Sequence record: OR999189.1
DNA length: 64,000 nt
Origin: Enterobacteria phage P922
Strand: one strand, 5' to 3'
Part shown: positions 1 through 64,000 of the stretch, piece by piece
How the letters are laid out: each line of letters begins with the position of its first letter
Position numbering within the stretch: position 1 is the first letter of the stretch
The notes under the pieces: generated by a model
What the model was told of the DNA's origin: nothing
The model's database searches: none
What the model saw: only the letters and a program-made list of their open reading frames with translations
Made by a program: the position numbers and the translations under genes

Positions 1-475
1 TGATGAAAGTCTTTCTGGAAGATTTTCTAGAGGTAAAAAGTCTTTAATACGTCCTGGAATACTCATTAACAGTATTGAATCAATTCATTCATTGACGTGT
101 GATTTTGATGTTGAATTTACTGATTTCATTTCTCCTGAATGGACAGTTTGTTATTTAAATGACGATTATGATTATCTTGGCGTTTATAGTTTAAGTGACG
201 CGTGGTTTAGACGTAATTTACAAAAGTCAAATTTATTTTATATTGATACTACGGTAAAATTTCAGGGAAAGAAATATTTCTTTACTCTTATAGTTGACTC
301 TGAAACAAAATATGAAAATAAGCGTATTCTTAATAAAAGGAATATCTTGACTATTATTGATGATCTTTTTGATAAATTCGTGGAAAATCCTAATTTTGAA
401 AGCGATTTATTACTAGAAAAATTTGTTAAGGAATGTAGAGAATATGTCAAAGCCATCACTATACCTTCCAAGTAA
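1..475 (+). CDS. hypothetical protein, 5' end outside window; first member of a tandem paralog family
   Basis: Frame open from base 2 to stop at 473-475; C-terminal tail EKFVKECREYVK resembles tails of the next three ORFs. Confidence 0.5.
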   Translation, partial: DESLSGRFSRGKKSLIRPGILINSIESIHSLTCDFDVEFTDFISPEWTVCYLNDDYDYLGVYSLSDAWFRRNLQKSNLFYIDTTVKFQGKKYFFTLIVDSETKYENKRILNKRNILTIIDDLFDKFVENPNFESDLLLEKFVKECREYVKAITIPSK

Positions 476-836
476 ACCTGTGAAGTATGAACTAAAGCGC
501 CAGATAATTTCTACCGATGTATTAATGGGTCCTGTGGTAGCTGTATCATTTGTGATTCTGCTAATTGCTGGAATGGTTATAGACGTTATGACTGATATTG
601 AATCCGGTGTAATATTTGGAGCAACGCTAATTCTTCCATTAATAATTCCGCTTTTATTAGTACCTGTAAATTGGGTAGGATACTGGTATCAAGGAAGACA
701 TTATCGTAAACGCGTACGTGAATGGAAAGCTCAGTGTAAAAAGATTAAAAAGGAACACCAGCTTAAACTAGATATGTATGAATTTAACGAAATTATGAAA
801 TTTGTTAAGGAATCACGATGCAAAAGCCAAAACTAA
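444..836 (+). CDS. small membrane protein, paralog family (C-terminal FVKESRC tail)
   Basis: ORF track 423..836; ATG at 444; hydrophobic helices; start uncertain (TTG 423 alternative). Confidence 0.5.
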   Translation: MSKPSLYLPSKPVKYELKRQIISTDVLMGPVVAVSFVILLIAGMVIDVMTDIESGVIFGATLILPLIIPLLLVPVNWVGYWYQGRHYRKRVREWKAQCKKIKKEHQLKLDMYEFNEIMKFVKESRCKSQN

Positions 837-1180
837 ATAAAGTCAAATATTCGTTTCTCGAGGCAATGTTAATTCTTGCTGTATCAGTATTTGCAGCTCT
901 TGCGGGTAGTCTTATTGGATTAATGATTGACTGTTTTATTTTAAACGTCGATGGTTCAGCAATTATAACAGAGGTTTGGAGTGAACTTCGTTTTACTATA
1001 GCAATTTCATTATTTTCATTCTTTGGCACTATATTATATTTTCATTATGATAATTTTAAAATAAATTGGCAAAGAAAAAAGGATTACAAAATACAATTAA
1101 AAGAATATAATAACTACATGTCTTATATTGAAAATGAATCAATGAAAGAGTTTGTGAGTGATTGTAGGAAAATTAAATGA
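818..1180 (+). CDS. small membrane protein, paralog family (C-terminal FVSDCRK tail)
   Basis: ORF track; AAGGA 6 nt upstream of ATG 818; two hydrophobic segments. Confidence 0.6.
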   Translation: MQKPKLNKVKYSFLEAMLILAVSVFAALAGSLIGLMIDCFILNVDGSAIITEVWSELRFTIAISLFSFFGTILYFHYDNFKINWQRKKDYKIQLKEYNNYMSYIENESMKEFVSDCRKIK

Positions 1181-1665
1181 TTTTAAAAACTCGCTGGTAT
1201 GATTTAGATGATGGGGACGATGGCATTTCAGTTGATGGAGTTGACTGGAGTGGCTGTTCCGAAGATATGAAAAATTTGCTGATTAGGGAGTTTAGAATGG
1301 GATATCAACCAGTTAAGCCATCTACTGCAACAAATGATAAATTCGTGTGTATTCATAATGGTCGCGCTAAATTAACGAACGCTGATTGGTTCACAGATAA
1401 AATTATGATTCTGTGGTACATTATTAGTTTTCCTGTGACATCATTTGTATTTTGCTTCTTTGGAGAAAGTCCAGTAGGCAGAACGGGAGATTGGATTATT
1501 TTAACCATACTTGTTAATATTTTTACAGCAGCAATATTATCTGGGATATGGTACACGTTCATTGAAATGCCATGGCGGCTACGCAGACAACAAAAGATTT
1601 TTGATGAAAAGAAATATACTCAAAATTTAAATAACTTTATCACTGAATGCAGGAAATTAAAATGA
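1177..1665 (+). CDS. membrane protein, paralog family (C-terminal FITECRK tail)
   Basis: ORF track; ATGA start/stop overlap with previous ORF; hydrophobic segments. Confidence 0.6.
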   Translation: MILKTRWYDLDDGDDGISVDGVDWSGCSEDMKNLLIREFRMGYQPVKPSTATNDKFVCIHNGRAKLTNADWFTDKIMILWYIISFPVTSFVFCFFGESPVGRTGDWIILTILVNIFTAAILSGIWYTFIEMPWRLRRQQKIFDEKKYTQNLNNFITECRKLK

Positions 1666-2102
1666 AAACATTATCAGCTGGTATTATCTTTATGACAGAA
1701 GATAAAGATTTATTTATGGGTCGGGTTACTGGTTCTCGTAAGCCTGGAATGATGGCACATCGCTGGGATATTCCAAAGGGCCGTGTAGAAAATTCTGATT
1801 TAAGCGCATTAGATGCAGCACGAAGAGAATGTTTAGAAGAGACTGGTTTTAACAATTATAATCCAGATCTTCTAGAAGACCTAGGTGTATTTAAATATTC
1901 TAGTAATAAAGACCTACAGTTATTTTATTATACGATTCCAGTAGAGCATGAGATGTTTAGAAATTGCTATTGCGAGTCTTATTTTGAAAATAAAGATGGC
2001 GTTATGATTCCAGAGATGGATGCTTTTGCTCTTATTCCTCGTACCCAGTGGCAATATGTGATGGGCCCTTCACTTTACCGAATAATGAACAGCCTCTTTT
2101 AA
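1662..2102 (+). CDS. nudE: Nudix hydrolase (T4 NudE / e.1-like)
   Basis: Nudix box RRECLEETGF; AGGAA RBS before ATG 1662 (ATGA overlap with upstream stop); immediately upstream of lysozyme as in T4. Confidence 0.85.
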   Translation: MKTLSAGIIFMTEDKDLFMGRVTGSRKPGMMAHRWDIPKGRVENSDLSALDAARRECLEETGFNNYNPDLLEDLGVFKYSSNKDLQLFYYTIPVEHEMFRNCYCESYFENKDGVMIPEMDAFALIPRTQWQYVMGPSLYRIMNSLF

Positions 2103-2905
<803 letters not shown>

Positions 2906-2963
2906 TGTTTACTTCCTCCAAGGGTTTTGATACTATACATTCATCAACTACTTGGAGGAAATT

Positions 2964-3377
2964 ATGACCCGTATCAATTTAACACTTGTTTCTGAATTGG
3001 CCGACCAACATCTTATGGCTGAGTATCGTGAATTACCACGCGTATTTGGTGCAGTCCGTAAACATGTTCAAAACGGTAAATGTGTAAAGGATTTTAAAAT
3101 CTCTCCAACATTTATATTAGGCACAGGTCACGTAACATTCTTTTACGACAAACTCGAATTTTTACGTTTACGTCAAATCGAGCTAATCGCTGAATGCTTG
3201 AAACGTGGTTTCAAAATCAAGGACACGACTGTCCAGGATATTTCCGACATCCCTGCCGAATTTCGTAATAATTATGTCCCGGACGAAGCGTCCATTGCGA
3301 TAAGTCAAGCACGCTTAGATGAAAAAATTGCTCAACGTCCTACTTGGTACAAATACTATGGTAAATCAATTTACTAA
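2964..3377 (+). CDS. denV: endonuclease V, pyrimidine dimer DNA glycosylase (DenV)
   Basis: [34 protein letters not shown]... matches T4 DenV; GGAGG RBS before ATG 2964. Confidence 0.92.
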
Positions 3378-3389
3378 GGAAAAATTAAA

Positions 3390-3644
3390 ATGTATCAAGA
3401 ATTTATCGCTGAAGCAGATGCCAAAGGCCCCAAATTTAAAGTTAAAGCTTTCATTGGTGATGCCGAAGATTTTGGCTCATTAAAACGTAATGGGTATTCT
3501 TTCTCAGGCGGCAATGGTAAAGAAATAAACACCTATGCAAAACGTAGTGAAATTGCTTATGTTGTAGTAAGCCCTAAAGTAGATGTTGACGATATTGGAT
3601 ACGATTTTAACAACTTCGGAATTATTTCTGGCGGTAAAGCTTAA
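3390..3644 (+). CDS. internal protein-like small protein
   Basis: Starts MYQEFIAEA, a CTS-like motif lacking the KT dipeptide; 84 aa. Confidence 0.55.
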   Translation: MYQEFIAEADAKGPKFKVKAFIGDAEDFGSLKRNGYSFSGGNGKEINTYAKRSEIAYVVVSPKVDVDDIGYDFNNFGIISGGKA

Positions 3645-3705
3645 ACAGTTTACGCTTAAGTATTAATATGGTATAATTACTCTATCAAAACAAACAAGGA
3701 AACAC

Positions 3706-4281
3706 ATGAAAACGTATAAAGAATTTATCGCTGAAGCTTCTGTGGAAAAGGCCAAAGGCATTAATAAAGATGAGTGGACTTACCGAGGAAATGGTTTTGA
3801 CCCTAAAACAGCCCCTATTGAACGATACTTAGCTACAAAAGCTTCCGACTTTAAAGCTTTCGCTTGGGAAGGACTTCGCTGGTGTACTGATCTAAATATT
3901 GAAGTTGATGGGCTTAAATTTGGCCATATTCAAGATGTTGTTGCTAGTAACTTGGACGCAGCTTTTGTTAAAGCTGACGGTGACCTTCGTCGCTGGAATT
4001 TAAAATTATTCTCTAAACAGAAAGGCCCAGTGTTTGTGCCTAAAGCTGGTAAATGGGTTATTGATAATAAATTAGCTAAGGCTGTCAACTTCGCCGGTCT
4101 TGAATTTGCCAAGCACAAATCGGCATGGAAAGGTCTTGATGCAATGGCTTTCCGTAAAGAATTCGCCGAGGTTATGACTAAAGGCGGCTTTAAGGCAGAA
4201 CTAGATACCTCTAAAGGTACGTTTAAAGACGCTAATGTTCAGTATGCTTACGCCGTTGCTAATGCAGCCCGTGGTAATTAA
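3706..4281 (+). CDS. ipIII: internal protein III-like (IPIII)
   Basis: MKTYKEFIAEASVEKAKGINKDEWTYRGNGFDPKTAPIERYLATKASDFKAFAWEGLRW... resembles T4 IPIII; CTS present. Confidence 0.8.
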   Translation: MKTYKEFIAEASVEKAKGINKDEWTYRGNGFDPKTAPIERYLATKASDFKAFAWEGLRWCTDLNIEVDGLKFGHIQDVVASNLDAAFVKADGDLRRWNLKLFSKQKGPVFVPKAGKWVIDNKLAKAVNFAGLEFAKHKSAWKGLDAMAFRKEFAEVMTKGGFKAELDTSKGTFKDANVQYAYAVANAARGN

Positions 4282-4283
4282 TA

Positions 4284-4306
4284 AGGCCGATACTTAGGCC
4301 TATTTA
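4284..4306 (+). terminator. hairpin after IPIII gene (weak terminator candidate)
   Basis: AGGCC-8 nt loop-GGCCT followed by TATTT. Confidence 0.35.
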
Positions 4307-4458
4307 CATTCAAATAACATGGGAACAAGCTGGACCTCATGATTCTATGAGAGATTCCCGCCAACCTGTAATAAGGTCGAGCCCAAGTGCGGTAATGGGT
4401 AAATACAGAAATGGACAATTCATGCGCCATGGAATGGCCCAAATTTAGAGAGAATAAA

Positions 4459-5001
4459 ATGAGAACATTTTTAACTGGTCCTTATCTATCCCTGATGAAT
4501 GCTTTTACACACCATTCTGATGCTAGAGTAGAAGAAATTTGTAATAGTGGATTTTATGTACCTGATTCGTCGCATTTATTTAAAGAATATTGTACACTTC
4601 GTTTAGATGGTGGCAGACAATCTGGTAAATCAACTGCAGTAACTAATTTTGCCGCTAATTGGTTGTATGACGGTGGAACAGTTATTGTTCTTTCTAATAC
4701 TTCAGCTTACGCTAAAATTTCTGCGGGCCACATTAAAAAAGAATTTTCGCGTTATTCTAGCGATGATATTCGATTCCGCTTATTTACTGATTCTGTGCGC
4801 AGTTTTATTGGGAATAAAGGAAGCAAGTTCAGAGGTTTATCGCTTTCGCGGATTTTGTATATAATCGATGAGCCTGTTAAATCTCCTGATATGGATAAAA
4901 TTTACGATATTCATATTGAAACTGTGCACCACTGTTGCAATAGTAAATGCTGCATTGGCGGTATTACTCGTCCGCAGTTTTTCGTAATTGGGATGCAATG
5001 A
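4459..5001 (+). CDS. small P-loop NTPase (Walker A GGRQSGKST, Walker B LYIIDEP)
   Basis: ORF track 4411..5001; start at ATG 4459 chosen for weak GAGAG RBS; ATGs at 4411/4429 also possible. Confidence 0.55.
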   Translation: MRTFLTGPYLSLMNAFTHHSDARVEEICNSGFYVPDSSHLFKEYCTLRLDGGRQSGKSTAVTNFAANWLYDGGTVIVLSNTSAYAKISAGHIKKEFSRYSSDDIRFRLFTDSVRSFIGNKGSKFRGLSLSRILYIIDEPVKSPDMDKIYDIHIETVHHCCNSKCCIGGITRPQFFVIGMQ

Positions 5002-5327
5002 TGACAGATACGCAACTTTTCGAATATCTTTATTTTTCGCCAAAAACTATTAAAAATAAATTGGTGAATCATTTTGAAATTTTGGCAAATAACAACGTCT
5101 TGAGCGAATTTTATCCCAAGCAATACAAATTACAAAAAGGTGTATTCAAAGGATGCAGAGTTTTGTGCACTGCTCCTAATGCAAGATTAATGAATAAAAT
5201 TCCATATTTTACCATGGAATTTATTGATGGACCTTTTAAAGGACTAATCACCCAAAGTTTAATGGCATATGATTCTGAGCCATTTTTAATTAAAGAACAA
5301 TCTTGGATAAATTTATTTTCTAATTGA
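4998..5327 (+). CDS. hypothetical protein
   Basis: ORF track 4947..5327; ATG 4998 overlaps upstream stop (ATGATGA). Confidence 0.45.
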
Positions 5328-5335
5328 GAGGTTAT

Positions 5336-5698
5336 ATGAAAGCATACCAAATTCTTGAAGGCACACATAAAGGTACTATTTATTTTGAAGATGGTATTCA
5401 AGCACGAATTATTGTTTCTAAAACCTTTAAAGAGGATTCTTTTGTAGACCCAGAAATTTTCTATGGTTTGCATGCCCGTGAAATTGAAATTGAAACACAA
5501 CCTACAGTTAAAATCGAGGGTGGTCAACACCTGAACGTTAACGTTCTGCGTCGTGAAACTCTGGAAGATGCAGTTAAGCATCCGGAAAAATATCCGCAGC
5601 TGACCATCCGTGTATCCGGTTATGCAGTTCGCTTTAACTCTCTGACTCCGGAACAGCAGCGCGACGTTATCGCTCGTACCTTTACTGAGAGTTTGTAA
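5336..5698 (+). CDS. GrcA/YfiD-like autonomous glycyl-radical cofactor
   Basis: C-terminal ~60 aa [59 protein letters not shown] with RVSGY glycyl radical motif; GAGAGG RBS. Confidence 0.85.
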
Positions 5699-5919
5699 TG
5701 GCAAAGATAATTATTGAAGGTTCTAAAGATGTGCTAAATGCTTTCGCCGAGTGGTTTAGTAATTCAGGCGAACAGCAATTTAATGAAGCATGGAACATGG
5801 GTGATATTAGTGGAATTTATCCTACGACAGAAATTTCTGTTCAGGGATATGGCATTCATGAACCTATTCGTTTAGTTGAATATGATTTGGGTACTGGTGA
5901 GGAAGTAAAATATGATTGA
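5698..5919 (+). CDS. hypothetical small protein
   Basis: ORF track; ATG overlaps upstream stop. Confidence 0.45.
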   Translation: MAKIIIEGSKDVLNAFAEWFSNSGEQQFNEAWNMGDISGIYPTTEISVQGYGIHEPIRLVEYDLGTGEEVKYD

Positions 5920-6178
5920 AGATATTAAGGGTTATAAGCCACATACTGAAGAGAAAATCGGTAAAGTGAATGCTATCAAAGATGCTGAAGTTCGTTTAGG
6001 ACTTATCTTTGACGCTTTATACGATGAATTCTGGGAAGCACTAGATAATTGCGAAGACTACGAATTCGCAAAGAATTATGCTGAAAGCCTCGATCAGCTA
6101 ACTATTGCTAAAACGAAACTCAAAGAAGCCAGTATGTGGGCTTGTCGTGCTGTGTTCCAACCAGAGGAAAAATATTAA
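5912..6178 (+). CDS. hypothetical small protein (vs.4 position by gene order)
   Basis: ORF track; position between denV cluster and regB. Confidence 0.45.
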
Positions 6179-6456
6179 TGGCTCAATTAAGCGCAGGGTT
6201 TGGTTATGAGTATTATACTGCCCCTCGTCGTGTATCTGTTGCTCCTAAGAAAATTCAAAGTCTTGATGACTTCCAGGAAGTAGTCCGCAAAGCTTTCCAG
6301 GACTATGCACGTTATCTTAAAGAAGATTCACAGGACTGTCTCGAAGAAGATGAAATTGCTTACTATGAGCAGCGTCTTGAACAGCTTAAAAACCTACATG
6401 AGGTTCGTGCAGAAGTTACAAAGTCTATGAATAAATTGATTAGATTTAAAGAATAA
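6178..6456 (+). CDS. hypothetical small protein
   Basis: ORF track 6136..6456; ATG 6178 overlaps upstream stop (TAATG). Confidence 0.45.
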
Positions 6457-6458
6457 TT

Positions 6459-6488
6459 GTTTACTTTTCCTCTTGACTGTGGTATAAT
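6459..6488 (+). promoter_or_regulatory. T4-type early promoter upstream of regB
   Basis: GTTTAC 6459-6464, 18 nt spacer, TGGTATAAT with -10 at 6483-6488; AGAGGAG RBS follows. Confidence 0.6.
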
Positions 6489-6515
6489 TTTTCTATCAGT
6501 TAAGAGGAGAATAAC

Positions 6516-6977
6516 ATGACTATCAACACAGAAGTTTTTATCCGTCGAAATAAGCTCCGTCGTCACTTTGAGTCGGAGTTTCGTCAAATTAACAATGAGA
6601 TTCGTGAGGCATCAAAAGCAGCAGGGGTCTCATCGTTTCATCTAAAATATTCTCAGCATCTTCTTGATCGTGCAATTCAACGGGAGATTGATGAGACATA
6701 TGTTTTTGAATTATTCCACAAAATAAAAGACCATGTTTTAGAAGTTAATGAATTCCTGAGTATGCCTCCGCGTCCTGACATTGACGAGGATTTTATTGAT
6801 GGGGTTGAATATCGTCCTGGGCGTTTAGAAATCACAGATGGAAATCTTTGGCTTGGATTTACAGTTTGTAAACCTAATGCGAAGTTCAAAGACCCGTCGC
6901 TTCAGTGCAGGATGGCAATTATTAACAGTCGTCGTTTACCAGGAAAGGCTTCTAAAGCAGTAATTAAAACTCAATGA
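6516..6977 (+). CDS. regB: RegB site-specific endoribonuclease
   Basis: 153 aa, MTINTEVFIRRNKLRRHFESEF...; size and position match T4 RegB. Confidence 0.8.
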   Translation: MTINTEVFIRRNKLRRHFESEFRQINNEIREASKAAGVSSFHLKYSQHLLDRAIQREIDETYVFELFHKIKDHVLEVNEFLSMPPRPDIDEDFIDGVEYRPGRLEITDGNLWLGFTVCKPNAKFKDPSLQCRMAIINSRRLPGKASKAVIKTQ

Positions 6978-6984
6978 GGTAAGC

Positions 6985-7530
6985 ATGAGAAAAGCACTAC
7001 TCGCTGGTCTATTGGCCATTTCAATGATGGCACATAGCTCCGAGCATACTTTCAGTAATGTCCAACTCGATAACATGCGTTACGCATATCAATTCGGGGA
7101 ACAATTTTCTAAGGATGGAAAATATAAAACACACAAAAATATCCACAAGAGTGGATTAGGTCATATAATGGCTGCTATTTTATGGCAAGAAAGCTCTGCC
7201 GGAGTTAATTTAAAATCTAAACCAAAGCATCATGCCTATGGAATGTTCCAAAATTATTTGCCGACCATGCGAGCAAGAGTTAAGGAACTTGGTTATAATA
7301 TGACCGATGCTGAAATAAAAAGAATGTTGAATAAACGGTCCAATTCAGCTTCCTGGGCGTACATTGAACTTTCTTATTGGTTAAATATACATAAGGGCGA
7401 TATAAGAAAGGCAATATCCTCTTATAATTCGGGATGGAATGTTAAAGCAGGTTCTAAATATGCTTCTGAAGTCCTAGAAAAGGCTAACTACCTTAAAAAT
7501 AATAAACTGTTGGAAATAGTAAATGACTAA
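6985..7530 (+). CDS. secreted/periplasmic protein with signal peptide
   Basis: N-terminal MRKALLAGLLAISMMAHSSEH signal peptide; 181 aa. Confidence 0.6.
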   Translation: MRKALLAGLLAISMMAHSSEHTFSNVQLDNMRYAYQFGEQFSKDGKYKTHKNIHKSGLGHIMAAILWQESSAGVNLKSKPKHHAYGMFQNYLPTMRARVKELGYNMTDAEIKRMLNKRSNSASWAYIELSYWLNIHKGDIRKAISSYNSGWNVKAGSKYASEVLEKANYLKNNKLLEIVND

Positions 7531-7864
7531 AATTTTGGTTTTATGTGTAGGATTAATTTCATTTTCTGCGTTAGCAAATACATCATACACTGAAATTAGA
7601 GAGTATGTAAACCGTACTGCCGCGGATTATTGTGGGAAAAATAAAGCATGCCAAGCTGAATTTGCGCAGAAATTAATATATGCATATAAAGACGGAGAAA
7701 GAGATAAATCAAGCAGATATAAAAATGATACTTTATTAAAACGATATGCTAAAAAGTGGAATACCTTAGAATGTTCAGTTGCGGAGGAGAAAGATAAAGC
7801 CGCTTGTCATTCAATGGTTGACCGTTTGGTAGATTCTTATAATCGAGGATTGAGTACTAGATGA
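7523..7864 (+). CDS. secreted/periplasmic small protein with signal peptide
   Basis: N-terminal MTKILVLCVGLISFSALA signal peptide; four Cys; 113 aa. Confidence 0.6.
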   Translation: MTKILVLCVGLISFSALANTSYTEIREYVNRTAADYCGKNKACQAEFAQKLIYAYKDGERDKSSRYKNDTLLKRYAKKWNTLECSVAEEKDKAACHSMVDRLVDSYNRGLSTR

Positions 7865-8340
7865 TTGTAAAATATATCAAGGGCGATATTGTCGCCCTAT
7901 TTCTTCAAGGTAATATTATTGCGCACGGATGCAACTGCTTCCACACAATGGGCTCTGGTGTAGCGGGTCAATTAGCAAGAGCCTATCCCAAAATTTTAGA
8001 AATAGATAAAACCACTACCGAATACGGTTCTCGTGATAAATTAGGCGATATGTCTATTGTTTTTAAGCATAGTCCTACGGGATTTGGTATATGCTATAAC
8101 CTGTATACGCAATACGAACCGGGTCCTAATCTTGATTATGGTGCTTTAGTAAATTGCATGATAGAATTAAATCTACAGGCAGAAACCCTTTTGTTTAAAC
8201 CAGTAATTTACATTCCACGCATAGGTTGTGGTATTGCTGGCGGTGATTGGGATAAGGTTTCTAAATTAATCGACATGTTTACTCCTGATATTGATTTAAT
8301 AGTGGTGGATTATGAAAGCACATTACCCACATCCGTTTGA
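7861..8340 (+). CDS. macro domain (ADP-ribose binding/processing) protein
   Basis: Motifs GCNCFHTMGSGVAGQLA and IGCGIAGGDWDKV resemble the two glycine-rich loops of macro domains. Confidence 0.65.
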   Translation: MIVKYIKGDIVALFLQGNIIAHGCNCFHTMGSGVAGQLARAYPKILEIDKTTTEYGSRDKLGDMSIVFKHSPTGFGICYNLYTQYEPGPNLDYGALVNCMIELNLQAETLLFKPVIYIPRIGCGIAGGDWDKVSKLIDMFTPDIDLIVVDYESTLPTSV

Positions 8341-8524
8341 CCCTAAAAATAAAGTGGAAATTATTCGTCAATGGGAACGCATTTGCCGTACTAAATGCCC
8401 AATTAATAGTCTACATGATGTAGATAAAGACTACATCGGAACATTCGTTGAATATACCTTTATTGATAAGAAAGGTCGTAAACAACATGTAGAAGAATAT
8501 TGCTTAAAGGTTACATGGTTATGA
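8312..8524 (+). CDS. hypothetical small protein
   Basis: ORF track; overlaps end of macro-domain gene. Confidence 0.4.
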   Translation: MKAHYPHPFDPKNKVEIIRQWERICRTKCPINSLHDVDKDYIGTFVEYTFIDKKGRKQHVEEYCLKVTWL

Positions 8525-8706
8525 GTTTAAGTAAAGAACAAAAAGACAGACTGTTTTCTCTTATTCACGAAGTTATGGATAAAAATAGTGAATTGGAAAA
8601 AGTTTGCGATGAATGCGGTCCTTTTAATACCGACGAATACGAAGAACTGTGTAAAGATTTCGACGATAAAGAACAAGAACTTATTGATTATATAAATTCC
8701 TTATGA
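8500..8706 (+). CDS. hypothetical small acidic protein
   Basis: ORF track. Confidence 0.4.
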   Translation: MLKGYMVMSLSKEQKDRLFSLIHEVMDKNSELEKVCDECGPFNTDEYEELCKDFDDKEQELIDYINSL

Positions 8707-8891
8707 TTACTCGCGAACAAAAGAATGAAATACGATTTTTAATCAGCGAAATTACTAGTTTAGAACGAGATTTATCTTTTGAATTGGCTTCGGATTATGG
8801 AGATGCTGAAACATACTACGAATTAGTAAAATCTATCGATAAAGCTGAAAATGATTTAGAAACATATTTAGAAAATTTAACTAAGGACTAA
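8703..8891 (+). CDS. hypothetical small acidic protein
   Basis: ORF track. Confidence 0.4.
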   Translation: MITREQKNEIRFLISEITSLERDLSFELASDYGDAETYYELVKSIDKAENDLETYLENLTKD

Positions 8892-8892
8892 G

Positions 8893-9474
8893 ATGGCGAG
8901 TTTAATTTTTACTTATGCAGCAATGAATGCTGGAAAATCTGCTTCTCTTTTGACTGCTGCACATAATTATAAAGAACGTGGAATGAGTGTATTAGTTCTT
9001 AAACCTGCTATTGATACTCGCGATTCTGTCTGTGAAGTCGTTTCTCGCATTGGAATTAAACAGGAAGCGAATATTATTACGGATGATATGGATATTTTTG
9101 AGTTCTATAAATGGGCTGAAGCACAAAAAGATATTCATTGTGTATTTGTAGATGAAGCACAGTTTTTAAAAACTGAACAGGTGCATCAATTAAGCCGAAT
9201 TGTCGATACATATAATGTTCCTGTTATGGCTTATGGTCTAAGGACTGATTTCGCCGGAAAATTATTTGAAGGTTCTAAAGAACTTTTGGCGATTGCGGAT
9301 AAACTTATTGAACTAAAGGCAGTTTGTCATTGCGGTAAAAAAGCGATTATGACAGCTCGATTAATGGAAGATGGAACACCAGTTAAAGAAGGTAATCAAA
9401 TCTGTATTGGTGATGAAATTTATGTTTCTTTGTGTAGAAAACATTGGAACGAATTAACTAAAAAGCTCGGTTAG
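8893..9474 (+). CDS. tk: thymidine kinase
   Basis: P-loop AAMNAGKSASLL, VFVDEAQF, zinc ligand CHCG; 193 aa as in T4 Tk. Confidence 0.95.
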   Translation: MASLIFTYAAMNAGKSASLLTAAHNYKERGMSVLVLKPAIDTRDSVCEVVSRIGIKQEANIITDDMDIFEFYKWAEAQKDIHCVFVDEAQFLKTEQVHQLSRIVDTYNVPVMAYGLRTDFAGKLFEGSKELLAIADKLIELKAVCHCGKKAIMTARLMEDGTPVKEGNQICIGDEIYVSLCRKHWNELTKKLG

Positions 9475-9483
9475 TGCAAAAGT

Positions 9484-9491
9484 TATAAATA
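9484..9491 (+). promoter_or_regulatory. late promoter motif TATAAATA
   Basis: Exact TATAAATA 26 nt upstream of ATG 9517. Confidence 0.45.
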
Positions 9492-9516
9492 GGTTTATCT
9501 AACTAAAGGGGTATAT

Positions 9517-9729
9517 ATGCTACAATTAACTGAAAAGCAACTTCGCAATCTTACTGTGCTTCAATTAGATGAAATTCGTAGGGAAGTTGGAAATATCATT
9601 TCAGCTTTGCGTCGAGAAGTATCACTCAACCAATCTCCGGCAGACTATACTAGATTGCGAAATTTTGAAAAATACCTTGATAAAGTTAAGGCCGTGCATC
9701 GGCATAAAGTAAATACAGGACAAAAATGA
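9517..9729 (+). CDS. hypothetical small protein (rI.1 position)
   Basis: ORF track; GGGG RBS. Confidence 0.5.
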
Positions 9730-9741
9730 TAGGAGGCCTTT

Positions 9742-10035
9742 ATGGCCTTAAAAGCAGCGGCACTTTTTGCCATGCTAGGATTGTCATTTGTTTTATCTCC
9801 ATCGATTGAAGCGAATGTCGATCCTCATTTTGATAAATTTATGGAATCTGGTATTAGGCACGTTTATACACTTTTTGAAAATAAAAGCGTAGAATCGTCT
9901 GAACAATTCTATAGTTTTATGAGAACGACCTATAAAAATGACCCGTGCTCTTCTGATTTTGAATGTATAGAGCGAGGCGCGGAGATGGCACAATCATACG
10001 CTAGAATTATGAACATTAAATTGGAGACTGAATGA
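9742..10035 (+). CDS. rI: lysis inhibition antiholin RI
   Basis: 97 aa, N-terminal signal-anchor MALKAAALFAMLGLSFVLSPSIEA, periplasmic domain with Cys pair; resembles T4 RI. Confidence 0.85.
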   Translation: MALKAAALFAMLGLSFVLSPSIEANVDPHFDKFMESGIRHVYTLFENKSVESSEQFYSFMRTTYKNDPCSSDFECIERGAEMAQSYARIMNIKLETE

Positions 10036-10418
10036 AATTCAGCGACTTTTCACAAAGTGGAAAACCTTCAAAGGCAGATGAATACTTAGGTTTATTAATG
10101 GCTGCGCAAGCTTATTTTCATTCTGCGCATTTTGAAACTAAAAGTTATGCTAGACACAAAGCATACGATTTTATTTTCTCTGAGTTGCCAGATTTGATTG
10201 ACAAATTTGGTGAGCAGTATTTGGGGTATTCTGGTAGAAAATACACACCTTCAATTCCAGATGCTAGTAAACTTCCTACCGACACAATTAAAATGATTGA
10301 TCGTATACTAGACCAATCTAACAGCATTTACAAAGAAATGCCTCCAGCCATTCAAAGCACGATAGATGATATTACTGGAATGTTTTATCAAAGTAAGTAT
10401 CTTCTTTCCCTCGAATAA
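10032..10418 (+). CDS. hypothetical protein (rI.-1 position)
   Basis: ORF track; ATGA overlap with rI. Confidence 0.5.
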
Positions 10419-10422
10419 CATT

Positions 10423-10446
10423 AGTCTCCTTCGGGAGACTTTTTTC
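10423..10446 (+). terminator. rho-independent terminator
   Basis: AGTCTCC-TTCG-GGAGACT followed by TTTTT. Confidence 0.75.
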
Positions 10447-10455
10447 ATTTTACCG

Positions 10456-10490
10456 GTTTACTTTCCATTTGAGCTGTGATACTATACAAC
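10456..10490 (+). promoter_or_regulatory. early promoter
   Basis: GTTTAC at 10456-10461, -10-like GATACTAT ~18 nt downstream; GAGGAG RBS before ATG 10514. Confidence 0.55.
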
Positions 10491-10513
10491 CATCGGATAA
10501 AGAGGAGAACATC

Positions 10514-10702
10514 ATGAAAATTGAAGCACTTAATCAAGAAGGAAATATCTACGTCATCATTAATGGTGATTTTTTCGTCGACATGGATGAAGTTACTAGT
10601 GAAGAACTTGAAGAACTTCTTAAGAAACGTTATGATATGTGTGATGAAGCTGCAACTCACATGGCGTGTGCAATATTCTCTCTTTCATATGTGGTGGAAT
10701 AA
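10514..10702 (+). CDS. hypothetical small acidic protein
   Basis: ORF track 10469..10702; ATG 10514 has RBS. Confidence 0.5.
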
Positions 10703-10905
10703 TGATTAGTATCGAACAAGCAGATAAAATTAAAGAATTGGTAGCTTTAATTCGCAAAGCAGATGGGGAACTTAGTGACTTTGGTTGGTTTTCGTCAGGT
10801 ATTGCAAATAAAGGTATTGAAGAATTTGAAGCTAAAGTTGATAATGCTGTAGAAGCTTTAGATATGTTTCTTGATGAAATTATCGATCATAATACGAGAG
10901 TTTAA
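10702..10905 (+). CDS. hypothetical small protein
   Basis: ORF track 10666..10905; ATG 10702 overlaps upstream stop. Confidence 0.45.
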   Translation: MISIEQADKIKELVALIRKADGELSDFGWFSSGIANKGIEEFEAKVDNAVEALDMFLDEIIDHNTRV

Positions 10906-10907
10906 GT

Positions 10908-11102
10908 ATGCTGACACACGAACAGTTTGAAAAAATCATTAAATTAGTACGTGATGTTGAAATAGATTCATATCAATTAGCAGTTGAGCATTGTGAAGGA
11001 TATTCATACGACGGTATAGAAGCAGCTAAAAGAGATTTGGATAAATCCAAAGCTAAGTTAGTTCAATATCTTGAAATGATTAGGTGGAATAATGAAAACT
11101 GA
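10908..11102 (+). CDS. hypothetical small protein
   Basis: ORF track. Confidence 0.45.
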   Translation: MLTHEQFEKIIKLVRDVEIDSYQLAVEHCEGYSYDGIEAAKRDLDKSKAKLVQYLEMIRWNNEN

Positions 11103-11265
11103 AAAGCAGATGTTTTTAATGAAGCTAATTGAAGAATATGCTAATGCAGTTTCTGACTATGAGTATTCTTCTCGTGAAAGAGGTACAGCTTTCGCAAAGG
11201 AAGAAATGAAAATTATGGTTGATGCTCACACAAAGCTTCAGAATTTTATTGAAAACGTCATTTAA
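11092..11265 (+). CDS. hypothetical small protein (57 aa)
   Basis: Manually translated MKTEKQMFLMKLIEEYANAV...; below track length cut-off; GGTGGAAT before ATG. Confidence 0.4.
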   Translation: MKTEKQMFLMKLIEEYANAVSDYEYSSRERGTAFAKEEMKIMVDAHTKLQNFIENVI

Positions 11266-11267
11266 CG

Positions 11268-11297
11268 GTTTACAAGTTGGCAAGGTTATGGTATAGT
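11268..11297 (+). promoter_or_regulatory. early promoter with inverted repeat around -10
   Basis: GTTTAC 11268-11273, 18 nt, TATAGT 11292-11297; imperfect inverted repeat flanks the -10. Confidence 0.55.
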
Positions 11298-11325
11298 AAT
11301 CTTGTCAACTGCTAAGGAGAAGAGA

Positions 11326-11430
11326 ATGAAAGTTTTGTTTGTTGTGTATGTGATGATTCAATATAATTACCCAATGTTTACTTATAATCTGGTGAACAAC
11401 ATTATTGATATTATTCAAAGGAGTATGTAA
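11326..11430 (+). CDS. 34-aa hydrophobic peptide
   Basis: MKVLFVVYVMIQYNYPMFTYNLVNNIIDIIQRSM; AAGGAGAAGAG RBS; first ORF after promoter. Confidence 0.35.
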   Translation: MKVLFVVYVMIQYNYPMFTYNLVNNIIDIIQRSM

Positions 11431-11432
11431 TT

Positions 11433-11990
11433 GTGAGTGAGTCGAAGAGAATCAATATGAAACGATTAGTACTAGAAGTTAGTTCACTTTTTGGTGAATT
11501 GGCTATAGAAAAAGTAAATAATATGTATCGTTTGACGCAAGAAGACGATATGCTATATTTTACGCCTAGCGAAATTATTCATTTAACCCAAATTGAAAAA
11601 CCTTACACTGATAAAATTGTAAGCATTAATGATGAGCATAAAATTCATTTCTATTCTTTATGCCCAGGATTTAACATTGAAAGCGAGTCAATATGCTTAT
11701 CAATTAATAATTGGGATAATTTTATAACTAAAATTAAATATTTTTATTATTCTAACGAAAGAAAACATGGTTTAAAATGGTTTAAAAATTGCAATGCTAT
11801 TATTACTAACGATTGCAATCAGAATGATGAAACTCTTTTAAATGTATCAAAATGTTATGAAGAGGGAGATGTCTTAACTATTCGTCAAATTGATGATTTT
11901 CGATCACATATTGTCACATTTACCAAAGACGAAGCTATTGCGCTAAAGACTTATCTTGATTCTGTCATTCCAACTATGATTTCAAAGTGA
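11433..11990 (+). CDS. hypothetical protein, tandem paralog A
   Basis: GTG start with AAGGAG RBS 9 nt upstream (ATG 11457 alternative); C-terminal KDEAIALKTYLDSVIPTM resembles the next ORF. Confidence 0.55.
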   Translation: MSESKRINMKRLVLEVSSLFGELAIEKVNNMYRLTQEDDMLYFTPSEIIHLTQIEKPYTDKIVSINDEHKIHFYSLCPGFNIESESICLSINNWDNFITKIKYFYYSNERKHGLKWFKNCNAIITNDCNQNDETLLNVSKCYEEGDVLTIRQIDDFRSHIVTFTKDEAIALKTYLDSVIPTMISK

Positions 11991-11996
11991 GGAAAT

Positions 11997-12518
11997 ATGT
12001 TTATTTCAAGTGAAAGCGGTTTAATTCGTGTTGAATTTAAAAATGACATCTTCCTTATTCAAGGAGATGATATTATTAAAATGAGTTATGACGAAATCAA
12101 GAAAATTTGTCATATTCTTGAAAGTCGTGGAAAAGGAAATGCTACTATCGATATAGGTGATTTATGGGTGACACTTTATGAAGTATCCGAAGGATTTAAC
12201 ATTGAAGATGAAAACAACATCTTAGCTATTGATAAAAGAAGTGATTTGTTTGATGTGTTAAAAGTTTATGAACAGTCAAACGGTGGAAGAAAAGCTGCAT
12301 TGATTTATCAAAAACCACATTCATGTGGAACTGCTTCAATCATTTCAAATATTGAAGATGAAACTGATACTTATATGTGTGTTTTAAAAGCTGGTGGTGA
12401 CCGTCATCCGGATTTTATTTCTATTCGTCAAAACAATGGAGAAATTTCATTATCAAAATCAGAAGCTGAAGCTATGATTAAGTATTTAACAACTGTTACA
12501 CCTTCAATGAAAGGATAA
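11997..12518 (+). CDS. hypothetical protein, tandem paralog B
   Basis: C-terminal KSEAEAMIKYLTTVTPSM similar to preceding ORF; GAGGAAAT RBS. Confidence 0.55.
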   Translation: MFISSESGLIRVEFKNDIFLIQGDDIIKMSYDEIKKICHILESRGKGNATIDIGDLWVTLYEVSEGFNIEDENNILAIDKRSDLFDVLKVYEQSNGGRKAALIYQKPHSCGTASIISNIEDETDTYMCVLKAGGDRHPDFISIRQNNGEISLSKSEAEAMIKYLTTVTPSMKG

Positions 12519-12520
12519 TT

Positions 12521-12982
12521 ATGATTATTAATGAAAGCTCTTGGCACTATAAATTATTCAAAATGTTTAATGATGAATGGAAACGACCTAAGACACTGTG
12601 TGCATACTTTTGGTCTATTGTTATCCCTACATTTTTCGTTTCTTTTTTCGGATGTACTATACTCGCAGGTCTAACTATTATCTGTGCAGAAATCATGCAG
12701 AAATGGTTTATTTATGGTAGTTTATGGACTCTTATTCCATCAGCATTTATACTTGCTATTTTGCTTGTTTTACTTATTATTGGTTCATTTGTTATTCCTG
12801 CACAACTACATGAAAAATATAAAGATTATAAATGGAAAAAGGATTATGCTTTACATGTAGAAAATATTGATAGGGCGTATAAAGGTTTACCTCCTATTCA
12901 ACCCAAGAAATCTATTATCGTCGAATTTTTAAAAACGCGTAAAGCTAAAGTATGTCCTGTTATTGAATATAAGGCTGAATGA
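12521..12982 (+). CDS. polytopic membrane protein
   Basis: Several long hydrophobic stretches; 153 aa. Confidence 0.55.
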   Translation: MIINESSWHYKLFKMFNDEWKRPKTLCAYFWSIVIPTFFVSFFGCTILAGLTIICAEIMQKWFIYGSLWTLIPSAFILAILLVLLIIGSFVIPAQLHEKYKDYKWKKDYALHVENIDRAYKGLPPIQPKKSIIVEFLKTRKAKVCPVIEYKAE

Positions 12983-13992
12983 TGAAAACAGTAATGAAAA
13001 GCTATTTCGGTAGTCATCTTTATGGAACTTCTACTCCAGAATCTGATGTAGATTTTAAAGAAATCTTTGTTCCTCCTGCTCGTGATATTCTTATCGGAAA
13101 TGTTAAAGAGCATATGAGTAAAAACACTAACAACACATCATCTAAAAACACTAAAGATGATATTGACCATGAACTATACAGTCTTAAGTATTTCTTTAAA
13201 TTAGCAGCAGATGGTGAAACTGTAGCATTGGATATGCTTCACACTCCACCTGAGCTAGTGGTTAAATCTGATTTGCCTGATGTATGGAAGTTTATTCAAG
13301 ACAATCGTTCTCGTTTTTATACGACTAACATGAAATCCTATTTAGGATATGTCCGCAAGCAAGCTTCTAAATATGGTGTTAAGGGTTCTCGTTTGGCTGC
13401 ATTACGTGATGTATTGAAAGTAGTTAATCAAATCCCCGATCAGTGGGTTGATTACCGAGAAGATGGAACACAAGGACAACGTCGTACTAAAGTTGAAGAT
13501 ATTAAGCATCGTCTTCCAGAGAACGAATTCTGCGAATGGGTATTCCATAATCATGAGAAAACAGGCCCACAGACGTTCTACACAGTGTTGGGTCGTAAAT
13601 ATCAGACAACGCTTTCTCTTATTGAGCTTAAGCAGTCACTGAACAAATTAGATGCTGAATACGGTGAACGTGCTCGTAAGGCCGAAGCCAATGAAGGTAT
13701 TGACTGGAAAGCTCTGAGTCATGCTTGCCGTGGTGGACTCCAACTATTGGAAATTTACAAAACTGGTGACTTGGTTTATCCACTCCAAGATGCTCCATTT
13801 ATTCTCGACGTGAAGTTGGGTAAACATCCATTTAAAACGGTTCAAGAGTTTTTGGAAGATGTGGTCGATCAAGTAGAAGCAGCATCTACTGAAGCTTCTA
13901 AGAACGGTATGCAGCAAAAAGTAGACATGGGTTTTTGGGATGACTTCCTTGAGAGGGTTTATCTTGAAAACCACCGAAGTTATTATAAATGA
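12979..13992 (+). CDS. nucleotidyltransferase-fold protein (Pol-beta-like GS...DxD motif) with helical C-terminal domain
   Basis: YFGSHLYGTSTPESDVDF matches the G-S-x(10)-D-x-D pattern; 337 aa. Confidence 0.6.
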   Translation: MMKTVMKSYFGSHLYGTSTPESDVDFKEIFVPPARDILIGNVKEHMSKNTNNTSSKNTKDDIDHELYSLKYFFKLAADGETVALDMLHTPPELVVKSDLPDVWKFIQDNRSRFYTTNMKSYLGYVRKQASKYGVKGSRLAALRDVLKVVNQIPDQWVDYREDGTQGQRRTKVEDIKHRLPENEFCEWVFHNHEKTGPQTFYTVLGRKYQTTLSLIELKQSLNKLDAEYGERARKAEANEGIDWKALSHACRGGLQLLEIYKTGDLVYPLQDAPFILDVKLGKHPFKTVQEFLEDVVDQVEAASTEASKNGMQQKVDMGFWDDFLERVYLENHRSYYK

Positions 13993-13994
13993 TA

Positions 13995-14019
13995 GGGAGC
14001 CTTCGGGCTCCCTTTTTTA
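13995..14019 (+). terminator. rho-independent terminator
   Basis: GGGAGCC-TTCG-GGCTCCC then TTTTTT. Confidence 0.8.
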
Positions 14020-14042
14020 TTTCAAAAATTTTTCACAAAATT

Positions 14043-14072
14043 GTTTACAAGCATAAAGCTTTATGGTACTAT
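14043..14072 (+). promoter_or_regulatory. early promoter
   Basis: GTTTAC 14043-14048, 18 nt, TACTAT 14067-14072; shares flanking sequence with promoter at 41870. Confidence 0.55.
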
Positions 14073-14109
14073 ACAACTATCAAAACAAACACTTAAACGG
14101 AAAAACAAA

Positions 14110-14259
14110 ATGAAAATTACACCAATTGAAGTAAAAAAGTTGATTGACACAGAAGAAATTTCAGAGTGTTTTGAAAGTTTCTTAGAAGATGCAACTGAAG
14201 ATAATGCAGTTTATCTCGCTCAGAAAATTATCGAAACTTATTTGGAGAAGAATCAATGA
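14110..14259 (+). CDS. small acidic protein (49 aa)
   Basis: ORF track 14041..14259; ATG 14110 downstream of promoter. Confidence 0.45.
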   Translation: MKITPIEVKKLIDTEEISECFESFLEDATEDNAVYLAQKIIETYLEKNQ

Positions 14260-14519
14260 CAGTTTACGTAGATGTTTTAATGAATCATGGATGGAAACTT
14301 CGCGGTCATCCAACTAAAAATTGTCATATGTTCACTGATGGAGATATTGAAGAGCTTCATGAAATGGCAGAAGCAATAGGAATGAAACGTTCTTGGTTTC
14401 AAGATAAACGCATTAAACATTATGACTTACACGCTCGGCGACGCCAAAAAGCTATAGAACTTGGCGCCGTAGAAGTATCTCGTCGCGAAGCAGTAAAAAT
14501 TTGGCAAACATTAAAATAA
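14256..14519 (+). CDS. conserved small protein (possibly DUF4031-type)
   Basis: MTVYVDVLMNHGWKLRGHPTKNCHMFTDGD...RSWFQ...HYDL pattern; assignment from memory only. Confidence 0.45.
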   Translation: MTVYVDVLMNHGWKLRGHPTKNCHMFTDGDIEELHEMAEAIGMKRSWFQDKRIKHYDLHARRRQKAIELGAVEVSRREAVKIWQTLK

Positions 14520-14522
14520 ATT

Positions 14523-14552
14523 GTTTACAGCAGGGTAGTAGTGTGATACTAT
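14523..14552 (+). promoter_or_regulatory. early promoter with inverted repeat around -10
   Basis: GTTTAC 14523-14528, 18 nt, TACTAT 14547-14552; GGGTAGTA...TACTATTACCC imperfect inverted repeat. Confidence 0.55.
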
Positions 14553-14588
14553 TACCCTATCAAAACAAATGTAAAATTGGAGAATAAA

Positions 14589-15557
14589 ATGAAAACTGTA
14601 ACTATCAATAAGGGTATCTACTTCGGTAAAGAAATCTCTGGAACTTTTGAGCTCTTAGGTGAATGGTTCCCAGATAATGCTCCGGTAGATGCACAAGGAG
14701 ATGGTAAAGTTTTTGTTGAAATTGACGGTAAGCGTCGCGGTGTTTGGGTTTACAAATCAGACATTTCATATGATGGTGTAAAAGTTGAAGAAGTTAAAGA
14801 ATCATATGAAGATATGAAAACCCGCATTAATAAAAGATTTAATGTTATGGGAATGATGACGAATGGTATTATTAACGGAAATATTCGTTCATTAATTATC
14901 TCTGGTGCGGCGGGTATTGGTAAAACGTATTCTTTAGATAAAGCTTTGAATAAAGCAAATGATAATGGATACATTGAATATAAAAGCATTAATGGTAAAA
15001 TCTCTGGTATCGGTCTTTATGAACAGCTTTGGAATAATCGTGAAGAGAATTCTGTCCTTTTGATTGATGATGTGGATGTTTTCTCTGATATGGACATTCT
15101 TAATCTTCTGAAAGCTGCTCTGGACACTGGAGAGACCCGTAAAGTCTGCTGGAGCACCGCATCTTCTTACTTAGAAGAAAAAGGCATTGAGCGTGAGTTT
15201 GAATTTAAAGGAACGATTGTTTTTATCACAAACGTTGACATTGACCGCGAATTAGACCGTGGTACTAAACTTGCTCCACATTTACAAGCATTAGTGTCCC
15301 GCTCGGTTTATTTGGATTTGGGTGTTCACACTAATGAAGAAATTATGGTCAGGGTTGAAGATGTTATTCTTTCAACTGACATGATGCAAAAGCGCGGTCT
15401 TTCTGATGAAGAAACTTATAAAGCATTATCATGGATGAAAGTTAATGTTAATCGTTTACGCAATGTTTCACTGCGTACTGCTCTTTATCTTGCTGACTTT
15501 ATTATGACCGACAAAAACGGTTGGGAAGAAATTGCTGAGGTTACTCTTCTGAAATAA
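14589..15557 (+). CDS. AAA+/P-loop ATPase
   Basis: Walker A ISGAAGIGKTYS, Walker B VLLIDDVD, sensor-like VFITN; GGAGAATAAA RBS. Confidence 0.65.
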   Translation: MKTVTINKGIYFGKEISGTFELLGEWFPDNAPVDAQGDGKVFVEIDGKRRGVWVYKSDISYDGVKVEEVKESYEDMKTRINKRFNVMGMMTNGIINGNIRSLIISGAAGIGKTYSLDKALNKANDNGYIEYKSINGKISGIGLYEQLWNNREENSVLLIDDVDVFSDMDILNLLKAALDTGETRKVCWSTASSYLEEKGIEREFEFKGTIVFITNVDIDRELDRGTKLAPHLQALVSRSVYLDLGVHTNEEIMVRVEDVILSTDMMQKRGLSDEETYKALSWMKVNVNRLRNVSLRTALYLADFIMTDKNGWEEIAEVTLLK

Positions 15558-15655
15558 TTCATAAGAGGACTTCTATGACAAAAAGGCAGTTCAGAAATAG
15601 ATTATATGGACTGCCATTAAAAAGATAACTAGAATTAAACTGGTGAATGGAGGTA

Positions 15656-15961
15656 ATGATGTTATACTCAAAGGCTCGTGAAATTTACGAAACTAAAATT
15701 AAAGAAGCAGTATTTAAGTTCGCAACGACAATGCGATGGACAAATGACTGGGAGTATTCAAAAAATCATAAGAAGCCCATGGTGACAAGAAAGGCTCATA
15801 TGTTAGTGTTAATAGACCGTGAGCAGATTAAAGCCCGAGAAGCCCTCCAGAATCATAAAAAGGCTGCCTTTGAATGGTTTATGGATAACACTGCTCCTGA
15901 GACTAAGAAAGCAGTGAGCGCATGGTTCAGTGGAAAAAATTGTGAAAGAAGTTTCTTTTAG
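15656..15961 (+). CDS. hypothetical protein
   Basis: ORF track 15647..15961; GGAGG RBS favours ATG 15656. Confidence 0.5.
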   Translation: MMLYSKAREIYETKIKEAVFKFATTMRWTNDWEYSKNHKKPMVTRKAHMLVLIDREQIKAREALQNHKKAAFEWFMDNTAPETKKAVSAWFSGKNCERSFF

Positions 15962-15963
15962 TG

Positions 15964-15993
15964 GTTTACAAGACTGTTCCTCTGTGGTACTAT
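15964..15993 (+). promoter_or_regulatory. early promoter
   Basis: GTTTAC 15964-15969, 18 nt, TACTAT 15988-15993. Confidence 0.55.
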
Positions 15994-16021
15994 ACAACTA
16001 TCAACTACGGAGGAACACAAA

Positions 16022-16549
16022 ATGAACGCTAAAGATATTTTCAACCTGGTAAATTACAACGATGGTAAATTTAAATCTGAAGCGCAAAGCAAGTTCTTTA
16101 ACGACATCTCAATCGGAGGTGAAATCACTGTTGATGGAGGACAAATTTACAAATCCCGTTGGAATTGGATCGTTATTATTGATGAGATCGGTATTGTAGA
16201 AATTTACAAGAATACGAATAAAAATCGTACATTACACTGGTCTCGTGATACTAACGAACAGTACAAAAAGGATAAAGCATCTAAAATGTCTCGTGTAACT
16301 CAAGAAGATATTGAGTTCATCAAGAAAGATATTTTAATGTATGATAACTTAATTGCTGAAGAGCAAGCTGTTATTGATAAATTTGACGAGATTAAAGCTT
16401 CTCGTGAAATTCCTGATTTTATGAAAGAATCAGTAAATGAACGATACTCTCTCATTTCAGAGCGTATTGAAACTTACAAAAAGCAAAGAGCTGAACGCCA
16501 AAATACTCTTCGGAAGTTTGAAGAACGGTTAAAGACGGTACTCGCATAA
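16022..16549 (+). CDS. hypothetical protein
   Basis: ORF track; GGAGGAAC RBS. Confidence 0.5.
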   Translation: MNAKDIFNLVNYNDGKFKSEAQSKFFNDISIGGEITVDGGQIYKSRWNWIVIIDEIGIVEIYKNTNKNRTLHWSRDTNEQYKKDKASKMSRVTQEDIEFIKKDILMYDNLIAEEQAVIDKFDEIKASREIPDFMKESVNERYSLISERIETYKKQRAERQNTLRKFEERLKTVLA

Positions 16550-16604
16550 CCGCTTTATACCAAGGATGGTATAATGGTTCTAAGCCCTTTTAATTGAGAT
16601 TATT

Positions 16605-17012
16605 ATGAAACGGTTGATAATTAAAAGATTGAATTTATTGATATGTTGTTTATGTATAGTAGTTGCATATGGTTATTACGCAATTAATGATTATATGCAT
16701 TATAAAGATTATGATGTTACTGTAGTTAATACTATTACAGGAACTCAAGGAAAAGGGTCTAGTTTATCGTTTATTGCCGTATATGAACTCAAAGACGGTT
16801 ATAGATTTAGTGAATATATTTCCCCAGAGATGTATTCTTCAATAGAAAAAGGTGATAATATTACTGTAAGTTTACGTCCTTTCGACGTAAAACAGACACT
16901 GTTTGATAATATTGTTTGGTTCTTTGGGATGGTATTAGTTCAATCCGTGTGTGGCGCTTATGTAGTTTGTTCAATCATATTCTGTGTATTTAGTAAAATT
17001 GAAATTGAGTGA
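16605..17012 (+). CDS. membrane protein (N- and C-terminal hydrophobic helices)
   Basis: ORF track; hydrophobic LNLLICCLCIVVAYGYYAI and IVWFFGMVLVQSVCGAYVVCSIIFCVF. Confidence 0.5.
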   Translation: MKRLIIKRLNLLICCLCIVVAYGYYAINDYMHYKDYDVTVVNTITGTQGKGSSLSFIAVYELKDGYRFSEYISPEMYSSIEKGDNITVSLRPFDVKQTLFDNIVWFFGMVLVQSVCGAYVVCSIIFCVFSKIEIE

Positions 17013-17019
17013 GGAAAAT

Positions 17020-17910
17020 ATGTCAGTAGTAATTAATAATGTCAATGCAGTAATTAAATCTTTAGTTAATAAAAAAATGATGAATGAATGGACTGTACTT
17101 CGTCGTGGAGAGCCAGATAAATTTTTTCATAGATTTAACCCAACTTTGGATTTGAATGTTATTGATAAAGATGTTCATGCCGAAATTTTAGATAAGTTTA
17201 AAGTTGATATTGGATTTGGATTAGAAAAACATTTGCAGCGAACAAGCGGATCTGGAATGAGTTTATCTAATCGCATTATGAAAGCCCTTAATAAAATTGG
17301 AGCATTGTCTCGTATTAACGCGAGTGAAATCCTTCGTAATTATAATAAAGGATATGACCTTTATGGTCGACTGATGCCAAAATTATCATTCGATCAAATG
17401 ATAGCGGATTTGTGGGAAAATCAAAGACGATTATTAGCATTAGGCGCTCGATTAGCTAAAGGTTTAGATAAACAAATGATTTTTAAGACCAATAATACAG
17501 AAGACCTTAAATGCTTTAAATTTAGTATTCGTGGAGATGATTATTACATCAGAGCTCACTCTACAGATTATGCTAATATGGGGCATCATCTCTGTTTAGC
17601 TTTTGAAGTTTTAAAAGAAGCTGGAACATTAGAATATACGTCTGGTGCTAAATGCCCTATTGGTTCAAGTTGTATTTTAATTTATCGCCCGGATGAATCC
17701 AGTTCAACTAAATTGCCTACAAAACCTGTACCGGTTCGTAGTAACGAAAAACATTCTGAACAAATTGATTATTTTAATAAGCAGATTGAAGAGCTGAATA
17801 TTTCTATTCAACAATATGATGATGAAATTTTCAGACTATCTGGATTGAGTAGTAAAGCTAAATCTGAGCGTGAAAAGTTAATTAAAATTGTTGATTTACT
17901 TAAATCTTAA
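17020..17910 (+). CDS. coiled-coil-tailed protein, tandem array member 1
   Basis: ORF track 16984..17910, ATG 17020 with GAGGAAAAT RBS; C-terminal ~40 aa heptad-like helix. Confidence 0.55.
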   Translation: MSVVINNVNAVIKSLVNKKMMNEWTVLRRGEPDKFFHRFNPTLDLNVIDKDVHAEILDKFKVDIGFGLEKHLQRTSGSGMSLSNRIMKALNKIGALSRINASEILRNYNKGYDLYGRLMPKLSFDQMIADLWENQRRLLALGARLAKGLDKQMIFKTNNTEDLKCFKFSIRGDDYYIRAHSTDYANMGHHLCLAFEVLKEAGTLEYTSGAKCPIGSSCILIYRPDESSSTKLPTKPVPVRSNEKHSEQIDYFNKQIEELNISIQQYDDEIFRLSGLSSKAKSEREKLIKIVDLLKS

Positions 17911-17918
17911 GGAACACC

Positions 17919-18947
17919 ATGAAAACTCGTTCTCAAATTGAAGATATGGTTCGTAATGCCAGTTATACTCGTGATGTTATGACATTTTTGTGTGAAAATA
18001 ATTTAGACCCTGATAAAGTTAATCGTGTTATTCATCACTTTAAGTATACGAATAGCAGTGAATGGGTGCGTAATTTTAGTAAAGCGGGATATATTACACA
18101 AATGACTGCTCGTGAGCAACTCACCGATTTCTGTAAAACTATTGATTATAAAAATCCTTTATTTGTTCAAGGCGTTGGTCAAAGTAAGGTCGATTTATCA
18201 TCTGGATTTTTCAATCCAAATCATTATCGTATTGAATGGAGATTTATTGCTCTGTTCCGTAGACAATTAAAGCAAATTTTATCAACTGCGAGTCGATTAA
18301 AAGGTTCTGATATTAACTTAAAGAACCTGAAATTTGATGGTTATACTCTTCAGATGGAAGTAAGACCATTAAAAGAAAATAATAGAACTGCACGAATTAG
18401 CTTTAAACCTAATACAAAAAATTCTCTTTCAATTTGCGAATGCCTTAAATCGCAGTTGACAGAAGCATTTAAGTATATGGATGTTGTTGCCGCTGTTCAG
18501 TCTAAGATTTTACCTCATTTTGAGCGAAATTGGGAACATACAACAACGTATGAACTTGATATGATCGTTTCATTTAAATACGATTTTTTGAGAAAGGACG
18601 AAGTCACGCAAGAGAAAAAGCAAGAAGTGCAAGATAACTTAAATTTAAATTTATCTAATTACTCATCAAACGATCCTAAATTTTGGATGTATAGTTCAGG
18701 TAATAAGGATGCATGGAAATTCAATAAAGTGAATTTTCTTCCTGTTGAAAATCCGAGTCTTAAACCTGTTGAAAAATGGCATGCAGATGCGATTGAGAAG
18801 TCTATCAAGGCAGTAGATGATGAACTCGTTAAAGCAACTAATGAAGTGCTAGAAGCTGAAAAGATGCTAGAAAAAGCTCAAGAAAAAGTCAAAAATCTTA
18901 CGAAGCAACGTTCTAAACTGAACAATGCACTAAATGCACTAAACTAG
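17919..18947 (+). CDS. coiled-coil-tailed protein, tandem array member 2
   Basis: Starts MKTRSQIEDMVRN; C-terminal VDDELVKATNEVLEAEKMLEKAQEKVKNLTKQRSKLNNALNALN. Confidence 0.55.
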   Translation: MKTRSQIEDMVRNASYTRDVMTFLCENNLDPDKVNRVIHHFKYTNSSEWVRNFSKAGYITQMTAREQLTDFCKTIDYKNPLFVQGVGQSKVDLSSGFFNPNHYRIEWRFIALFRRQLKQILSTASRLKGSDINLKNLKFDGYTLQMEVRPLKENNRTARISFKPNTKNSLSICECLKSQLTEAFKYMDVVAAVQSKILPHFERNWEHTTTYELDMIVSFKYDFLRKDEVTQEKKQEVQDNLNLNLSNYSSNDPKFWMYSSGNKDAWKFNKVNFLPVENPSLKPVEKWHADAIEKSIKAVDDELVKATNEVLEAEKMLEKAQEKVKNLTKQRSKLNNALNALN

Positions 18948-18976
18948 TTTACTTTGCCACAAGGATGTGGTATAAT
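18947..18976 (+). promoter_or_regulatory. early promoter (near-identical copy at 63732)
   Basis: GTTTAC 18947-18952, 18 nt, TGTGGTATAAT with -10 at 18971-18976. Confidence 0.6.
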
Positions 18977-19004
18977 GTTCTTACTTTCTACTGAGGAGAT
19001 TAAT

Positions 19005-20006
19005 ATGACTCGTAACGAATATATCAAATCATTCAATAGCGTTATTGATGATAAAGTTAAACCTATGTCTAGTCAGAATAGTGTTCTTTCTATTATCAAT
19101 CAATGGCTCAATAATATTGATGTAAGCATTGTTTCTTCCAACAGATTTATTCACGAAGTTCGTGAAATTTCTAGTCGTACAGATAAAGATGACATTAAGA
19201 AAACCTTTAAAGGGTCTCGTCTTCTTTCATACTTAGTCAACAGAGATATTCTTGGTAAATTTGGGAAAGAAATTAAACGAACTAAAGATGTAGTAGGATA
19301 TAATTGGTTCGGTGATGTTAATTCTTATCATCTTAATAATAAAGAAGACCCTGAGAATATTTTTACTCGTCGTTGGATTAGTAATTTCAGACTTTTCAAA
19401 GGACAAATTCTAAAATCAGCTTCTAAATTATGTTATGGCGATTATCGTCAAATTCATCCTTTGGCTTCTGATATGATTATCGTAAAAGAATATGAACTTG
19501 ATAAAAATAAAGTAGCTATTTTTGTGAATTATGGATTTTTTACACCAGACGCTAACCAAAAGAATATTAATAAATTTTTCTCAATTGCTAGCACTATAAC
19601 TTATCAATTAGAGGCGGCTTTGGGCTGTATGGAAACCGTAAAAAGTATTCATACTTATCCTTTTAAAAATATGTGCGGTTGGGAAGGATATAAAATTATA
19701 ATTAGCCTCCGTGAAGTGAAACGTACGTACTCACCGACTGATAAAGAAATTTACCAACAAAAATGTGATGAAATTGTGAATACTCCTAAAGAAGAAACTA
19801 CCCTTGAAGAACTAATGGAATGTCTTGACGATTCGCCTGAACCGATAGAAATTCGTCCAGAAGTTATTGCACTAGAAAAAGCTTATAAAGAAGTTCTAGA
19901 AATTTCTAATAAAGCGCAGAAAGATTATGAGAAGGCTAAAAGGATTTGGGAAGAATCTGTTAATCGCCTTGATCGTTTGGAACAAGCTTTACAGTTAATT
20001 AAGTAA
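19005..20006 (+). CDS. coiled-coil-tailed protein, tandem array member 3
   Basis: ORF track 18954..20006, ATG 19005 with GAGGAG RBS; C-terminal coiled coil. Confidence 0.55.
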   Translation: MTRNEYIKSFNSVIDDKVKPMSSQNSVLSIINQWLNNIDVSIVSSNRFIHEVREISSRTDKDDIKKTFKGSRLLSYLVNRDILGKFGKEIKRTKDVVGYNWFGDVNSYHLNNKEDPENIFTRRWISNFRLFKGQILKSASKLCYGDYRQIHPLASDMIIVKEYELDKNKVAIFVNYGFFTPDANQKNINKFFSIASTITYQLEAALGCMETVKSIHTYPFKNMCGWEGYKIIISLREVKRTYSPTDKEIYQQKCDEIVNTPKEETTLEELMECLDDSPEPIEIRPEVIALEKAYKEVLEISNKAQKDYEKAKRIWEESVNRLDRLEQALQLIK

Positions 20007-20058
20007 TTTAAAGCCAAGGATGGCTCGGAGTATAAATCATTAACCAAGTGAGAAGAAC

Positions 20059-20985
20059 ATGAAAACTCGTAAACATTATATTGATTATTTTGACAGTCTT
20101 ATTACTAAACATCGTAATTATCAGATAGGACATAGAGCAGTAATCAATAATATTCTTCGTGATTTTTTAGACTATATTGGATGGGAAAACCATATTTGTA
20201 AAGATACACAAAATGCGTATTCACATTCTCTTGGTTCTTTGCTAGAGTGGTTCAAACGTTCCCGATTACTATCTTCTGTGATAGCTGTTAATAATGTTAA
20301 AAAATTTATGTATCCAAGCTACATTGAGACTAATGTATCAAATGCTAATGTTGTTACATTTAATATTATTAATGACGTGAAAAGAACTTATTTAGAAGAA
20401 TGGTTTTCTAAAAATAGTAAAGAAAAATTTGCTAGTGAGTTTTCACATGAATTTAATAATAATGTGAATATGCTTTTTAAGCATTCTCGTAGACTGTTTT
20501 GTCATGGCGATGACCGTACTATTAATGTAAATGTAAAAGATTGGGTTACGGCTAAATTTATTCCATCATCACAGAATGGACCATTTGAATTGTCAATTAT
20601 TGTTTGTGCTCCGCATGAAATATATAAAAATCTTCCATATATGAAACCGCGTGAAGCTAATAAACATAATAAAACGATTCGTTCTTTGACTTATAATCTT
20701 CGTACGTTATTGTCTAAAATGGACGTAGTTGAATCCTTTGATGATAATACGAATTATGGTCTTTCACTGTTTGAAACTAAAGTTGTTATTAAGTTAAAGG
20801 ACCCTAGTAAATTTAAACCTACACCAAAGCCCAATCATGGGAATGATACTATGAAAGAAGAACGCGAATATCTCAGTGCCCGTTTGATTGAAGTTGAAAA
20901 ACAGATTGAAGAGCATACTAAAGTTATTAAGGCTTTAACCGCCAAAGCAAATGGTTTACGTGATGCTATTGAGGTACTGAAATGA
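20059..20985 (+). CDS. coiled-coil-tailed protein, tandem array member 4
   Basis: Starts MKTRKHYIDYFDS, like member 2; C-terminal coiled coil. Confidence 0.55.
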   Translation: MKTRKHYIDYFDSLITKHRNYQIGHRAVINNILRDFLDYIGWENHICKDTQNAYSHSLGSLLEWFKRSRLLSSVIAVNNVKKFMYPSYIETNVSNANVVTFNIINDVKRTYLEEWFSKNSKEKFASEFSHEFNNNVNMLFKHSRRLFCHGDDRTINVNVKDWVTAKFIPSSQNGPFELSIIVCAPHEIYKNLPYMKPREANKHNKTIRSLTYNLRTLLSKMDVVESFDDNTNYGLSLFETKVVIKLKDPSKFKPTPKPNHGNDTMKEEREYLSARLIEVEKQIEEHTKVIKALTAKANGLRDAIEVLK

Positions 20986-21299
20986 AAAAGCGTTTATTAG
21001 AAGATATTGCAGCTTCAAGTAATTCCAGTCTAATTAAAATTATTATGGCTGGTGAAGAAGACGATCTAGAAATGCGTGGAAAGATTCATGGTTGTGACGA
21101 TCTAGACTTTAAACCTCCAGCTTGGGATGCCATTATGGTTATGGTTGAACGTCGCGAAAGGGCTTCTAAAAACGTTCCTAATTGTCCTGAATGCGGTACT
21201 GAACAGGTTCAATTAGTCCATTGGCAGACTAGTAATCTTCGTTATAAATGCCGTCATTGCAAACACCGATTTAACCGAGAAGAAAATGACAAAGCGTAA
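20982..21299 (+). CDS. zinc-ribbon protein
   Basis: C-terminal CPECGTEQ...(x)...CRHCKH CxxC...CxxC ribbon. Confidence 0.5.
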
Positions 21300-21528
21300 A
21301 GAATATATGGAGACTGCTGAAAAGGCAGTCCGTGAATTAGCAATAGCGTATTATAATGAACACGGTAAATTTCCTGATAGATACAGCGTGCTTAAATCTG
21401 CTTTAACTCGTTCATATAAAAATATGCTATCAGAAGTAAGTGATATTATATACAAACATAAAGAACAAACAGGTCAAAGTCTTGATTACGACGAGACTTT
21501 TAAACAAGTACTAGGAATTAAGGAATAA
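21286..21528 (+). CDS. hypothetical small protein
   Basis: ORF track. Confidence 0.45.
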
Positions 21529-21529
21529 T

Positions 21530-21793
21530 ATGTTTAAAGTATATGGCTATGATAGCAACATCCACAAATGTGTGTATTGCGATAATGCAAAACGTCTTTT
21601 GACTGTGAAGAAACAGCCGTTTGAATTTATCAACATTATGCCGGAAAAAGGTGTTTTTGATGACGAGAAAATTGCTGAGCTTCTGACGAAACTAAGTCGT
21701 GATACTCAAATCGGATTGACGATGCCACAAGTATTTGCTCCTGATGGAAGTCATATTGGTGGATTTGACCAATTGCGGGAATACTTTAAATGA
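21530..21793 (+). CDS. nrdC: glutaredoxin/thioredoxin NrdC
   Basis: 87 aa, CVYC active site; matches T4 NrdC as I recall it. Confidence 0.9.
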   Translation: MFKVYGYDSNIHKCVYCDNAKRLLTVKKQPFEFINIMPEKGVFDDEKIAELLTKLSRDTQIGLTMPQVFAPDGSHIGGFDQLREYFK

Positions 21794-22098
21794 TAGAATT
21801 AAATGAACAGACTATTTTTCTAGGCGATGGCACAGAAGACGAACTGGAATATAAACTATATGAATATATGGTTTGGTTAGCTAAAGCAGAAGGTATAGAC
21901 TTTGTTGTGGCTAACCCGTATGGCGAGAACACGGTTGTAATCGGTGGTACTGCTTATGAAGTCCAATGGCAATACGTTGGGCTTGAATCTGAAGAATTTG
22001 AAGAAGATGAGCATGGTGATTGGCATCCAGTGGGTCCTTGGTATTGGGAAAACGGTGAACCTGATTTTGAAGTGTCGAGTTGGTGGTGTGATAAATGA
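21790..22098 (+). CDS. hypothetical acidic Trp-rich protein
   Basis: ORF track. Confidence 0.45.
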   Translation: MIELNEQTIFLGDGTEDELEYKLYEYMVWLAKAEGIDFVVANPYGENTVVIGGTAYEVQWQYVGLESEEFEEDEHGDWHPVGPWYWENGEPDFEVSSWWCDK

Positions 22099-22415
22099 CT
22101 ATTGAAAATAAATTAGATGTTGATGCAGTTCTGAGTGAAATCATTGAAGACCATGATGCATTTTCAGAAAATTATGATTTTGATTTTTCAGACTATCTTA
22201 AACCTGTCGAAATAGAAGACTGGGTACAAGATGGCAAATGTCAATATCGGCAGTGTGTTTATTTTAGCCCAAAACATAATGTACATGTTTCCGTAAATGA
22301 ATGCCGTTCAGGTTCTTACCATTCTGACTGGTATTATGCAGTTCCGACTGTTGAATTAGTCGAGCCCCGTGAACGTGTAGTAACTCAGACAATACGAGAA
22401 TGGATTACGCTATAA
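22095..22415 (+). CDS. hypothetical acidic protein
   Basis: ORF track. Confidence 0.45.
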   Translation: MTIENKLDVDAVLSEIIEDHDAFSENYDFDFSDYLKPVEIEDWVQDGKCQYRQCVYFSPKHNVHVSVNECRSGSYHSDWYYAVPTVELVEPRERVVTQTIREWITL

Positions 22416-22538
22416 AACCTTGGTGGGCGGCTAGATGGGAAACAGTAGAGCCAGAGCCGGAAGAACCGGTTTACACTGATGAAGAAACAGTATATAATGA
22501 ACCTACGATAAATGACTTAATTGATATGGAGATGGGAC

Positions 22539-22985
22539 ATGATTACAGTAGATAAGTGGTTTAGAATTAATCGTGCTGATAAAGGGCTATGTAATTATTG
22601 GCCAGAACTTAGTGCAGGTACTGTCTTTAAAGTTCGTGAACTCGCAAAAGAATGCGAAGATGATATAGAACCTGATACTGGAATTATTGAAATTGAACTT
22701 TCTGATGGAAAGATTATTAACATCTATGATAAGCCAATTACGTATTGGTGCTTGTGGAATACTGAATCAGTAGAAAATGGCGAGATTGAAGAAGTTGTAG
22801 AACGAGTTGATCAAGCTATTCATAAACCTAAAGCCGCTTTTCAAGGTGAACGCATTTCATATGCATTAGCTAAATTAGCTGCGCAAGAAAACAACGATGG
22901 CTATGAAGGAAATTTGATGCAAGCTGCGGCAGAATATATTGAATGGCTTGAAACTCAAATTTCTTTTTCTGACCGAGCATTTTAA
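22539..22985 (+). CDS. hypothetical protein (pin position by gene order)
   Basis: ORF track 22521..22985; internal ATG 22539 chosen. Confidence 0.45.
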   Translation: MITVDKWFRINRADKGLCNYWPELSAGTVFKVRELAKECEDDIEPDTGIIEIELSDGKIINIYDKPITYWCLWNTESVENGEIEEVVERVDQAIHKPKAAFQGERISYALAKLAAQENNDGYEGNLMQAAAEYIEWLETQISFSDRAF

Positions 22986-23161
22986 TGAAAACTGAATTGG
23001 TTTATACTGAAAAGTTAAATGGTGGTAAGGTTTGGAAACTTTTTATTAAAGGAAGTCCTACCGACTCTAATATGACCACTTGTGTAGGAACTTATTCTCG
23101 TCCTACTAAAAAGATGATTCGGCAATATAAGCGATTGCATCGAATGTTTTACAATACTTGA
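22985..23161 (+). CDS. hypothetical small basic protein (58 aa)
   Basis: Manually translated MKTELVYTEKLNGGKVWKLF...; TAATG overlap with upstream stop. Confidence 0.4.
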   Translation: MKTELVYTEKLNGGKVWKLFIKGSPTDSNMTTCVGTYSRPTKKMIRQYKRLHRMFYNT

Positions 23162-23202
23162 AAATAATAAATACCCTTATCTATTTAAGGTAAGGGTTTA
23201 TT

Positions 23203-23676
23203 ATGTTATTGACTGGCAAATTATATAAAGAAGAAAAACAGAAATTTTATGATGCACAAAACGGTAAATGCTTAATTTGCCAACGAGAATTAAATCCTGA
23301 TGTTCAAGCTAATCACCTTGACCATGACCATGAATTAAATGGACCGAAAGCAGGAAAGGTACGTGGATTGCTTTGTAATCTCTGCAATGCTGCAGAAGGT
23401 CAAATGAAACATAAATTTAATCGTTCTGGTTTAAAGGGACAAGGTGTTGATTATCTTGAATGGTTAGAAAATTTACTTACTTATTTAAAATCCGATTACA
23501 CCCAAAATAATATTCACCCTAACTTTGTTGGAGATAAATCAAAGGAATTTTCTCGTTTAGGAAAAGAGGAAATGATGGCTGAGATGCTTCAAAGAGGATT
23601 TGAATATAATGAATCTGACACTAAAACACAATTAATAGCTTCATTTAAGAAGCAGCTTAGAAAGAGTTTAAAATGA
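23203..23676 (+). CDS. 49: endonuclease VII (Holliday junction resolvase, gene 49)
   Basis: 157 aa, zinc-binding Cys cluster CLICQ...CNLCN and HLDHDH; matches T4 gp49. Confidence 0.92.
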   Translation: MLLTGKLYKEEKQKFYDAQNGKCLICQRELNPDVQANHLDHDHELNGPKAGKVRGLLCNLCNAAEGQMKHKFNRSGLKGQGVDYLEWLENLLTYLKSDYTQNNIHPNFVGDKSKEFSRLGKEEMMAEMLQRGFEYNESDTKTQLIASFKKQLRKSLK

Positions 23677-25490
23677 CAATTGAAAAAGAAATTGAAGGAT
23701 TGATTCATAAAACTAATAAAGACCTTTTAAACGAGAATGCTAATAAAGATTCTCGTGTTTTTCCAACTCAACGGGACCTTATGGCTGGTATTGTGTCTAA
23801 ACACATTGCCAAAAATATGGTCCCGTCTTTTATTATGAAAGCGCATGAAAGCGGAATTATCCATTTCCACGATATTGATTATTCCCCTGCTCTTCCATTT
23901 ACTAATTGTTGTTTAGTAGATTTAAAAGGAATGCTTGAAAACGGATTTAAGCTCGGCAATGCACAGATTGAAACTCCTAAATCAATCGGCGTTGCTACTG
24001 CAATTATGGCACAAATTACTGCACAGGTTGCTTCCCATCAATACGGTGGAACGACTTTTGCGAATGTAGATAAAATCCTTTCTCCTTATGTTAAACGCAC
24101 CTATGCAAAACATATTGAAGACGCGGAAAAATGGCAAATCACTGATGCGTTGAATTATGCCCAATCTAAAACAGAAAAAGACGTATACGATGCATTCCAA
24201 GCTTATGAATATGAAGTAAATACTCTCTTTAGTTCAAACGGACAAACGCCTTTTGTAACAATTACATTTGGTACGGGAACTGACTGGACTGAACGAATGA
24301 TTCAGAAAGCAATTCTGAAAAATCGTATTAAAGGTCTTGGTCGTGATGGGATAACTCCTATTTTCCCTAAGCTTGTTATGTTCGTTGAAGAAGGTGTTAA
24401 TCTTTATAAAGACGATCCGAACTATGATATTAAGCAGCTTGCTCTAGAGTGTGCAAGCAAAAGAATGTATCCTGACATCATTTCGGCTAAGAACAATAAA
24501 GCTATCACCGGTTCATCTATTCCTGTTTCTCCAATGGGTTGTCGTAGTTTCTTGGGCGTATGGAAAGATTCGACTGGTAATGAAATTCTTGATGGACGTA
24601 ATAATCTTGGTGTTGTAACACTAAATCTTCCTCGTATTGCGTTAGATTCTTATATTGGAACACAGTTCAATGAACAGAAATTTGCCGAATTGTTCAATGA
24701 ACGAATGGATTTATGTTTTGAAGCATTGATGTGTAGAATTAGTTCCTTAAAAGGAGTTAAAGCTACTGTTGCTCCTATTCTTTACCAAGAAGGCGCATTC
24801 GGGGTTCGTCTTAAACCTGATGACGATATAATTGAGTTATTTAAAAACGGTAGAAGTTCAGTGTCCTTAGGATACATTGGTATTCACGAATTGAATATTC
24901 TTGTCGGTCGTGATATTGGACAAGAAATTTTAACTAAAATGAATGCTCATCTTAAGCAGTGGACTGAAAGAACCGGTTTTGCTTTTAGTTTGTATTCTAC
25001 ACCTGCTGAAAACCTGTGCTATCGCTTCTGTAAACTTGATACCGAAAAATATGGAAGTGTAAAGGATGTTACTGATAAAGGCTGGTACACTAACAGTTTC
25101 CACGTTTCAGTAGAAGAAAATATTACTCCGTTTGAAAAGATTTCTCGCGAAGCCCCATATCATTTCATTGCGACAGGTGGTCACATTTCTTATGTTGAAC
25201 TTCCTGATATGAAAAATAACCTAAAGGGTCTTGAGGCTGTATGGGATTATGCTGCACAACATTTAGATTATTTTGGTGTTAATATGCCAGTAGATAAATG
25301 TTTTACATGTGGAAGTACCCATGAAATGACTCCTACTGAAAACGGATTTGTTTGTTCTATTTGTGGAGAAACTGATCCTAAAAAGATGAACACAATAAGA
25401 AGAACTTGTGGTTATTTGGGAAATCCGAATGAACGCGGATTTAATCTCGGCAAAAATAAAGAAATCATGCATAGGGTTAAACACCAATGA
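23673..25490 (+). CDS. nrdD: anaerobic ribonucleotide reductase NrdD
   Basis: 605 aa; C-terminal Zn ribbon CFTCGS...CSICG and glycyl radical region RRTCGYLG; uninterrupted. Confidence 0.95.
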   Translation: MTIEKEIEGLIHKTNKDLLNENANKDSRVFPTQRDLMAGIVSKHIAKNMVPSFIMKAHESGIIHFHDIDYSPALPFTNCCLVDLKGMLENGFKLGNAQIETPKSIGVATAIMAQITAQVASHQYGGTTFANVDKILSPYVKRTYAKHIEDAEKWQITDALNYAQSKTEKDVYDAFQAYEYEVNTLFSSNGQTPFVTITFGTGTDWTERMIQKAILKNRIKGLGRDGITPIFPKLVMFVEEGVNLYKDDPNYDIKQLALECASKRMYPDIISAKNNKAITGSSIPVSPMGCRSFLGVWKDSTGNEILDGRNNLGVVTLNLPRIALDSYIGTQFNEQKFAELFNERMDLCFEALMCRISSLKGVKATVAPILYQEGAFGVRLKPDDDIIELFKNGRSSVSLGYIGIHELNILVGRDIGQEILTKMNAHLKQWTERTGFAFSLYSTPAENLCYRFCKLDTEKYGSVKDVTDKGWYTNSFHVSVEENITPFEKISREAPYHFIATGGHISYVELPDMKNNLKGLEAVWDYAAQHLDYFGVNMPVDKCFTCGSTHEMTPTENGFVCSICGETDPKKMNTIRRTCGYLGNPNERGFNLGKNKEIMHRVKHQ

Positions 25491-25957
25491 ATTACGATAG
25501 ATTTTATCCCTGCGATTTTGTAAATGGCCCTGGATGCAGGGTCGTTCTTTTCGTTACGGGGTGTTTGCATAAATGTGAAGGGTGTTATAATAAATCAACA
25601 TGGAATGCTAGAAATGGCGTTCCATTCACTGGTGAAACACTAGAACAATTAATTGAATGTTTGAATAATGATTATATAGAAGGATTAACTATAACTGGAG
25701 GAGACCCTCTTTATCCTGATAACCGAGATGATGTTCATTGCATTGTTCAAACGGTAAAAAATCTTTATCCGAATAAAAGCATTTGGTTGTGGACAGGATA
25801 TAAGTTTGAAGATATTAAACAACTAGAAATGCTTAAATATGTTGATGTTATTATTGATGGGAAGTATGAGAAAAATCTTCCGACCAAAAAGCTGTGGCGA
25901 GGTTCAGATAATCAGCGGCTTTGGTCAAATACCGATGGGGTGTGGAAACATGATTAA
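25487..25957 (+). CDS. nrdG: anaerobic RNR activating enzyme NrdG (radical SAM)
   Basis: Cys cluster CLHKCEGCYN near the N-terminus; 156 aa; ATGA overlap with nrdD. Confidence 0.9.
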   Translation: MNYDRFYPCDFVNGPGCRVVLFVTGCLHKCEGCYNKSTWNARNGVPFTGETLEQLIECLNNDYIEGLTITGGDPLYPDNRDDVHCIVQTVKNLYPNKSIWLWTGYKFEDIKQLEMLKYVDVIIDGKYEKNLPTKKLWRGSDNQRLWSNTDGVWKHD

Positions 25958-26047
25958 ACTGAATTATATTATTGATACTATAAATGATATGGTTTTTCAT
26001 TTTGGTCCAGAATTTTATTCGCAGTATAGTTTAGTACTTATCAATGC

Positions 26048-26287
26048 TTGGTTAATAAATTAAGGGTAAATATGTATAAATTTCGTAAAGGTTTAGCTGA
26101 TTTTCTTACAACTGTGACGTTCTTTTTGTTTATGGCAGTTGGTGCTATTTTTCTTATTCCTTTTATTGCTATATTTTTCGTGATTAGTTTGATTTCTCCA
26201 GAAAAAGGCTTATCTTCTAGCGAGTTCAATGAGCGTCTGGATAAAATTACTAACAAACTGAATTCTGTTCTTGACAAAAAGGCTTAA
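26048..26287 (+). CDS. small membrane protein
   Basis: Hydrophobic core TVTFFLFMAVGAIFLIPFIAIFFVISLI. Confidence 0.5.
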   Translation: MVNKLRVNMYKFRKGLADFLTTVTFFLFMAVGAIFLIPFIAIFFVISLISPEKGLSSSEFNERLDKITNKLNSVLDKKA

Positions 26288-26289
26288 TT

Positions 26290-26601
26290 ATGATTAGTTT
26301 TGAGCGGTATGTGGTAGAGAGTTGGAAGGGTTTTGATATGTTCGGTAATGACTATTATTTCTATGAATGTAGTCTAAATCCTAGTTTTTGGGCTGGACGA
26401 GAACGAGAACTCGAAGAAATTAATAACCGTGCTGAATTGTTAGGTGAATTACCTACGGTTTATTTTACCTTTGATGCATCTGGATTTGTTATCCAGGTTT
26501 ATTTTCCTGAAGAAAATTCTGGCGATGATTCTGTTAACCCGCCATACTGGGCTTATCAAGGAATTATTTCTCGTGGAACAAAACTCGAACTTAAAGAATA
26601 A
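26290..26601 (+). CDS. hypothetical protein
   Basis: ORF track. Confidence 0.5.
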   Translation: MISFERYVVESWKGFDMFGNDYYFYECSLNPSFWAGRERELEEINNRAELLGELPTVYFTFDASGFVIQVYFPEENSGDDSVNPPYWAYQGIISRGTKLELKE

Positions 26602-26602
26602 G

Positions 26603-26896
26603 ATTGAAGTCTATGGAATTCCAGATGAAGTAGGTCGTTGTCCTGGATGTCAATCAGTTACAAAACTTCTAAAGGAGCTCAATGCTCCTTTTACTTTCTA
26701 TAAAGTTCTTACAAATAATGGTAAGATTGAGTATGATCGTCCACTGATTGTATCTCTTGCTAAACGCGCTGGATTCACATCTCTTAACATTCGTTATCCA
26801 GTCATTTTCATCAATGATTCTAGACAAAAGAACATTAAACACTTCAAAGAAACTCTCATTTCACTTGGATATGATAGAGATATCATAGAAGACTAA
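26603..26896 (+). CDS. nrdH: thioredoxin-fold redoxin (NrdH position; CPGC motif), start codon uncertain
   Basis: Conserved-looking KIEVYGIPDEVGRCPGCQSV... begins right after the upstream stop; no in-frame ATG/GTG/TTG nearby, and the nearest in-frame ATG (26444) lies inside the upstream gene. Confidence 0.5.
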   Translation: MEVYGIPDEVGRCPGCQSVTKLLKELNAPFTFYKVLTNNGKIEYDRPLIVSLAKRAGFTSLNIRYPVIFINDSRQKNIKHFKETLISLGYDRDIIED

Positions 26897-26899
26897 GAC

Positions 26900-26920
26900 G
26901 GGCCCTCTGGGCCTTTCTTT
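26900..26920 (+). terminator. rho-independent terminator (short stem)
   Basis: GGCCC-TCT-GGGCC followed by TTTCTTT. Confidence 0.5.
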
Positions 26921-26992
26921 CTCACATTCTGTATATTACCATTCTAACTATCATTCACTTCTTATCATTCCCTAAAATAATTTCACAAAGTT

Positions 26993-27022
26993 GTTTACAA
27001 CAAGTTCAAACTGTGGTATTAT
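26993..27022 (+). promoter_or_regulatory. early promoter
   Basis: GTTTAC 26993-26998, 18 nt, TATTAT 27017-27022. Confidence 0.5.
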
Positions 27023-27052
27023 TAACATATGAATTGCCTTTGAGGATTTGAT

Positions 27053-27235
27053 ATGGTTGTGGTTGATAAAGAGATTAAAAAGGGGCAATATTATTTTATT
27101 AATGGTAATGTTGTTCGTGTTACTTATGTAAACGGTTTTGAAGTTTATTATCTTATACTCAAGTTACATAAACAGATGATTTGTGATCGTGCTGTATTTA
27201 GTTCAGTTGCTAAGGAAATTAAACTCCATGGGTAA
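27053..27235 (+). CDS. hypothetical small protein
   Basis: ORF track; GAGGATTTG RBS. Confidence 0.45.
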   Translation: MVVVDKEIKKGQYYFINGNVVRVTYVNGFEVYYLILKLHKQMICDRAVFSSVAKEIKLHG

Positions 27236-27521
27236 AACGTATCGTCGTAAAGATTTAAAAGTACGTGATTATGACTATTTCGGAAAGCGTAAAGCTCCTG
27301 ATGGTGTAAGTCATAAAGATATGGTTGAAAACATTTTTCGCTCTGATAAATGGCGTAGAATGAAAGGAATTGATTCAGAAGTTAAAGATGAGTTAAATCG
27401 TCAATTACGTAGTGAAGTAAGAAAGTTGAAAAAATCAGTTTACATTGATGACGATTTTGATTATAATACTTCTCAACGAGTTGCTAAGCGTAAATCAAAC
27501 GAGTGCTATCGTTACAGCTGA
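27228..27521 (+). CDS. hypothetical basic protein
   Basis: ORF track 27183..27521; ATG 27228 with AAGGAAAT RBS. Confidence 0.5.
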   Translation: MGKTYRRKDLKVRDYDYFGKRKAPDGVSHKDMVENIFRSDKWRRMKGIDSEVKDELNRQLRSEVRKLKKSVYIDDDFDYNTSQRVAKRKSNECYRYS

Positions 27522-27528
27522 GGAAAAT

Positions 27529-27660
27529 ATGAATATCAAACGCATGCTTTTTAAACAAGGATTATACACTTTAAATGTTGCTCCAAAAGGCGATACGACC
27601 AAGTGGTCAGTAAATGACTGGATTAAATTCATTGATGAAAACGGTAACTGGAAAATTTAA
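27529..27660 (+). CDS. hypothetical 43-aa protein
   Basis: GAGGAAAAT RBS before ATG 27529; internal start of track ORF 27445..27660. Confidence 0.4.
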   Translation: MNIKRMLFKQGLYTLNVAPKGDTTKWSVNDWIKFIDENGNWKI

Positions 27661-27861
27661 ATGAATCCTGAATCTAAATTATCACAACGAATTGCCGAAG
27701 CTCGTCGTCAGTTCTTTGAAAATATGATAGCCCAAGGTATTGATGACGAAGTTTTTCTGAACTGGTTTTGGAATCACAAATATTCAAAATGCGCAGGAGC
27801 AATATTAATATCAGCTGCAATGATGTACGAAGGCTGGAAGGGTGCCAAACGGTTTAGCTAA
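27661..27861 (+). CDS. hypothetical small protein
   Basis: ORF track. Confidence 0.45.
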   Translation: MNPESKLSQRIAEARRQFFENMIAQGIDDEVFLNWFWNHKYSKCAGAILISAAMMYEGWKGAKRFS

Positions 27862-27878
27862 GGGCTTCGGCCCTTTTT
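27862..27878 (+). terminator. rho-independent terminator
   Basis: GGGC-TTCG-GCCC followed by TTTTT. Confidence 0.7.
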
Positions 27879-27913
27879 GGATAATAAAATTTTAACGCAA
27901 TTGAGGATAATGT

Positions 27914-28240
27914 ATGACTATTCAAATTAAAAACGCCATCAATTCTTATGCATATGATAAAGTAGTTTCTTTGCTAGAAAAAGGCGATATTGTAACTCCT
28001 CAAATTTTGGATAAATGGGAAAAAGAGCTTCATCAGACGATGAAACAGAATGATCAGAAAATTGGACGCAATACTATCCGTGAATTGTTGGTTCAATATA
28101 TCCTGTCAGAATTTGATGTTAAAGCTTTTGGTGTAGAATCTAAAGCTTATCAAAAACATGAAATTTCCGATAAAACTATTCGTCGTATGAAAAATCAACG
28201 CAAGAAAAAATTTGCTGACCTGAAAATTACTAAGGCATAA
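27914..28240 (+). CDS. hypothetical protein
   Basis: ORF track; GAGGATAAT RBS. Confidence 0.5.
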   Translation: MTIQIKNAINSYAYDKVVSLLEKGDIVTPQILDKWEKELHQTMKQNDQKIGRNTIRELLVQYILSEFDVKAFGVESKAYQKHEISDKTIRRMKNQRKKKFADLKITKA

Positions 28241-28242
28241 TT

Positions 28243-28458
28243 ATGAACGAAGCTCTTATTAACGATTTACGTCTTGCCGGATATGAAGTAAATATAAACG
28301 GCGTTGGTTTAACTCAAATTGAAGGAAATGGATTCATCCTTGAGTATGAATTTAGCCAATGGTGGTTATATGCCAATTACGGTAAACTGATTGAATATGT
28401 TGACCAATTTGATTCACTAGATGCAGCTCTTGAAGCGGCTAAGTTGATGAATGCATGA
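28243..28458 (+). CDS. hypothetical small protein
   Basis: ORF track. Confidence 0.45.
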   Translation: MNEALINDLRLAGYEVNINGVGLTQIEGNGFILEYEFSQWWLYANYGKLIEYVDQFDSLDAALEAAKLMNA

Positions 28459-28724
28459 AATTTATTAATATTTCTATTACTATTGAAAATTATGGAATTT
28501 TCTATGTTGACCAATATATGAAAATTTCATTTTTCCCAAATAAGACTGGTGTTGGATATTGGGAAAGCCATGTTTCTGAATTAAATGAAAGTGAATATGT
28601 TAGCACACATGAAAAGTTTTTAGACTTTTTATATCATGCTGATTTAACTAGTCATTACATAGATATTCATGAATTTAAAAAGATGATGGAGAAAGTGTTC
28701 CAAGCATACTGTTTACTTAGATAA
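28455..28724 (+). CDS. hypothetical small protein
   Basis: ORF track. Confidence 0.45.
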   Translation: MKFINISITIENYGIFYVDQYMKISFFPNKTGVGYWESHVSELNESEYVSTHEKFLDFLYHADLTSHYIDIHEFKKMMEKVFQAYCLLR

Positions 28725-28804
28725 CTGATTCATCCTCTATGCTTTAAGATAGATCTTCAAATATTATGATATAATAGATCTATGAATTGAGCTAAGAGGT
28801 GAAA

Positions 28805-29362
28805 ATGTCAGAAACTAAGCCTAAATATAATTACGTAAACAATAAAGAGCTTTTACAAGCTATTATTGATTGGAAAACAGAATTAGCAAATAATAAAGAC
28901 CCAAATAAAGTAGTTCGTCAGAATGATACTATCGGATTAGCCATTATGCTTATTGCAGAAGGCTTATCTAAACGTTTCAACTTTTCAGGATACACCCAAT
29001 CCTGGAAACAAGAAATGATTGCAGATGGTATAGAAGCTTCTATTAAGGGGCTTCATAATTTTGACGAAACGAAATATAAAAACCCACATGCATATATAAC
29101 TCAAGCTTGTTTTAATGCATTCGTCCAACGTATTAAAAAAGAACGTAAGGAAGTTGCAAAGAAATATAGTTACTTCGTTCACAATGTCTATGACAGTCGT
29201 GACGACGATATGGTTGCGTTAGTAGATGAAACTTTTATTCAAGACATCTACGATAAAATGACGCATTACGAAGAATCAACCTATAGAACACCGGGGGCTG
29301 AAAAGAAAAGTGTTGTAGACGATTCTCCTAGTTTGGATTTTTTATATGAGGCTAACGATTAA
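28805..29362 (+). CDS. 55: late-transcription sigma factor gp55
   Basis: 185 aa, [24 protein letters not shown]...; ATG 28805 follows GAGGTGAAA RBS. Confidence 0.93.
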
Positions 29363-29564
29363 CCTCTCCGGATTCTTGGAAGAAATACCTGAAGTTGAAG
29401 CTATTCCCTATTTACTTAAAATGTATCTCAGGGAAGTTTTAGCTCTTGACATTGATATTGATCCAGAAAATCCGTATGATACCGCTTTTAAATCTAATGG
29501 TGTAGAATTAAACTATCGGTATCATTTAACAGATGATGATTTTTATTTTATATTAGAGAAATAA
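29346..29564 (+). CDS. hypothetical small protein
   Basis: ORF track. Confidence 0.4.
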
Positions 29565-29565
29565 T

Positions 29566-29883
29566 ATGACTGATAAACCCGAAATTAATGATGAAGTGGA
29601 AAAGCTTATTTCTTCTATTGAAGAAAAGAACCGTCTTGAAGCAGAAAGAAAAGCAAATAAGTTATTGTCTAAAAATAAACGCGAACTGAACCGTCTTTAT
29701 AAACACGCTCAGATTGCAGCTGAAAACAATAATTTTGCTCAATACGAATATGCTATCAAGAAAAGTCGGGATATTCTAAAACAGCCATATAACGATGAAC
29801 TTATTAGTATTCTTTGGAAGACTACTAGATCGCAGATTGAGGATATGATTGATGCTTACACACGTAAAATTCAAGCGTCTTAA
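29566..29883 (+). CDS. hypothetical protein
   Basis: ORF track. Confidence 0.45.
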   Translation: MTDKPEINDEVEKLISSIEEKNRLEAERKANKLLSKNKRELNRLYKHAQIAAENNNFAQYEYAIKKSRDILKQPYNDELISILWKTTRSQIEDMIDAYTRKIQAS

Positions 29884-30055
29884 AATTAATGCAGGATTTA
29901 CTGAATCTTTGAATGGTCATCTTTGCGTGAAAATTTCTGAAAAAGAATACCATGATAGTTCAATCAAAGAAGTTAATCCTCCTATTGTAAGAGCAGACCC
30001 TAATATGAAAGTGTGGGTTGATTCTTATCAAGTCAAAAAATGGTGGCAACTGTGA
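29849..30055 (+). CDS. hypothetical small protein
   Basis: ORF track; overlaps previous ORF. Confidence 0.4.
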   Translation: MMLTHVKFKRLKINAGFTESLNGHLCVKISEKEYHDSSIKEVNPPIVRADPNMKVWVDSYQVKKWWQL

Positions 30056-30231
30056 AAGATGAACACCAGACTTCTGAAATAGATTATAATAAAATTCGTT
30101 CCTCTAAAGTAGAAATGATGAGACGCTTTAAAGAGGCTCATGATAAAGCTAAAGCAGAAGGAACTATAACGTATAAGCGCATAAAATTTAGAAGCTCTAA
30201 TGAGCCTCTGTATGGTGTATTATGCGGATAG
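30040..30231 (+). CDS. hypothetical small protein
   Basis: ORF track. Confidence 0.4.
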   Translation: MVATVKDEHQTSEIDYNKIRSSKVEMMRRFKEAHDKAKAEGTITYKRIKFRSSNEPLYGVLCG

Positions 30232-30250
30232 GAGCTTCGGCTCCTATATT
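30231..30250 (+). terminator. hairpin terminator candidate
   Basis: GGAGC-TTCG-GCTCC, weak T tract. Confidence 0.45.
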
Positions 30251-30297
30251 GCTTTATAAATTTTTGGTAAAATAAACCAAAACAATGAGGACATTAA

Positions 30298-31500
30298 ATG
30301 AAAGTATGTATTTTTATGGCTCGAGGTCTTGAAGGTTGTGGTGTAACTAAATTTTCTCTTGAGCAGCGTGATTGGTTTATTAAAAATGGTCATGAAGTAA
30401 CTTTGGTTTATGCTAAAGATAAATCATTTACTCGTAATTGCGCGCATGATTATAAGTCATTTTCAATTCCGGTTTTATTGGCAAAAGAATACGATAAAAC
30501 GCTTAAGCTGGTAAATGATTGTGATATTCTAGTTATCAATTCAGTTCCTGCTACTTCAGTCGAAGAAGACACAATTAATAACTATAAAAAAATTATTGAT
30601 AACATTAAACCTTCGGTTCGTGTTGTAGTTTATCAGCATGACCATTCTTCTCTTTCTTTGCGTCGAAATTTGGGATTAGAAGAAACTGTTCGTCGAGCTG
30701 ATGTTATTTTTAGCCATTCTGATAATGGTGACTTTAATAAAGTTTTGATGAAAGAATGGTATCCGGAAACTGTTTCTTTGTTTGATGATATTGAAGAAGC
30801 ACCGACCGTATATAACTTTCAGCCTCCTATGGATATTGCGAAGGTTCGATCAACCTACTGGAAAGATGTTTCTGAAATTAACATGAATATCAACCGTTGG
30901 ATTGGTCGTACTACTACATGGAAAGGCTTTTATCAGATGTTTGATTTTCATGAAAAACATCTTAAACCTGCAGGACTAAGTACTATTATGGAAGGTCTGG
31001 AACGTTCTCCAGCATTTATTCCTATTAAAGAAAAAGGAATTCCATACGAGTATTATCGTCTTCATCAAGTAGACCAAATTAAAATTGCTCCTAATTTGCC
31101 AACGCAAATTCTCGACCGTTATGTAAATAGCGAAATGCTTGAACGCATGAGTAAATCCGGATTTGGTTATCAGCTGAGTAAATTAGATAAAAAATATCTA
31201 CAGCGTTCTTTAGAATATACTCATCTCGAGCTTGGTGCATGCGGAACAATTCCAGTATTTTGGAAATCTACTGGCGAAAATTTAAAATTCCGTGTTGATA
31301 ATACTCCGTTAATTTCTCATGATAGCGGTATCGTTTGGTTTGATGAAAATGACATGGAATCAACATTTGAACGTATTAAAGAACTGTCATCTGACCGAGC
31401 TCTTTATGACCGTGAGCGAGAAAAAGCGTATGAATTTTTGTATCAACATCAAGATTCAAGCTTCTGCTTTAAAGAACAGTTTGACATTATTACAAAATAA
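30298..31500 (+). CDS. agt: DNA alpha-glucosyltransferase
   Basis: 400 aa, MKVCIFMARGLEGCGVTKFSLEQRDWFIKNGHEVTLVYAKDKSF... matches T4 alpha-GT as I recall it. Confidence 0.93.
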   Translation: MKVCIFMARGLEGCGVTKFSLEQRDWFIKNGHEVTLVYAKDKSFTRNCAHDYKSFSIPVLLAKEYDKTLKLVNDCDILVINSVPATSVEEDTINNYKKIIDNIKPSVRVVVYQHDHSSLSLRRNLGLEETVRRADVIFSHSDNGDFNKVLMKEWYPETVSLFDDIEEAPTVYNFQPPMDIAKVRSTYWKDVSEINMNINRWIGRTTTWKGFYQMFDFHEKHLKPAGLSTIMEGLERSPAFIPIKEKGIPYEYYRLHQVDQIKIAPNLPTQILDRYVNSEMLERMSKSGFGYQLSKLDKKYLQRSLEYTHLELGACGTIPVFWKSTGENLKFRVDNTPLISHDSGIVWFDENDMESTFERIKELSSDRALYDREREKAYEFLYQHQDSSFCFKEQFDIITK

Positions 31501-31501
31501 A

Positions 31502-31516
31502 GGGCTTCGGCCCTTT
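31502..31516 (+). terminator. rho-independent terminator
   Basis: GGGC-TTCG-GCCC then TTT. Confidence 0.65.
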
Positions 31517-31539
31517 AGCTTTATACGGAGTTTGATATA

Positions 31540-31680
31540 ATGATATTTCTTGGATATGTGATACTTTTTCTTGCATTTTATCTATTCACTAGAGCATGTT
31601 GGATTGGATTCTTTAGCACTCCAGATGGATTTATTTCAATAATTTTATTTTGCATTTCAATGACGGTTCTTGATATATGA
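31540..31680 (+). CDS. 46-aa hydrophobic peptide
   Basis: MIFLGYVILFLAFYLFTRACWIGFFSTPDGFISIILFCISMTVLDI; ATGA overlap with following GIY-YIG gene. Confidence 0.35.
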   Translation: MIFLGYVILFLAFYLFTRACWIGFFSTPDGFISIILFCISMTVLDI

Positions 31681-32300
31681 AAAAATATATAACTTATTTA
31701 ACAATATATAGTGGAGATAAACTTCCTCCTTTTTATATTGGATCTACATCTTTAGACAGGCATTTAGCCGGATATCATGGATCAGTTTTATCTAAAAAGT
31801 ATAAGAAAATTTATAATGAAGAACTTTCAAATAACCCACATTTATTTGATTCATGCATTTTAGATGAATTTGATACGCGCGAAGAAGCTATTAAATGCGA
31901 GCTATATTATCAACGTTTGCATGATGCGGTTAAAAATCCATTGTTCTTTAATATGTCATATGCTGCTCCAAAAGGTTCATTTGGAAGAGATATTAAAGGA
32001 CAAAATCATCCATTATATGGTTCTCATAATTGTAAAGGAAACATACATTCACATGACCCATTAACAGGAAAATCTGCCTTTTTACCATATATTCCAGAAG
32101 GTTATGTAAAAGGAAGGTCAAATAAATTTAAAGCTTCATCACATAATAAAGGTAAAAAATGGTATAATAATGGAGTTAAGCAAATGTTATGTCATGAACC
32201 TCCTGGTCCTGAATGGACAAAAGGAAAAATTAAAGAACTAGTTTCAAAAGCAGCTAAATTAGGATGGAAAAGATACCATGAAAATATTAAACTTGGGTGA
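31677..32300 (+). CDS. GIY-YIG homing endonuclease (Seg-like, free-standing)
   Basis: ITYLTIYSGDKLPPFYIGSTS...R...E...N GIY-YIG pattern; Lys/Gly-rich C-terminal region. Confidence 0.7.
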   Translation: MKKYITYLTIYSGDKLPPFYIGSTSLDRHLAGYHGSVLSKKYKKIYNEELSNNPHLFDSCILDEFDTREEAIKCELYYQRLHDAVKNPLFFNMSYAAPKGSFGRDIKGQNHPLYGSHNCKGNIHSHDPLTGKSAFLPYIPEGYVKGRSNKFKASSHNKGKKWYNNGVKQMLCHEPPGPEWTKGKIKELVSKAAKLGWKRYHENIKLG

Positions 32301-33297
32301 TTGGCATTTAGGCGTTAAAGCTGATGATGAATGGATTCGCGGTATTCAAATTGATGGAATTAAACAAGCGATAGAATATTCTAAGAAAAATGGAATTACT
32401 GTATGGATTCAATACGGTGATATTTTTGATGTACGAAAAGCGATCACGCATAAAACTATGGAGTTTGCTCGTGAAATAGTTCAAATGCTTGATGACGTTG
32501 GAATCACATTACATACTATTGTAGGAAATCACGATCTCCACTATAAAAATGTAATGCATCCAAATGCTTCTACTGAGCTTTTGGCTAAATATCCTAATGT
32601 TAAAGTATATGATAAGCCTACTACAGTAGATTTTGACGGATGTTTAATTGATTTAATTCCTTGGATGTGTGAAGAAAATACTGGTGAAATTCTTGAGCAC
32701 ATCAAAACTTCATCTGCTTCTTTTTGCGTCGGTCACTGGGAACTGAATGGATTTTATTTTTATAAAGGAATGAAATCTCACGGTCTTGAACCTGATTTCC
32801 TTAAGACTTATAAAGAGGTGTGGTCTGGTCACTTCCATACTATCTCTGAGGCTGCTAACGTCAGATATATTGGGACACCATGGACACTAACTGCAGGTGA
32901 CGAGAATGACCCTCGTGGGTTCTGGATGTTTGATACAGAAACAGAACGAATGGAATTTATTCCAAACAACACTACCTGGCATCGTAGAATTCATTATCCA
33001 TTTAAAGGAAAAATTGACTATAAAGATTTTACAAATCTATCAGTACGTGTTATAGTAACTGAAGTAGACAAAAATCTAACGAAGTTCGAATCTGAACTAG
33101 AAAAAGTTGTGCATTCATTACGAGTTGTGTCAAAGATTGATAACTCTGTCGAGTCAGATGACAGTGAAGAAGTTGAAGTTCAATCTCTTCAGACGTTGAT
33201 GGAAGAATACATTAATGCAATTCCAGACATCACTGATTCTGACCGTGAAGCACTTATTCAATATGCAAATCAGTTATATGTAGAGGCAACACAATGA
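32278..33297 (+). CDS. 47: recombination nuclease subunit gp47 (Mre11/SbcD-like)
   Basis: 339 aa; phosphoesterase motifs LGDWHLG, GNHD, GHWE...GH. Confidence 0.93.
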   Translation: MKILNLGDWHLGVKADDEWIRGIQIDGIKQAIEYSKKNGITVWIQYGDIFDVRKAITHKTMEFAREIVQMLDDVGITLHTIVGNHDLHYKNVMHPNASTELLAKYPNVKVYDKPTTVDFDGCLIDLIPWMCEENTGEILEHIKTSSASFCVGHWELNGFYFYKGMKSHGLEPDFLKTYKEVWSGHFHTISEAANVRYIGTPWTLTAGDENDPRGFWMFDTETERMEFIPNNTTWHRRIHYPFKGKIDYKDFTNLSVRVIVTEVDKNLTKFESELEKVVHSLRVVSKIDNSVESDDSEEVEVQSLQTLMEEYINAIPDITDSDREALIQYANQLYVEATQ

Positions 33298-33557
33298 CTT
33301 TTGATGAATTTAAAAATGTTATGATGAGTCAGCATTTTGAATGCGAAGTAAAAGATGATATTGGGCATAAAGAAATTATTGAATATTGGTTTGAACCGCT
33401 AGAGGTTGAAGATAATTGTATTAAAAAGGTCACGGTCTGCACTGACTGGGCTGTATCTTTTAACTTCAACATTTTAGATAATGACACACCTAAATCATTG
33501 CGAGATATGGCCGTATCTTGTATTAAGGATGCATACTGTGAAGTTTTCGACATTTGA
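33294..33557 (+). CDS. hypothetical small protein
   Basis: ORF track. Confidence 0.45.
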   Translation: MTFDEFKNVMMSQHFECEVKDDIGHKEIIEYWFEPLEVEDNCIKKVTVCTDWAVSFNFNILDNDTPKSLRDMAVSCIKDAYCEVFDI

Positions 33558-33744
33558 CATTAATGATGAATTCATAGCAAACATTGATTATACCGAAGAA
33601 GATTCTAGATATGTTGGAATAATTTATATTACATCAAAAACAGCACAAGGCGTTGTTTGCATGGCTGAATTTGATGAATACTTTTTAGATTATGATGATA
33701 TGATAGAATGGTCTAAAAGATACATTAAAAGGAATCTTTTGTGA
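33481..33744 (+). CDS. hypothetical small protein (start uncertain)
   Basis: ORF track; overlaps previous ORF, no clear RBS. Confidence 0.4.
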   Translation: MTHLNHCEIWPYLVLRMHTVKFSTFDINDEFIANIDYTEEDSRYVGIIYITSKTAQGVVCMAEFDEYFLDYDDMIEWSKRYIKRNLL

Positions 33745-35423
33745 AGAATTTTAAACTAAACCGAGTTAGGTATCAAAATATAATGTCAGTAGGTGGAAAT
33801 CCTATTGACATTCAATTAGATAAGGTTCAAAAAACTCTTATTACTGGACGAAATGGCGGTGGTAAGTCTACTATGTTAGAAGCCATCACATTTGGGCTTT
33901 TTGGCAAGCCATTTCGTGATGTAAAGAAAGGTCAATTAATAAACAGCACAAATAAGAAAGAACTTTTAGTTGAACTGTGGATGGAATATGATGAGAAAAA
34001 GTACTATATCAAAAGAGGACAAAAACCGAATGTTTTTGAAATCACCGTTAACGGTACACGTCTTAATGAATCTGCCAGCAGTAAAGATTTCCAAGCAGAA
34101 TTTGAACAGCTTATCGGAATGTCATATGCCAGTTTCAAACAGATCGTCGTACTCGGCACGGCTGGATATACCCCTTTTATGGGCCTATCCACTCCTGCAA
34201 GAAGAAAACTCGTCGAAGACCTGCTCGAGGTAGGAACATTAGCTGAAATGGATAAGCTTAATAAAGCACTAATACGTGAATTAAATTCACAGAACCAAGT
34301 GCTTGATGTTAAAAAAGATAGTATTATCCAGCAAATTAAAATATATAATGATAACGTTGAACGCCAGAAAAAATTAACTGGTGATAACCTTACTCGTCTG
34401 CAGAATATGTACGATGATTTGGCAAAAGAAGCTAGAACGCTAAAATCGGAAATAGAAGAAGCTAATGAAAGATTAGTTAATATTGTTTTGGATGAAGACC
34501 CGACTGATGCATTTAATAAAATCGGTCAAGAAGCATTTTTAATTAAATCAAAAATTGACTCGTATAATAAAGTCATTAATATGTATCACGAAGGTGGATT
34601 ATGTCCAACCTGTTTGTCACAATTAAGTTCCGGTGATAAAGTTGTTTCTAAAATTAAAGATAAAGTTTCTGAATGTACGCATTCATTTGAACAGCTTTCA
34701 ACACATCGTGATAATTTAAAAGTTCTTGTTGATGAATACCGAGATAATATTAAAACCCAGCAGACGTTGGCAAATGATATTCGCAATAAAAAGCAATCCT
34801 TAATCACGACGGTAGATAAAGCTAAAAAGGTTAAAGCGGCTATAGAAAAAGCATCATCTGAGTTTATTGACCATGCTGATGAAATAGCACTGCTTCAAGA
34901 AGAACTTGATAAAATTGTTAAGACAAAAACTAATTTAGTAATGGAAAAATACCACAGAGGAATTTTGACTGACATGCTCAAAGATTCTGGTATTAAAGGC
35001 GCTATTATTAAAAAGTACATTCCATTATTTAATAAGCAGATTAACCATTATCTTAAAATAATGGAAGCGGATTATGTGTTTACATTAGATGAAGAATTTA
35101 ATGAGACAATTAAATCCCGTGGTCGTGAAGATTTTAGTTATGCTTCATTTAGTCAAGGTGAAAAAGCACGAATTGATATTGCTCTTTTATTTACTTGGCG
35201 TGATATTGCTGAAAAAGTTTCAGGTGTTAAAATAAACACACTAATTCTTGATGAAGTTTTTGATTCAGCAACCGATGTTGAAGGTGTAAAAGCTATTTCA
35301 ACTATTTTAGATAGTTTAAAAAATACTAATGTTTTTGTTATTTCACATAGAGACCACGACCCGCAAGCATATGGTCAGCATCTTCAAATGAAGAAAGTTG
35401 GTCGATTTACTGTAATGGTTTAA
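33741..35423 (+). CDS. 46: recombination ATPase gp46 (Rad50/SbcC-like)
   Basis: 560 aa; Walker A GRNGGGKST, central coiled coil with CPTC zinc hook, C-terminal LILDEVFDS. Confidence 0.93.
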   Translation: MKNFKLNRVRYQNIMSVGGNPIDIQLDKVQKTLITGRNGGGKSTMLEAITFGLFGKPFRDVKKGQLINSTNKKELLVELWMEYDEKKYYIKRGQKPNVFEITVNGTRLNESASSKDFQAEFEQLIGMSYASFKQIVVLGTAGYTPFMGLSTPARRKLVEDLLEVGTLAEMDKLNKALIRELNSQNQVLDVKKDSIIQQIKIYNDNVERQKKLTGDNLTRLQNMYDDLAKEARTLKSEIEEANERLVNIVLDEDPTDAFNKIGQEAFLIKSKIDSYNKVINMYHEGGLCPTCLSQLSSGDKVVSKIKDKVSECTHSFEQLSTHRDNLKVLVDEYRDNIKTQQTLANDIRNKKQSLITTVDKAKKVKAAIEKASSEFIDHADEIALLQEELDKIVKTKTNLVMEKYHRGILTDMLKDSGIKGAIIKKYIPLFNKQINHYLKIMEADYVFTLDEEFNETIKSRGREDFSYASFSQGEKARIDIALLFTWRDIAEKVSGVKINTLILDEVFDSATDVEGVKAISTILDSLKNTNVFVISHRDHDPQAYGQHLQMKKVGRFTVMV

Positions 35424-35478
35424 TTTATAAGAGATTATGCTTTAATTTATTAGAGTATAATCTCTATGGAGGAAAAAC

Positions 35479-35667
35479 ATGGAATATTCAACTGGACAGC
35501 ATCTATTAACTATTCCCGAAATAAAACGATATATTCTGAGAAATAATTTTTCTAATGAAGAGCATATAGTTACTGAATCTATGCTTAAGAATGCATTTAA
35601 ATCAGAATATACGAAAATAATGTCCAACAGAAATGAAGCTTGGACTGTTACTGATTATTATGACTAA
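35479..35667 (+). CDS. hypothetical small protein
   Basis: ORF track. Confidence 0.45.
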   Translation: MEYSTGQHLLTIPEIKRYILRNNFSNEEHIVTESMLKNAFKSEYTKIMSNRNEAWTVTDYYD

Positions 35668-35676
35668 AGGTGTATT

Positions 35677-36066
35677 ATGACTAAAATTACTGTGAATTAT
35701 AGTGTTGATGTAAAAGATATTCAGCCAAAACACGTGCGTTCTGAATCAAATCCACAAAACCAAAATAAAATTCGTCGAGCATGGGTTTTGTCTCTTTCTG
35801 ATAACGCGATGGAAGTTATTCAGAGCAAAATTAAATCTGCACCTGCTCGTCATGCGTATTATGAAGCTATCGATCGTGAAGTGAGTGATAAATGGATTGA
35901 ACTAATGCGCAAACATACGTCAGAATCTCTAAATGCTGGTGCTAAATTTATTATGACTTCATGTGGTGAACGCCTTGAAGACGATTATTGTGGTAATGCA
36001 GATGAACGTCTAATTGTTGCTGCTCAAATTGTTGCGGAAACAATTGCTGCTGATTTTAATCGTTAA
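35677..36066 (+). CDS. rpbA: RNA polymerase binding protein RpbA
   Basis: 129 aa, upstream of gene 45 as in T4. Confidence 0.7.
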
Positions 36067-36090
36067 TTGCTTTATTAAATTAGTTATAAA
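36065..36090 (+). promoter_or_regulatory. candidate MotA-dependent middle promoter for gene 45
   Basis: MotA-box-like AATTGCTTTA 36065-36074, then TATAAA 36085-36090. Confidence 0.4.
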
Positions 36091-36121
36091 ATTAAATCTC
36101 ATTTGAATTGAAGGAAATTAC

Positions 36122-36808
36122 ATGAAACTGTCTAAAGATACTACTGCTCTGCTTAAAAATTTCGCTACTATTAACTCTGGTATTATGCTTAAATCCGGTC
36201 AATTTATTATGACTCGCGCGGTTAATGGTACAACTTATGCGGAAGCAAATATTTCTGACACTATTGATTTTGATGTAGCAATTTACGATTTGAACGGTTT
36301 TCTCGGTATTCTGTCTCTAGTTAATGATGATGCAGAAATTTCCCAGTCAGAAGATGGTAATATTAAAATTGCTGATGCTCGTTCAACAATTTTTTGGCCA
36401 GCAGCCGATCCGAGTACAGTAGTTGCTCCTAATAAACCAATTCCATTCCCGGTAGCATCTGTTGTTACTGAAATTAAAGCTGAAGACCTTCAACAGCTGT
36501 TGCGTGTATCTCGTGGTCTGCAGATTGATACAATTGCTATCACAGTAAAAGAAGGTAAAATCGTAATTAACGGTTTTAATAAAGTAGAAGATTCTGCTTT
36601 GACCCGTGTTAAATATTCTTTGACTCTTGGTGATTATGATGGCGAAAATACATTTAATTTCATTATCAATATGGCAAATATGAAAATGCAACCAGGAAAT
36701 TATAAACTTCTGCTCTGGGCAAAAGGTAAACAAGGTGCTGCTAAATTTGAAGGTGAACACGCGAATTATGTAGTAGCTCTTGAAGCTGATTCTACCCACG
36801 ACTTTTAA
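36122..36808 (+). CDS. 45: sliding clamp gp45
   Basis: 228 aa, MKLSKDTTALLKNFATINSGIMLKSGQFIMTRAVNGTTYAEANISD... matches T4 gp45. Confidence 0.96.
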   Translation: MKLSKDTTALLKNFATINSGIMLKSGQFIMTRAVNGTTYAEANISDTIDFDVAIYDLNGFLGILSLVNDDAEISQSEDGNIKIADARSTIFWPAADPSTVVAPNKPIPFPVASVVTEIKAEDLQQLLRVSRGLQIDTIAITVKEGKIVINGFNKVEDSALTRVKYSLTLGDYDGENTFNFIINMANMKMQPGNYKLLLWAKGKQGAAKFEGEHANYVVALEADSTHDF

Positions 36809-36812
36809 TAAA

Positions 36813-36827
36813 GGGCTTCGGCCCTTT
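36813..36827 (+). terminator. rho-independent terminator
   Basis: GGGC-TTCG-GCCC then TTT. Confidence 0.65.
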
Positions 36828-36859
36828 ATAATTTACACTAAAACTTGAATGAGGAAATT

Positions 36860-37819
36860 ATGATTACTGTAAATGAAAAAGAACACATTCTTGAACAGAA
36901 ATATCGTCCATCTACTATCGATGAATGTATTCTTCCCGCCTTTGATAAAGAAACCTTTAAATCTATTACAAGTAAAGGTAAGATTCCACATATTATTCTT
37001 CATTCTCCTTCTCCAGGAACAGGTAAAACAACCGTAGCAAAAGCATTGTGTCATGATGTAAATGCTGATATGATGTTTGTGAATGGGTCAGATTGTAAAA
37101 TTGATTTCGTTCGTGGTCCTTTGACTAATTTTGCTAGTGCAGCTTCATTTGATGGTCGTCAAAAAGTAATCGTCATTGATGAATTTGACCGTTCAGGATT
37201 AGCAGAGTCTCAGCGACATCTTCGTTCCTTTATGGAAGCTTATAGTTCAAACTGTAGTATTATTATTACTGCTAACAATATTGATGGTATTATTAAACCG
37301 CTTCAGTCACGCTGCCGAGTTATTACGTTCGGTCAACCGACCGATGAAGATAAAATTGAAATGATGAAGCAGATGATTCGTCGATTGACTGAAATCTGTA
37401 AGCGTGAAGGAATTGCTATAGCTGATATGAAAGTTGTAGCAGCTTTGGTTAAAAAGAATTTTCCTGATTTTCGTAAAACTATCGGCGAGCTCGATAGTTA
37501 TTCATCTAAAGGTGTTTTGGATGCTGGTATTTTATCACTGGTTACTAACGATCGTGGTGCTATTGATGATGTTCTTGAGTCTCTCAAAAATAAAGATGTT
37601 AAACAACTCAGAGCTTTAGCACCAAAATATGCGGCTGATTATTCGTGGTTCGTAGGTAAACTTGCCGAAGAAATTTATACACGCGTAACTCCGCAAAGTA
37701 TTATTCGTATGTATGAAATTGTTGGTGAAAATAACCAGTATCATGGAATTGCGGCTAATACTGAATTACATTTAGCATATCTTTTCATTCAATTGGCATG
37801 CGAAATGCAGTGGAAGTGA
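36860..37819 (+). CDS. 44: clamp loader large subunit gp44
   Basis: Begins [22 protein letters not shown]; Walker [11 protein letters not shown]; 319 aa. Confidence 0.95.
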
Positions 37820-37820
37820 T

Positions 37821-38384
37821 ATGAGCTTATTTGAAGATGATATTCAATTAAACGAGCATCAAGTTGCTTGGTATTCAAAAGATTGGACAGCTGTCCAATC
37901 TGCTGCTGATTCTTTTAAAGAAAAAGCTGAAAATGAGTTTTTTGAAATAATTGGAGCTATTAATAATAAAACTAAATGCTCTATTGCTCAAAAAGATTAT
38001 TCAAAATACATGGTTGAGAATGCATTATCACAATTTCCGGAGTGCATGCCAGCTGTATATGCTATGAATTTAATTGGATCAGGTTTAAGCGATGAAGCCC
38101 ATTTTAATTATCTGATGGCTGCTGTTCCTCGTGGTAAAAGATATGGTAAATGGGCAAAACTGGTTGAAGATTCTACCGAAGTATTGATTATTAAGTTACT
38201 TGCTAAGCGGTATCAAGTTAATACAAATGATGCAATTAACTATAAATCAATTCTTACTAAAAATGGAAAACTTCCTTTAGTATTAAAAGAACTAAAAGGT
38301 TTAGTCACGGATGATTTTTTGAAAGAAGTGACTAAGAATGTAAAAGAACAGAAACAACTCAAAAAACTAGCATTGGAATGGTAA
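37821..38384 (+). CDS. 62: clamp loader small subunit gp62
   Basis: 187 aa immediately after gene 44. Confidence 0.9.
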
Positions 38385-38385
38385 A

Positions 38386-38754
38386 ATGATTGAAATTACT
38401 CTTAAAAAACCTGAAGATTTTCTGAAAGTTAAAGAAACCTTGACTCGCATGGGAATTGCTAATAATAAAGATAAAGTTCTGTATCAATCCTGTCATATTC
38501 TCCAGAAAAAAGGACTATACTATATCGTCCATTTTAAAGAAATGCTTCGTATGGATGGTCGCCAGGTTGAAATGACAGAAGAAGATGAAGTTCGTCGTGA
38601 TTCGATTGCATGGCTGTTAGAAGATTGGGGACTGATTGAAATCGTTCCTGGTCAAAGAACTTTTATGAAAGATTTAACCAATAACTTCCGAGTTATTTCT
38701 TTTAAACAAAAACATGAATGGAAACTCGTTCCAAAATATACGATTGGTAATTAA
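38386..38754 (+). CDS. regA: translational repressor RegA
   Basis: 122 aa, MIEITLKKPEDFLKVKETLTRMGIANNKDKVLYQSCHILQKKGLYYIVHFKEM... Confidence 0.9.
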   Translation: MIEITLKKPEDFLKVKETLTRMGIANNKDKVLYQSCHILQKKGLYYIVHFKEMLRMDGRQVEMTEEDEVRRDSIAWLLEDWGLIEIVPGQRTFMKDLTNNFRVISFKQKHEWKLVPKYTIGN

Positions 38755-38755
38755 T

Positions 38756-38977
38756 ATGACTGCTATAACCCCACAAGAATACATGGCGTCTCTTAAAGAA
38801 AAATATAATCTTTCTGCAACAGAAACACTTTTTGATTTACCAGAAAATCTCCAACTAAAATTTCAGGTAGAATTTCAAAAATTAGTTCACCCAGAACAAA
38901 AACACTTTACCGCAGTGGTTAAGTCAATTAATGCAGATGGATTGACAATTTTTCACCGACAAATGGTATTAATTTAA
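38756..38977 (+). CDS. hypothetical small protein
   Basis: ORF track 38714..38977; ATG 38756 overlaps regA stop. Confidence 0.45.
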   Translation: MTAITPQEYMASLKEKYNLSATETLFDLPENLQLKFQVEFQKLVHPEQKHFTAVVKSINADGLTIFHRQMVLI

Positions 38978-38981
38978 GCAA

Positions 38982-39000
38982 GGGGCTTCGGCCCCTTATT
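38982..39000 (+). terminator. rho-independent terminator
   Basis: GGGGC-TTCG-GCCCC then TTATTT. Confidence 0.7.
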
Positions 39001-39017
39001 TGGAGTATAATATATCA

Positions 39018-39055
39018 AGAGCCTAATAACTCGGGCTATAAACTAAGGAATATCT
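39018..39055 (+). promoter_or_regulatory. gene 43 translational operator-like hairpin plus RBS
   Basis: AGAGCCTAATAACTCGGGCT hairpin then AAGGAA RBS directly upstream of gene 43; resembles the T4 gp43 autoregulatory operator as I recall it. Confidence 0.45.
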
Positions 39056-41752
39056 ATGAAAGAATTTTATATCTCTATCGAAACAGTCGGAAATAATATT
39101 GTTGAGCGTTATATTGATGAAAACGGAAAGGAACGTACTCGTGAAGTAGAATATCTTCCGACTATGTTTAGGCATTGTAAGGAAGAGTCAAAGTACAAAG
39201 ACATTTACGGTAAAAATTGCGCTCCTCAAAAATTTCCATCAATGAAAGATGCACGAGATTGGATGAAACGAATGGAAGACATCGGTCTCGAAGCTCTTGG
39301 TATGAACGATTTTAAACTCGCTTATATCAGTGATACATATGGTTCAGAAATTGTTTATGACCGAAAATTTGTTCGTGTAGCTAACTGCGACATTGAGGTT
39401 ACTGGTGATAAATTTCCTGACCCAATGAAAGCAGAATATGAAATTGATGCTATCACTCATTATGATTCAATTGACGACCGTTTTTACGTCTTTGATTTGT
39501 TGAATTCAATGTACGGTTCAGTATCAAAATGGGATGCAAAGTTAGCTGCTAAGCTTGACTGTGAAGGTGGTGATGAAGTTCCTCAAGAAATTCTTGACCG
39601 AGTAATTTATATGCCATTCGATAATGAGCGTGATATGCTCATGGAATATATTAATCTCTGGGAACAGAAACGACCTGCTATTTTTACTGGTTGGAATATT
39701 GAGGGATTTGACGTTCCGTATATCATGAATCGTGTTAAAATGGTTCTCGGTGAACGCAGTATGAAACGTTTCTCTCCAATCGGTCGAGTAAAATCTAAAT
39801 TAATTCAAAATATGTACGGTAGCAAAGAAATTTATTCTATTGATGGCGTATCTATTCTTGATTATTTAGATTTGTACAAGAAATTCGCATTTACTAATTT
39901 GCCATCGTTCTCTTTGGAATCAGTTGCTCAACATGAAACCAAAAAAGGTAAATTACCGTACGATGGTCCTATTAATAAACTTCGTGAGACTAATCATCAA
40001 CGATACATTAGTTATAACATTATTGACGTAGAATCAGTTCAAGCAATTGATAAAATTCGTGGGTTTATCGATCTAGTTTTAAGTATGTCTTATTACGCTA
40101 AAATGCCTTTTTCTGGTGTAATGAGTCCTATTAAAACTTGGGATGCTATTATTTTTAACTCACTGAAAGGTGAACATAAGGTTATTCCTCAACAAGGTTC
40201 GCACGTTAAACAGAGTTTTCCAGGTGCATTTGTGTTTGAACCTAAACCGATTGCTCGTCGATACATTATGAGTTTTGACTTGACGTCTCTGTATCCTAGC
40301 ATTATTCGTCAGGTTAACATTAGTCCTGAGACTATTCGTGGGCAGTTTAAAGTTCATCCAATTCATGAATATATCGCAGGAACAGCTCCTAAGCCAAGTG
40401 ATGAATATTCTTGTTCTCCGAATGGATGGATGTATGATAAGCATCAAGAAGGTATCATTCCAAAGGAAATCGCTAAAGTATTTTTCCAACGTAAAGATTG
40501 GAAAAAGAAAATGTTCGCTGAAGAAATGAATGCCGAAGCTATTAAAAAGATTATTATGAAAGGTGCAGGGTCTTGTTCAACTAAACCAGAAGTTGAACGA
40601 TATGTTAAGTTCAATGATGATTTCTTAAATGAACTATCAAATTATACTGAATCTGTTCTTAATAGTCTGATCGAAGAATGCGAAAAAGCTGCTACACTTG
40701 CTAACACAAATCAGCTGAACCGTAAAATTCTTATTAACAGTCTTTATGGTGCTCTTGGTAATATTCATTTCCGTTACTATGATTTGCGAAATGCTACTGC
40801 TATCACAATTTTCGGTCAAGTTGGTATTCAGTGGATTGCTCGTAAAATTAATGAGTATCTAAATAAAGTGTGTGGAACTGATGGTGAAGATTTCATCGCC
40901 GCGGGTGATACTGATTCGGTATATGTTTGTGTAGATAAAGTTATTGAAAAAGTAGGTCTTGACCGCTTTAAAGAACAAAATGATTTAGTTGAATTCATGA
41001 ATCAGTTTGGTAAGAAAAAGATGGAACCTATGATTGATGTTGCATATCGTGAGTTATGTGATTATATGAATAACCGCGAGCATCTGATGCATATGGACCG
41101 TGAAGCTATTTCTTGCCCTCCGCTTGGTTCAAAGGGCGTTGGTGGATTTTGGAAAGCGAAAAAACGTTATGCTCTGAACGTTTATGATATGGAAGATAAG
41201 CGATTTGCTGAACCACATCTAAAAATCATGGGTATGGAAACTCAGCAGAGTTCAACACCAAAAGCAGTACAAGAAGCTCTCGAAGAAAGTATTCGTCGTA
41301 TTCTTCAGGAAGGCGAAGAGTCTGTCCAAGAATACTATAAGAACTTTGAGAAAGAATACCGTCAACTTGACTATAAAGTTATTGCTGAAGTAAAAACCGC
41401 GAACGATATAGCGAAATATGATGATAAAGGTTGGCCAGGGTTTAAATGCCCGTTCCATATTCGTGGTGTACTAACTTATCGTCGAGCTGTTAGTGGTTTA
41501 GGTGTAGCTCCAATTTTGGATGGAAATAAGGTAATGGTTCTTCCATTACGTGAGGGAAATCCATTTGGTGACAAGTGTATTGCTTGGCCGTCGGGCACAG
41601 AACTTCCAAAAGAAATTCGTTCTGATGTACTGTCTTGGATTGACTACTCAACTTTGTTCCAAAAATCGTTTGTTAAACCGCTTGCGGGCATGTGTGAATC
41701 GGCAGGTATGGACTATGAGGAAAAAGCTTCGTTAGACTTCCTGTTTGGCTGA
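39056..41752 (+). CDS. 43: DNA polymerase gp43 (family B)
   Basis: 898 aa; exonuclease and polymerase motifs DxxSLYPS, KILINSLYGALG, GDTDS. Confidence 0.97.
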   Translation: MKEFYISIETVGNNIVERYIDENGKERTREVEYLPTMFRHCKEESKYKDIYGKNCAPQKFPSMKDARDWMKRMEDIGLEALGMNDFKLAYISDTYGSEIVYDRKFVRVANCDIEVTGDKFPDPMKAEYEIDAITHYDSIDDRFYVFDLLNSMYGSVSKWDAKLAAKLDCEGGDEVPQEILDRVIYMPFDNERDMLMEYINLWEQKRPAIFTGWNIEGFDVPYIMNRVKMVLGERSMKRFSPIGRVKSKLIQNMYGSKEIYSIDGVSILDYLDLYKKFAFTNLPSFSLESVAQHETKKGKLPYDGPINKLRETNHQRYISYNIIDVESVQAIDKIRGFIDLVLSMSYYAKMPFSGVMSPIKTWDAIIFNSLKGEHKVIPQQGSHVKQSFPGAFVFEPKPIARRYIMSFDLTSLYPSIIRQVNISPETIRGQFKVHPIHEYIAGTAPKPSDEYSCSPNGWMYDKHQEGIIPKEIAKVFFQRKDWKKKMFAEEMNAEAIKKIIMKGAGSCSTKPEVERYVKFNDDFLNELSNYTESVLNSLIEECEKAATLANTNQLNRKILINSLYGALGNIHFRYYDLRNATAITIFGQVGIQWIARKINEYLNKVCGTDGEDFIAAGDTDSVYVCVDKVIEKVGLDRFKEQNDLVEFMNQFGKKKMEPMIDVAYRELCDYMNNREHLMHMDREAISCPPLGSKGVGGFWKAKKRYALNVYDMEDKRFAEPHLKIMGMETQQSSTPKAVQEALEESIRRILQEGEESVQEYYKNFEKEYRQLDYKVIAEVKTANDIAKYDDKGWPGFKCPFHIRGVLTYRRAVSGLGVAPILDGNKVMVLPLREGNPFGDKCIAWPSGTELPKEIRSDVLSWIDYSTLFQKSFVKPLAGMCESAGMDYEEKASLDFLFG

Positions 41753-41765
41753 TAGAATAAATCTA

Positions 41766-41787
41766 GGGACCTCCGGGTCCCTTTTTC
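41766..41787 (+). terminator. rho-independent terminator
   Basis: GGGACC-TCCG-GGTCCC then TTTTT. Confidence 0.8.
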
Positions 41788-41869
41788 ATACAAGTAATAT
41801 AAATCTATACTTAGGAAAAATAGATGATTCTGGACCTCTGGAATTCATTAAAAAATTTTTCACAAAACT

Positions 41870-41899
41870 GTTTACATCCCGGTTCCTTTGTGGTACTAT
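41870..41899 (+). promoter_or_regulatory. early promoter
   Basis: GTTTAC 41870-41875, 18 nt, TACTAT 41894-41899; flanks shared with promoter at 14043. Confidence 0.55.
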
Positions 41900-41933
41900 A
41901 CAACTATCAACTGATGCGGATTTGGAGAATGAA

Positions 41934-42314
41934 ATGAAAATCGCTATTTTGGTTATTGCATTGGGTCTTACTGGTTGTGTAGCTCAAGGACCAGTAGTAA
42001 ATCAGTCTGATGTAGGAAAAATTGTAAACTGTTCAAGCAAATTTTATAATCCTAACGTCAAGTGTTATAAAGAGGCTCCAAAACAGACAGTAGAACAAAT
42101 GCAGGCGAATTTTGACGAAGCTATTCGTCCAGATGAATCTGCACAAGCATATCGTAATTCAGATGTGATTACGCGTGAAGAAAAAATTGAAAACTACTGT
42201 GCTGAACTTTGGGCAAATTGGGCTAATAATTACCAATGGCGTACTGGTAAAAATGCTCCGATGGAGTATGTAGTAAATTCTTATAATTCATGTGTAAAAA
42301 ATTTGACTAAGTGA
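41934..42314 (+). CDS. lipoprotein (imm.1 position)
   Basis: MKIAILVIALGLTGC signal peptide with lipobox; ATG 41934 inside track ORF 41745..42314. Confidence 0.6.
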   Translation: MKIAILVIALGLTGCVAQGPVVNQSDVGKIVNCSSKFYNPNVKCYKEAPKQTVEQMQANFDEAIRPDESAQAYRNSDVITREEKIENYCAELWANWANNYQWRTGKNAPMEYVVNSYNSCVKNLTK

Positions 42315-42321
42315 GGAAAAC

Positions 42322-42573
42322 ATGGAAACTTTAGTAGCAGGTTCAATTTTTATGGTTTTAGTTTCAGGCGTGTTGGCTATTATTATATACATGCTTCCGT
42401 GGTTCATCGCCTTGATGCGTGGGTCAAAATCGACAGTAGGAATCTTTTTCACGTCTTTACTGTTTAACTGGTCAATTATTGGTTGGTTTATTACCTTTAT
42501 TTGGTCAATTGCGGGTGAAACTAAAAAATCTGTACAGCAAAATCAAGTAATTATCATCAGAGAGAAGGAATGA
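42322..42573 (+). CDS. imm: superinfection immunity membrane protein Imm
   Basis: 83 aa, two hydrophobic helices; matches T4 Imm in size and position. Confidence 0.75.
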   Translation: METLVAGSIFMVLVSGVLAIIIYMLPWFIALMRGSKSTVGIFFTSLLFNWSIIGWFITFIWSIAGETKKSVQQNQVIIIREKE

Positions 42574-42719
42574 AAAGCAAAATTTTAGCAGTATTGCTTT
42601 TAATCTTGATGATTATAATAAGTATATACTATAGCGTAACAGTTCCTTGTATGATTCCAACGCTTATTATAGGGTGGAGTTTATTACTGTTACAAGTTAA
42701 ATATGAATGCATCAATTGA
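42570..42719 (+). CDS. 49-aa membrane peptide
   Basis: MKSKILAVLLLILMIIISIYYSVTVPCMIPTLIIGWSLLLLQVKYECIN; GAAGGA RBS; ATGA overlap with imm stop. Confidence 0.35.
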   Translation: MKSKILAVLLLILMIIISIYYSVTVPCMIPTLIIGWSLLLLQVKYECIN

Positions 42720-42726
42720 GGTTTAA

Positions 42727-43467
42727 ATGATTAACGATTATATGACAGTTGAAGAAATCCGTCTTGATTTGGGTCTTGCATTAAAGGAAAAAGATTTCGT
42801 AATTGATAAAACCGGTGTTAAAACTATTGAAATTATTGGTGCATCATTTGTAGCAGATGAACCTTTTATTTTTGGCGCTCTTAATGATGAATACATTCAG
42901 CGTGAACTTGAATGGTATAAGTCTCAAAGTTTGTTTGTTAAAGATATTCCAGGTGAAACACCAAAGATTTGGCAGCAGGTAGCATCTTCTAAAGGCGAAA
43001 TTAACTCGAATTATGGTTGGGCCATCTGGTCAGAAGATAACTATGCCCAATATGATATGTGTTTAGCTGAACTTGGTCAAAATCCTGATTCTCGACGTGG
43101 TATCATGATTTATACTCGTCCATCCATGCAGTTTGACTACAATAAAGATGGCATGTCAGATTTCATGTGTACGAATACAGTACAGTATCTGATTCGTGAT
43201 AAGAAAGTCAATGCAGTAGTAAGCATGCGTTCAAATGACGTGGTCTTCGGATTCCGTAATGATTATGCATGGCAAAAATACGTACTAGATAAATTAGTAT
43301 CTGATTTGAATGCAGGTGATTCAATTCGTCAGTATAAAGCAGGTTCCATTATATGGAATGTCGGAAGCCTTCATGTGTATTCCCGTCATTTTTATTTGGT
43401 TGACCATTGGTGGAAAACTGGCGAAACTCATATTGCGAAAAAAGATTATAACGGTGAGTGGAAATGA
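42727..43467 (+). CDS. 42: dCMP hydroxymethylase gp42
   Basis: 246 aa, thymidylate-synthase-like; between imm and the glucosyltransferase. Confidence 0.93.
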   Translation: MINDYMTVEEIRLDLGLALKEKDFVIDKTGVKTIEIIGASFVADEPFIFGALNDEYIQRELEWYKSQSLFVKDIPGETPKIWQQVASSKGEINSNYGWAIWSEDNYAQYDMCLAELGQNPDSRRGIMIYTRPSMQFDYNKDGMSDFMCTNTVQYLIRDKKVNAVVSMRSNDVVFGFRNDYAWQKYVLDKLVSDLNAGDSIRQYKAGSIIWNVGSLHVYSRHFYLVDHWWKTGETHIAKKDYNGEWK

Positions 43468-44306
43468 TTCAATTCGTAATTCCAAGTTATCAACGCGTAG
43501 GGGCAGTTTCTGCCCTTGATATGTTTCCATCTGATTATGAACCTCATATTGTAGTACGTAAACACGAAGAAAAAGCTTATTATGATGCTTATGGGTCTAG
43601 AGCTAAAATTATAACTATTCCTGATGATGTTAATGGAATTGCTGGTACTCGTAAAGCAATTACTGATATGTATGCAGGCCAACGAATCTGGATGATTGAT
43701 GATGATACTACTATTCGTATGAGTTCAATGCGAAAGAAAGATGATCGTCGTTGCGTAGATAAAATTAATCAATTAACTCGTGAACAGTTCTATGAATTGA
43801 TTCAATACGTTGAAGATGCCATGGATTGTGGGTATTATCACGGTCATGCTCGTCTACCTATTTTTAAAATTACTTCATCTTGGGGTAATTATCGTGAAAA
43901 TTCATATGGATTCACGAATACCTGGTATGACCTCGGAAAACTTACAACAGAACAAATTGGGTATGGAAAAATTGATTTATGCGAAGATATGTATGCATTT
44001 CTCAATTTAATTAATCAAGGTTATCCGCATTTGGCCTTGTTCAAATATCTGGTTGTATCTGGAAAAGCACAAGCTCCAGGCGGATGTAGCTCAATTCGTA
44101 GTAATTCTAAACATAATAGAGCTCTTGAGCAAATCAATAGAGAGTTTCCAGAGCAAGCTCGTTGGAAAACATCGAATATTGAAAAGAGAAAATCGTTGGG
44201 TGAAGAAGACGAGCCATTAAAGGTTCTTCGCATGTGTGTTTCGCGCAAAGAAAAATCAGAAGCGTTTCATAAGTTTAATGCTATTCATCCAATAGCAGTT
44301 GATTAA
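43464..44306 (+). CDS. glycosyltransferase at the beta-gt locus (non-T4 type)
   Basis: 280 aa, DxD-like WMIDDDTTI; does not resemble T4 beta-GT as I recall it. Confidence 0.6.
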   Translation: MIQFVIPSYQRVGAVSALDMFPSDYEPHIVVRKHEEKAYYDAYGSRAKIITIPDDVNGIAGTRKAITDMYAGQRIWMIDDDTTIRMSSMRKKDDRRCVDKINQLTREQFYELIQYVEDAMDCGYYHGHARLPIFKITSSWGNYRENSYGFTNTWYDLGKLTTEQIGYGKIDLCEDMYAFLNLINQGYPHLALFKYLVVSGKAQAPGGCSSIRSNSKHNRALEQINREFPEQARWKTSNIEKRKSLGEEDEPLKVLRMCVSRKEKSEAFHKFNAIHPIAVD

Positions 44307-44383
44307 TGCCTAAATTTATTGTGTTATAATTACTCTATCTTTAACCAGTGAGGAAAATATAATGATGCCTATGGAAAAAATGA

Positions 44384-45565
44384 ATGTCTATTGCAGATTT
44401 AAAATCCCGTTTGATTAAAGCTTCCACTTCTAAAATGACTGCTGAACTGACTACATCTAAATTCTTTAATGAAAAGGATGTAATCCGTACAAAAATCCCA
44501 ATGCTTAATATCGCTATTTCCGGTGCGATTGATGGTGGAATGCAGTCTGGTTTAACCATTTTTGCAGGTCCTTCTAAACACTTTAAATCAAATATGTCTT
44601 TGACTATGGTTGCGGCGTATTTGAACAAATATCCTGACGCGGTATGTTTATTCTATGATAGCGAATTTGGTATTACTCCAGCTTATTTGCGATCCATGGG
44701 AGTTGACCCGGAACGAGTAATTCATACACCAATTCAGTCAGTTGAACAGCTGAAAATTGATATGGTGAATCAGCTTGAAGCTATTGAGCGCGGTGAAAAA
44801 GTTATTGTATTCATCGACTCAATCGGTAATATGGCTTCTAAGAAAGAAACGGAAGATGCCTTGAATGAAAAATCTGTGGCAGATATGACTCGTGCTAAAT
44901 CACTGAAGTCATTATTCCGTATTGTTACTCCTTATTTTAGTATTAAAAACATTCCATGTGTTGCGGTTAACCATACAATTGAAACAATTGAAATGTTTAG
45001 TAAAACCGTGATGACAGGTGGTACAGGCGTAATGTATTCGGCTGATACTGTATTCATTATCGGTAAGCGCCAGATTAAAGATGGTTCTGATCTTCAGGGG
45101 TATCAATTTGTTCTAAATGTAGAAAAATCTCGTACTGTTAAAGAAAAAAGTAAATTCTTTATTGATGTTAAATTTGACGGTGGTATCGATCCTTATTCTG
45201 GATTGTTAGATATGGCTCTTGAATTAGGATTTGTAGTAAAACCTAAAAATGGTTGGTATGCTCGTGAATTTCTTGACGAAGAAACCGGTGAGATGATTCG
45301 CGAAGAAAAATCTTGGCGTGCAAAAGATACCAATTGCACTACATTCTGGGGTCCTTTATTTAAGCATCAACCATTCCGAGATGCTATTAAACGTGCTTAT
45401 CAGTTAGGTGCTATTGATAGTAATGAAATTGTTGAAGCTGAAGTCGATGAATTGATTAACTCAAAGGTTGAAAAATTTAAATCTCCAGAAAGTAAAAGTA
45501 AATCAGCAGCTGATTTAGAAACTGACCTAGATCAGTTAAGTGATATGGAAGAATTTAATGAATAA
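44384..45565 (+). CDS. uvsX: recombinase UvsX (RecA-like)
   Basis: 393 aa, MSIADLKSRLIKASTS..., Walker A GPSKHFKS. Confidence 0.96.
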   Translation: MSIADLKSRLIKASTSKMTAELTTSKFFNEKDVIRTKIPMLNIAISGAIDGGMQSGLTIFAGPSKHFKSNMSLTMVAAYLNKYPDAVCLFYDSEFGITPAYLRSMGVDPERVIHTPIQSVEQLKIDMVNQLEAIERGEKVIVFIDSIGNMASKKETEDALNEKSVADMTRAKSLKSLFRIVTPYFSIKNIPCVAVNHTIETIEMFSKTVMTGGTGVMYSADTVFIIGKRQIKDGSDLQGYQFVLNVEKSRTVKEKSKFFIDVKFDGGIDPYSGLLDMALELGFVVKPKNGWYAREFLDEETGEMIREEKSWRAKDTNCTTFWGPLFKHQPFRDAIKRAYQLGAIDSNEIVEAEVDELINSKVEKFKSPESKSKSAADLETDLDQLSDMEEFNE

Positions 45566-45902
45566 AGATGATTTAGATTTAGATCTAGAGACTATCGATG
45601 AATCCCCCTCTTCGGAGGGGGAAGAAGAAAGAAAAGAACGTCTTTTTAATGAATCTCTTAAGATAATTAAATCTGCTATGGAAAATGTTATCCAGGAGAT
45701 TGTTATTAAACTAGAAGACGGTTCTACACACATTGTGTATGTGACAAAATTAAATTGGGTTGATGGAAAAGTCGTAATGGACTTTGCTGTTCTTGACCAA
45801 GAAAGAAAAGCTGAATTAGCTCCTCATGTAGAAAAATGTATTACAATGCAACTACAAGATGCATTTAATAAAAGGTCAAAGAAAAAATTTAAATTCTTTT
45901 AA
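45558..45902 (+). CDS. 40: head vertex assembly chaperone gp40
   Basis: 114 aa; ATG 45558 overlaps uvsX end. Confidence 0.65.
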   Translation: MNKDDLDLDLETIDESPSSEGEEERKERLFNESLKIIKSAMENVIQEIVIKLEDGSTHIVYVTKLNWVDGKVVMDFAVLDQERKAELAPHVEKCITMQLQDAFNKRSKKKFKFF

Positions 45903-45911
45903 GGAGTAAGT

Positions 45912-47339
45912 GTGGTAGAAATTATTCTTTCTCATCTCATATTTGATCAAGCTTATTTTTCAAAAGTTTGGCCATATATGGATTCAGAATATTTTGAAAG
46001 TGGTCCAGCTAAAAATACATTCAAATTAATTAAATCTCATGTCAATGAGTACCATAGCGTTCCATCTATTAATGCGTTAAATGTTGCATTAGAAAATAGT
46101 TCATTTACTGAAACAGAATATTCTGGTGTAAAAACACTTATTTCGAAACTAACCGATTCTCCGGAAGACCATAGCTGGTTAGTAAAAGAAACAGAAAAAT
46201 ATGTTCAGCAAAGGGCGATGTTTAACGCCACATCTAAAATAATTGAAATTCAAACTAATGCTGAGCTTCCTCCGGAAAAACGAAATAAGAAAATGCCAGA
46301 TGTAGGTGCTATTCCTGACATCATGCGTCAAGCATTATCAATTTCATTTGATAGCTACGTTGGTCATGATTGGATGGATGACTACGAAGCACGTTGGCTA
46401 TCTTATATGAATAAAGCTCGTAAGGTTCCATTTAAACTCAAAATTCTAAATAAAATTACTAAAGGTGGAGCTGAGACTGGAACACTGAACGTTTTAATGG
46501 CTGGTGTTAACGTTGGTAAGTCATTAGGTCTGTGTTCATTGGCAGCAGATTATTTACAGCTCGGTCATAATGTTCTTTACATTTCAATGGAAATGGCAGA
46601 AGAAGTCTGTGCTAAGCGTATTGATGCTAATATGCTTGATGTTTCTCTTGATGACATTGATGATGGGCATATTTCTTACGCTGAGTATAAAGGAAAAATG
46701 GAAAAATGGCGTGAGAAATCTACTCTCGGTCGTTTAATCGTTAAACAGTATCCTACTGGTGGAGCAGACGCTAATACATTTCGATCGCTTTTAAACGAAT
46801 TAAAGCTCAAGAAGAATTTTGTTCCAACAATCATTATTGTTGACTATCTAGGTATTTGTAAATCTTGCCGCATCAGAGTTTATTCAGAAAATAGTTACAC
46901 AACTGTTAAAGCTATCGCAGAGGAATTGCGTGCTCTGGCTGTTGAAACCGAAACTGTTCTTTGGACTGCAGCGCAGGTTGGTAAGCAAGCTTGGGATTCT
47001 TCTGATGTTAACATGAGCGATATTGCAGAATCTGCCGGTCTTCCAGCAACAGCCGATTTTATGCTTGCGGTCATTGAAACCGAGGAGTTAGCAGCGGCTG
47101 AACAACAACTCATTAAGCAAATCAAATCACGATATGGTGATAAGAATAAATGGAATAAGTTTTTGATGGGTGTTCAAAAAGGAAATCAGAAATGGGTAGA
47201 AATTGAACAAGATTCTACTCCAACTGAAGTGAACGAAGTAGCAGGTTCACAGCAGATTCAGGCTGAACAGAACCGCTATCAAAGAAATGAATCGGCTCGA
47301 GCTCAGTTAGATGCTTTAGCAAACGAATTAAAATTTTAG
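45912..47339 (+). CDS. 41: replicative DNA helicase gp41 (DnaB-like)
   Basis: 475 aa, GTG start, MVEIILSHLIFDQAYFSKVW...; Walker A GVNVGKS. Confidence 0.96.
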   Translation: MVEIILSHLIFDQAYFSKVWPYMDSEYFESGPAKNTFKLIKSHVNEYHSVPSINALNVALENSSFTETEYSGVKTLISKLTDSPEDHSWLVKETEKYVQQRAMFNATSKIIEIQTNAELPPEKRNKKMPDVGAIPDIMRQALSISFDSYVGHDWMDDYEARWLSYMNKARKVPFKLKILNKITKGGAETGTLNVLMAGVNVGKSLGLCSLAADYLQLGHNVLYISMEMAEEVCAKRIDANMLDVSLDDIDDGHISYAEYKGKMEKWREKSTLGRLIVKQYPTGGADANTFRSLLNELKLKKNFVPTIIIVDYLGICKSCRIRVYSENSYTTVKAIAEELRALAVETETVLWTAAQVGKQAWDSSDVNMSDIAESAGLPATADFMLAVIETEELAAAEQQLIKQIKSRYGDKNKWNKFLMGVQKGNQKWVEIEQDSTPTEVNEVAGSQQIQAEQNRYQRNESARAQLDALANELKF

Positions 47340-47368
47340 TTTACAAGCTGACAAGACTATGGTATAGT
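47339..47368 (+). promoter_or_regulatory. early promoter with inverted repeat around -10
   Basis: GTTTAC 47339-47344, 18 nt, TATAGT 47363-47368; CAAGACT...AGTCTTG flanks the -10. Confidence 0.55.
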
Positions 47369-47397
47369 AGTCTTGTTGGTTAAATGAGGAGATTGTT

Positions 47398-47580
47398 ATG
47401 GAATTGGTAAAGGTAGTTTTTATGGGGTGGTTTAAGAATGAAAGCATGTTTACTAAAGAAATCACAATGATGAAAGATGACGTTCAATGGGCTACTACTC
47501 AATATGCTGAAGTTAATAAAGCATTAGTTAAAGCTTTCATTGATGACAAGAAAGTATGCGAAGTGGATTGCCGAGGATAA
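47398..47580 (+). CDS. dmd: Dmd-like antitoxin (61.5 position)
   Basis: 60 aa, first ORF after gene 41 as in T4; identity from position and size. Confidence 0.65.
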   Translation: MELVKVVFMGWFKNESMFTKEITMMKDDVQWATTQYAEVNKALVKAFIDDKKVCEVDCRG

Positions 47581-47581
47581 T

Positions 47582-47824
47582 ATGCACATTGTTTTATTTA
47601 AACCTACTCCGTATAATGTCAGGAAAAATACTCAATTCAAAGCACTTGTTGCAGATACGTGGGAATTGGTGTTAGATATTCCAGCAGAAGAAAGTCCTCC
47701 ATTTGGTCGAGTGGAATTTATTAAGTTTGCTGTGCGCCCTACGAAGCGACAGATTCGCCAATGCAAAAGATACTTTCGTAAAATCGTCAAGTTAGAGAAA
47801 CAGTTATTGATGCTAGTAAAATAG
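47582..47824 (+). CDS. hypothetical small basic protein
   Basis: ORF track 47540..47824; ATG 47582 with GAGGATAAT RBS. Confidence 0.5.
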   Translation: MHIVLFKPTPYNVRKNTQFKALVADTWELVLDIPAEESPPFGRVEFIKFAVRPTKRQIRQCKRYFRKIVKLEKQLLMLVK

Positions 47825-47826
47825 TA

Positions 47827-47856
47827 GTTTACAAGCTGATAGAGTTGTGTTATAGT
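47827..47856 (+). promoter_or_regulatory. early promoter with inverted repeat around -10
   Basis: GTTTAC 47827-47832, 18 nt, TATAGT 47851-47856; CTGATAG...CTATCAG inverted repeat. Confidence 0.55.
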
Positions 47857-47887
47857 AATTCTATCAGCTAATCGCGGAGAAAAGAAA

Positions 47888-48142
47888 ATGATGCTAGTTA
47901 ATAGAGAATATCAGTTTAAATCAGAAGAACATTTGGAAAAATTCGCAAGTGGTTGTGAACTGAATAGACGCACAGCTAAAGTCATAGGATTAAAACCCTT
48001 TACAGTTCTAGATTGTGAAGTTTCTAAATTCCGCAGAGGGTGTTCTATTAGCGGTCATGCTCTGGTTGATGGGAACACATTTTTCTTTGTTTTTAGCGTC
48101 AGAGAACTTTTATTGATTAACGAACTTGAGGAAATAAAATAG
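47888..48142 (+). CDS. hypothetical small protein on its own promoter cassette
   Basis: ORF track; GGAGAAAAG RBS. Confidence 0.5.
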   Translation: MMLVNREYQFKSEEHLEKFASGCELNRRTAKVIGLKPFTVLDCEVSKFRRGCSISGHALVDGNTFFFVFSVRELLLINELEEIK

Positions 48143-48200
48143 TTTACTTTTGTTGGAAATTGAGATACTATTATAAACATAAACTACTGAGGAGATTATC

Positions 48201-48494
48201 ATGAAAAAATTTGTTTTTGCTGCAATTTTTGCTTTGGCTTCTTGTACTGCTCAGCCTGCTATGGCAGGTTATGATAAAGATTTGTGCGAATGGTCTATGA
48301 CTGCAGATCAGACTGAGGTTGAAACTCAGATTGAAGCAGATATTATGAATATCGTTGAGCGTGATCGCCCTGAAATGAAAGCTGAAGTACAAAAACAGCT
48401 TAAATCTGGTGGTGTAATGCAGTATAATTATGTTCTGTATTGCGATAAAAACTTCAATAATAAAAATATCATCGCTGAAGTGGTAGGTGAATAA
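48201..48494 (+). CDS. sp: Spackle-like periplasmic protein (61.3 position)
   Basis: 97 aa with signal peptide MKKFVFAAIFALASCTAQPAMA; size and position match T4 Sp. Confidence 0.65.
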   Translation: MKKFVFAAIFALASCTAQPAMAGYDKDLCEWSMTADQTEVETQIEADIMNIVERDRPEMKAEVQKQLKSGGVMQYNYVLYCDKNFNNKNIIAEVVGE

Positions 48495-49120
48495 TGCTTT
48501 ATCAAATGCACAAGTGCAAAGACACGTACAAATATAAAGGTGCCCAGTGTTATATCATTAATCGTGAAAACGCAGGTCCAGGTCATTCGCATCAATCGCG
48601 GTTTGTATTCGTTAAAAACAACGAAATTATAGCAGTTGCTAATTACATGCTTGCGACTAGTGATGTTAATCCGGTGCCTTTCACATATTATAATCTAATG
48701 GACTTGGCGTACGATTATAATTGGTTTAATCATGATAATTTGGCTCATATTGAAGGCGTAGGATTTGACATCTCTTATTCTAGTTACTCGTTGTGTCCTA
48801 TGAGCCGAGCTCATAAAGAGCCTGAATATTTTTCATTTCGTCGGCGTGTAGACTTTGAACGCAGCACAGAGTATATCGGTGGAATCTTTGTTAAAGATAA
48901 TCGAATTACTCGCATTATTTATCCTTTGGGCTGTGGTCAAAAAGATATTGATGTTGATTTAGACTTTACTGAAAACATCATTAATCATATTGCTTCTGTG
49001 TATTTTGATATTGATCATAAAATTGTAATATGTGGATATGAATTACCATCAGAAAAACAGTCTAAAGTGAATGTTTCTATTGATGACCAAATTTTTAATG
49101 CTTTTATGAATAGAGGTTAA
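48494..49120 (+). CDS. hypothetical protein (61.2 position)
   Basis: ORF track; 208 aa. Confidence 0.55.
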   Translation: MLYQMHKCKDTYKYKGAQCYIINRENAGPGHSHQSRFVFVKNNEIIAVANYMLATSDVNPVPFTYYNLMDLAYDYNWFNHDNLAHIEGVGFDISYSSYSLCPMSRAHKEPEYFSFRRRVDFERSTEYIGGIFVKDNRITRIIYPLGCGQKDIDVDLDFTENIINHIASVYFDIDHKIVICGYELPSEKQSKVNVSIDDQIFNAFMNRG

Positions 49121-49121
49121 T

Positions 49122-49286
49122 ATGAAAACATATAAAGAATTTATCAAAGAAGATATGGTCGCTGGAGATTCAGGTGGTAATCCTGAAAATATCTCTATTG
49201 GAACAACGTCAGGTGCTGTAGTAAATAAAGGTCCTGAACAGATTCCTAAAAAGAAAAAAGAGGAATCTAAAGAAAAAGAAGAGTAA
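49122..49286 (+). CDS. 54-aa protein with internal-protein-like capsid targeting sequence
   Basis: MKTYKEFIKEDMVAGDSGGNPENISIGTT...KKKKEESKEKEE; below track cut-off; AGAGG RBS. Confidence 0.45.
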   Translation: MKTYKEFIKEDMVAGDSGGNPENISIGTTSGAVVNKGPEQIPKKKKEESKEKEE

Positions 49287-49288
49287 AA

Positions 49289-50317
49289 ATGTCATCAATA
49301 CCTTGGATTGATAATGAGTTTGCATATCGTGCGTTAGCTCATTTACCTAAATTCACACAAGTAAATAATAGTTCAACTTTTAAATTACGGTTTAGATGCC
49401 CTGTTTGTGGAGATTCAAAAACCGATCAAAATAAAGCCCGTGGATGGTATTATGGTGATAACAATGAAGGAAATATTCACTGTTATAACTGTAACTATCA
49501 TGCGCCAATCGGAATATATTTAAAGGAGTTTGAACCTGATTTATATCGTGAGTATATCTTTGAAATAAGAAAAGAAAAAGGTAAAAGTCGTCCAGTAGAA
49601 AAACCTAAAGAACTTCCTAAACAACCTGAGAAGAAAATAATTAAATCTCTTCCGTCATGCATTAGATTAGATAAACTGGCGGAAGACCATCCAATTATAA
49701 AATACGTAAAAGCTCGCTGTATTCCAAAGGATAAATGGAAATATCTTTGGTTTACAACCGAATGGCCTAAATTGGTTAATAGTATAGCACCGGGAACATA
49801 TAAAAAGGAAATATCTGAGCCTCGTCTTGTTATTCCAATTTATAATGCTAATGGAAAAGCTGAGTCTTTTCAAGGACGTGCATTAAAGAAAGATGCTCCT
49901 CAAAAATATATCACCATCAAAGCTTATCCTGAGGCAACAAAAATCTATGGTGTTGAACGAGTTAAAGATGGTGATGTATATGTTTTAGAAGGACCTATAG
50001 ATTCACTTTTTATTGAAAATGGTATAGCTATTACAGGTGGTCAATTAGACCTAGAAATTGTTCCATTTAAAGATAGACGTGTGTGGGTTTTAGATAATGA
50101 ACCTCGTCATCCTGATACTATTAAACGAATGACTAAATTAGTTGATGCAGGAGAAAGGGTTATGTTTTGGGACAAATCTCCCTGGAAATCAAAAGATGTT
50201 AATGATATGATTAGAAAGGAAGGTGCAACCCCTGAACAAATTATGGAATATATGAAAAATAATATTGCGCAGGGGTTGATGGCTAAAATGCGGCTATCTA
50301 AATATGCTAAGATTTAA
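49289..50317 (+). CDS. 61: DNA primase gp61
   Basis: 342 aa; N-terminal zinc ribbon CPVCGDS...CYNCNYH. Confidence 0.93.
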   Translation: MSSIPWIDNEFAYRALAHLPKFTQVNNSSTFKLRFRCPVCGDSKTDQNKARGWYYGDNNEGNIHCYNCNYHAPIGIYLKEFEPDLYREYIFEIRKEKGKSRPVEKPKELPKQPEKKIIKSLPSCIRLDKLAEDHPIIKYVKARCIPKDKWKYLWFTTEWPKLVNSIAPGTYKKEISEPRLVIPIYNANGKAESFQGRALKKDAPQKYITIKAYPEATKIYGVERVKDGDVYVLEGPIDSLFIENGIAITGGQLDLEIVPFKDRRVWVLDNEPRHPDTIKRMTKLVDAGERVMFWDKSPWKSKDVNDMIRKEGATPEQIMEYMKNNIAQGLMAKMRLSKYAKI

Positions 50318-50514
50318 ATTAACCCAACTAAAGCAAATGCTAAATCTACGAATGTATCGAGAGTAATTACTGGAATATTAACGCCATGAGCAATAGCAAT
50401 TGGTGATAAAACAAAATTCCAGAGTAAAATTCCTATCATAGCAGAAATAGTAAAAGCTATACGTTTTTTATTACCTTTTATGGCATTAACAAGTGCCATT
50501 AATTTTTGTACCAT
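50314..50514 (-). CDS. small hydrophobic membrane protein on the opposite strand
   Basis: Only minus-strand ORF lying in an intergenic gap; GGAGG 4 nt upstream of ATG on the minus strand; two hydrophobic segments. Confidence 0.5.
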   Translation of the reverse strand: MVQKLMALVNAIKGNKKRIAFTISAMIGILLWNFVLSPIAIAHGVNIPVITLDTFVDLAFALVGLI

Positions 50515-50524
50515 ATGTCCTCCT

Positions 50525-50551
50525 TATTGCTTTATATATTTATTGTATAAT
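50525..50551 (+). promoter_or_regulatory. candidate MotA-dependent middle promoter for gene 56
   Basis: MotA-box-like TATTGCTTTA 50525-50534, then TATAAT 50546-50551. Confidence 0.4.
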
Positions 50552-50585
50552 TAATCTACTAACCCATGAATTGAAAGGAAAAATA

Positions 50586-51104
50586 ATGGCTTACTTTAAT
50601 GAATGTTCGCAACTGATCGAAGGCGCTGATAAAGCTCAAAATGAATACTGGGATATTCTCGGTGACGAAAAAGACCCACTGCAAGTTATGCTTGATATGC
50701 AGAAATCTTTGCAGGTTCGTTTAGCTAAAGATAAACCTGAATATAACCGTCATCCTGATGATTTGGCTACTGCAGGTGAAGTTGTTGATTGGCTGCGTAA
50801 TCAGAAAGATTATATTGACGATGAATTCCGTGAACTTCTGACTTCTCTTGGTGGTATGAGCAATGGTGAAAAAGATGCATCTGCTGTATGGAAGCCTTGG
50901 AAGTCGCAGCATGGTGAACGTCGTGAAACTCTGATTACTGATTTGTCTCCACAAGACCAGTTGGAAATTAAATTCGAAATGATTGATATTCTTCATTTCG
51001 TTCTGAACATGTTCCAAGGTCTCGGCCTTACTGCTGAAGAAATCTTTAAACTTTATTATCTGAAGAATGCTGAAAACTTCGCTCGTCAAGACCGAGGTTA
51101 TTAA
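50586..51104 (+). CDS. 56: dCTPase/dUTPase gp56
   Basis: 172 aa beginning MAYFNECSQLIEG; ATG 50586 within track ORF 50493..51104. Confidence 0.9.
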   Translation: MAYFNECSQLIEGADKAQNEYWDILGDEKDPLQVMLDMQKSLQVRLAKDKPEYNRHPDDLATAGEVVDWLRNQKDYIDDEFRELLTSLGGMSNGEKDASAVWKPWKSQHGERRETLITDLSPQDQLEIKFEMIDILHFVLNMFQGLGLTAEEIFKLYYLKNAENFARQDRGY

Positions 51105-51139
51105 ATATAAACGACGGCTTAAAAGCTGTGAGAATTTAT

Positions 51140-51147
51140 TATAAATA
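51140..51147 (+). promoter_or_regulatory. late promoter TATAAATA upstream of soc
   Basis: Exact TATAAATA 31 nt upstream of soc ATG. Confidence 0.6.
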
Positions 51148-51177
51148 GTCATGTAATTTAAATAAAAGGAGAATTAC

Positions 51178-51423
51178 ATGGCTAGTACTCGCGGTTATGT
51201 TAATATTAAAACATTTGAGCAGAAATTAGATGGAAATAAGAAAATTGAAGGAAAAGAAATTTCTGTAGCTTTCCCTCTTTATTCTGACGTTCACAAAATT
51301 TCTGGTGCTCATTACCAGATATTCCCTTCAGAAAAAGCAGCATATACTACTGTATACGAAGAAAATCAACGTGATGCATGGATTGCTGCAAACGAAGATT
51401 TGTGGAAAGTAACTGGTGGTTAA
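51178..51423 (+). CDS. soc: small outer capsid protein Soc
   Basis: 81 aa, MASTRGYVNIKTFEQKLDGNKKIEGKEISVAFPLYSDVHKISGAHYQIFPSEK... Confidence 0.9.
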   Translation: MASTRGYVNIKTFEQKLDGNKKIEGKEISVAFPLYSDVHKISGAHYQIFPSEKAAYTTVYEENQRDAWIAANEDLWKVTGG

Positions 51424-51431
51424 TAATTCAA

Positions 51432-51456
51432 GGACTCCTTCGGGAGTCCTTTTTTC
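51432..51456 (+). terminator. rho-independent terminator
   Basis: GGACTCC-TTCG-GGAGTCC then TTTTTT. Confidence 0.8.
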
Positions 51457-51465
51457 ATTTTACTG

Positions 51466-51495
51466 GTTTACTTTCCAAAATGAGTATGGTATAAT
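51466..51495 (+). promoter_or_regulatory. early promoter
   Basis: GTTTAC 51466-51471, TGGTATAAT 51487-51495; terminator-promoter arrangement resembles 10423-10490. Confidence 0.55.
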
Positions 51496-51521
51496 AAAAT
51501 TATCTTATAGAGGAGAGCACT

Positions 51522-51728
51522 ATGTTAAATCGTTGGATTAAACCAAATGAAGATTTAGATATTATCATTTCACGACATGTAATGAAGAAATATGAACTAC
51601 AGCCATGGTCTACAGAAGTTGTTGTACATTCATTTATGATGTACGCAGATGGTTCTGTCGAATTTAATGCAGAGATTCGATATGATTATGGTGAGAAGCA
51701 AGTTGAATTCAAGAGAGGCTTTTTGTAA
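51522..51728 (+). CDS. hypothetical small protein
   Basis: ORF track; GAGGAGAG RBS. Confidence 0.5.
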   Translation: MLNRWIKPNEDLDIIISRHVMKKYELQPWSTEVVVHSFMMYADGSVEFNAEIRYDYGEKQVEFKRGFL

Positions 51729-52066
51729 TGTTTATCTTTAATTGGTTTAAAAGTTTCTTTACGGATTTTTTCTCTACAACTCCCGGAGAAGGTGTAGTTC
51801 CTATTTCAAATGACTACCTTCCTTTAACTGTAGTTGAATATGTTTATATGGGAGATGGAACAGTAGAAGCAGTTACTATGACTTATGAAGAAGCCCAAGA
51901 ATATTATAAAAATCCTTGGCGCTGGTCAACACCTACATCATCTAATACGCAGAATACACAGTCTAGTTCTGATTCATATGACACTAATGTTCCTGTTCAT
52001 GTATGGGCAGGCGATTCGTGTGGAAGTTCTTGTGATTCTAGTTGTTCATCTACATCTTGTGATTGA
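51728..52066 (+). CDS. hypothetical protein with Ser/Cys-rich C-terminal tail
   Basis: Tail [17 protein letters not shown]; hydrophobic N-terminus. Confidence 0.45.
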
Positions 52067-52560
52067 GGAAAATTATGGAAGCGATTTTGTTTGAAATGTA
52101 TATTAGCAGTAATAGTTTGTCGTTTGCTAAAGACGTTCCAATTACCGTAGCAGTAATGATTGATAAGGGTTATTGTGACCCAATGTATCTCGTAGAAAAT
52201 TTCGTTTCAATGCCAGTTCCAGAAGATGCTGAAATAAAACTTAAAAAGATTGGTATTATTGAAACTGTGCCAAATATTCCGTTTAGAGCAATTGAAGCAT
52301 TTACTAAATCAGAATACATTAATGTTAGCGCAGAACAATATAATGATAAACCTTTATCTTTTTATTCGTATGATTCAGTATATAGTTGGAAAATAGATAA
52401 AGGAAATAAATTTATAATTGCGAGTGAAGATGCTTTATCATACTTTATTTCTTCTATATGGAATAGTTTACATCCAAATTTGCTAAAAATTCATGAATTT
52501 GATGATGCTCCTACTGTTGTTTTAGGTAAAACAAATGAAAGTTCTGAAGAAAATGCTTGA
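52063..52560 (+). CDS. hypothetical protein
   Basis: ORF track. Confidence 0.5.
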
Positions 52561-52738
52561 ATGGTTCAGTAGACCAAACTCAATGTATATTGACGATGGT
52601 TGGGTTGAACAAGCAAATAAAGAAATGCAGAACGAATCAGAAGAATGGATGAAATCAATGATTGCTGCTGAGAAAGAAAAGAAATTAGAACGCTCAGCGC
52701 TTAAATTGATGAGAGACATCTATGGGGATAAATCGTGA
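52535..52738 (+). CDS. hypothetical small protein
   Basis: ORF track; overlaps previous ORF. Confidence 0.4.
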
Positions 52739-52891
52739 ACAGAGATATGACGTTAGAAGAGGCTAAAGCTAAAGCAAATGAAGCAATGGATTTGCTTCTT
52801 AAAATTGGCAGTAAAATGATGGAAGAAAATGAGAAATACATTCAGGAAAACAAAATTCCTGACGGCCCATTAGTAGGCAAGAGGAAATCAC

Positions 52892-53374
52892 ATGATTGAA
52901 GTAGCAAAACATTATTCAATAGAATTTATGTCTAAAGAAGGTAAATCAGTAAATACACTTGATAAAAAGTGCTCATTAATTATTCCTTTAGCAGAAAATC
53001 CGGATATTTTAATTAAAGATATAAAAGAAAGAAAATATCCAGAAAATGTTATTCTAATTATAAAGCATACTGAAGATATTTTGCAGAATACTGATTCACC
53101 GTTTTCTTCTTCTGAAGCTTTAACTATTAAAGGATATAAAAGAGCTCATGAATATGGTCTTTTTGACCTGTTTGAAGATGATAACGTTAAATTAGCACTT
53201 AATTTAGCAGGTCAACTTTCTAAAAGTAAAACATTCATTATTGAAGATATTAAAGATATAAATGCATTTGTTAAGATGGTCTGGGCTCATTTTGATGTTG
53301 GACTACGCTGGAGAATGTCCGAAGAAGAAAGAAAAATTATTGAAGCTAATCGTTATTTTGGTTTTTATCGCTAG
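52892..53374 (+). CDS. hypothetical protein (mrh position by order and size)
   Basis: 160 aa, upstream of modB. Confidence 0.45.
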
Positions 53375-53382
53375 GAATTAAT

Positions 53383-53565
53383 ATGGATTTATTTGAGATG
53401 TTAGAAGATAATCATTCTACGAATATCCAGAATGATTCTAGTGATTATAAGAAAGAGTACCGTATAGTATTACAGAATTATGGAATTGAAGCCCCAGATG
53501 CTCTTCTAGAAGAACTAGCTTCATACCATCTTGACCCTCCGCCCTGGGCTCCCTGGGCAAAATAA
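53383..53565 (+). CDS. hypothetical small acidic protein
   Basis: ORF track. Confidence 0.4.
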   Translation: MDLFEMLEDNHSTNIQNDSSDYKKEYRIVLQNYGIEAPDALLEELASYHLDPPPWAPWAK

Positions 53566-53576
53566 TTCAAAAAGTT

Positions 53577-53606
53577 GTTTACTTTCCTTCCTAACAATGA
53601 TATGAT
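53577..53606 (+). promoter_or_regulatory. early promoter
   Basis: GTTTAC 53577-53582, 18 nt, TATGAT 53601-53606. Confidence 0.5.
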
Positions 53607-53632
53607 AGCTTCTGAAGTATATGGAGGCTATC

Positions 53633-54256
53633 ATGATTATTAATCTTGCAGATGTTGAACAGTTATCTATAAAAGCTGAAAGTGTTGATTTTCAATATGA
53701 TATGTATAAAAAGGTCTGTGAAAAATTTACTGATTTTGAACAGTCAGTTCTTTGGCAATGTATGGAAGCCAAAAAGAATGAAGCTCTTCATCGGCAGTTG
53801 AATAAAATCATTAAAAAGCATTTAACTAAATCACCTTATCAGCTATATCGTGGTATATCAAAATCGACAAAAGAGCTCATTAAAGATTTACAAGTCGGAG
53901 AAGTGTTTTCAACGAACAGGGTAGATTCATTTACTACTAGTTTGCATACAGCGTGTTCTTTTTCTTATGCTGAATATTTTACTGAAACAATACTTCGCTT
54001 AAAAACTGATAAAGCTTTTAATTACTCTGACCATATCAGCGATATTATACTTTCTTCTCCTAATACTGAGTTTAAGTATACATATGAAGATACTGATGGA
54101 TTAGATTCAGAACGTACTGATAACTTAATGATGATTGTGCGTGAACAAGAATGGATGATTCCAATTGGAAAGTATAAAATAACTTCTATTTCAAAAGAAA
54201 AATTACACGATTCATTTGGAACATTTAAAGTGTATGATATTGAGGTAGTTGAATGA
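53633..54256 (+). CDS. modB: mono-ADP-ribosyltransferase ModB-like
   Basis: R-S-ExE pattern: YRGIS, STS-like region, REQEWMIP; 207 aa. Confidence 0.75.
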   Translation: MIINLADVEQLSIKAESVDFQYDMYKKVCEKFTDFEQSVLWQCMEAKKNEALHRQLNKIIKKHLTKSPYQLYRGISKSTKELIKDLQVGEVFSTNRVDSFTTSLHTACSFSYAEYFTETILRLKTDKAFNYSDHISDIILSSPNTEFKYTYEDTDGLDSERTDNLMMIVREQEWMIPIGKYKITSISKEKLHDSFGTFKVYDIEVVE

Positions 54257-54855
54257 AATATTCAGCAATGCAATTAAAAGATTTTAAAATCAAATCAATG
54301 GATGCATCGGTGCGTGCTTCTATTCGTGAAGAATTACTTTCTGAAGGATTTAATTTATCCGAAATTGAACTTTTAATTCATTGTATTACTAATAAGCCAG
54401 ACGACCACTCTTGGTTAAATGAAATAATCAAATCTCGTTTGGTTCCAAACGATAAACCTCTTTGGAGAGGTGTTCCAGTTGAGACTAAGCAGGCGTTAAA
54501 TCAAGGAATTGATATTATTACATTTGATAAAGTAGTATCAGCTTCATATGATAAAAATATAGCTCTACATTTTGCTTCTGGATTAGAATACAACACACAA
54601 GTTATTTTTGAATTCAAAGCTCCTATGGTATTTAATTTCCAGGAATATGCTATAAAAGCTCTACGTTGTAAAGAATATAGTCCAAGTTTTAAGTTTCCGG
54701 ATAGTCATCGCTATCGTAATATGGAATTAGTTTCAGATGAACAAGAAGTAATGATACCAGCTGGAAGTGTATTTAGAATTGCGGATAGATATGAGTATAA
54801 AAAGCATTCAACATACACTATCTATACTCTTGATTTTGAAGGATTTAATCTATAA
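54253..54855 (+). CDS. modA: mono-ADP-ribosyltransferase ModA-like
   Basis: Paralog of the previous ORF: WRGV, SAS, DEQEVMIP; 200 aa. Confidence 0.75.
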   Translation: MKYSAMQLKDFKIKSMDASVRASIREELLSEGFNLSEIELLIHCITNKPDDHSWLNEIIKSRLVPNDKPLWRGVPVETKQALNQGIDIITFDKVVSASYDKNIALHFASGLEYNTQVIFEFKAPMVFNFQEYAIKALRCKEYSPSFKFPDSHRYRNMELVSDEQEVMIPAGSVFRIADRYEYKKHSTYTIYTLDFEGFNL

Positions 54856-54911
54856 TGGAAGGACTTAGATTCATTATACCATGAAAGTTTTAAAGCATTT
54901 TTCATAAAGTT

Positions 54912-54941
54912 GTTTACAAGCTGAAGTAAAAATGATATAGT
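54912..54941 (+). promoter_or_regulatory. early promoter
   Basis: GTTTAC 54912-54917, 18 nt, TATAGT 54936-54941. Confidence 0.5.
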
Positions 54942-54970
54942 ATAAGTAGTTAACCGTCCGTGAGAAAAAT

Positions 54971-55717
54971 ATGAAACTGTCTAAAAATCAAATTCGTAAA
55001 ATTACACGTCGTCTAGAGCATACTCAGGCATCTGCAAAAAGACGTTCTAAAGATTTTAACTTAGACTTCAATTACATTAAGAACATTTTAGATCAAAAAG
55101 TTTGTGCTTACTCGGGAGAACCTTTTGATAATCGTATTGAAGGAGAGAAATTATCATTAGAACGTTTTGATAATAACGTTGGATACATTAAAGGGAATGT
55201 TATTGCAGTAAAGAAAAAGTATAATACATTTCGTTCTGATTATACTTTAGAAGAGTTGATTGAAAAGCGTGATTTATTTGCTTTGCGAATTGGTCGTTCA
55301 TCTGCGAAAAAAGTTCATAAACTAAATTTAGATGAAAAGAAATGGGCTAAAATCAAAAAGACTTATAATCAAATTAAAGCTATACAGAAAAAACGTGAAA
55401 ACCGAATTGAGCACATTTCTCAGCTTTCTAAATCAAAACAAACTTCTGACGTTAAGCTAACGATTATAGCACTCAAAGCTCGTATTGATGGTTCTCGTAT
55501 AGCAGAAGGCGCTGAAGTTGTTAAATTGAACGTTCTTCTTAAAGGCTCTGATTGGAAAACTGTGAAAAAGTTGTCAGAAGCAGAAATGCAATATGATATG
55601 TGTGATAAAATTATTCAGGGTGTAGAGCGGTATCAAAACTTGTCTTTTATTGATAAACTTAAACTGAAAAGAGGATACCCGCTAAATTGTTCAATTTTTA
55701 AACTTATCCGAGGATAA
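54971..55717 (+). CDS. hypothetical basic protein (srd position)
   Basis: 248 aa, between modA and dda. Confidence 0.5.
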   Translation: MKLSKNQIRKITRRLEHTQASAKRRSKDFNLDFNYIKNILDQKVCAYSGEPFDNRIEGEKLSLERFDNNVGYIKGNVIAVKKKYNTFRSDYTLEELIEKRDLFALRIGRSSAKKVHKLNLDEKKWAKIKKTYNQIKAIQKKRENRIEHISQLSKSKQTSDVKLTIIALKARIDGSRIAEGAEVVKLNVLLKGSDWKTVKKLSEAEMQYDMCDKIIQGVERYQNLSFIDKLKLKRGYPLNCSIFKLIRG

Positions 55718-55718
55718 T

Positions 55719-56030
55719 ATGTTTTATGTATATGCGATAGTGTATAGAGATAAAGATGGATTTGCGGTGCCTGTTCCTCTTGATGAACATCGTCCTGCTG
55801 TATTTTTTGAAAGGGAGATTGCTGATAAAGTATTTACCACTCTTAAAGAGCAGTATCGACTAGCTTTAGGTATGGGAATTCCTAGATTAGTCGAGACTCC
55901 ACGCAAGTTTTGGTTTAATAAAATAGAAGTTAAACATGTTAAGCCTGATGTAGACACACAAAGATTATATCAGCGAATTTTAGATACTGGGCGTATTGTT
56001 AGTATACCAATTGCAGGGAATTTACGATGA
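55719..56030 (+). CDS. hypothetical protein
   Basis: ORF track. Confidence 0.5.
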   Translation: MFYVYAIVYRDKDGFAVPVPLDEHRPAVFFEREIADKVFTTLKEQYRLALGMGIPRLVETPRKFWFNKIEVKHVKPDVDTQRLYQRILDTGRIVSIPIAGNLR

Positions 56031-57346
56031 CATTTGATGATTTGACCGAAGGCCAGAAAAATGCCTTTAACATTGTTATGAGGGCTATTAAAGAAAAGAA
56101 ACATCATGTAACTATTAATGGACCTGCTGGTACCGGTAAGACTACTCTTACTAAGTTCATCATTGAAGCTTTAATATCTACAGGCGAAACTGGCATTATT
56201 TTAGCAGCTCCTACTCATGCAGCTAAAAAGATTCTTTCAAAACTGTCAGGGAAAGAAGCGAGTACTATTCACAGTATTCTTAAAATTAACCCAGTAACAT
56301 ACGAAGAAAACGTTCTTTTTGAGCAAAAAGAAGTACCGGATTTAGCTAAATGCAGAGTATTAATCTGCGACGAAGTGTCAATGTATGATAGAAAGCTATT
56401 TAAAATTTTGCTTTCAACTATCCCGCCATGGTGTACTATAATTGGAATAGGCGATAATAAGCAAATTAGACCTGTTGACCCAGGAGAAAACACCGCTTAT
56501 ATCAGTCCATTCTTTACACACAAAGATTTTTATCAGTGTGAACTCACTGAAGTTAAACGCAGTAATGCTCCTATTATTGATGTAGCTACTGATGTTCGTA
56601 ACGGTAGGTGGATTTATGATAAAATTGTTGACGGACATGGAGTACGTGGATTTACTGGTGATACTGCTTTACGCGATTTTATGGTAAATTATTTTTCAAT
56701 CGTAAAATCACTAGATGATTTGTTTGAAAATCGTGTAATGGCATTTACGAATAAATCTGTTGATAAGTTAAATAGCATTATTCGCAAAAAGATTTTTGAA
56801 ACCGATAAAGATTTTATCGTTGGTGAAATTATTGTAATGCAGGAACCGTTAATTAAAACATATAAAATTGATGGAAAGCCTGTGTCAGAAATTATTTTTA
56901 ATAACGGACAATTAGTTCGTATTATAGAAGCAGAATATACATCGACGTTTGTTAAAGCTCGTGGTGTTTCTGGAGAATATCTAATTCGTCATTGGGATTT
57001 AACAGTAGAAACTTACGGCGATGATGAATATTATCGTGAAAAGATTAAAATAATTTCATCTGATGAAGAGCTATATAAGTTTAACTTATTTTTAGGTAAA
57101 ACGGCAGAAACTTATAAGAACTGGAATAAAGGCGGAAAAGCTCCGTGGAGTGATTTTTGGGATGCTAAATCACAGTTCAGTAAAGTGAAAGCACTTCCTG
57201 CATCAACATTCCATAAAGCTCAGGGTATGTCTGTAGACCGTGCTTTCATTTATACGCCTTGTATTCATTATGCAGATGCTGAATTGGCCCAACAACTTCT
57301 TTATGTTGGTGTAACACGTGGTCGTTATGATGTATTTTATGTATGA
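56027..57346 (+). CDS. dda: DNA helicase Dda (SF1)
   Basis: 439 aa; Walker A GPAGTGKTT, Walker B LICDEVSM. Confidence 0.95.
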   Translation: MTFDDLTEGQKNAFNIVMRAIKEKKHHVTINGPAGTGKTTLTKFIIEALISTGETGIILAAPTHAAKKILSKLSGKEASTIHSILKINPVTYEENVLFEQKEVPDLAKCRVLICDEVSMYDRKLFKILLSTIPPWCTIIGIGDNKQIRPVDPGENTAYISPFFTHKDFYQCELTEVKRSNAPIIDVATDVRNGRWIYDKIVDGHGVRGFTGDTALRDFMVNYFSIVKSLDDLFENRVMAFTNKSVDKLNSIIRKKIFETDKDFIVGEIIVMQEPLIKTYKIDGKPVSEIIFNNGQLVRIIEAEYTSTFVKARGVSGEYLIRHWDLTVETYGDDEYYREKIKIISSDEELYKFNLFLGKTAETYKNWNKGGKAPWSDFWDAKSQFSKVKALPASTFHKAQGMSVDRAFIYTPCIHYADAELAQQLLYVGVTRGRYDVFYV

Positions 57347-57352
57347 TTAAAT

Positions 57353-57613
57353 TTGAGGAAGCTATTCGTGGAAATAACTAAAGATCAGTTTTATCTTCTT
57401 CAAGATAAAGTAAGCGAAATTTATGAAATTGCTCATGGTAAAAATCGTAAAACTGTAAAAATTGAATCTAGTAAGTTGATGCTTCAATTAGAAGAAATTG
57501 AACGAGATTTAATTGCGTTAGAATTCTTTTGCGGTGAAGTGAAAACTGTTACAATCAATGATTACGTTTTAGGCGAAATTAGCTATCTTTATGAGGCGAT
57601 TATTAATGATTGA
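57353..57613 (+). CDS. hypothetical small protein, tandem paralog
   Basis: C-terminal LEEIERDLIALEFFCGEVKTVTINDYVLGEI resembles the next ORF. Confidence 0.5.
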   Translation: MRKLFVEITKDQFYLLQDKVSEIYEIAHGKNRKTVKIESSKLMLQLEEIERDLIALEFFCGEVKTVTINDYVLGEISYLYEAIIND

Positions 57614-57848
57614 ATTAAGTTGGTGGCAGTTTAAATCTCTTATGACAAGTGTTAAAGATGTCATTGAAGAAAATCCAGGTCCTGAAAATATTACTATTCG
57701 CGAAAAAGCTTCAAAGATAGTATACAGTCTTGAAGAGATACAAAAAGACATTGAATCTGTGGCAAAATTTATTGATGAGCCCATTAATAAAGTTTATATT
57801 CAAGACTATACTGTAGGTCAAATTCGCGATTTAGCAAGGAAAATTTAA
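57606..57848 (+). CDS. hypothetical small protein, tandem paralog
   Basis: ORF track 57591..57848; ATG 57606 overlaps upstream stop; LEEIQKDIESVAKFIDEPINKVYIQDYTVGQI. Confidence 0.5.
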   Translation: MIELSWWQFKSLMTSVKDVIEENPGPENITIREKASKIVYSLEEIQKDIESVAKFIDEPINKVYIQDYTVGQIRDLARKI

Positions 57849-58531
57849 TGTTTGATTTTATTATAGATTTTGAAACAATGGGAAGTGGTGAAAAAGCAGC
57901 TGTTATTGATTTGGCTGTAATTGCTTTTGACCCTAATCCAGAAGTCGTTGAAACATTCGATGAATTAGTTTCACGTGGCATTAAAATCAAATTTGATTTA
58001 AAAAGCCAAAAAGGACATCGTCTTTTTACTAAAAGCACTATCGAATGGTGGAAGAATCAATCTCCTGAAGCTAGAAAAAATATTGCACCGTCCGATGAAG
58101 ATGTAAGCACTATCGACGGTATTGCGAAATTTAATGATTACATCAATGCACATAATATCGATCCTTGGAAATCTCAAGGCTGGTGCCGTGGAATGTCGTT
58201 TGATTTTCCAATTTTAGTCGATCTCATTCGTGATATTCAACGTCTTAATGGTGTTTCTGAGAATGAACTTGACACATTTAAGTTAGAACCATGTAAATTC
58301 TGGAATCAGCGTGATATTCGTACCAGAATTGAAGCACTTCTACTTGTTCGTGATATGACAACGTGTCCCCTTCCAAAGGGAACTTTAGATGGATTTGTTG
58401 CGCATAATTCTATTCATGACTGTGCGAAAGACATCCTGATGATGAAGTATGCTTTGCGATACGCTATGGGTCTTGAAGATGCTCCATCAGAGGAAGATTG
58501 CGATCCTCTATCTCTTCCAACAAAACGATAA
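57848..58531 (+). CDS. dexA: exonuclease A (DexA, DEDDh family)
   Basis: 227 aa; N-terminal DFETMG exonuclease motif. Confidence 0.88.
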   Translation: MFDFIIDFETMGSGEKAAVIDLAVIAFDPNPEVVETFDELVSRGIKIKFDLKSQKGHRLFTKSTIEWWKNQSPEARKNIAPSDEDVSTIDGIAKFNDYINAHNIDPWKSQGWCRGMSFDFPILVDLIRDIQRLNGVSENELDTFKLEPCKFWNQRDIRTRIEALLLVRDMTTCPLPKGTLDGFVAHNSIHDCAKDILMMKYALRYAMGLEDAPSEEDCDPLSLPTKR

Positions 58532-58537
58532 AAAGTT

Positions 58538-58567
58538 GTTTACTTCCTCGGTTAGTTGTGGTATTAT
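58538..58567 (+). promoter_or_regulatory. early promoter
   Basis: GTTTAC 58538-58543, 18 nt, TATTAT 58562-58567. Confidence 0.5.
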
Positions 58568-58594
58568 AACACCATAGCTACTGAGGATAATAAA

Positions 58595-59095
58595 ATGAAA
58601 ATTTATCGTGTTGAATCATCTTTTAGTATTCTTAATAATGAAGATGCTATAACAATACGTCGAAATCTTTGTGTTCAAATAACGCCATACAGGAGTATAA
58701 TAGATTCATGGAGCGAAGAGTGGCTATTACACGTAGGTTATGACAGACCTAATTTTATGCATCATAGTAATGATAATAAAAGAATTCCTCTTCCACATGA
58801 AGACAAATTATTAGTTAAAAATGCTAATATCGTAATTAATACTAAGTTCAAGAAAGATTATGTTGGAGTAGAATATCATATTCCAGGATGGTTTATAGGT
58901 CTTTATCATTTTGCTTTCGCTAGCGAATATGATATGATGAGATGGTTCACACGAGAAGAGCGTGAAGAATTATCTTCTAAGGGATTTTATCTTGCTGTAT
59001 ACGAAGTGCCAGATGACCAAGTTATCATTGGCGGACGCCAAGTAATGTTCCGCAAATCGCATGCTGAACTCGTAGATTTTATTGAAATGAGATAA
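58595..59095 (+). CDS. hypothetical protein
   Basis: ORF track 58556..59095; ATG 58595 with GAGGATAAT RBS. Confidence 0.5.
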   Translation: MKIYRVESSFSILNNEDAITIRRNLCVQITPYRSIIDSWSEEWLLHVGYDRPNFMHHSNDNKRIPLPHEDKLLVKNANIVINTKFKKDYVGVEYHIPGWFIGLYHFAFASEYDMMRWFTREEREELSSKGFYLAVYEVPDDQVIIGGRQVMFRKSHAELVDFIEMR

Positions 59096-59097
59096 TT

Positions 59098-59640
59098 ATG
59101 AAATTTAATTATAATCCTGAATACACTCCAAATCCGGTAGCTAAACTGATTGATTTTGATGTTGTAAGCACTTATGTATGCCCTGTTAAACCGCTGGAAA
59201 TTAAGGAACCTACTATGACTACCGCTATTGAAATCGGCAAAACTTACAAACTGGTTGAACCTAAAATTAAAACTAATGCCTTGATTTCCGGCCATAAAAC
59301 TCTGACTGTTGTTTTTGGCGAAGGCGAATTTATTGTTGAAGACTTTGAAAAAAGTAAATGGTTTACTAAATCTTATATTGTCCACGGTCGTCGTTTAGAC
59401 AATAACAAAATAGAGAAAATCCTGGTTTATGAAGAAGAGTTCATCCTGTTCCAAGAAGTTGAAGAACAAGACCCTACTGACCTTCTAACTCGTGCTGTAG
59501 CTATTAAGACCCCATTTGTTTCGGTCTGTGGTTGGGTAACAGACCAGTGGATTGAAGATGGCGTTGAACTTCTGAATGTTGTTCATGCAGGTGATTTTAG
59601 TGTAGTACCTCGTAGTGCAGTGGTAGCTATTTTGAATTAA
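59098..59640 (+). CDS. hypothetical protein, paralog pair member
   Basis: C-terminal VCGWVTDQWIEDGVELLNVVHAGDFSVVP resembles ORF 59717..60214. Confidence 0.5.
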   Translation: MKFNYNPEYTPNPVAKLIDFDVVSTYVCPVKPLEIKEPTMTTAIEIGKTYKLVEPKIKTNALISGHKTLTVVFGEGEFIVEDFEKSKWFTKSYIVHGRRLDNNKIEKILVYEEEFILFQEVEEQDPTDLLTRAVAIKTPFVSVCGWVTDQWIEDGVELLNVVHAGDFSVVPRSAVVAILN

Positions 59641-59642
59641 TA

Positions 59643-59672
59643 GTTTACAAACTCTTGGGACCAGAGTATAAT
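59643..59672 (+). promoter_or_regulatory. early promoter with inverted repeat around -10
   Basis: GTTTAC 59643-59648, 18 nt, TATAAT 59667-59672; GGACCA...TGGTCC flanks the -10. Confidence 0.55.
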
Positions 59673-59716
59673 GGTCCTGTGGAGTATAAAATCTTTTTAA
59701 CAAGTGAGAGATAACT

Positions 59717-60214
59717 ATGATTATTAATATTGGTGAAATTGCTCGTGTATCTGATAAATCCCGTTCTAAAGCAGCAGGAAAATTGGTCGAAATTGTAAGC
59801 ATTCAGCTTAAACATGGGGTTAAAGATGAAGATTCTGAAGTAAAAGTGCGTATCATTCCTAAAGATGGAAAGTCTAAACCTCAGTTTGGCTATGTTCGTG
59901 CGAAATTTCTTGAATCTGCGTTTTTGAAAGCTGTTCCCGCTAAAGGAATTGAAACGATTGATACTTCGCATGTAGGTGTAGACTTTAAGTGGAAACTCGG
60001 TCAAGCTATTAAGTTCATTGCTCCTTATGAATTCGAATTTACTGAAGATGAGGAAGGGGTTGTTCAAAAACACCGTACTCGTGCTATGTGCGCATACATT
60101 ACCGATCAGTGGGTAGAAGATGGCGTTAAGTTGTACAACGCGGTATTTTTAGGAACATACAAAGTCATTCCTGAAAGTTGGATTAAACACTATAGCAAAG
60201 CTCGCTGTGCATAA
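59717..60214 (+). CDS. hypothetical protein, paralog pair member
   Basis: C-terminal MCAYITDQWVEDGVKLYNAVFLGTYKVIP. Confidence 0.5.
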   Translation: MIINIGEIARVSDKSRSKAAGKLVEIVSIQLKHGVKDEDSEVKVRIIPKDGKSKPQFGYVRAKFLESAFLKAVPAKGIETIDTSHVGVDFKWKLGQAIKFIAPYEFEFTEDEEGVVQKHRTRAMCAYITDQWVEDGVKLYNAVFLGTYKVIPESWIKHYSKARCA

Positions 60215-60243
60215 AGTTTAAAATTTTTCATAAAACTATATAC

Positions 60244-60286
60244 ATCAGTAGTTGATTATGGTACTATATCAATATCAACTACTGAT
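60244..60286 (+). repeat. perfect 13-bp inverted repeat enclosing a -10-like TGGTACTAT element
   Basis: ATCAGTAGTTGAT at 60244-60256 and its reverse complement ATCAACTACTGAT at 60274-60286. Confidence 0.7.
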
Positions 60287-60385
60287 ACAGAAAACAACTT
60301 GGAGAATAAAATGGATAATTCGTTAAAGGTGCTGATACTCTTCTGAAACGCATCGCTCCAATGTTCAATTAATGAGGAAATTGTA

Positions 60386-60601
60386 ATGAAACGTAAAATT
60401 GTTCAGAATTGCACTAATGATGAATTTGAAGATGTATTATTTGATCCAAATTTGGTAGTAGTTCAAAAGGAACATACTAGCAAGTTTACTCACTTGACTT
60501 CTGTTTATGTGTATGAGAAAGTCGGTGATAAACAACCAATTTATGGCGTATTTCGTGAAATCACTGAAGATGGTACAACTTACTGGAAGGAAATTTATTA
60601 A
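60386..60601 (+). CDS. hypothetical small protein
   Basis: ORF track; GAGGAAATT RBS. Confidence 0.5.
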
Positions 60602-61026
60602 TGGCTATTAAATTTGAAGTTAATAAATGGTATCAATTTAAAAATAAACAAGCTCAAGAAAAATTTATTAAATATCATACTGAAAACGGAATTTATGCAC
60701 GACGTTTAGGTATGGAACCTTTTAGAGTTACAGATATTGACTATCTTGGTCGTCCTACTAAACTTGTGACATCTAGTGGAAAATTGGCGTTATCTTCTGG
60801 TAAAGATATTTTGGATGAAGATTTTATCTGGCTTTCAGCGAGCGAAGCTGAGTTCTTTAATGAAGTGGAAAATCCATACCAGGCAGCCGAAGAGCAAGAG
60901 CAGGAAGAGAAAGAGCAAGAACAGATAGAAGATTTCACAGAATTCCCGGTCATGAAAGTTACTATTGAAAATAATGAACATGCGTGGTCCTTGTATCAGA
61001 TGTTGAAAGCTCACTTTAAGGAATAA
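60601..61026 (+). CDS. hypothetical acidic protein
   Basis: ORF track; Glu-rich segment [12 protein letters not shown]. Confidence 0.5.
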
Positions 61027-61028
61027 TT

Positions 61029-61205
61029 ATGCCTCTTTATGATTATAAATGTCAATCCAAAGACTGTGCAAAAGAATACGAAAAAATCAAGAAAATTTCT
61101 GAAAGGGATACTGATGTATGTCCTGATTGTCATCGGATTGCTATTCGGTTAGTTTCCGCTCCTAAGCATGTGAATGGTGGTTTTTACGACTTACTTAAAG
61201 GGTAA
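61029..61205 (+). CDS. 58-aa zinc-ribbon protein (FmdB-like CxxC...CxxC)
   Basis: MPLYDYKCQSKDC...CPDCH; below track cut-off. Confidence 0.45.
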   Translation: MPLYDYKCQSKDCAKEYEKIKKISERDTDVCPDCHRIAIRLVSAPKHVNGGFYDLLKG

Positions 61206-61207
61206 TT

Positions 61208-61579
61208 ATGTTTAAAATCGGTAAGAAGTATCGTATTCGCGAAGGCGAAGAAAAGAAATATCTAATGTCTGCTATTTATAGGAATGGTTCTATTAATGCC
61301 GTAATATCTACAAGCGAATTTATCGTTGAAGATATGAAAGGTAATAATGTTACAATGATTAGTACAGCATCTGGAAATGATGGAAAAATTCTTCACAGTT
61401 TTCAGAGTAATGTTCTAATTTATGATGAAGAATTTGACCTATTCGAAGAAGTTCCCGAAGATTTTGATTTTGAATGTACTATTACTATGAAATCTGGTGA
61501 CCCTCTTTCTTTTACAGTTAAAGATGAAAGAAGTCGCTTGAGAATTATTAGTCTTCTTCAAGCCATTAAATTTAAGTGA
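61208..61579 (+). CDS. hypothetical protein
   Basis: ORF track. Confidence 0.5.
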   Translation: MFKIGKKYRIREGEEKKYLMSAIYRNGSINAVISTSEFIVEDMKGNNVTMISTASGNDGKILHSFQSNVLIYDEEFDLFEEVPEDFDFECTITMKSGDPLSFTVKDERSRLRIISLLQAIKFK

Positions 61580-61845
61580 AAATTATGAAATATATTAATC
61601 GTTCTATTGCAGCATTAGTATTAGCAGTGTCTTTAGTAGGATGTACTGATGCTGATAATGCAACCAAAGTTTTGTCTTCAAGTGGTTTTACTAATATTGA
61701 AATCACTGGATATAATTGGTTCGGTTGTTCTGAAAATGATTTCCAACATACTGGATTTCGTGCTGTTGGACCTACCGGGCAGAAAGTAGAAGGAACAGTA
61801 TGTTCTGGGCTGTTCTTTAAGGATTCAACTATTCGTTTTAAATAA
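61576..61845 (+). CDS. small lipoprotein
   Basis: Signal peptide with lipobox LVGC (MKIMKYINRSIAALVLAVSLVGCTD). Confidence 0.55.
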   Translation: MKIMKYINRSIAALVLAVSLVGCTDADNATKVLSSSGFTNIEITGYNWFGCSENDFQHTGFRAVGPTGQKVEGTVCSGLFFKDSTIRFK

Positions 61846-61846
61846 A

Positions 61847-61863
61847 AGGCCTTCGGGCCTTTA
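61847..61863 (+). terminator. rho-independent terminator
   Basis: AGGCC-TTCG-GGCCT then TTT. Confidence 0.65.
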
Positions 61864-61914
61864 GCTTTATGATTACCGGAGTATAATATTCCCGAAACCA
61901 AACGAGGATAAGTG

Positions 61915-63732
61915 ATGATTAAGAATGAAATTAAAATTCTGAGCGATATTGAACATATCAAAAAGCGTAGCGGCATGTACATTGGCTCTTCCGCTAATGA
62001 AATGCATGAGCGCTTTCTGTTTGGTAAATGGGAAAGTGTTCAGTATGTACCTGGTCTTGTTAAGCTTATTGATGAAATTATCGATAACTCAGTAGATGAA
62101 GGTATTCGTACTAAGTTTAAATTCGCAAATAAAATTAATGTTACTATTAAAAACAATCAAGTAACAGTTGAAGATAACGGTCGCGGTATTCCACAGGCGA
62201 TGGTTAAAACACCTACTGGTGAAGAAATTCCTGGTCCTGTTGCTGCATGGACTATTCCAAAAGCAGGTGGTAACTTTGGTGATGATAAAGAACGCGTCAC
62301 TGGCGGTATGAATGGTGTTGGTTCTAGTTTGACAAACATTTTTTCTGTGATGTTTGTCGGTGAAACTGGTGATGGTCAAAATAATATTGTAGTTCGTTGT
62401 TCAAATGGCATGGAAAATAAATCATGGGAAACTATTCCAGGAAAATGGAAAGGAACTCGTGTTACTTTCATTCCTGATTTTATGTCATTTGAAACTAATG
62501 AGCTGTCCCAAGTTTATCTTGACATTACACTAGATCGTCTCCAGACACTTGCAGTAGTTTATCCTGATATTCAATTTACCTTTAATGGTAAAAAGGTTCA
62601 GGGCAATTTTAAGAAATATGCACGCCAATATGATGAGCATGCTATCGTTCAAGAACAAGAAAATTGCTCTATTGCGGTTGGTCGTTCACCGGATGGTTTT
62701 CGTCAATTAACTTATGTGAATAACATTCACACTAAGAATGGTGGCCATCACATTGACTGTGTTATGGATGATATTTGTGAAGACCTTATTCCACAAATCA
62801 AACGTAAGTTCAAAATTGATGTGACTAAAGCACGCGTTAAAGAATGTTTGACTATCGTTATGTTTGTCCGTGATATGAAAAACATGCGATTTGATTCTCA
62901 AACTAAAGAGCGTTTGACTTCTCCATTTGGTGAAATCCGTAGTCATATTCAACTTGATGCTAAAAAGATTTCACGTGCTATTCTAAATAATGAAGCAATT
63001 CTAATGCCGATTATTGAAGCTGCTTTGGCTCGTAAATTAGCGGCAGAAAAAGCAGCAGAAACTAAAGCAGCTAAAAAGGCTTCTAAAGCTAAGGTTCATA
63101 AACATATTAAAGCGAATCTTTGTGGTAAAGATGCTGATACTACTCTTTTCTTGACTGAGGGTGATTCGGCTATCGGATATCTTATTGATGTTCGTGATAA
63201 AGAACTTCACGGTGGTTATCCATTACGTGGTAAAGTTCTCAACAGTTGGGGTATGTCATATGCTGACATGCTTAAAAACAAAGAACTGTTTGATATTTGC
63301 GCAATCACTGGATTAGTTCTCGGTGAAAAAGCTGAAAACTTGAATTATCATAATATTGCTATTATGACTGATGCTGACCATGATGGTCTAGGAAGCATTT
63401 ATCCTTCTCTGCTTGGATTTTTTAGTAATTGGCCAGAACTGTTTGAGCAAGGACGAATTCGCTTTGTCAAAACTCCTGTAATCATCGCACAGATTGGTAA
63501 AAAACAAGAATGGTTTTATACAGTCGCTGAATATGAGAGTGCTAAAGATGCTCTACCTAAACATAGCATCCGTTATATTAAAGGACTTGGCTCTTTGGAA
63601 AAATCTGAATATCGTGAGATGATTCAAAATCCAGTATATGATGTTGTTAAACTTCCTGAGAACTGGAAAGAGCTTTTTGAAATGCTCATGGGAGATAATG
63701 CTGACCTTCGTAAAGAATGGATGAGCCAGTAG
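61915..63732 (+). CDS. 39: DNA topoisomerase II large subunit gp39, unsplit (39 plus 60-equivalent)
   Basis: ~605 aa continuous ORF with GHKL ATPase N-terminus and Toprim-like C-terminus; ATG 61915 after GAGGATAA RBS. Confidence 0.9.
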   Translation: MIKNEIKILSDIEHIKKRSGMYIGSSANEMHERFLFGKWESVQYVPGLVKLIDEIIDNSVDEGIRTKFKFANKINVTIKNNQVTVEDNGRGIPQAMVKTPTGEEIPGPVAAWTIPKAGGNFGDDKERVTGGMNGVGSSLTNIFSVMFVGETGDGQNNIVVRCSNGMENKSWETIPGKWKGTRVTFIPDFMSFETNELSQVYLDITLDRLQTLAVVYPDIQFTFNGKKVQGNFKKYARQYDEHAIVQEQENCSIAVGRSPDGFRQLTYVNNIHTKNGGHHIDCVMDDICEDLIPQIKRKFKIDVTKARVKECLTIVMFVRDMKNMRFDSQTKERLTSPFGEIRSHIQLDAKKISRAILNNEAILMPIIEAALARKLAAEKAAETKAAKKASKAKVHKHIKANLCGKDADTTLFLTEGDSAIGYLIDVRDKELHGGYPLRGKVLNSWGMSYADMLKNKELFDICAITGLVLGEKAENLNYHNIAIMTDADHDGLGSIYPSLLGFFSNWPELFEQGRIRFVKTPVIIAQIGKKQEWFYTVAEYESAKDALPKHSIRYIKGLGSLEKSEYREMIQNPVYDVVKLPENWKELFEMLMGDNADLRKEWMSQ

Positions 63733-63761
63733 TTTACTTTACCACAAGGATGTGGTATAAT
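63732..63761 (+). promoter_or_regulatory. early promoter (near-identical copy of 18947)
   Basis: GTTTAC 63732-63737, 18 nt, TGTGGTATAAT with -10 at 63756-63761. Confidence 0.6.
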
Positions 63762-63786
63762 TAATTGGGCAAATGAGGATATTGAA

Positions 63787-63990
63787 ATGAAATCATATAA
63801 AGTAAATTTAGAACTTTTTGATAAAGCAGTTCATCGAGAATATAGAATCATTCAACGCTTTTTCGATATGGGAGAAGCCGAAGAATTTAAAAACCGCTTT
63901 AAAGATATTAGAGATAAAATTCAATCCGACACTGCAACTAAAGATGAATTACTAGAAGTTGCTGAAGTTATTAAGCGTAATATGAATTAA
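63787..63990 (+). CDS. hypothetical small protein
   Basis: ORF track; GAGGATATTG RBS. Confidence 0.5.
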   Translation: MKSYKVNLELFDKAVHREYRIIQRFFDMGEAEEFKNRFKDIRDKIQSDTATKDELLEVAEVIKRNMN

Positions 63991-64000
63991 TGAGGAAATT

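Follow-up and report, generated by a model that had tools for sequence, protein, structure and literature searches.

A C-terminal tail shared by the T4-type e.5, e.4, e.3 and e.2 proteins as a possible cytoplasmic docking helix

The open reading frames at positions 1–1665 of the window (the whole 64-kb stretch of phage DNA analysed here) are, judged by their sequences, orthologues of T4 e.5, e.4, e.3 and e.2. These genes are already catalogued and uncharacterised, and what links them is a short tail at or near the C-terminus of each product. Considering its conservation and portability, we tentatively read the tail as a portable cytoplasmic docking or address helix, a reading to which we give a little less than an even chance. 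The tail was first described as conserved and cytoplasmic, and both parts of that description hold up: it is predicted to lie in the cytoplasm and is kept as a peptide across orthologues and distant relatives. Such conservation at a predicted-cytoplasmic C-terminus fits what one would expect of a shared interaction surface.

Gene identity and layout

The window derives from a Tequatrovirus (97% identity with phage SP1), and its genes run 5′ to 3′ as e.5, e.4, e.3, e.2, nudE and then lysozyme e. As the initial annotation had it, four consecutive frames with related tails precede nudE, all four tails matching the earlier quotation exactly, and the first frame, e.5, is cut by the window edge, its C-terminal 157 codons and stop lying inside.

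2..475, + strand: e.5 orthologue (T4 Y06P, Pfam PF26876), soluble; about 45 N-terminal codons lie outside the window
422..439, + strand: e.5 tail F-V-K-E-C-R, followed by EYVKAITIPSK and the stop
444..836, + strand: e.4 orthologue (T4 Y06O, Pfam PF26873), 130 aa, two TM helices
801..821, + strand: e.4 tail F-V-K-E-S-R-C; AAGGA (807–811) is the Shine-Dalgarno of e.3 and cgATGc (818–820) the e.3 start
818..1180, + strand: e.3 orthologue (T4 Y06N), 120 aa, two TM helices
1151..1168, + strand: e.3 tail F-V-S-D-C-R, followed by KIK and the stop; AGGAA (1166–1170) is the Shine-Dalgarno of e.2
1177..1665, + strand: e.2 orthologue (T4 Y06M, Pfam PF26896), intact 162-aa form
1636..1653, + strand: e.2 tail F-I-T-E-C-R, followed by KLK and the stop; AGGAA (1651–1655) is the Shine-Dalgarno of nudE
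1662..2102, + strand: nudE (Nudix hydrolase; Pfam NUDIX E=1.3e-13, T4 annotation), context outside the family

The e.5 product, which ends in ...EKFVKECREYVKAITIPSK and the stop, shares 92–98% identity with e.5 of T4-like phages, with few differences from T4 e.5 in the part inside the window, and matches PHROG 2607 at E=1.7e-108 (queried with the T4 N-terminus added to the 157 of about 202 residues that lie in the window); its relatives occur in 643 phage records, and PF26876 is present on the orthologue. The e.4 product, ending in ...MKFVKESRCKSQN and the stop, matches PHROG 2604 (E=2.4e-70), and PF26873 is found on 99 homologues. For e.3, which ends in KEFVSDCRKIK, the match is to PHROG 2330 (E=1.2e-55), with 80.8% identity to T4 e.3 and 45 homologues. 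For e.2, which ends in NNFITECRKLK, it is to PHROG 2203 (E=1.1e-78 over residues 1–160); a profile search recovers distant members, and PF26896 is carried by homologues at 79–93% identity. The window e.2 has the pattern of its family, namely an N-domain of the form W..LDDGxEG..VDWxxC, two TM helices and the F-I-x-x-C-R tail. The T4 genes stand in the same order with the same overlaps and 80–98% protein identity to those of the window; they differ at e.2, which is intact at 162 aa here and reduced to 102 aa in the T4 reference by a pair of compensating frameshifts.

The final 32 nt of e.5 (444–475) overlap the start of e.4, and ATGA overlaps join e.3 to e.2 (1177–1180) and e.2 to nudE (1662–1665), so that the four genes form one overlapping run into nudE and lysozyme e, presumably with translational coupling. 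A locus search seeded with nudE returned just 4 loci, which are near-identical. Across genera, the e.2 gene lies just upstream of nudE, either adjoining it or with one small ORF between.

In the databases searched, e.2, e.3, e.4 and e.5 are filed as separate families. In the literature searched, these genes or their UniProt names were found in supplementary tables only, with no main-text discussion, and no mention of a shared tail was found. According to the supplement of one such study (PMC9697503), the T4 genes have early RNA and all four proteins are detected; e.4 and e.5 accumulate early, e.2 in the middle period and e.3 late, despite early RNA for all. The T4 genes are scored as ‘Not Fit’ in CRISPRi-ART and as ‘Non-essential’ in HIDEN-SEQ, in laboratory hosts.

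The tail motif

The consensus of the four tails is hydrophobic-x-x-F-[I/V]-x-[E/D]-C-[R/K], placed 1–11 residues from the C-terminus. In the ungapped register, e.4 has Ser or Ile in place of the Cys of the others, while its Arg aligns with their Arg. The Cys of e.4 stands two positions past the aligned Cys, within cgATGc, its codon fixed by the overlapping start codon of e.3; the Mosigvirus e.4 tail likewise reads F-V-K-E-I-R-C, with agATGc. Since e.4 is without Cys at the aligned position, this residue is not essential to whatever all four share.

Are such short matches significant? The similarity lies far beyond chance, by both regex counts and pair ranks; for the e.4 tail alone against the e.3 or e.2 tail it is not significant. 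The regex F[VI]x[DE]CR has 3 matches in the six frames of the 64-kb window against 0.095 expected from composition, and 3 against 0.24 expected in a complete 168.7-kb Tequatrovirus genome; every match is the tail of e.5, e.3 or e.2, 3–11 residues before the stop. When tail pairs were ranked against 7,620 background pairs of window ORF C-termini, the e.3/e.2 score was reached by none, that of e.5/e.2 by 3, of e.5/e.3 by 8 and of e.5/e.4 by 16. An HMM and a PSSM built from e.2 tails alone proved too weak for an 11-residue motif, and the regex counts and tail-pair ranks were used instead: in a scan of the window these models recovered e.5 weakly (E=0.03, ranked second or third) and missed e.3, because V stands where e.2 has I. 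Two further candidates, an ECRK at window position 43356 and a PSSM match at 40655, were rejected as members, since each is either in another reading frame or within a long gene that is unrelated.

Homology beyond the tail

The four genes had initially been taken for a tandem family, which is supported in part. Because TM composition inflates the z-scores of single-sequence Smith-Waterman comparison, these were replaced by profile comparison (with reversed and block-shuffled controls) and window-shuffled controls. By hhalign, e.4 aligns with e.3 at full length (108 columns, P=3.5e-5) and e.3 with the C-terminal half of e.2 (P=2.6e-6), whereas e.5 aligns with e.2 in the tail region only (P=2.5e-4), and the alignment of e.4 with the C-terminal half of e.2 (P=2.5e-3) is no better than the reversed-sequence control, which goes down to 1.3e-4. 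On these profiles e.4 and e.3 appear to be diverged paralogues, and the C-terminal half of e.2 is probably one as well; e.5 has nothing but the tail in common with them. A natural in-register e.4::e.2 hybrid, which occurs without e.3, retains both architecture and tail; given this hybrid and the frameshifted e.2 of T4, the members are not strictly interdependent.

In Mosigvirus-like and Dhakavirus genomes, e.2 lies 3–4.5 kb from the other tail-bearing genes. The run of four, with e.3 next to e.2, is hence derived within Tequatrovirus and is no simple tandem array. Among Mosigvirus, Dhakavirus and metagenomic relatives, the tail stands at the end of at least five types of two-helix membrane protein and of three unrelated soluble proteins as well. 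One of the soluble carriers, a 180-aa Dhakavirus protein, aligns with e.5 by BLASTP over 15 tail residues only; further carriers in other genera are a soluble protein of 99 aa and two-TM proteins of 117 and 101 aa. The soluble carriers have 8–11 unrelated residues after the motif, and in each of three genera the gene of a soluble carrier runs into the start of a two-TM gene that also bears the tail.

Topology and predicted structure

Each of e.4, e.3 and e.2 has two hydrophobic segments, in agreement with the at least three two-helix proteins first counted, and their positive-inside charge pattern predicts an N-in/C-in topology, which places the tail in the cytoplasm as had been proposed. The early description of the whole set as membrane proteins does not extend to e.5: the full-length protein has no hydrophobic segment (maximum KD19 0.87) and is thus soluble. 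By hydropathy, the TM helices of e.4 lie at about 528–590 and 606–683, with a basic juxtamembrane helix, and those of e.3 at about 857–943 and 986–1045. The e.2 product comprises a conserved cytoplasmic N-domain (1177–1398), TM1 (1399–1464), TM2 (1483–1563) and a charged helix with the tail (1564–1662).

AlphaFold2 gave a poor model of e.2 with a shallow alignment (pLDDT 51) and a better one with distant homologues (pLDDT 74.6; helices at residues 75–96 and 103–160), in which TM2 and the tail form a single continuous helix, with pLDDT about 81–85 at residues 131–160. The hydrophobic moment of the tail is 0.33–0.54, and it is predicted to be an amphipathic helix with L/F/I/C on one face beside a conserved basic residue.

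Selection on the peptide

Codon comparison indicates that what selection keeps in the tail is the peptide and not the underlying DNA. In orthologues and newly found members alike, its F is encoded by TTT or TTC, its I by ATT or ATC, its C by TGT or TGC, and its Arg by five codons from both codon families (AGG, AGA, CGT, CGC and CGA). The Shine-Dalgarno of the next gene meanwhile shifts by lineage, falling on R-K in T4-type e.3 and e.2, on K-E in Mosigvirus e.3, and on E-E or K-G in distant e.2; in Dhakavirus it comes after the tail motif. Among e.2 relatives at 23–34% identity, F-I-x-x-C-R is invariant and supplies 4 of the 10–11 invariant columns of the family (I2, W7, D11, G16, W24, C27, F154, I155, C158 and R159). 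Variation within each family is lowest in the tail and juxtamembrane region and highest in the TM hairpin, of which e.4 has two very different alleles. No covariation is visible between the tails of neighboring genes.

Known systems and searches for function

A parallel in kind comes from T4 itself, several of whose proteins bind the gp45 sliding clamp through C-terminal tails: there, too, a short C-terminal peptide with few hydrophobic anchors is borne by otherwise unrelated carriers, which could thereby share one site. Clamp-binding tails have no sequence resemblance to the present one, whose carriers are membrane hairpins and small accessory proteins. The hairpins resemble class II holins and T4 Imm in size, in their two TM helices, in the predicted N-in/C-in topology and in the charged cytoplasmic C-terminus; unlike holins, the T4 orthologues are early and dispensable, and the Cys-Arg tail is not a holin feature. 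T4-type genomes undergo modular shuffling in hyperplastic regions, and this locus likewise varies by insertion, deletion and hybrids, with recurring short junction sequences, but the recurring element here is part of the coding sequence, and it is the peptide that is conserved while synonymous sites turn over.

For the four proteins, no holin match was found in Pfam or PHROGs, and scans of Pfam, NCBIfam and PADLOC yielded sub-threshold noise only, with no defence match in PADLOC and, as the sole NCBIfam immunity match, e.4 against Bfi1 at 16 bits (cut-off 100). Searches of PDB sequences, with e.5 or the e.2 profile as query, returned nothing relevant, and the fold and sequence searches that were run gave no functional hint. 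The idea that the upstream e.6 is PspA/IM30-like, with the hairpins as PspB/C-like anchors, was dropped, having neither Pfam nor PDB sequence support.

Alternative readings

It is possible, though unlikely, that the tail is a leftover of duplication and recombination, frozen by the ribosome-binding site or start of the next gene, and that the peptide has no shared function. Each tail does overlap or abut the Shine-Dalgarno or start codon of the next gene, and part of the similarity is indeed imposed by translation signals, namely the e.4 Cys, set by the e.3 ATG, and positions +2/+3 (K-E, E-E or K-G), which are often the Shine-Dalgarno itself. The tails of e.5 and e.4 have 16 identical nucleotides in common, the e.5/e.4 junction aligns at the DNA level with that of e.4/e.3, and e.3/e.2 with e.2/nudE, and the e.5 tails of T4-type phages and Mosigvirus are identical over 24 nt in proteins only 48% identical. 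A frozen DNA signal is nevertheless hard to reconcile with five Arg codons and synonymous variation at F, I and C, with a Shine-Dalgarno that moves between codons and past the motif, or with the invariance of F-I-x-x-C-R in e.2 relatives so distant, though just the last 1–4 nt overlap the next gene. A peptide function of another kind, a putative turnover or quality-control signal through which ClpXP or FtsH, both AAA+ proteases of the host, or else a phage factor would limit the lifetime of these early proteins, we consider improbable. Basic MuA-like C-termini are one class of ClpX signals; the motif always lies 1–11 residues from the C-terminus, with basic ends such as CRK, CRKLK and CRKIK, the genes are early, and the proteins differ in timing although their RNAs do not. 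In the soluble members, however, the chain runs 8–11 unrelated residues past the motif, which is hence not terminal, and the conserved F, I and C are internal and on one helical face, more like a binding surface.

The tail might instead serve the hairpins as the regulatory cytoplasmic end of holin/antiholin-like or superinfection-exclusion-type effectors beside the endolysin gene. The class II holin architecture (small, two TM, N-in/C-in, highly charged C-terminal region) and the position of e.2–e.4 just upstream of lysozyme e speak for this, and the variability of hairpin and periplasmic loop, with the two e.4 hairpin alleles, would fit an envelope arms race. Against it, the four proteins resemble no holin, Imm or defence family, their T4 genes are early and dispensable, T4 lysis depends on gene t, and soluble proteins with the same tail are left unexplained; we regard this reading as quite unlikely. 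That the Cys-Arg pair performs chemistry, whether several tails together form a bridging metal or Fe-S site, or the pair acts as a redox or disulfide switch, is covalently modified (e.g., by ADP-ribosylation) or takes part in sulfur transfer, seems very unlikely indeed. Both residues are invariant in the e.2 family, together with a second Cys (C27) in the N-domain, and Cys is otherwise rare in these proteins; yet e.4 has Ser or Ile at the aligned Cys position, one Dhakavirus member has Lys for Arg, and the Cys sits in a predicted helix of proteins with no rhodanese or other catalytic domain in Pfam or NCBIfam. The synteny of e.2 with the Nudix hydrolase gene nudE across genera is weak evidence, because synteny is generally conserved in T4-like genomes. 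Some GenBank e.3 and e.4 records bear ‘sulfurtransferase’ labels; a rhodanese-type enzyme was rejected for these two-TM hairpins, which have no such Pfam or NCBIfam match and carry the Cys in the predicted C-terminal helix, where a rhodanese would have an alpha/beta domain and its active-site Cys in a loop.

Proposed docking and its implications

Under the docking reading, the locus would encode three small inner-membrane hairpins with both ends in the cytoplasm, alongside one soluble protein, e.5, and the tail would let various phage accessory proteins bind one common site on the cytoplasmic side of that membrane. In the simplest form, the tails would bind one another, and the soluble e.5, encoded just upstream, would be tethered to the hairpins; alternatively, all tails might bind one shared partner, of host or phage origin. 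The role would probably be accessory and played at the membrane, in takeover of the host, exclusion or counter-defence. A bolder version, which we hold to be rather improbable, is that the tail is a phage-encoded address tag that takes at least eight unrelated T-even-type accessory proteins, soluble and membrane, to one site (a machine of the host or an inner-membrane complex built by the phage), with the near-invariant Cys taking part in the link by a metal bridge, disulfide or covalent modification. If true, such an address tag would represent a type of targeting that is not known from bacterial viruses.

In T4, the best-studied virulent phage, e.2–e.5 have so far been without function, phenotype or mutual link, and the knock-down of tail genes one at a time may explain the absence of phenotype. 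The shared tail offers a handle on the whole set, as a peptide bait and through point mutations of F, I/V, C and R that would give a loss-of-function allele for all members. If the tails do act as a common docking tag, a block of uncharacterised phage genes would be joined into one system.

Layout of the locus

The window is T4-like phage DNA. Over the initial 2.7 kb it shows 97% identity to Escherichia phage vB_EcoM_SP1 and matches 682 phage records, Tequatrovirus in nearly every case. Set against the T4 and SP1 annotations, the ORFs upstream of nudE prove to be e.5, e.4, e.3 and e.2. Each is assigned to its own PHROG (E between 1e-55 and 1e-108), and close homologues match the Pfam families Phage_T4_Y06M (e.2), Y06O (e.4) and Y06P (e.5).

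Genes at the start of the window
e.5: 2-475, + strand, truncated at the window edge; complete form about 202 aa
e.4: 444-836, + strand, 130 aa
e.3: 818-1180, + strand, 120 aa
e.2: 1177-1665, + strand, 162 aa
nudE: 1662-2102, + strand, downstream of e.2
lysozyme e: 2139-2627, after nudE and followed by denV

From e.5 to nudE, successive genes overlap by 32, 19, 4 and 4 nt, and the four ORFs occur in similar numbers of phage-collection records (643, 670, 614 and 533 for e.5, e.4, e.3 and e.2). A consensus search of 1-3400 returned promoter- and terminator-like matches in numbers near the shuffled-sequence level, with no terminator-like site on the coding strand within the e.5-e.2 cluster. The nudE start is ambiguous (1647-1664): the ATG at 1647 (MQEIKMK...), annotated in T4, falls in the e.2 tail at its E-C codons and lacks a Shine-Dalgarno sequence, and the ATG at 1662, annotated in SP1, is preceded by AGGAA at a distance of 6 nt and overlaps the e.2 stop codon as ATGA. 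Further downstream (2609-4281), the order e, 98-aa ORF, denV, 84-aa ORF, 191-aa ORF differs from that of T4 (e, ipIII, ipII, denV), and the internal-protein genes appear to have been rearranged or replaced. Several GenBank records label e.3 or e.4 as sulfurtransferase, DNA primase or phosphoserine phosphatase (database matches H6, H8, H9 and H15; protein clusters P0005, P0008, P0110 and P0133), names backed by no Pfam or NCBIfam model.

A shared C-terminal tail

The initial annotation saw here a tandem family of small membrane proteins with a conserved Cys-Arg tail. Its quoted tails are exact, the first ORF is indeed cut by the window edge, and two hydrophobic helices are present in each of e.4, e.3 and e.2, for which short inter-helix loops, together with N-termini and long C-terminal segments that are all rich in Lys/Arg, predict an N-in/C-in topology. 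Full-length e.5, however, has no hydrophobic segment and is thus a soluble rather than a membrane protein.

Across its six frames the window contains three copies of F[VI]x[DE]CR against 0.095 expected, and a complete Tequatrovirus genome of 168,714 bp likewise contains three, against 0.24 expected; each match is the tail of e.5, e.3 or e.2, 3-11 residues from the stop. A pairwise ranking of the 20 C-terminal residues of every gene-like ORF in the window placed e.3/e.2 above all other pairs of different ORFs, and the scores of e.5/e.2, e.5/e.3 and e.5/e.4 were reached by only 3, 8 and 16 of 7,620 background pairs; e.4/e.3 and e.4/e.2 were unremarkable. In the ungapped register F(0), V/I(+1), E/D(+3), C(+4), R(+5), e.4 carries Ser at +4 (Ile in Mosigvirus) and Arg at +5, with a Cys at +6 that is encoded by the TGC of cgATGc, so that overlap with the e.3 start codon dictates this Cys.

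Because every tail overlaps the following gene's translation-initiation region, codons were compared across diverged orthologues. Homologues of e.2 at 23-44% identity are present in Dhakavirus, Gaprivervirus, Mosigvirus-like genomes and metagenomic T4-like contigs, and an alignment of 13-14 of them retains only 10-11 invariant columns, four of which are F154, I155, C158 and R159. Among all members the tail Arg is encoded by AGG, AGA, CGT, CGC or CGA, Phe by TTT/TTC, Ile by ATT/ATC and Cys by TGT/TGC. The next gene's Shine-Dalgarno sequence itself moves: it lies in the R-K codons (AGGAAA) in T4-type e.3 and e.2, in K-E (AAGGAA) in Mosigvirus e.3, and for distant e.2 in E-E (GAGGAA) or K-G (AAAGGA); in a Dhakavirus soluble protein it comes after the motif. 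Overlapping signals therefore account in part for positions +2/+3 and for the e.4 Cys. F, I/V, C and R are maintained as amino acids. The tail is near-invariant among cluster representatives in every family, and within families entropy is lowest in the tail and juxtamembrane basic segment and highest in the two-helix hairpin and its loop.

Relatedness of the four genes

Profiles enriched with Mosigvirus and distant sequences were compared by hhalign. For e.4 and e.3 the match (P=3.5e-5) spans 108 columns, comprising the N-terminus MxKPxL..VKY, both helices, linker and tail; for e.3 and the e.2 C-terminal half (P=2.6e-6) it covers linker and tail; for e.5 and e.2 (P=2.5e-4) it is confined to 12 tail columns. 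Reversed-profile controls gave P of 0.01-0.3 except e.4 against reversed e.2 at 1.3e-4, so a P of about 1e-4 for a pair of membrane proteins cannot safely be relied on. Window-shuffled pairwise tests supported e.3 with e.2 (z 4.6-5.7) and did not support e.4 with e.2 (hhalign P=2.5e-3). In our reading the tandem family would hold only in part: e.4 and e.3 are paralogues, e.3 is probably related to e.2 in the C-terminal half of the latter, and e.5 would share only its tail with the others.

The tail in other genera

In Mosigvirus, e.5 and e.4 are 48% and 52% identical and e.3 is diverged, clearly orthologous pairwise (z=18); the tails read EQFIMECREY..., EFVKEIRCK... and ENFIKECRK*. A Mosigvirus-like contig has e.6, e.5, e.4 and e.3, then five unrelated genes, a 101-aa protein with two transmembrane helices (LENFIKECRGK*), a 228-aa gene, e.2 (FITECRNLR*), a 78-aa gene and nudE, an order indicating that e.3/e.2 adjacency in Tequatrovirus is derived. 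Dhakavirus carries, in the slot after e.6, a 180-aa soluble protein whose BLASTP alignment with e.5 is limited to 15 tail residues (LNRFIAECREYAKEV); the end of its gene overlaps the start of a 117-aa two-helix protein (LETFIKECKS*), which in one genome lies 4.5 kb from e.2. A more distant contig encodes, besides its own e.2, a 99-aa soluble protein ending LNHFIKECRRNQKCLVN*. Counted across genera, the tail caps three or more unrelated soluble domains and no fewer than five types of two-helix protein, always within 1-11 residues of the stop. Presumed translational coupling joins a soluble to a membrane carrier in three of the genera.

Mosigvirus S143_2 (locus L010, 3884-4678) has another tail family, unrelated to the first: three consecutive small soluble ORFs end GAWVSSSALC*, GGWIASSHTC* and QGWVSSSYSC*, and on a distant contig (L012, 1317-1508) a 63-aa ORF related to them ends KWQSSSYDC*.

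Hybrids, alleles and junctions

Five genome-length contigs carry a natural 106-aa protein, in the order e.6-e.5-hybrid-nudE, that joins the e.4 N-terminus in register to e.2 within the first helix, with e.3 deleted.

e.4::e.2 hybrid, in frame: P0096 (protein), L020 1501-1821 (phage vB_EcoM-UFV05, OP555981), junction ...GPV/TSFVF...

The T4 reference e.2 (L001, NC_000866 67475-67960) is 102 aa long and is interrupted by a pair of compensating frameshifts separated by about 75 nt, with the segment near the second helix in another frame and the linker and ...NNFITECRKLK in the original frame again, but past stop codons; other phages share this form (P0094, P0095). Two metagenome-assembly proteins, P0194 (97 aa; e.4 N-terminus fused to HTH_11-like sequence) and P0205 (83 aa; foreign N-terminus fused to the last 21 e.2 residues, tail included), may mark both ends of an insertion that replaced e.4-e.2, or may be assembly artefacts. 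The e.4 hairpin and loop exist as two very different alleles, ..VEIIPVIMFTISTIIGFIILEHNKNASREIIFLLMFLIPLITPF.. and ..GPVVAVSFVILLIAGMVIDVMTDIESGVIFGATLILPLIIPL.. (P0183-P0186 versus window 444-836), between nearly identical N- and C-terminal flanks, a mosaic pattern.

The e.3/e.2 (1124-1215) and e.2/nudE (1609-1700) junctions are nearly identical in DNA (TGTAGGAAAATTAAATGA versus TGCAGGAAATTAAAATGA), and both add two residues after CRK relative to other genera. They are Tequatrovirus-specific, and the genes separating these ORFs elsewhere are absent there, which suggests deletions resolved at the tail-coding repeats.

Structure prediction

An AlphaFold2 model of e.2, built with distant homologues (pLDDT 74.6), predicts a small N-domain, a first transmembrane helix at 75-96, and a second continuous with the tail as one helix up to residue 160 (pLDDT about 81-85 over 131-160). 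On a helix, F(0), I/V(+1), C(+4) and the hydrophobic residue at -3 cluster in an arc of about 100 degrees, beside R(+5); the hydrophobic moment is 0.33-0.54. Fold searches returned relatives or generic helical hairpins only. The e.2 model has a Foldseek match to an unnamed 124-aa viral protein (A0A220NRA7, E=6e-4, 22% identity), which may be the 124-aa variant of e.3, as its length would fit.

Possible roles of the tail

Conservation, portability, terminal position and gene coupling lead us to favour, tentatively and at somewhat short of an even bet, a portable cytoplasmic docking or address helix. Such a tail would let soluble and membrane-anchored accessory proteins use one common binding site; most economically, carriers would bind each other, tethering the soluble partner to the hairpins, or alternatively the site would belong to a common host or phage partner. 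That the tail is instead a duplication relic frozen by dual coding seems unlikely, since synonymous turnover contradicts this for the core residues, and we hold a C-terminal turnover signal to be similarly improbable. Still more doubtful is that the hairpins act in the manner of holins or exclusion proteins, a reading that leaves the soluble carriers unexplained, and chemistry centred on the Cys, weakened by the lack of an aligned Cys in e.4, is the least probable of these accounts.

In the supplementary tables of a multi-omics study, T4 e.2-e.5 RNA is classed as early and all four proteins are listed as detected (PMC9697503); the genes are scored 'Not Fit' in CRISPRi-ART listings (PMC11879866) and 'Non-essential' in HIDEN-SEQ transposon mapping listings (10.1101/2025.11.20.689424). 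The literature searched yielded no discussion of their function or of a common motif. As e.5-e.2 are already catalogued T4 ORFs, the window adds new members to known, uncharacterised families. As far as checked, the new element is the shared peptide-level tail that links e.2-e.5 to each other and to unrelated proteins of other genera, a lead that is useful and open to testing, though not surprising.

Follow-up and report, generated by a model that had tools for sequence, protein, structure and literature searches.

A mosaic vs.6 gene in a T4-like phage: a glycyl-radical domain probably replaced by host grcA sequence

Introduction

How does a lytic phage come to carry a gene whose last 60 residues are those of an Escherichia coli protein, as a recent acquisition from its host or as part of an older phage gene, and which enzyme would the product serve? 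The gene that raises this question is an intact open reading frame of 120 codons at positions 5336-5698 of the window, the whole stretch of 64,000 nucleotides of Enterobacteria phage P922 (OR999189.1) that was analysed. In PMC8683613, citing Wagner et al. 2001, E. coli YfiD (GrcA) and T4 Y06I are called the sole two validated spare-part proteins. As that paper relates the earlier study, the radical on YfiD and Y06I is put in by PFL-AE, and the activated spare part forms a complex with PflB that has been cleaved by oxygen at Gly734, so that activity is restored. The same paper describes YfiD residues 61-127 as reproducing the fold of PFL residues 693-759, and residues 1-60 as disordered, yet required for cPFL binding and efficient activation (PMC8683613). 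The T4 gene for Y06I, vs.6, was found by Nolan et al. 2006 to be conserved in six of six T4-like genomes, with a Gly_radical match (PMC1524935).

Results

Identity and position of the gene

The open reading frame is 97.5% identical in nucleotides to T4 vs.6 (NC_000866 63557-63919; NP_049730), with 96.7% identity over the 5' half and 98.4% over the 3' half. The two proteins differ at two of 120 residues, T54 (P54 in T4) and R73 (H73 in T4), and at residue 73 the window protein is nearer to E. coli GrcA than Y06I is. T4 vs.6 carries the RefSeq label autonomous glycyl radical cofactor GrcA. The window protein matches Pfam PF01228 Gly_radical at 67.2 bits (cutoff 22.2), finds E. coli YfiD (6OWR) in a PDB search at E 4.6e-42 and aligns over residues 1-120 to positions 1-121 of the profile of PHROG 1209, the T4 vs.6 group, at E 5.4e-63. 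A preliminary description of this DNA, prepared from the sequence alone, had proposed a GrcA-type glycyl-radical cofactor gene at 5336-5698, and these matches together with the orthology to T4 vs.6 confirm it.

The surroundings of the gene follow the T4 order, denV ... vs.8, vs.7, the open reading frame, vs.5, vs.4, vs.3, regB, vs.1, vs, tk.4 ... tk. The window is a segment of a Tequatrovirus (T4-like) genome and over its first 25 kb shares 97.6% identity with phages Nami and EcNP1. A full-length PHROG match and a location that is conserved within the denV-regB region, between vs.7 and vs.5, both place the gene in the T4 vs.6 group. The features referred to below are as follows.

4998-5327, plus strand: vs.7 ortholog, the upstream neighbour in the tightly packed vs.8-vs.3 cluster (95.7% to T4 vs.7; PHROG 2049)
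5326-5329, plus strand: Shine-Dalgarno-like GAGG, 6 nt 5' of the vs.6 ATG, read from the sequence TAATTGAGAGGTTATATG
5336-5698, plus strand: vs.6 (Y06I) ortholog encoding a 120-aa GrcA/YfiD-like glycyl-radical cofactor (open reading frame listing)
5336-5515, plus strand: 5' half, residues 1-60, the old phage-lineage part (GC3 0.17; hhalign to GrcA N-terminal halves)
5519-5688, plus strand: tract of probable host origin, G62-T117 and part of E118, the structured glycyl-radical domain (170 nt 100% identical to E. coli grcA)
5618-5620, plus strand: GGT codon of Gly95, predicted radical glycine of the RVSGYAV motif (codon position; GrcA/PFL alignment)
5689-5698, plus strand: retained phage-type 3' end, ..G AGT TTG TAA, against ..A AGC CTG TAA in E. 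coli (alignment)
5698-5919, plus strand: vs.5 ortholog, the downstream neighbour (93.6% to T4 vs.5; PHROG 1986)

The genes of the cluster are closely joined. The vs.7 start overlaps the vs.8 stop (ATGA), and the final A of the vs.6 stop is the first base of the vs.5 ATG (TAATG). The GAGG at 5326-5329 presumably forms the ribosome-binding site of vs.6 and is the only regulatory element that could be assigned, tentatively, in the vs.6 region. Between 4200 and 6600, promoter-like sites were not commoner than in shuffled sequence, and terminator-like sites (4, against 1.8 ± 1.4 in shuffled sequence) were not clearly enriched.

The product is a small stand-alone protein of ~14 kDa, without an enzyme barrel, which ends in a PFL-type C-terminal Gly_radical domain with the RVSGYAV loop. 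By alignment offset Gly95 corresponds to GrcA G102; its role as radical site and its equivalence to PflB G734 are taken from the literature (PMC8683613). Against the NCBIfam GrcA equivalog model (TIGR04365, cutoff 170 bits) the window protein scores 154.6 and E. coli GrcA 233.9, and the window protein falls below the cutoff because its N-terminal half has diverged. By the NCBIfam criterion it is thus a phage homolog and not a bacterial equivalog, and within the GrcA family (TIGR04365, IPR011140) the most fitting place for it is the phage Vs.6/Y06I branch.

Predicted client enzyme

A class III reductase is encoded by the phage at 23673-25957, with nrdD at 23673-25490 (Pfam assignment) and nrdG in the same window, and the preliminary description had named NrdD beside PflB as an enzyme that the protein could repair. 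A spare part activated by NrdG and dedicated to the phage's own NrdD, not to host PflB, would fit this presence of both genes in the window as well as the fact that NrdD, too, is a glycyl-radical enzyme cleaved by oxygen at its glycine, and a part for vs.6 in nucleotide metabolism was speculated on by Nolan et al. 2006 (PMC1524935). The sequences nevertheless point away from NrdD. Comparison of the window protein with the window NrdD by BLASTP gave no significant similarity (E 6.3), and its PDB hits include pyruvate formate-lyase at E 5e-26 and no NrdD chain. The glycine loop of NrdD reads RRTCGYLG and follows a Cys-rich segment, unlike IRVSGYAV in the window protein, in which the C-terminal glycine loop of NrdD has no counterpart. 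The domain is instead 100% identical to GrcA and 80% identical to PflB (48 of the 60 residues encoded by the 3' half match the E. coli PflB C-terminus), and rescue of PFL is what has been reported for the T4 ortholog Y06I, in the account that PMC8683613 gives of Wagner et al. 2001. Repair of NrdD is therefore very unlikely, and rescue of PflB is the part of the earlier proposal that stands. The sequence comparisons support PflB, and possibly TdcE, as the predicted client. No account of an in vivo benefit of vs.6 to the phage was found in the accessible literature.

Two halves of different history

The two halves of the gene correspond to the two parts of YfiD, in that the host-like tract matches the structured domain almost exactly and the old phage half matches the disordered half. 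The N-terminal ~55 residues had been thought unrelated to the host protein, which is not borne out by profile comparison. Alignment of phage and bacterial GrcA N-terminal halves with hhalign gave a probability of 97.8% and E 8.4e-13 over 59 of 60 columns, and BLASTP of the window N-terminal half against GrcA residues 1-67 gave 35% identity over 40 aa (E 2e-6). In the multiple alignment both groups share the pattern QI..G..(T/S)(I/F)...AR..V(S/A)K..ED..V....RE(V/I)..E..P.V. Identity to E. coli GrcA is low in this region (~29-35%) and the phage half is 7 residues shorter, but a GrcA-type N-terminal half is present, and by these alignments it is a diverged GrcA homolog. The corresponding 5' halves are 86-87% identical to that of the window gene in Mosigvirus and 72% in Jiaodavirus.

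From residue 61 onwards the relationship to the host protein is of another order. All 60 residues from E61 to L120 are those found at positions 68-127 of E. coli GrcA, as the preliminary description had stated for the C-terminal ~60 residues. The nucleotide alignment that it had proposed as a check shows 179 of 183 positions of 5516-5698 shared with grcA in every one of the 5,426 complete E. coli genomes searched, with an uninterrupted run of 170 nt. All four mismatches stand at the edges, in the first codon and in the last three sense codons. The last codons belong to a phage-type ending, which reads GAG AGT CTA TAA in Mosigvirus, RB16 and KP15 and GAA AGC CTG TAA in E. coli. The tract is placed as ending just 5' of the last three sense codons because Tequatrovirus and Mosigvirus keep the phage-type 3' end.

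The composition changes at the same place. GC content is 0.50 in the tract and 0.345 in the 64-kb window, which puts the tract at the 99.98th percentile of all 170-nt windows; the richest 170 nt of all (GC 0.506) start at 5511. GC3 rises from 0.17 in the 5' half to 0.45 in the 3' half, with background genes at 0.245. Five of six Leu codons are CTG (8% in the background) and all three Pro codons are CCG (15% in the background), in agreement with the GC-richness and E. coli-preferred codons noticed earlier. In a megablast comparison of the first 25 kb, the best match to every E. coli genome lies in the tract. Composition of the host type covers 5519-5688 only, so that the gene does not have the character of a whole-gene, 'moron'-like recent capture from the host.

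Distribution among phages and age of the tract

Homologs of vs.6 were found in 1,463 phage records from several families. The abrupt jump in composition and identity at ~5516-5519 and the host-identical C-terminal 60 residues would suit a new chimeric gene, made when this lineage recently captured the host domain and joined it to an unrelated phage N-terminal peptide, which is how the locus had been read at first. This history is highly improbable. The N-terminal half is itself homologous to the GrcA N-terminus, and full-length orthologs with phage-like 3' halves occur in other T-even genera, in T5-like phages and in jumbo phages. Nor is the match to the host peculiar to this phage, since T4 vs.6 is equally close to E. 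coli grcA (180/183, against 179/183 for the window gene) and the tract recurs in ~640 records of Tequatrovirus and Mosigvirus. A match to host grcA no higher than that of T4's own homolog had been named beforehand as the observation that would speak for an old phage gene, and this is what was observed.

A collection of 50,697 phage records was searched with the 5' and 3' halves of the gene apart. The 5' half found 648 records at >=80% identity, spread from 86% to 100%. The 3' half found 641 records at >=95% and only 5 at 90-95%. The records at 86-89% for the 5' half form a separate genus, Mosigvirus (RB69-like; p000v, mogra, SA79RD, EP32a). Between the window and Mosigvirus, identity is 70% in vs.7, 86-87% in the 5' half of vs.6, 96-97% in its 3' half, 73% in vs.5 and 73% in regB, and dS drops from 0.54-0.66 in the 5' half of vs.6 to 0.10-0.20 in its 3' half (Fisher p ~0.01). 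The 170-nt core shows zero differences from E. coli both in the window gene and in the Mosigvirus gene L089. By these comparisons the tract is much younger than the split between Tequatrovirus and Mosigvirus and is fixed in both genera. The two genera, whose tracts have the same boundaries, may have undergone separate conversions, or a single conversion may have been spread by recombination between phages.

Beyond these genera the tract is more distant. It is ~75% identical to that of the window in other T-even genera that infect E. coli (e.g. PHB13, MIZ3) and 72-75% identical in T5-like phages, and no Salmonella-type tract at >=95% was found in the phage collection. From the ~75% identity in the other T-even genera and the lack of a Salmonella-type tract in this collection, it follows that conversion is rare and not continuous. 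Taken together, the sequences indicate that vs.6 is an old T-even gene in which the part encoding the structured domain has been replaced by host grcA through homologous recombination. An apparent Yersinia-matched phage copy (164/180) on the IMG/VR contig L112 was rejected, since the gene on this contig, which had been called viral, is grcA of the bacterial type (MITGIQITK...).

A second replacement in Klebsiella phages

The ortholog in the Jiaodavirus phage KP17 (L168:1821-2183) shares synteny with the window gene and has a 5' half 72% identical to it. Its GC3 rises from 0.27 in the 5' half to 0.63 in the 3' half, a larger jump than in the window gene, and it carries the Klebsiella-type residues LLDAVEH. 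For comparison, K. pneumoniae grcA, which was absent from the best 80 loci of the genome-contig scan, was taken from a chromosome misfiled as a plasmid in PLSDB (CP125156.1). Over nucleotides 181-353 the KP17 gene shares 97.1% identity with K. pneumoniae grcA and 88% with E. coli grcA, and the core matches K. pneumoniae at 166 of 171 positions.

At 21 sites of the segment grcA has one base in E. coli and another in K. pneumoniae, and these sites are diagnostic of the source. The window gene is E. coli-type at 21/21, as is T4 vs.6; of four Mosigvirus genes compared, three are likewise 21/21 and that of SA79RD is 20/21. KP17 is K. pneumoniae-type at 17/21, and across four Jiaodavirus phages the K. 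pneumoniae base is present at 13-18 of the 21 sites. Searched with K. pneumoniae grcA nt 202-374, the phage collection contains 77 records at 95-99% identity and 61 at 90-95%. The upstream boundary of the tract lies at one and the same codon in Jiaodavirus and the E. coli phages, and the mosaic boundaries as a whole agree with those of the window gene to within a few bases. Since the Jiaodavirus tract is K. pneumoniae-type and has the same boundaries, the comparison indicates that host sequence has replaced this one segment of the orthologous gene at least twice, in independent events. The shared boundaries are probably a result of where homologous recombination can resolve, namely only inside two conserved blocks, a 10-residue block and RTFT, the sequence upstream being too diverged and the gene ending downstream.

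Separately, KP15 encodes a K. pneumoniae-type protein and RB16 an E. coli-type protein, both with saturated synonymous sites. RB16-type genes of 98.9% identity also occur in Enterobacter phages, and the Enterobacter GrcA sequences among the matches listed have LMDAVEH at the host-distinguishing positions. Host matching at the protein level in such old tracts is suggestive only.

Source of the tract and direction of transfer

The comparison with host grcA genes drew on the best 80 loci of one genome-contig scan, enterobacterial and Pasteurellaceae; L153-L163 were left out as PflB-type C-termini (MNREMLLDAME motif) and not phage grcA. Identity to window positions 5516-5698 is 179/183 in E. coli and 177/183 in cryptic Escherichia; among the matches listed, Citrobacter amalonaticus, with the same 60-aa protein, has 166/183 and Salmonella, with only two residues differing, 150/183. 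Synonymous divergence in the 3' half of the gene (dS, Nei-Gojobori) is 0.095 between the window gene and E. coli grcA, with zero differences in the 170-nt core, and between host species it is 0.36 (E. coli and Citrobacter), 0.56 (E. coli and K. pneumoniae) and 1.02 (E. coli and Salmonella). This identity at synonymous sites upholds the E. coli origin of the 3' half that had been proposed.

A tract of this kind might in principle have arisen by convergence, through extreme purifying selection, together with selection of codons favoured by the host in a phage gene of high expression, and not through transfer. The domain is indeed under near-absolute constraint, with dN 0 in several phage-host comparisons, and the codons are E. 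coli-preferred. However, among the matches listed, DNA identity is only 82-91% for enterobacterial grcA genes that encode the same 60 residues under a comparable codon bias; the identity of the tract is thus far beyond chance, and protein constraint cannot explain it. RB16 (L097) likewise encodes C-terminal 60 residues that are 100% those of E. coli GrcA, at a dS of ~2, and synonymous sites thus saturate under a fixed protein when no replacement occurs. The low GC3 of the 5' half of the same mRNA further means that codon selection is not gene-wide. The Klebsiella phages match synonymous sites specific to K. pneumoniae, and their 17/21 against the 21/21 of the window gene refutes convergence, which is left extremely improbable.

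Contamination with host reads or an assembly chimera, to which the tract's standing as the sole near-identical E. coli match in the first 25 kb of the window might seem to point, is hardly conceivable, given that the same in-frame tract with the same boundaries recurs in hundreds of phages, the T4 reference among them, that were sequenced independently, that aligned phage copies bear scattered substitutions of their own, and that the open reading frame is intact with its stop overlapping the vs.5 start. The reverse transfer, by which E. coli and K. pneumoniae took their grcA 3' halves from T-even phages, has a negligible probability; near-identity by itself has no direction, but divergence among the host 3' halves follows host kinship (from E. 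coli to cryptic Escherichia, Citrobacter, Klebsiella and Salmonella) and host grcA has a host-typical composition in both halves. Because the host 3' halves track host relationships and the compositional outlier is the tract in the phage, transfer is read from these sequences as having run from host to phage.

Discussion

The window gene is very probably an ortholog of vs.6 encoding a spare part for PFL, and a mosaic of an old 5' half and a host-replaced tract, with a second such replacement in Jiaodavirus. The protein would be made during infection from the vs.8-vs.3 cluster, and the host activase PFL-AE (PflA) would install the radical on Gly95. It would then dock on PflB cleaved by oxygen at Gly734 in place of the lost C-terminal segment, and production of acetyl-CoA and formate would be restored; these steps, from activation to restored production, follow the in vitro work on the T4 ortholog as it is summarised in PMC8683613. 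After the phage has shut off host expression the cell would be unable to replace its own GrcA, and the phage protein may keep fermentative energy going in microaerobic hosts. In the microaerobic gut PFL would supply acetyl-CoA, and hence ATP. Formate is the reductant of class III ribonucleotide reductases. A formate supply upheld in this manner would give vs.6 an indirect link to the phage nrdD and nrdG genes.

As to the history of the gene, the 5' half would be T-even sequence, old and AT-rich, with homology to the GrcA N-terminal half, and the segment for residues ~61-117 would have been replaced by E. coli chromosomal grcA through homologous recombination (gene conversion) between the two most conserved blocks, the 10-residue block and RTFT. 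The replacement would have followed the divergence of Tequatrovirus and Mosigvirus and would not be peculiar to this phage. In the Klebsiella-infecting Jiaodavirus the same segment appears to have been replaced independently by K. pneumoniae grcA. A broader statement, that the functional domain of vs.6 is copied anew from the chromosome of the host species that a lineage happens to infect, is put forward tentatively and given somewhat less than even credence. Older events may be hidden by amelioration, as in KP15 and RB16.

The vs.6 gene and its biochemical function were already known, and no new kind of system is described here; as regards the window itself the finding is an ordinary one, a known T4 gene. 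The recurrent, host-matched replacement of a domain is a modestly interesting evolutionary observation. One orthologous phage gene appears to have been overwritten over the same segment by the grcA of two host species, in different phage genera. In the accessible literature, which does not include the key vs.6 papers, no description of the mosaic or of host-specific versions of the tract was found, and their novelty is possible but unproven.

If the transfer is read correctly, the vs.6 mosaic gives direct evidence from nature of recombination between virulent T-even phages and the chromosomal DNA of their hosts, and the pattern points to a strong pressure for a host-compatible radical domain. 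Should the replacements have been selected, whether for an exact match at the PflB/PFL-AE interface or for host-optimal codons, they would represent natural host-tracking by recombination in strictly lytic phages that degrade host DNA. Such host-tracking, if true, would run against the view of Nolan et al. 2006, who argued that T4-like genomes are without recent acquisitions from their hosts (PMC1524935). With a tract of 170 bp, known biochemistry and the genetics of T4, vs.6 also offers a tractable system for measuring host-to-phage gene conversion. For annotation, the lesson is that a tract 100% identical to the host in a lytic phage genome need not mean contamination.

Among known systems the window gene is closest to T4 Vs.6/Y06I, with which it shares the position between vs.7 and vs.5, the length of 120 aa and the E. 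coli-type tract. Similarly to E. coli GrcA (YfiD, 6OWR), its product has an N-terminal half, disordered in YfiD, followed by the structured radical domain, and the two have the last 60 residues and 170 nt in common. Unlike E. coli GrcA, the window protein is encoded by a lytic phage in an early-region gene cluster. The C-terminal domain of PflB (693-759), the piece that the spare part replaces, shares 48 of 60 residues with the window protein, the RVSGYAV loop among them; in contrast to PflB, the window protein stands alone with 120 aa and lacks the catalytic barrel of ~700 residues. The Jiaodavirus vs.6 genes (KP17, KPV15 and others) agree with the window gene in orthology, synteny and mosaic boundaries and differ in the source of the tract, which is K. 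pneumoniae-type in Jiaodavirus (166/171, LLDAVEH, GC3 0.63) and E. coli-type in the window. A further parallel is cyanophage psbA, a phage copy of a host metabolic gene in which patches have been exchanged with the host allele. The vs.6 case differs from psbA in gene, host and phage group, and in that a single fixed tract the size of a domain is involved, in phages that degrade the DNA of their host.

Orthologs of vs.6 in other phages

The vs.6 orthologs of phages RB16 (L097, 1501-1863) and KP15 (L100, 1501-1863), which belong to T-even genera more distant from the window, encode C-terminal segments of 60 residues that match, at 100% identity, E. coli GrcA in RB16 and K. pneumoniae GrcA in KP15. 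Synonymous divergence from host grcA is saturated in both genes, and the two segments may represent older, ameliorated host replacements. Against this reading, near-identical genes of the RB16 type are also present in Enterobacter phages. The ortholog in the IMG/VR copy of Klebsiella phage KPV15 (L109, match 1501-1859) spans 359 nt versus 363 and displays 5 stops on translation, which reflects a frameshift or else an error in sequencing. The 3' tract of this copy nonetheless matches K. pneumoniae grcA at 173 of 183 positions.

Bacterial grcA in plasmid and viral collections

A 19-kb contig classed as viral (IMGVR_UViG_2706794630_000006, L112) carries a bacterial-type grcA (MITGIQITKASNEALL...) at 1291-1797, whose closest relative is found in Yersinia; the contig probably represents DNA of the host or of a region flanking a prophage. 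Two PLSDB entries were also observed. CP125156.1 (L169), labelled 'plasmid unnamed2', is an entire 5.37-Mb K. pneumoniae chromosome, while LR134122.1 (L170) is a K. aerogenes fragment carrying grcA. The grcA of this fragment is frameshifted by an extra A in GAAAAAATA, and this frameshift truncates its annotated CDS.

A second glycyl-radical system

The genome that carries vs.6 also encodes a second glycyl-radical system, located ~18 kb downstream and identified by Pfam:

23673-25490 (+), nrdD, encoding an anaerobic ribonucleotide reductase that carries a Gly_radical domain of its own
25487-25957 (+), nrdG, radical-SAM activase

Genes in the vs.6 region

Additional features of the region are:

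3390-3644 (+), ORF with an internal-protein-like N-terminus, 84 aa
3706-4281 (+), ORF with an internal-protein-like N-terminus, 191 aa
4411-5001 (+), vs.8, ortholog of T4 vs.8
5111-5704 (-), ORF of 197 aa from the ORF listing, antisense to vs.7 and vs.6
7861-8340 (+), Tk.4 ortholog

The antisense ORF is most likely spurious. The Tk.4 ortholog protein contains a Macro (ADP-ribose-binding) domain (Pfam PF01661, E 1.3e-7). The window and T4 copies of vs.8 share only 86.7% identity, whereas the adjoining genes reach 94-98%, and vs.8 therefore constitutes a local mosaic patch. Its protein displays a Walker-A-like GGRQSGKST motif and a weak PHROG match to the terminase large subunit (phrog_2, E 8e-6). 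The ORFs of 84 and 191 aa, positioned between denV (2952-3377) and vs.8, both open with M(K/-)(T/-)Y(Q/K)EFIAEA, a motif resembling the N-terminus of internal proteins, and a Pfam search returned no match for either. In T4, ipII and ipIII lie on the opposite side of denV, in contrast with the arrangement in the window, while records of Mosigvirus, the RB69-like genus, have ipII/ipIII annotated at the same position as the two window ORFs.

Follow-up and report, generated by a model that had tools for sequence, protein, structure and literature searches.

The macrodomain gene tk.4 of Enterobacteria phage P922 probably encodes an orphan ADP-ribosyl-thymidine DNA glycohydrolase that counters the host defence system DarTG2. 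We analyzed a stretch of 64,000 nucleotides of the phage genome (sequence record OR999189.1), hereafter called the window. The ORF list contained a 159-aa ORF, running from ATG to TGA, at 7861-8340 (+), and homology and gene order identified it as the orthologue of tk.4/adfM in a T4-like phage. This macrodomain gene is already known, annotated, and recently characterized, and P922 carries it as a strongly diverged allele. This analysis established the fold and macrodomain class of the protein, its active-site residues, the orthology of the gene to T4 tk.4 with shared synteny, and purifying selection on it. The knockout phenotype of T4 and the activity of the Streptomyces protein SCO6735 were taken from the literature, and the 57%-identical window allele would be expected to have the same activity.

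The 3.2 kb around tk.4 showed 96-99% identity with hundreds of Tequatrovirus (T4-like) genomes. The gene order regB-vs.1-vs-tk.4-tk.3-tk.2-tk.1-tk-rI.1-rI was an exact match to T4, and the order from regB to tk was also that of phage UFV-AREG1. Because the ORF at 7861-8340 fills the slot between vs and tk.3 in the T4 gene order, it corresponds to tk.4. An earlier note on this DNA had placed the gene near tk; tk was indeed located at 8893-9474, 550 bp downstream of tk.4, and its product was 99.5% identical to T4 Tk. The features of the locus were as follows.

6460-6488 (+): sigma-70-like promoter match (TTTACT-17-TATAAT, extended TG) upstream of regB, from a consensus scan
7845-7864 (+): translation start region, with a Shine-Dalgarno-like GAGGA at 7845-7849 and an ATGA overlap at 7861-7864, vs ending at 7864
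7861-8340 (+): tk.4 (adfM) coding sequence, 159 aa, single macrodomain, from the ORF list, Pfam, PHROG, and T4 orthology
8312-8340 (+): overlap of 29 nt between tk.4 and tk.3 (8312-8524), from the ORF list and T4 annotation

BLASTP against T4 Tk.4 gave a full-length, ungapped alignment (E=1e-70, 58% identity), which places the window protein in the T4 Tk.4/AdfM group. T4 Tk.4 occupies the same locus (vs-tk.4-tk.3-tk.2-tk.1-tk) and has 155 aa compared to 159 aa in the window; its first 14 residues and its H-G-C-N-C...M-G-S-G, N-L-Y-T-Q, and P-R-I-G-x-G-I motifs were identical to those of the window allele. The window protein also matched PHROG 335 (E=1e-71). Homologues were present in 2,788 of 50,697 phage records from many genera, and an identical protein was found in Salmonella phage F13076. 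The Pfam and PHROG matches, the phage homologues, and purifying selection indicate a real gene and not a chance ORF. Public records label the gene "tk.4: macro domain-containing protein", "macro domain protein", or "phosphatase ... contains A1pp phosphatase motif". An A1pp/macro match of tk.4 orthologues was already reported in 2006 (PMC1524935), and the T2 orthologue has been detected as a protein by proteomics (bioRxiv 10.64898/2026.06.19.733364).

The ATGA start/stop overlap of vs and tk.4 may drive translational coupling. At the other end of the gene, T4 tk.4 overlaps tk.3 by 4 nt (ATGA) only, whereas the window allele, which is 4 codons longer, overlaps it by 29 nt. The match at 6460-6488 is put forward tentatively as a candidate promoter for the packed co-directional run regB-vs.1-vs-tk.4-tk.3-tk.2-tk.1-tk. 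In the consensus scan, promoter-like matches in the region were no more numerous than expected from shuffled sequence.

The earlier note had proposed a macro-domain protein at 7861-8340, and the fold analysis bore this out. Pfam Macro (PF01661) matched over profile positions 2-117 of 118 (E=1.3e-7), and its 32 bits exceeded the gathering cut-off of 22. The AlphaFold2 model of window Tk.4, for which the alignment input was 63 homologues (database cluster representatives, with T4 Tk.4 left out), had a pLDDT of 94.9 and a pTM of 0.89 and showed the three-layer alpha/beta/alpha macro fold. TARG1 and Poa1p were among the top structural matches of the model. Sequence searches of the PDB with Tk.4 returned macrodomains only (BT1257, Poa1p, SCO6735, DarG, and TARG1), and in the profile search of PDB sequences BT1257 scored 74 bits, TARG1 64, SCO6735 60, Poa1p 58, and DarG 40-46. 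With BT1257/SCO6735, DarG, Poa1p, and TARG1 as its neighbours, Tk.4 is a TARG1/ALC1-like macrodomain.

DarG was the best match for Tk.4 in both PADLOC and NCBIfam, weakly in each case: the PADLOC DarG match reached 27.5 bits and covered the macro part only, and the score for the DarG equivalog NF048014 of NCBIfam was 27.7 bits, far below its cut-off of 250. Since Tk.4 is less similar to DarG than to BT1257, TARG1, SCO6735, and Poa1p, an origin as a captured antitoxin is not indicated. DarG carries a C-terminal DarT-binding domain and lies next to darT, whereas Tk.4 consists of the macrodomain alone, with vs and tk.3 as its neighbours. Tk.4 would act like the DarG macrodomain, yet it does not belong to the DarG family.

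We further examined the active-site residues, using sequences of DarG, TARG1, BT1257, and SCO6735 from the PDB searches and that of PhiKZ gp104 from the methods of its paper for comparison. Three elements were located.

7927-7977 (+): loop 1 region GCNCFHTMGSGVAGQLA, residues 23-39, including G23-C24-N25-C26 and G31-S-G33, with H22 just before it
8110-8112 (+): Gln84 codon CAA, at the position of DarG K80 and TARG1 K84 and equivalent to SCO6735 Gln85
8224-8259 (+): loop 2 GCGIAGGDWDKV, residues 122-133, diphosphate-binding glycine loop, from alignments and conservation

Both glycine-rich loops named in the earlier note were thus present, at residues 23-39 and 122-133, and near-invariant, and ADP-ribose binding is predicted from them. 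The note had stated that a non-macro fold or the absence of the loop residues would speak against its reading; the fold was confidently macro and the loops were conserved. H22, G23, N25, C26, G33, and A35 were each conserved in 119-121 of the 121 sequences of the family. Gln84 was invariant in all 121, likewise His22, Gly23, Asn25, Cys26, Asn80, and Tyr82, and all family-invariant residues were the same in the window and T4 alleles. N25 (7933-7935) aligned with the catalytic-site Asn of DarG (N22), SCO6735 (N27), and PhiKZ AdfM (N23), the role of which is described in PMC9411070 and PMC13309987. G122 and G124 aligned with SCO6735 G126 and G128.

The DarG macrodomain of DarTG2 (M. tuberculosis, 5M3I; T. 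aquaticus, 5M31/5M3E; Thermosipho, 7OMU) has a catalytic Lys80 (after the beta-strand ...FPTK), whereas Tk.4 has Gln84. Q84 was placed opposite the catalytic Lys in three independent alignments, namely MAFFT, HMM to TARG1, and hhalign profile-profile (98.7% probability). A single-sequence phmmer alignment to BT1257, which set Q84 opposite an Asp, was rejected as gap-avoiding; the profile, MAFFT, hhalign, and published structure-based alignments agree on the other placement. Human TARG1/OARD1 belongs to the same macrodomain class but uses a Lys84/Asp125 dyad, in place of which Tk.4 has Gln84 and, at the position of the catalytic Asp125, A126. The family-wide Gln in place of the catalytic Lys goes beyond the literature that we found and is a minor addition to it.

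The residues of Tk.4 resembled those of a Gln-type site. Q84, N25, and G124 aligned with Q85, N27, and G128 of SCO6735 (numbering checked against PMC9411070). SCO6735 (Streptomyces coelicolor, PDB 5E3B) and BT1257 (Bacteroides, PDB 2FG1/2AFC) are stand-alone Gln-type TARG1/ALC1-like macrodomains with approximately 25-29% identity to Tk.4, and the alignment of Tk.4 with SCO6735 had an E-value of 2e-13. Their mobile loop is 5-6 residues longer and bears Lys89/Lys93, and Val/Ile at position 25 (Val25 in SCO6735) characterizes their subclass; Tk.4, in contrast, showed a six-column gap right after Q84, leaving a short loop, and Gly23 in place of Val25. Both are bacterial and basic (pI 9.5 and 8.4), whereas Tk.4 is phage-encoded with a pI of 5.0. 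On the Pelagimonas phthalicica chromosome (6001-6459 of the segment compared), a solitary Tk.4-like gene with approximately 40% identity was observed among housekeeping genes. No DarT-like neighbour of this homologue was seen there, which makes it an orphan like SCO6735, outside a toxin-antitoxin context.

PhiKZ gp104, also called AdfM, is a phage stand-alone macrodomain that counters DarTG2 (Cell Rep 2026, PMC13309987), as T4 Tk.4 does, and it removes ADP-ribose from DarT2-modified DNA in vitro (PMC13309987). It belongs to another lineage, however: gp104 is DarG-like, with its catalytic Lys in FPTKDNW, whereas Tk.4 is Gln-type and closer to SCO6735. BLASTP of gp104 against window Tk.4 aligned a 23-residue stretch only (E=1e-3). 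As judged from these alignments, T4 Tk.4 and PhiKZ gp104, which were named AdfM independently, are not orthologues. This naming collision (PMC13309987 and bioRxiv 10.1101/2025.11.20.689424) is likely to confuse annotation.

The function of tk.4 was addressed in T4 by a transposon-sequencing preprint, HIDEN-SEQ (bioRxiv 10.1101/2025.11.20.689424), in which tk.4 was the sole significant T4 gene depleted on a DarTG2 host. Clean deletion of tk.4 sensitized T4 to DarTG2, and the gene was renamed adfM, for anti-DarT factor Macrodomain; it was otherwise dispensable on E. coli K-12 (same preprint). T4 lacking adfA and adfN had still been resistant to DarTG2, which pointed to a further factor (PMC11825919). 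DarTG2 resistance has been shown experimentally for the T4 allele only, and it is predicted for the window allele. Enzymatic removal of ADP-ribose from DNA by T4 Tk.4 only "seems likely" to the authors of the preprint, which is not peer-reviewed (bioRxiv 10.1101/2025.11.20.689424), and our literature search found no biochemistry of any Tk.4-type protein. For its relatives, activity on DNA is documented. DarT2 ADP-ribosylates thymidine in ssDNA, and the DarG macrodomain reverses the mark (PMC13309987). SCO6735 was a more efficient hydrolase of thymidine-ADPr on DNA than either DarG or TARG1, and it rescued cells from DarT; its Q85A mutant was inactive and N27S nearly so (PMC9411070). TARG1 likewise strips ADP-ribose from thymine and uracil (PMC13036486).

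These findings suggest the following mechanism. DarT2 of the host DarTG2 defence would ADP-ribosylate thymidines in single-stranded phage DNA and thereby block replication. Tk.4, made early in infection as a free-standing macrodomain enzyme, would grip the ADP-ribose through both glycine loops and cleave the thymine-ribose bond, so that ADP-ribose is freed and the DNA restored. The chemistry would probably be of the SCO6735 type, in which Asn25 would hold Gln84 in place, Gln84 would position the distal ribose, and water would do the chemistry; this route differs from the lysine-based mechanism of DarG and TARG1. Tk.4 lacks the catalytic Lys of DarG, which could be held against activity on DNA. 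Because SCO6735 uses Gln, however, the missing Lys is no argument against DNA de-ADP-ribosylation and favours chemistry of the SCO6735 type. Two further points count against the proposal: the longer Lys89 mobile loop and Val25, which the SCO6735 study tied to DNA activity (PMC9411070), are both absent from Tk.4, and the window and tested T4 alleles disagree at 43% of residues, loop 2 included. The acidic pI was also considered as a case against DNA binding and dropped, as PhiKZ gp104 is equally acidic (5.05, compared to 5.03 for window Tk.4) yet active on DNA.

The divergence of the window allele was confined to tk.4. Window and T4 Tk.4 shared 57-58% identity in amino acids and 64% in nucleotides, whereas the flanking genes were 90-99% identical to T4 at the nucleotide level. 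The amino acid identities of the neighbouring products to T4 were as follows.

regB, vs.1, tk, rI.1: 99-100%
vs: 96%
tk.3, tk.2, tk.1: 87-91%

In a sliding-window nucleotide comparison with T4, identity was 100% up to and just beyond the tk.4 start codon, dropped to 38-65% over most of approximately 7970-8340 with a partial rise to 73% near 8115-8174, and was back at 80-97% from 8312 onward. tk.4 was observed as a sharply bounded divergent cassette at 7899-8340 (T4 counterpart, 4923-5390 of the segment compared). Between the window and T4 alleles, dS was approximately 1.8 (saturated) and dN 0.38, with a dN/dS of approximately 0.2. The window-type allele differed from that of UFV-AREG1 by 15 synonymous and 2 non-synonymous changes (dN/dS approximately 0.03). 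The saturated dS between alleles and the purifying selection within an allele indicate old lineages swapped by recombination, not a decaying gene. The window-type allele (>=90% identity) was present in 318 phage records and the T4-type allele (>=90% identity) in 224, and a third type, 80-90% identical to T4 Tk.4, in 159. At least three old tk.4 alleles thus appear to have been exchanged among T4-like phages. In loop 2, GCGIAGGDW of the window allele was the family consensus, and GAGIGKGNW of T4 was derived. Allelic divergence of tk.4 amid near-identical flanks is a minor addition that goes beyond the literature found.

Other explanations of how Tk.4 might act were weighed against DNA de-ADP-ribosylation. 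Tk.4 could neutralize DarT2 mainly by stoichiometric binding of the toxin, with divergent alleles matched to DarT2 variants. Inactive SCO6735 Q85A, DarG K80A, and TARG1 K84A all inhibited DarT in vitro, SCO6735 most (PMC9411070), the T-even factor AdfA works by allele-specific toxin binding (PMC11825919), and the tk.4 allele stands out as a separate, deeply diverged cassette from a backbone that is otherwise near-identical. Yet all ADP-ribose-binding and catalytic-site residues were invariant across 121 diverse members, which argues for a small-molecule site and not a protein interface. Moreover, Tk.4 lacks the C-terminal DarT-binding domain of DarG, and the saturated dS and dN/dS between alleles point to old divergence and recombination, with no evident recent positive selection. 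We regard toxin binding as unlikely to be the main activity and infer that hydrolysis is the protective step. Quite improbable, in our assessment, is a role as an enzyme of NAD metabolites, either as a Poa1p-like ADP-ribose-1''-phosphate phosphatase or as an O-acetyl-ADP-ribose deacetylase. Yeast Poa1p, which is described as an ADP-ribose-1''-phosphate phosphatase, is in the macrodomain class of Tk.4 and structurally close to it, and His22 aligned with Poa1p His23 in the common H-x-C-N-C motif (His23 and Ser30 are mutated in Poa1p PDB entries). However, the "phosphatase" label of the records comes from a domain name (smart00506 A1pp) and not from an assay (PMC1524935), and the sole recorded phenotype of T4 tk.4 is DarTG2-specific (bioRxiv 10.1101/2025.11.20.689424). 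By reasoning alone, the T4-infected cell also offers no obvious source of ADP-ribose-1''-phosphate.

The earlier note had pointed to the two phage ADP-ribosyltransferases ModB and ModA, which were confirmed in the window.

53633-54253 (+): modB, 98.6% identical to T4 ModB
54253-54852 (+): modA, 97% identical to T4 ModA

Their presence in the same window would fit a Tk.4 that removes or adjusts the ADP-ribosylation or RNAylation of host proteins by phage Alt, ModA, and ModB, but the genes lie 45 kb from tk.4 in different transcription units. Alt, ModA, and ModB place their marks on arginine; the linkages handled by TARG1-like macrodomains involve acidic residues, thymine, or uracil, and TARG1-class enzymes are not known to hydrolyze arginine-ADPr. 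SCO6735 and TARG1 can act on protein-linked ADP-ribose as well (PMC9411070), but macrodomains specific for arginine form a special case of their own (MavL, cited in PMC13036486), and no phenotype of tk.4 on plain K-12 was reported (bioRxiv 10.1101/2025.11.20.689424). We consider this role very improbable. The chance is similarly slim that Tk.4 degrades ADP-ribose-derived immune messengers, such as the gcADPR of Thoeris, or undoes the ADP-ribosylation of RNA by defence toxins of other kinds. A non-DNA nucleic-acid substrate is chemically plausible, as SCO6735, DarG, and TARG1 also strip ADP-ribose from uracil in RNA (PMC13036486), but we found no evidence of signal hydrolysis by the TARG1/ALC1-like class. 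SCO6735 was inactive on 2'-OH-linked RNA ADP-ribosylation (PMC11833690); on the 5'-phosphate-linked form it was inactive in the results of the same paper, the discussion of which says otherwise. CmdTAC, which ADP-ribosylates adenine in mRNA, still defends robustly against T-even phages (PMC11618068), which indicates that Tk.4 does not neutralize CmdTAC. Thus, of the functions suggested in the earlier note, reversal of ADP-ribosylation by a host toxin stood, with DarTG2 indicated by the T4 tk.4 phenotype, while immune-signal degradation and the link to ModA/ModB found no support.

Somewhat unlikely, but worth stating, is that the short-loop Gln-type site of Tk.4, neither DarG-like nor fully SCO6735-like, represents a third answer to DarT2 with a mechanism of its own, in which the diverged alleles would be specificity variants for different DarT2 proteins via binding or for different ADP-ribosylated bases. 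Under DNA de-ADP-ribosylation as the preferred reading, the Gln-for-Lys site, as in SCO6735, and the at least three swapped alleles can guide the biochemistry of AdfM and refine a known story. The analysis confirms that P922 carries tk.4/AdfM, a counter-defence against DarTG2 in T4, which can help to predict the host range on strains with DarTG2. It is also of use for annotation, as many records still say 'phosphatase' or 'hypothetical protein'.

Other observations were made in the window. A homologue of T4 gene 61.2 was present at 48494-49117 (+) with 95.7% amino acid identity. We take gene 61.2 to be adfA, which encodes a DarT1-binding counter-defence factor. If so, the window holds two anti-DarT factors, one conserved and the other, tk.4, highly diverged. 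Assignment of gene 61.2 as adfN was rejected, because the AdfN paper gives adfN as gene 30.3, which lies outside the window. The longest ORF of modB begins at 53621, and homology to T4 begins at 53633. Finally, a terminator-like hairpin (AGGGCGA-TATTG-TCGCCCT) with a T-rich tail was seen at 7880-7898 (+), 20 nt inside tk.4. The hairpin was identical in T4 and UFV-AREG1, and the divergence of the alleles started immediately 3' of it. It was rejected as a functional element because it folded no better than shuffled sequence (z=-1.33), and it may simply be a by-product of the conserved codons for KGDIVAL or the sign of a recombination junction.

Follow-up and report, generated by a model that had tools for sequence, protein, structure and literature searches.

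Four consecutive open reading frames on the plus strand of the window (the whole stretch of 64,000 nucleotides that was analysed) form the block considered here, at exactly the coordinates given in an earlier note on this DNA (Table 1). The phage EcNP1 has the four-gene block with 100% DNA identity, and T4 and T6 have it with about 95% identity. On its sequence, the window is Tequatrovirus. In T4T the block is annotated, in order, as nrdC.6, nrdC.5, nrdC.4 and nrdC.3. The amino acid identity of the four ORFs to the T4/T4T proteins is 90–97%, and by sequence comparison they are the orthologs of these T4 early genes. The earlier note could place the array in no T4 family; since the ORFs correspond to T4 nrdC.3–nrdC.6, the block is not an unknown one.

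Table 1. Genes, promoters and C-terminal tails of the nrdC.6–nrdC.3 region, in window coordinates.
Feature	Position	Strand	Description
Promoter-like cassette GCTTTATACCAAGGATGGTATAAT	16552..16575	+	TGg-extended -10, no good -35; upstream of nrdC.7
nrdC.6 ortholog	17020..17910	+	296 aa from ATG; 97% identical to T4T NrdC.6
nrdC.6 tail	17746..17907	+	residues 243-295; two heptad-patterned helices, break at SGLSS, end KLIKIVDLLKS
nrdC.5 ortholog	17919..18947	+	342 aa; DUF7235 / PF23882, phrog_2351
nrdC.5 tail	18777..18944	+	about residues 287-342; ends QRSKLNNALNALN
Early sigma-70-type promoter consensus	18948..18976	+	GTTTACT-17 nt-TATAAT, TG-extended -10; 10/12 matches
nrdC.4 ortholog	19005..20006	+	333 aa from ATG; 90% identical to T4 NrdC.4
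nrdC.4 tail	19857..20003	+	residues 285-332; one 48-residue helix (AlphaFold2), end RLEQALQLIK
Degenerate promoter cassette ATTTAA..CCAAGGATGG..GAGTATAAAT	20006..20037	+	upstream of nrdC.3; same cassette as 16552-16575
nrdC.3 ortholog	20059..20985	+	308 aa; 96% identical to T4 NrdC.3
nrdC.3 tail	20845..20982	+	about residues 263-308; heptad pattern

Genes and promoters of the array

The family assignments cover the proteins from end to end. The nrdC.5 ortholog matches Pfam PF23882 with E 1.2e-129 and 432.6 bits, against a gathering score of 30, residues 1–342 aligning to model positions 1–307 of 307. It is 95.0% identical over 342 aa to NrdC.5 of both T4 and T4T, and lies, as in T4, between nrdC.6 and nrdC.4. 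The nrdC.6 ortholog belongs to PF26899 and phrog_2257 (the latter with E 9.4e-152 over residues 1–296, its full length), and its homologs also carry PF26899. The nrdC.4 ortholog belongs to PF26897, which all nrdC.4 homologs carry according to a precomputed table, and to phrog_1435 (full length, E 3.3e-165). The nrdC.3 ortholog falls into the same PHROG, again over its full length (E 1e-100).

Mechanically called, the ORFs of nrdC.6 and nrdC.4 begin at a GTG at 16984 and a TTG at 18954; the ATG starts, at 17020 and 19005 for these two, agree with the T4T annotation, and each of the four ORFs is preceded by a GAGG-type ribosome-binding site. Measured against T4T, dN/dS across the four genes is 0.06–0.33, and each gene is present, with its ORF intact, in 559–741 phage records. 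The ORFs are therefore real genes, and with dN/dS below 1 in all four, positive selection leaves no gene-wide signal. The tail of nrdC.6 is frameshifted in the reference T4 record. In GenBank these genes are often mis-annotated as "thioredoxin". The minus-strand ORFs of the region are short and unremarkable, and an Rfam scan of 14–23 kb on both strands gave no RNA family.

The early promoter that had been noted at 18947, ahead of one of the genes, is borne out as a consensus match. Its spacer contains a small hairpin, CCACA-AGGA-TGTGG, and the promoter is conserved in T4T, P8, VR25 and IME08, which represent four genera. A different cassette is found twice. The one upstream of nrdC.7 directly precedes an nrdC.6-type gene in phages that have no nrdC.7 there, and a degenerate version lies ahead of nrdC.3; the exact sequence CCAAGGATGG occurs in the 64 kb window at 16560 and 20014 only. 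In the Mosigvirus SF, an intact cassette, GTTTACAACCAAGGACGGTTGGAGTATAAT, stands ahead of the nrdC.3-type gene. The duplicated unit appears to be a promoter together with its gene.

Homology and architecture of the four proteins

The four proteins are only 13–24% identical to one another, and pairwise BLASTP is significant only for nrdC.4 and nrdC.3 (E 1.7e-6). Profile comparison with hhalign gives 98% for this pair, and 71–88% (P 3e-6 to 4e-5) for nrdC.5 against either nrdC.3 or a merged nrdC.3 and nrdC.4 profile. For nrdC.6, comparison with each other family singly is not significant (P 0.003–0.2), and its tie to the others comes from three sources: a merged profile, bridging sequences, and structures that are predicted and not solved. 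Against the merged profile of nrdC.3, nrdC.4 and nrdC.5 the nrdC.6 profile has a global score of 42.5 (P 6e-8, 92.6%), compared with 12.6 for the reversed control and 9.9 ± 5.5 for 60 block-shuffles, whose maximum was 27 (z 5.9). The bridging sequences are proteins of other T4-like phages whose globular part is matched by two HMMs, that of nrdC.6 and that of nrdC.5, namely P0249 (7.6e-10 and 5.5e-6, respectively), P0241 (7.8e-16 and 1.8e-5) and PM2 gp092 (9.7e-9 and 9.4e-7). Collinear motifs run through 26 diverse members of the proposed nrdC.3–6 superfamily.

AlphaFold2 models of nrdC.6 and nrdC.4 (pLDDT 77.6 and 84.6) have their secondary structure elements in an identical order. Along the alignment their three-state agreement is 69–70%, against 0.43 ± 0.04 for circular shifts, which is about 6 sd above the null. 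Foldseek gives no direct match between the two families with either model, but six BFVD targets are common to both (E 1e-8 to 2e-3), with modest TM-scores of 0.37–0.50.

It could be argued that the proteins are unrelated, and that helix-rich bodies joined to any coiled coil would look this much alike; the lack of BLASTP significance outside nrdC.4/nrdC.3 and the single-family results for nrdC.6 are what such a reading would expect. The merged-profile score with its reversed and shuffled controls, the bridging sequences, which are matched in the globular region, and the shared Foldseek targets together with the secondary structure agreement all point the other way. We regard unrelated proteins as very improbable, and this reading is already disfavoured. 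Homology of all four globular regions, in a single nrdC.3–6 superfamily, is statistically supported. The description of the genes as diverged tandem paralogs thus holds, while the idea that each ~250-residue body is a different N-terminal domain gives way to diverged homologs that probably share one fold.

All four copies have the same four parts. The nrdC.6 model begins with a helical N-terminal core and ends with a C-terminal helical hairpin, a β-β-α-β-β subdomain and a disordered linker lying between them. The core carries the conserved motifs K-x-G/R-x-L-S/T-x3-A-x3-L-x2-F/Y and L-x2-G/A-x-R-L-x2-G. It is followed in each copy by the more variable β-β-α-β-β subdomain, by a disordered linker containing proline, and by a conserved amphipathic helix ending in QR-x-K-L-x2-A-I/L-x2-L-K. 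Within each family the β-sheet subdomain is the least conserved part, and the motif core and tail are the most conserved.

The tail had been described as a helix of about 40 residues; in all four proteins it is a heptad-patterned helix of 45–55 residues. Over the last 49 residues, 71–93% of heptad a and d positions are hydrophobic, compared with 17–23% of other positions, and proline and glycine are almost absent. With predicted helices of 30–48 residues, this is the long helix with hydrophobic a/d heptads of a coiled coil. The pattern is strongest in nrdC.5, and in nrdC.6 AlphaFold2 divides the tail into helices at 243–272 and 278–295. Oligomerisation through the tail is predicted from the heptads.

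The MKTR/MTRN-like starts of the second to fourth proteins are also present, and recur in distant relatives as MTRIEY, MTRNEV, MNTRKDY and MITREEF. In the nrdC.4 model the N-terminus is a confidently predicted, integral helix. T4 IPI, IPII and IPIII are anti-restriction proteins that are injected and that carry MKTYQEFIAE as a capsid-targeting sequence. They resemble the array in being a polymorphic, dispensable T-even family with an anti-defence role, and their MKT... N-termini are superficially similar. As a capsid-targeting sequence of this type the MKTR N-terminus was rejected: nrdC.3–nrdC.5 reach at most 4/10 identities (nrdC.3) and have no L/I-x-E cleavage site, whereas the window's genuine IP genes, at 2624–2905 and 3706–4281, match at 7–9/10.

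Occurrence and variation in T4-like phages

The family is small, with 32 clusters among 1.84 billion representatives, and all members that could be placed in a genome belong to Straboviridae, the T4-like phages. Profile searches against all PDB sequences found no relative of solved structure, and only composition-driven matches to designed helical repeats. Pfam (in a set that did not include PF26897), NCBIfam and PADLOC gave no informative domain except DUF7235, the matches to PADLOC defence proteins and NCBIfam being sub-threshold and driven by the coiled coil.

Copy number is four in Tequatrovirus, three in Mosigvirus, Gaprivervirus and Dhakavirus, and one in PM2 and CC31. Orthologs are retained across four genera, the nrdC.6 type having the widest distribution and the strongest conservation. 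Three allele classes of nrdC.3 are seen among the phage records, and the commonest is a mosaic with a Mosigvirus-like central part. Natural deletions and fusions occur in the array, and some natural isolates lack nrdC.5–nrdC.3. All four genes are listed as non-essential in T4 by HIDEN-SEQ, and in the one host comparison considered their disruption had no significant effect (q = 1). Between 1 and 4 copies, mosaic alleles of nrdC.3, natural deletions, dispensability in T4 and the low conservation of the β-sheet subdomain all fit an arms-race family.

Counter-defence

The function of one member is known from T4. On E. coli with the ECOR17 Dsr1, a T4 deletion clone plates again once T4 nrdC.5 is expressed (PMC9391042), and nrdC.5 alone is sufficient against Dsr1 (Srikant, Guegler and Laub, eLife 2022, PMC9391042). 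The window nrdC.5 is the ortholog of this factor. The counter-defence role suggested in the earlier note stands for nrdC.5, through the published T4 ortholog. The remaining ORFs of the array are paralogs of NrdC.5 that share its architecture but are distant from it in sequence, at 13–24% identity and in other Pfam or PHROG families (PF26899, PF26897). As paralogs of an anti-Dsr1 protein they are candidates for a similar role, and it is on this basis that we infer one for nrdC.6, nrdC.4 and nrdC.3.

In the literature we found nothing beyond the 2022 paper on the anti-Dsr1 mechanism or on DUF7235. A working model can be borrowed from DSAD1 of phage SPbeta, the inhibitor of the SIR2 NADase DSR2 (for example PMC10973363, PMC11263360). 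It too is a phage-encoded inactivator of a defence-associated sirtuin, and according to published structures it acts by direct binding. For nrdC.3–6, no similarity to DSAD1 in sequence or fold was found. By analogy we infer direct binding of Dsr1 by nrdC.5, although the effect could be indirect. To date one trigger of E. coli Dsr1 has been identified, namely the major capsid protein, a late product, of phage ZL19 (Drexlerviridae; preprint PMC12803255).

Other counter-defence genes lie in the same region. The early, dispensable and variable stretch from nrdC.11 to gene 49, in which the array lies, also encodes gp49.2, which inhibits OLD (PMC13096335), NrdC.1, which inhibits Septu (bioRxiv 2025.11.20.689424), and the Lon inhibitor Pin. 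Like these genes, the array has been gained, lost and exchanged between phages. Unlike their products, which are small (about 50–160 aa), single-copy and unrelated in sequence to nrdC.3–6, the proteins of the array are about 300–340 aa long, multi-copy and equipped with a coiled-coil tail.

On the basis of these observations we think it reasonably probable that the four diverged tandem copies, which belong to one protein family of T4-like phages and are dispensable, encode counter-defence proteins that determine host range. The genes nrdC.6–nrdC.3 would be transcribed from early sigma-70-type promoters, and their products made before the late proteins. NrdC.5 neutralises the SIR2 NADase Dsr1, as published for T4, and nrdC.6, nrdC.4 and nrdC.3 would neutralise further host immune proteins. 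The variable globular part would bind the defence protein stoichiometrically, and the coiled-coil tail would oligomerise the inhibitor.

Two other readings of the array bear on this proposal. All four copies might share one host-takeover or housekeeping function, for example through a common host or phage partner, the anti-Dsr1 effect being secondary or indirect and the copies differing by drift or dosage and not by target. The same core motifs and the QRxKLxxAIxxLK end are the most conserved parts of every subfamily, as might be expected if they had a common partner; the four genes are all under purifying selection, and three of the four proteins have no known target. However, none of the four is needed on laboratory hosts, phages carry between 1 and 4 copies and natural isolates have lost nrdC.5–nrdC.3, the divergence is far greater than a dosage role needs, and nrdC.5 by itself overcame Dsr1, so that a shared function seems unlikely. 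Less probable again is that nrdC.5 alone acts in counter-defence and that linkage within an accessory region has preserved the other copies, as duplicates that are neutral or in decay. This would agree with the absence of phenotypes for nrdC.6, nrdC.4 and nrdC.3 in the HIDEN-SEQ data considered, with the degenerate cassette ahead of nrdC.3 in P922 and with the frameshift in T4 nrdC.6. Decay does not agree with intact ORFs in hundreds of records for each gene, with the low dN/dS, with orthologs kept in four genera, or with the nrdC.6 type being the most widely distributed and best conserved.

A more specific form of the counter-defence proposal, which we offer only tentatively, is that the family is a modular inhibitor platform, in which the constant core and tail would present a fast-evolving β-sheet subdomain. 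On this view the host immune sensor that is disarmed would differ from one paralog, and one nrdC.3 allele, to the next, and might in some cases belong, like Dsr1, to the Dsr1/Avs7-type TPR-sensor group. Host range would be widened by duplicating promoter-plus-gene cassettes and swapping them between genera.

T4 is the reference phage, yet no function has been assigned to the majority of its early accessory genes. The paralogy with nrdC.5 turns three "hypothetical proteins" into specific anti-defence candidates that are cheap to test, in genes that occur in about 560–740 sequenced phage records, and it singles out targets for mutation in the variable β-sheet subdomain, in the conserved tail and in the allele classes of nrdC.3.

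The array and its neighbourhood

The array consists of four consecutive plus-strand ORFs, which the ORF listing of the window places where the earlier note had read them. By megablast the window is a Tequatrovirus. The block matches Escherichia phage EcNP1 at 100% identity, and T4T and T6 at about 95%; 502 phage records match it in all, with at least 80% of the block covered in 461. The gene names nrdC.6, nrdC.5, nrdC.4 and nrdC.3 come from the T4T annotation, in which the array is flanked on the 5' side by nrdC.11 to nrdC.7, and on the 3' side by nrdC.2, nrdC.1, nrdC (thioredoxin), 49.3-49.1, pin and gene 49. Amino acid identities to T4T are 97%, 95%, 90% and 96% respectively. The dN/dS values against T4T are 0.06-0.33, and all four are therefore constrained coding genes. 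In the array region no notable minus-strand ORF was listed, and an Rfam scan returned no RNA families.

'Thioredoxin' and 'Thioredoxin, phage-associated' are common GenBank labels on nrdC.3-nrdC.6 orthologs, and one gene inside the matched stretch of EcNP1 is labelled 'Mur ligase domain-containing protein'. Domain searches found neither a thioredoxin nor a Mur ligase domain in nrdC.3-nrdC.6, and these labels have apparently been propagated from nrdC.x locus tags. In the T4 reference AF158101, nrdC.6 is annotated as 275 residues, compared to 296 in T4T and the window, with a frameshifted C-terminus and no coiled-coil tail, the frameshift arising either from an error in sequencing or from mutation in the laboratory strain. 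Further upstream, the nrdC.10 ortholog (326 aa) shows the highest conservation of any gene in the stretch (99.4% to T4T, dN/dS 0.05); it has a GAAGIGKT P-loop, and AAA and STAND-type NTPase models match it weakly, below threshold.

Coordinates of the array, of other features in the window, and of the sequences compared with them
Feature	Sequence	Coordinates	Remark
nrdC.6	window	17020-17910	
nrdC.5	window	17919-18947	
nrdC.4	window	19005-20006	
nrdC.3	window	20059-20985	allele compared
nrdC.7	window	16605-17012	predicted membrane protein
nrdC.10 ortholog	window	14577-15557	
Internal-protein genes	window	2624-2905, 3706-4281	IPII/IPIII-type, with capsid-targeting N-termini
Promoter cassettes	window	16552-16575, 18948-18976, 20006-20037	upstream of each paralog also in L003, L005, L006
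nrdC.3	phage vB_EcoM_P8 (L002)	3215-4144	allele compared
nrdC.3	Mosigvirus SF (L003)	5998-6942	allele compared
Array remnant	phage ACG-C40 (L004)	5802-6213	
nrdC.6	T4 reference AF158101 (L009)	4567-5394	

Relationship of the four proteins

Database classifications keep the proteins apart. Both nrdC.4 and nrdC.3 belong to phrog_1435, nrdC.5 to Pfam DUF7235 / phrog_2351, and nrdC.6 to phrog_2257; newer Pfam releases have three separate families (PF23882, PF26897 and PF26899). In pairwise BLASTP among the four, the only significant pair is nrdC.4/nrdC.3 (24.5% over 269 aa, E 1.7e-6). Comparison of family alignments using hhalign reaches further, linking nrdC.4 to nrdC.3 at 98%, and nrdC.5 to nrdC.3 or to a merged nrdC.3+nrdC.4 profile at 71-88% (P 3e-6 to 4e-5). 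The nrdC.6 family is not significantly matched to any single family (P 0.003-0.2), its best alignment being always in register and on the same motifs. Against a merged nrdC.3+.4+.5 profile in global mode, nrdC.6 scores 42.5 (P 6e-8, 92.6%), compared to 12.6 for the reversed alignment and 9.9 +/- 5.5 (maximum 27) for 60 block-shuffles, a z of 5.9.

Bridging sequences were also found. When 1.84 billion representative proteins were searched exhaustively with an HMM profile of the superfamily, the result was only 32 clusters, several of which have a globular region matched by both the nrdC.6 and nrdC.5 family HMMs. The E-values (nrdC.6 and nrdC.5 respectively) are 7.6e-10 and 5.5e-6 for the bridging protein P0249, 7.8e-16 and 1.8e-5 for the bridging protein P0241, and 9.7e-9 and 9.4e-7 for the single-copy gp092 of Pectobacterium phage PM2.

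AlphaFold2 models of nrdC.6 and nrdC.4 (pLDDT 77.6 and 84.6) agree in the order of their elements: a helical bundle at the N-terminus is followed by three short helices, a beta-beta-alpha-beta-beta unit, a disordered linker and, at the C-terminus, a long helix. On the sequence alignment their three-state agreement is 69-70%, compared to 0.43 +/- 0.04 for circular shifts. In Foldseek searches the two models have six BFVD targets in common (E 1e-8 to 2e-3), from phages of Pectobacterium, Enterobacter, Acinetobacter, Klebsiella, Erwinia and Serratia. In Acinetobacter phage Acj61, the nrdC.4 model matches E5E4A1 and the nrdC.6 model E5E4A2; the accessions are consecutive, which suggests that this distant T4-like phage also has a two-copy tandem array.

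A 26-member alignment contains collinear motifs in every subfamily, and a strikingly conserved extreme C-terminus, QR-x-K-L-x2-A-I/L-x2-L-K. Within each subfamily, the motif core and tail are most conserved and the beta-sheet subdomain least. The coiled-coil tails proposed earlier are real: in the last 49 residues, heptad a/d positions are 71-93% hydrophobic, compared to 17-23% elsewhere. The nrdC.4 tail is predicted to be a single helix of 48 residues, and that of nrdC.6 a pair of helices of 30 and 18 residues. The MKTR/MTRN N-termini are likewise genuine, and are carried by distant relatives too. Checking the MKTR N-termini as possible targeting sequences brought up the window's internal-protein genes, one of which begins MKTYKEFIAE.

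The place of nrdC.6 is thus settled, at the level of sequence and model, by the merged profile, the bridging sequences and the predicted structure. Together with the collinear motifs, these contradict the earlier view that each protein has a different N-terminal domain, and effectively exclude an absence of homology among the four. We conclude that nrdC.6, nrdC.5, nrdC.4 and nrdC.3 are, as judged from profiles and predicted folds, one diverged family.

Promoters, copy number and alleles

The early promoter noted previously, at 18948-18976, is a consensus GTTTACT-17-TATAAT with a TG-extended -10, and the consensus upstream of nrdC.4 is kept in four genera. A recurrent cassette, (G)TTTAC..CCAAGGA(T/C)GG..(G)AGTATAAT, lies upstream of paralogs in several genera, with a small CCA-AGGA-TGG hairpin inside its spacer. 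The 64 kb window has just two exact copies of the spacer element CCAAGGATGG, and both lie inside the array cluster. Promoter and gene seem to have been duplicated together, as one unit. The position of nrdC.7 differs between phages: it lies between cassette and nrdC.6 in Tequatrovirus, is absent from that position in SF, VR25 and IME08, and is downstream of nrdC.2 in PM2 and CC31.

Among 50,697 phage records, nrdC.6 is found in 741, nrdC.5 in 582, nrdC.4 in 559 and nrdC.3 in 653, the carriers with taxonomy checked being T4-like phages of enterobacteria. There are four copies in Tequatrovirus, three in Mosigvirus SF (.6,.5 and.3 types), three each in Gaprivervirus VR25 and Dhakavirus IME08 (.6,.5 and.4 types), and one each in Mosugukvirus PM2 and Karamvirus CC31. 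In every genus compared, the last copy is directly 5' of nrdC.2. Phage ACG-C40 is a natural loss of the array, deleted from inside nrdC.5 through the end of nrdC.3, which leaves 72 nrdC.5 codons joined to the nrdC.3 end. In the metagenomic protein P0056, nrdC.5 and nrdC.3 are fused out of register.

The nrdC.3 alleles fall into three classes, with at least 90%, about 61% and about 55% identity to the window copy. In the commonest (e.g. vB_EcoM_P8), residues 1-70 are identical to the window's, and the central ~180 residues have 30-70% identity to the window and 85-95% to Mosigvirus SF. This mosaic pattern indicates recombination and exchange between genera.

A proposed role in counter-defence

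[quoted passage not shown] Two neighbouring genes are also published inhibitors, 49.2 of OLD (PMC13096335) and nrdC.1 of Septu (bioRxiv 2025.11.20.689424). Of the mechanism proposed below, only the effect of nrdC.5 on Dsr1, a genetic one, has been demonstrated.

The TPR sensor of E. coli Dsr1 is reported to be triggered by the major capsid protein of ZL19, a Drexlerviridae phage (2026 preprint, PMC12803255). Capsid protein is a late product of infection, which would suit an inhibitor present from the early phase. The nrdC.3-nrdC.6 proteins would be produced in that phase, each gene being read from a promoter of the array. The variable globular part would bind host immune proteins stoichiometrically, and the coiled-coil tail would oligomerise the inhibitor; the target of nrdC.5 would be Dsr1, and nrdC.6, nrdC.4 and nrdC.3 would bind other immune proteins. 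A rival explanation is that all four bind a common housekeeping partner; their classing as non-essential in T4 (HIDEN-SEQ supplement) speaks against it. Another is that one member is active and the other three are passengers; the constraint on all four genes speaks against this.

The array genes themselves and the function of nrdC.5 are already known. The literature searched contained no account that unites the three Pfam/PHROG families in one superfamily, and none of PM2 and CC31 as single-copy phages, of promoter plus gene as the unit of duplication, or of mosaicism among nrdC.3 alleles.
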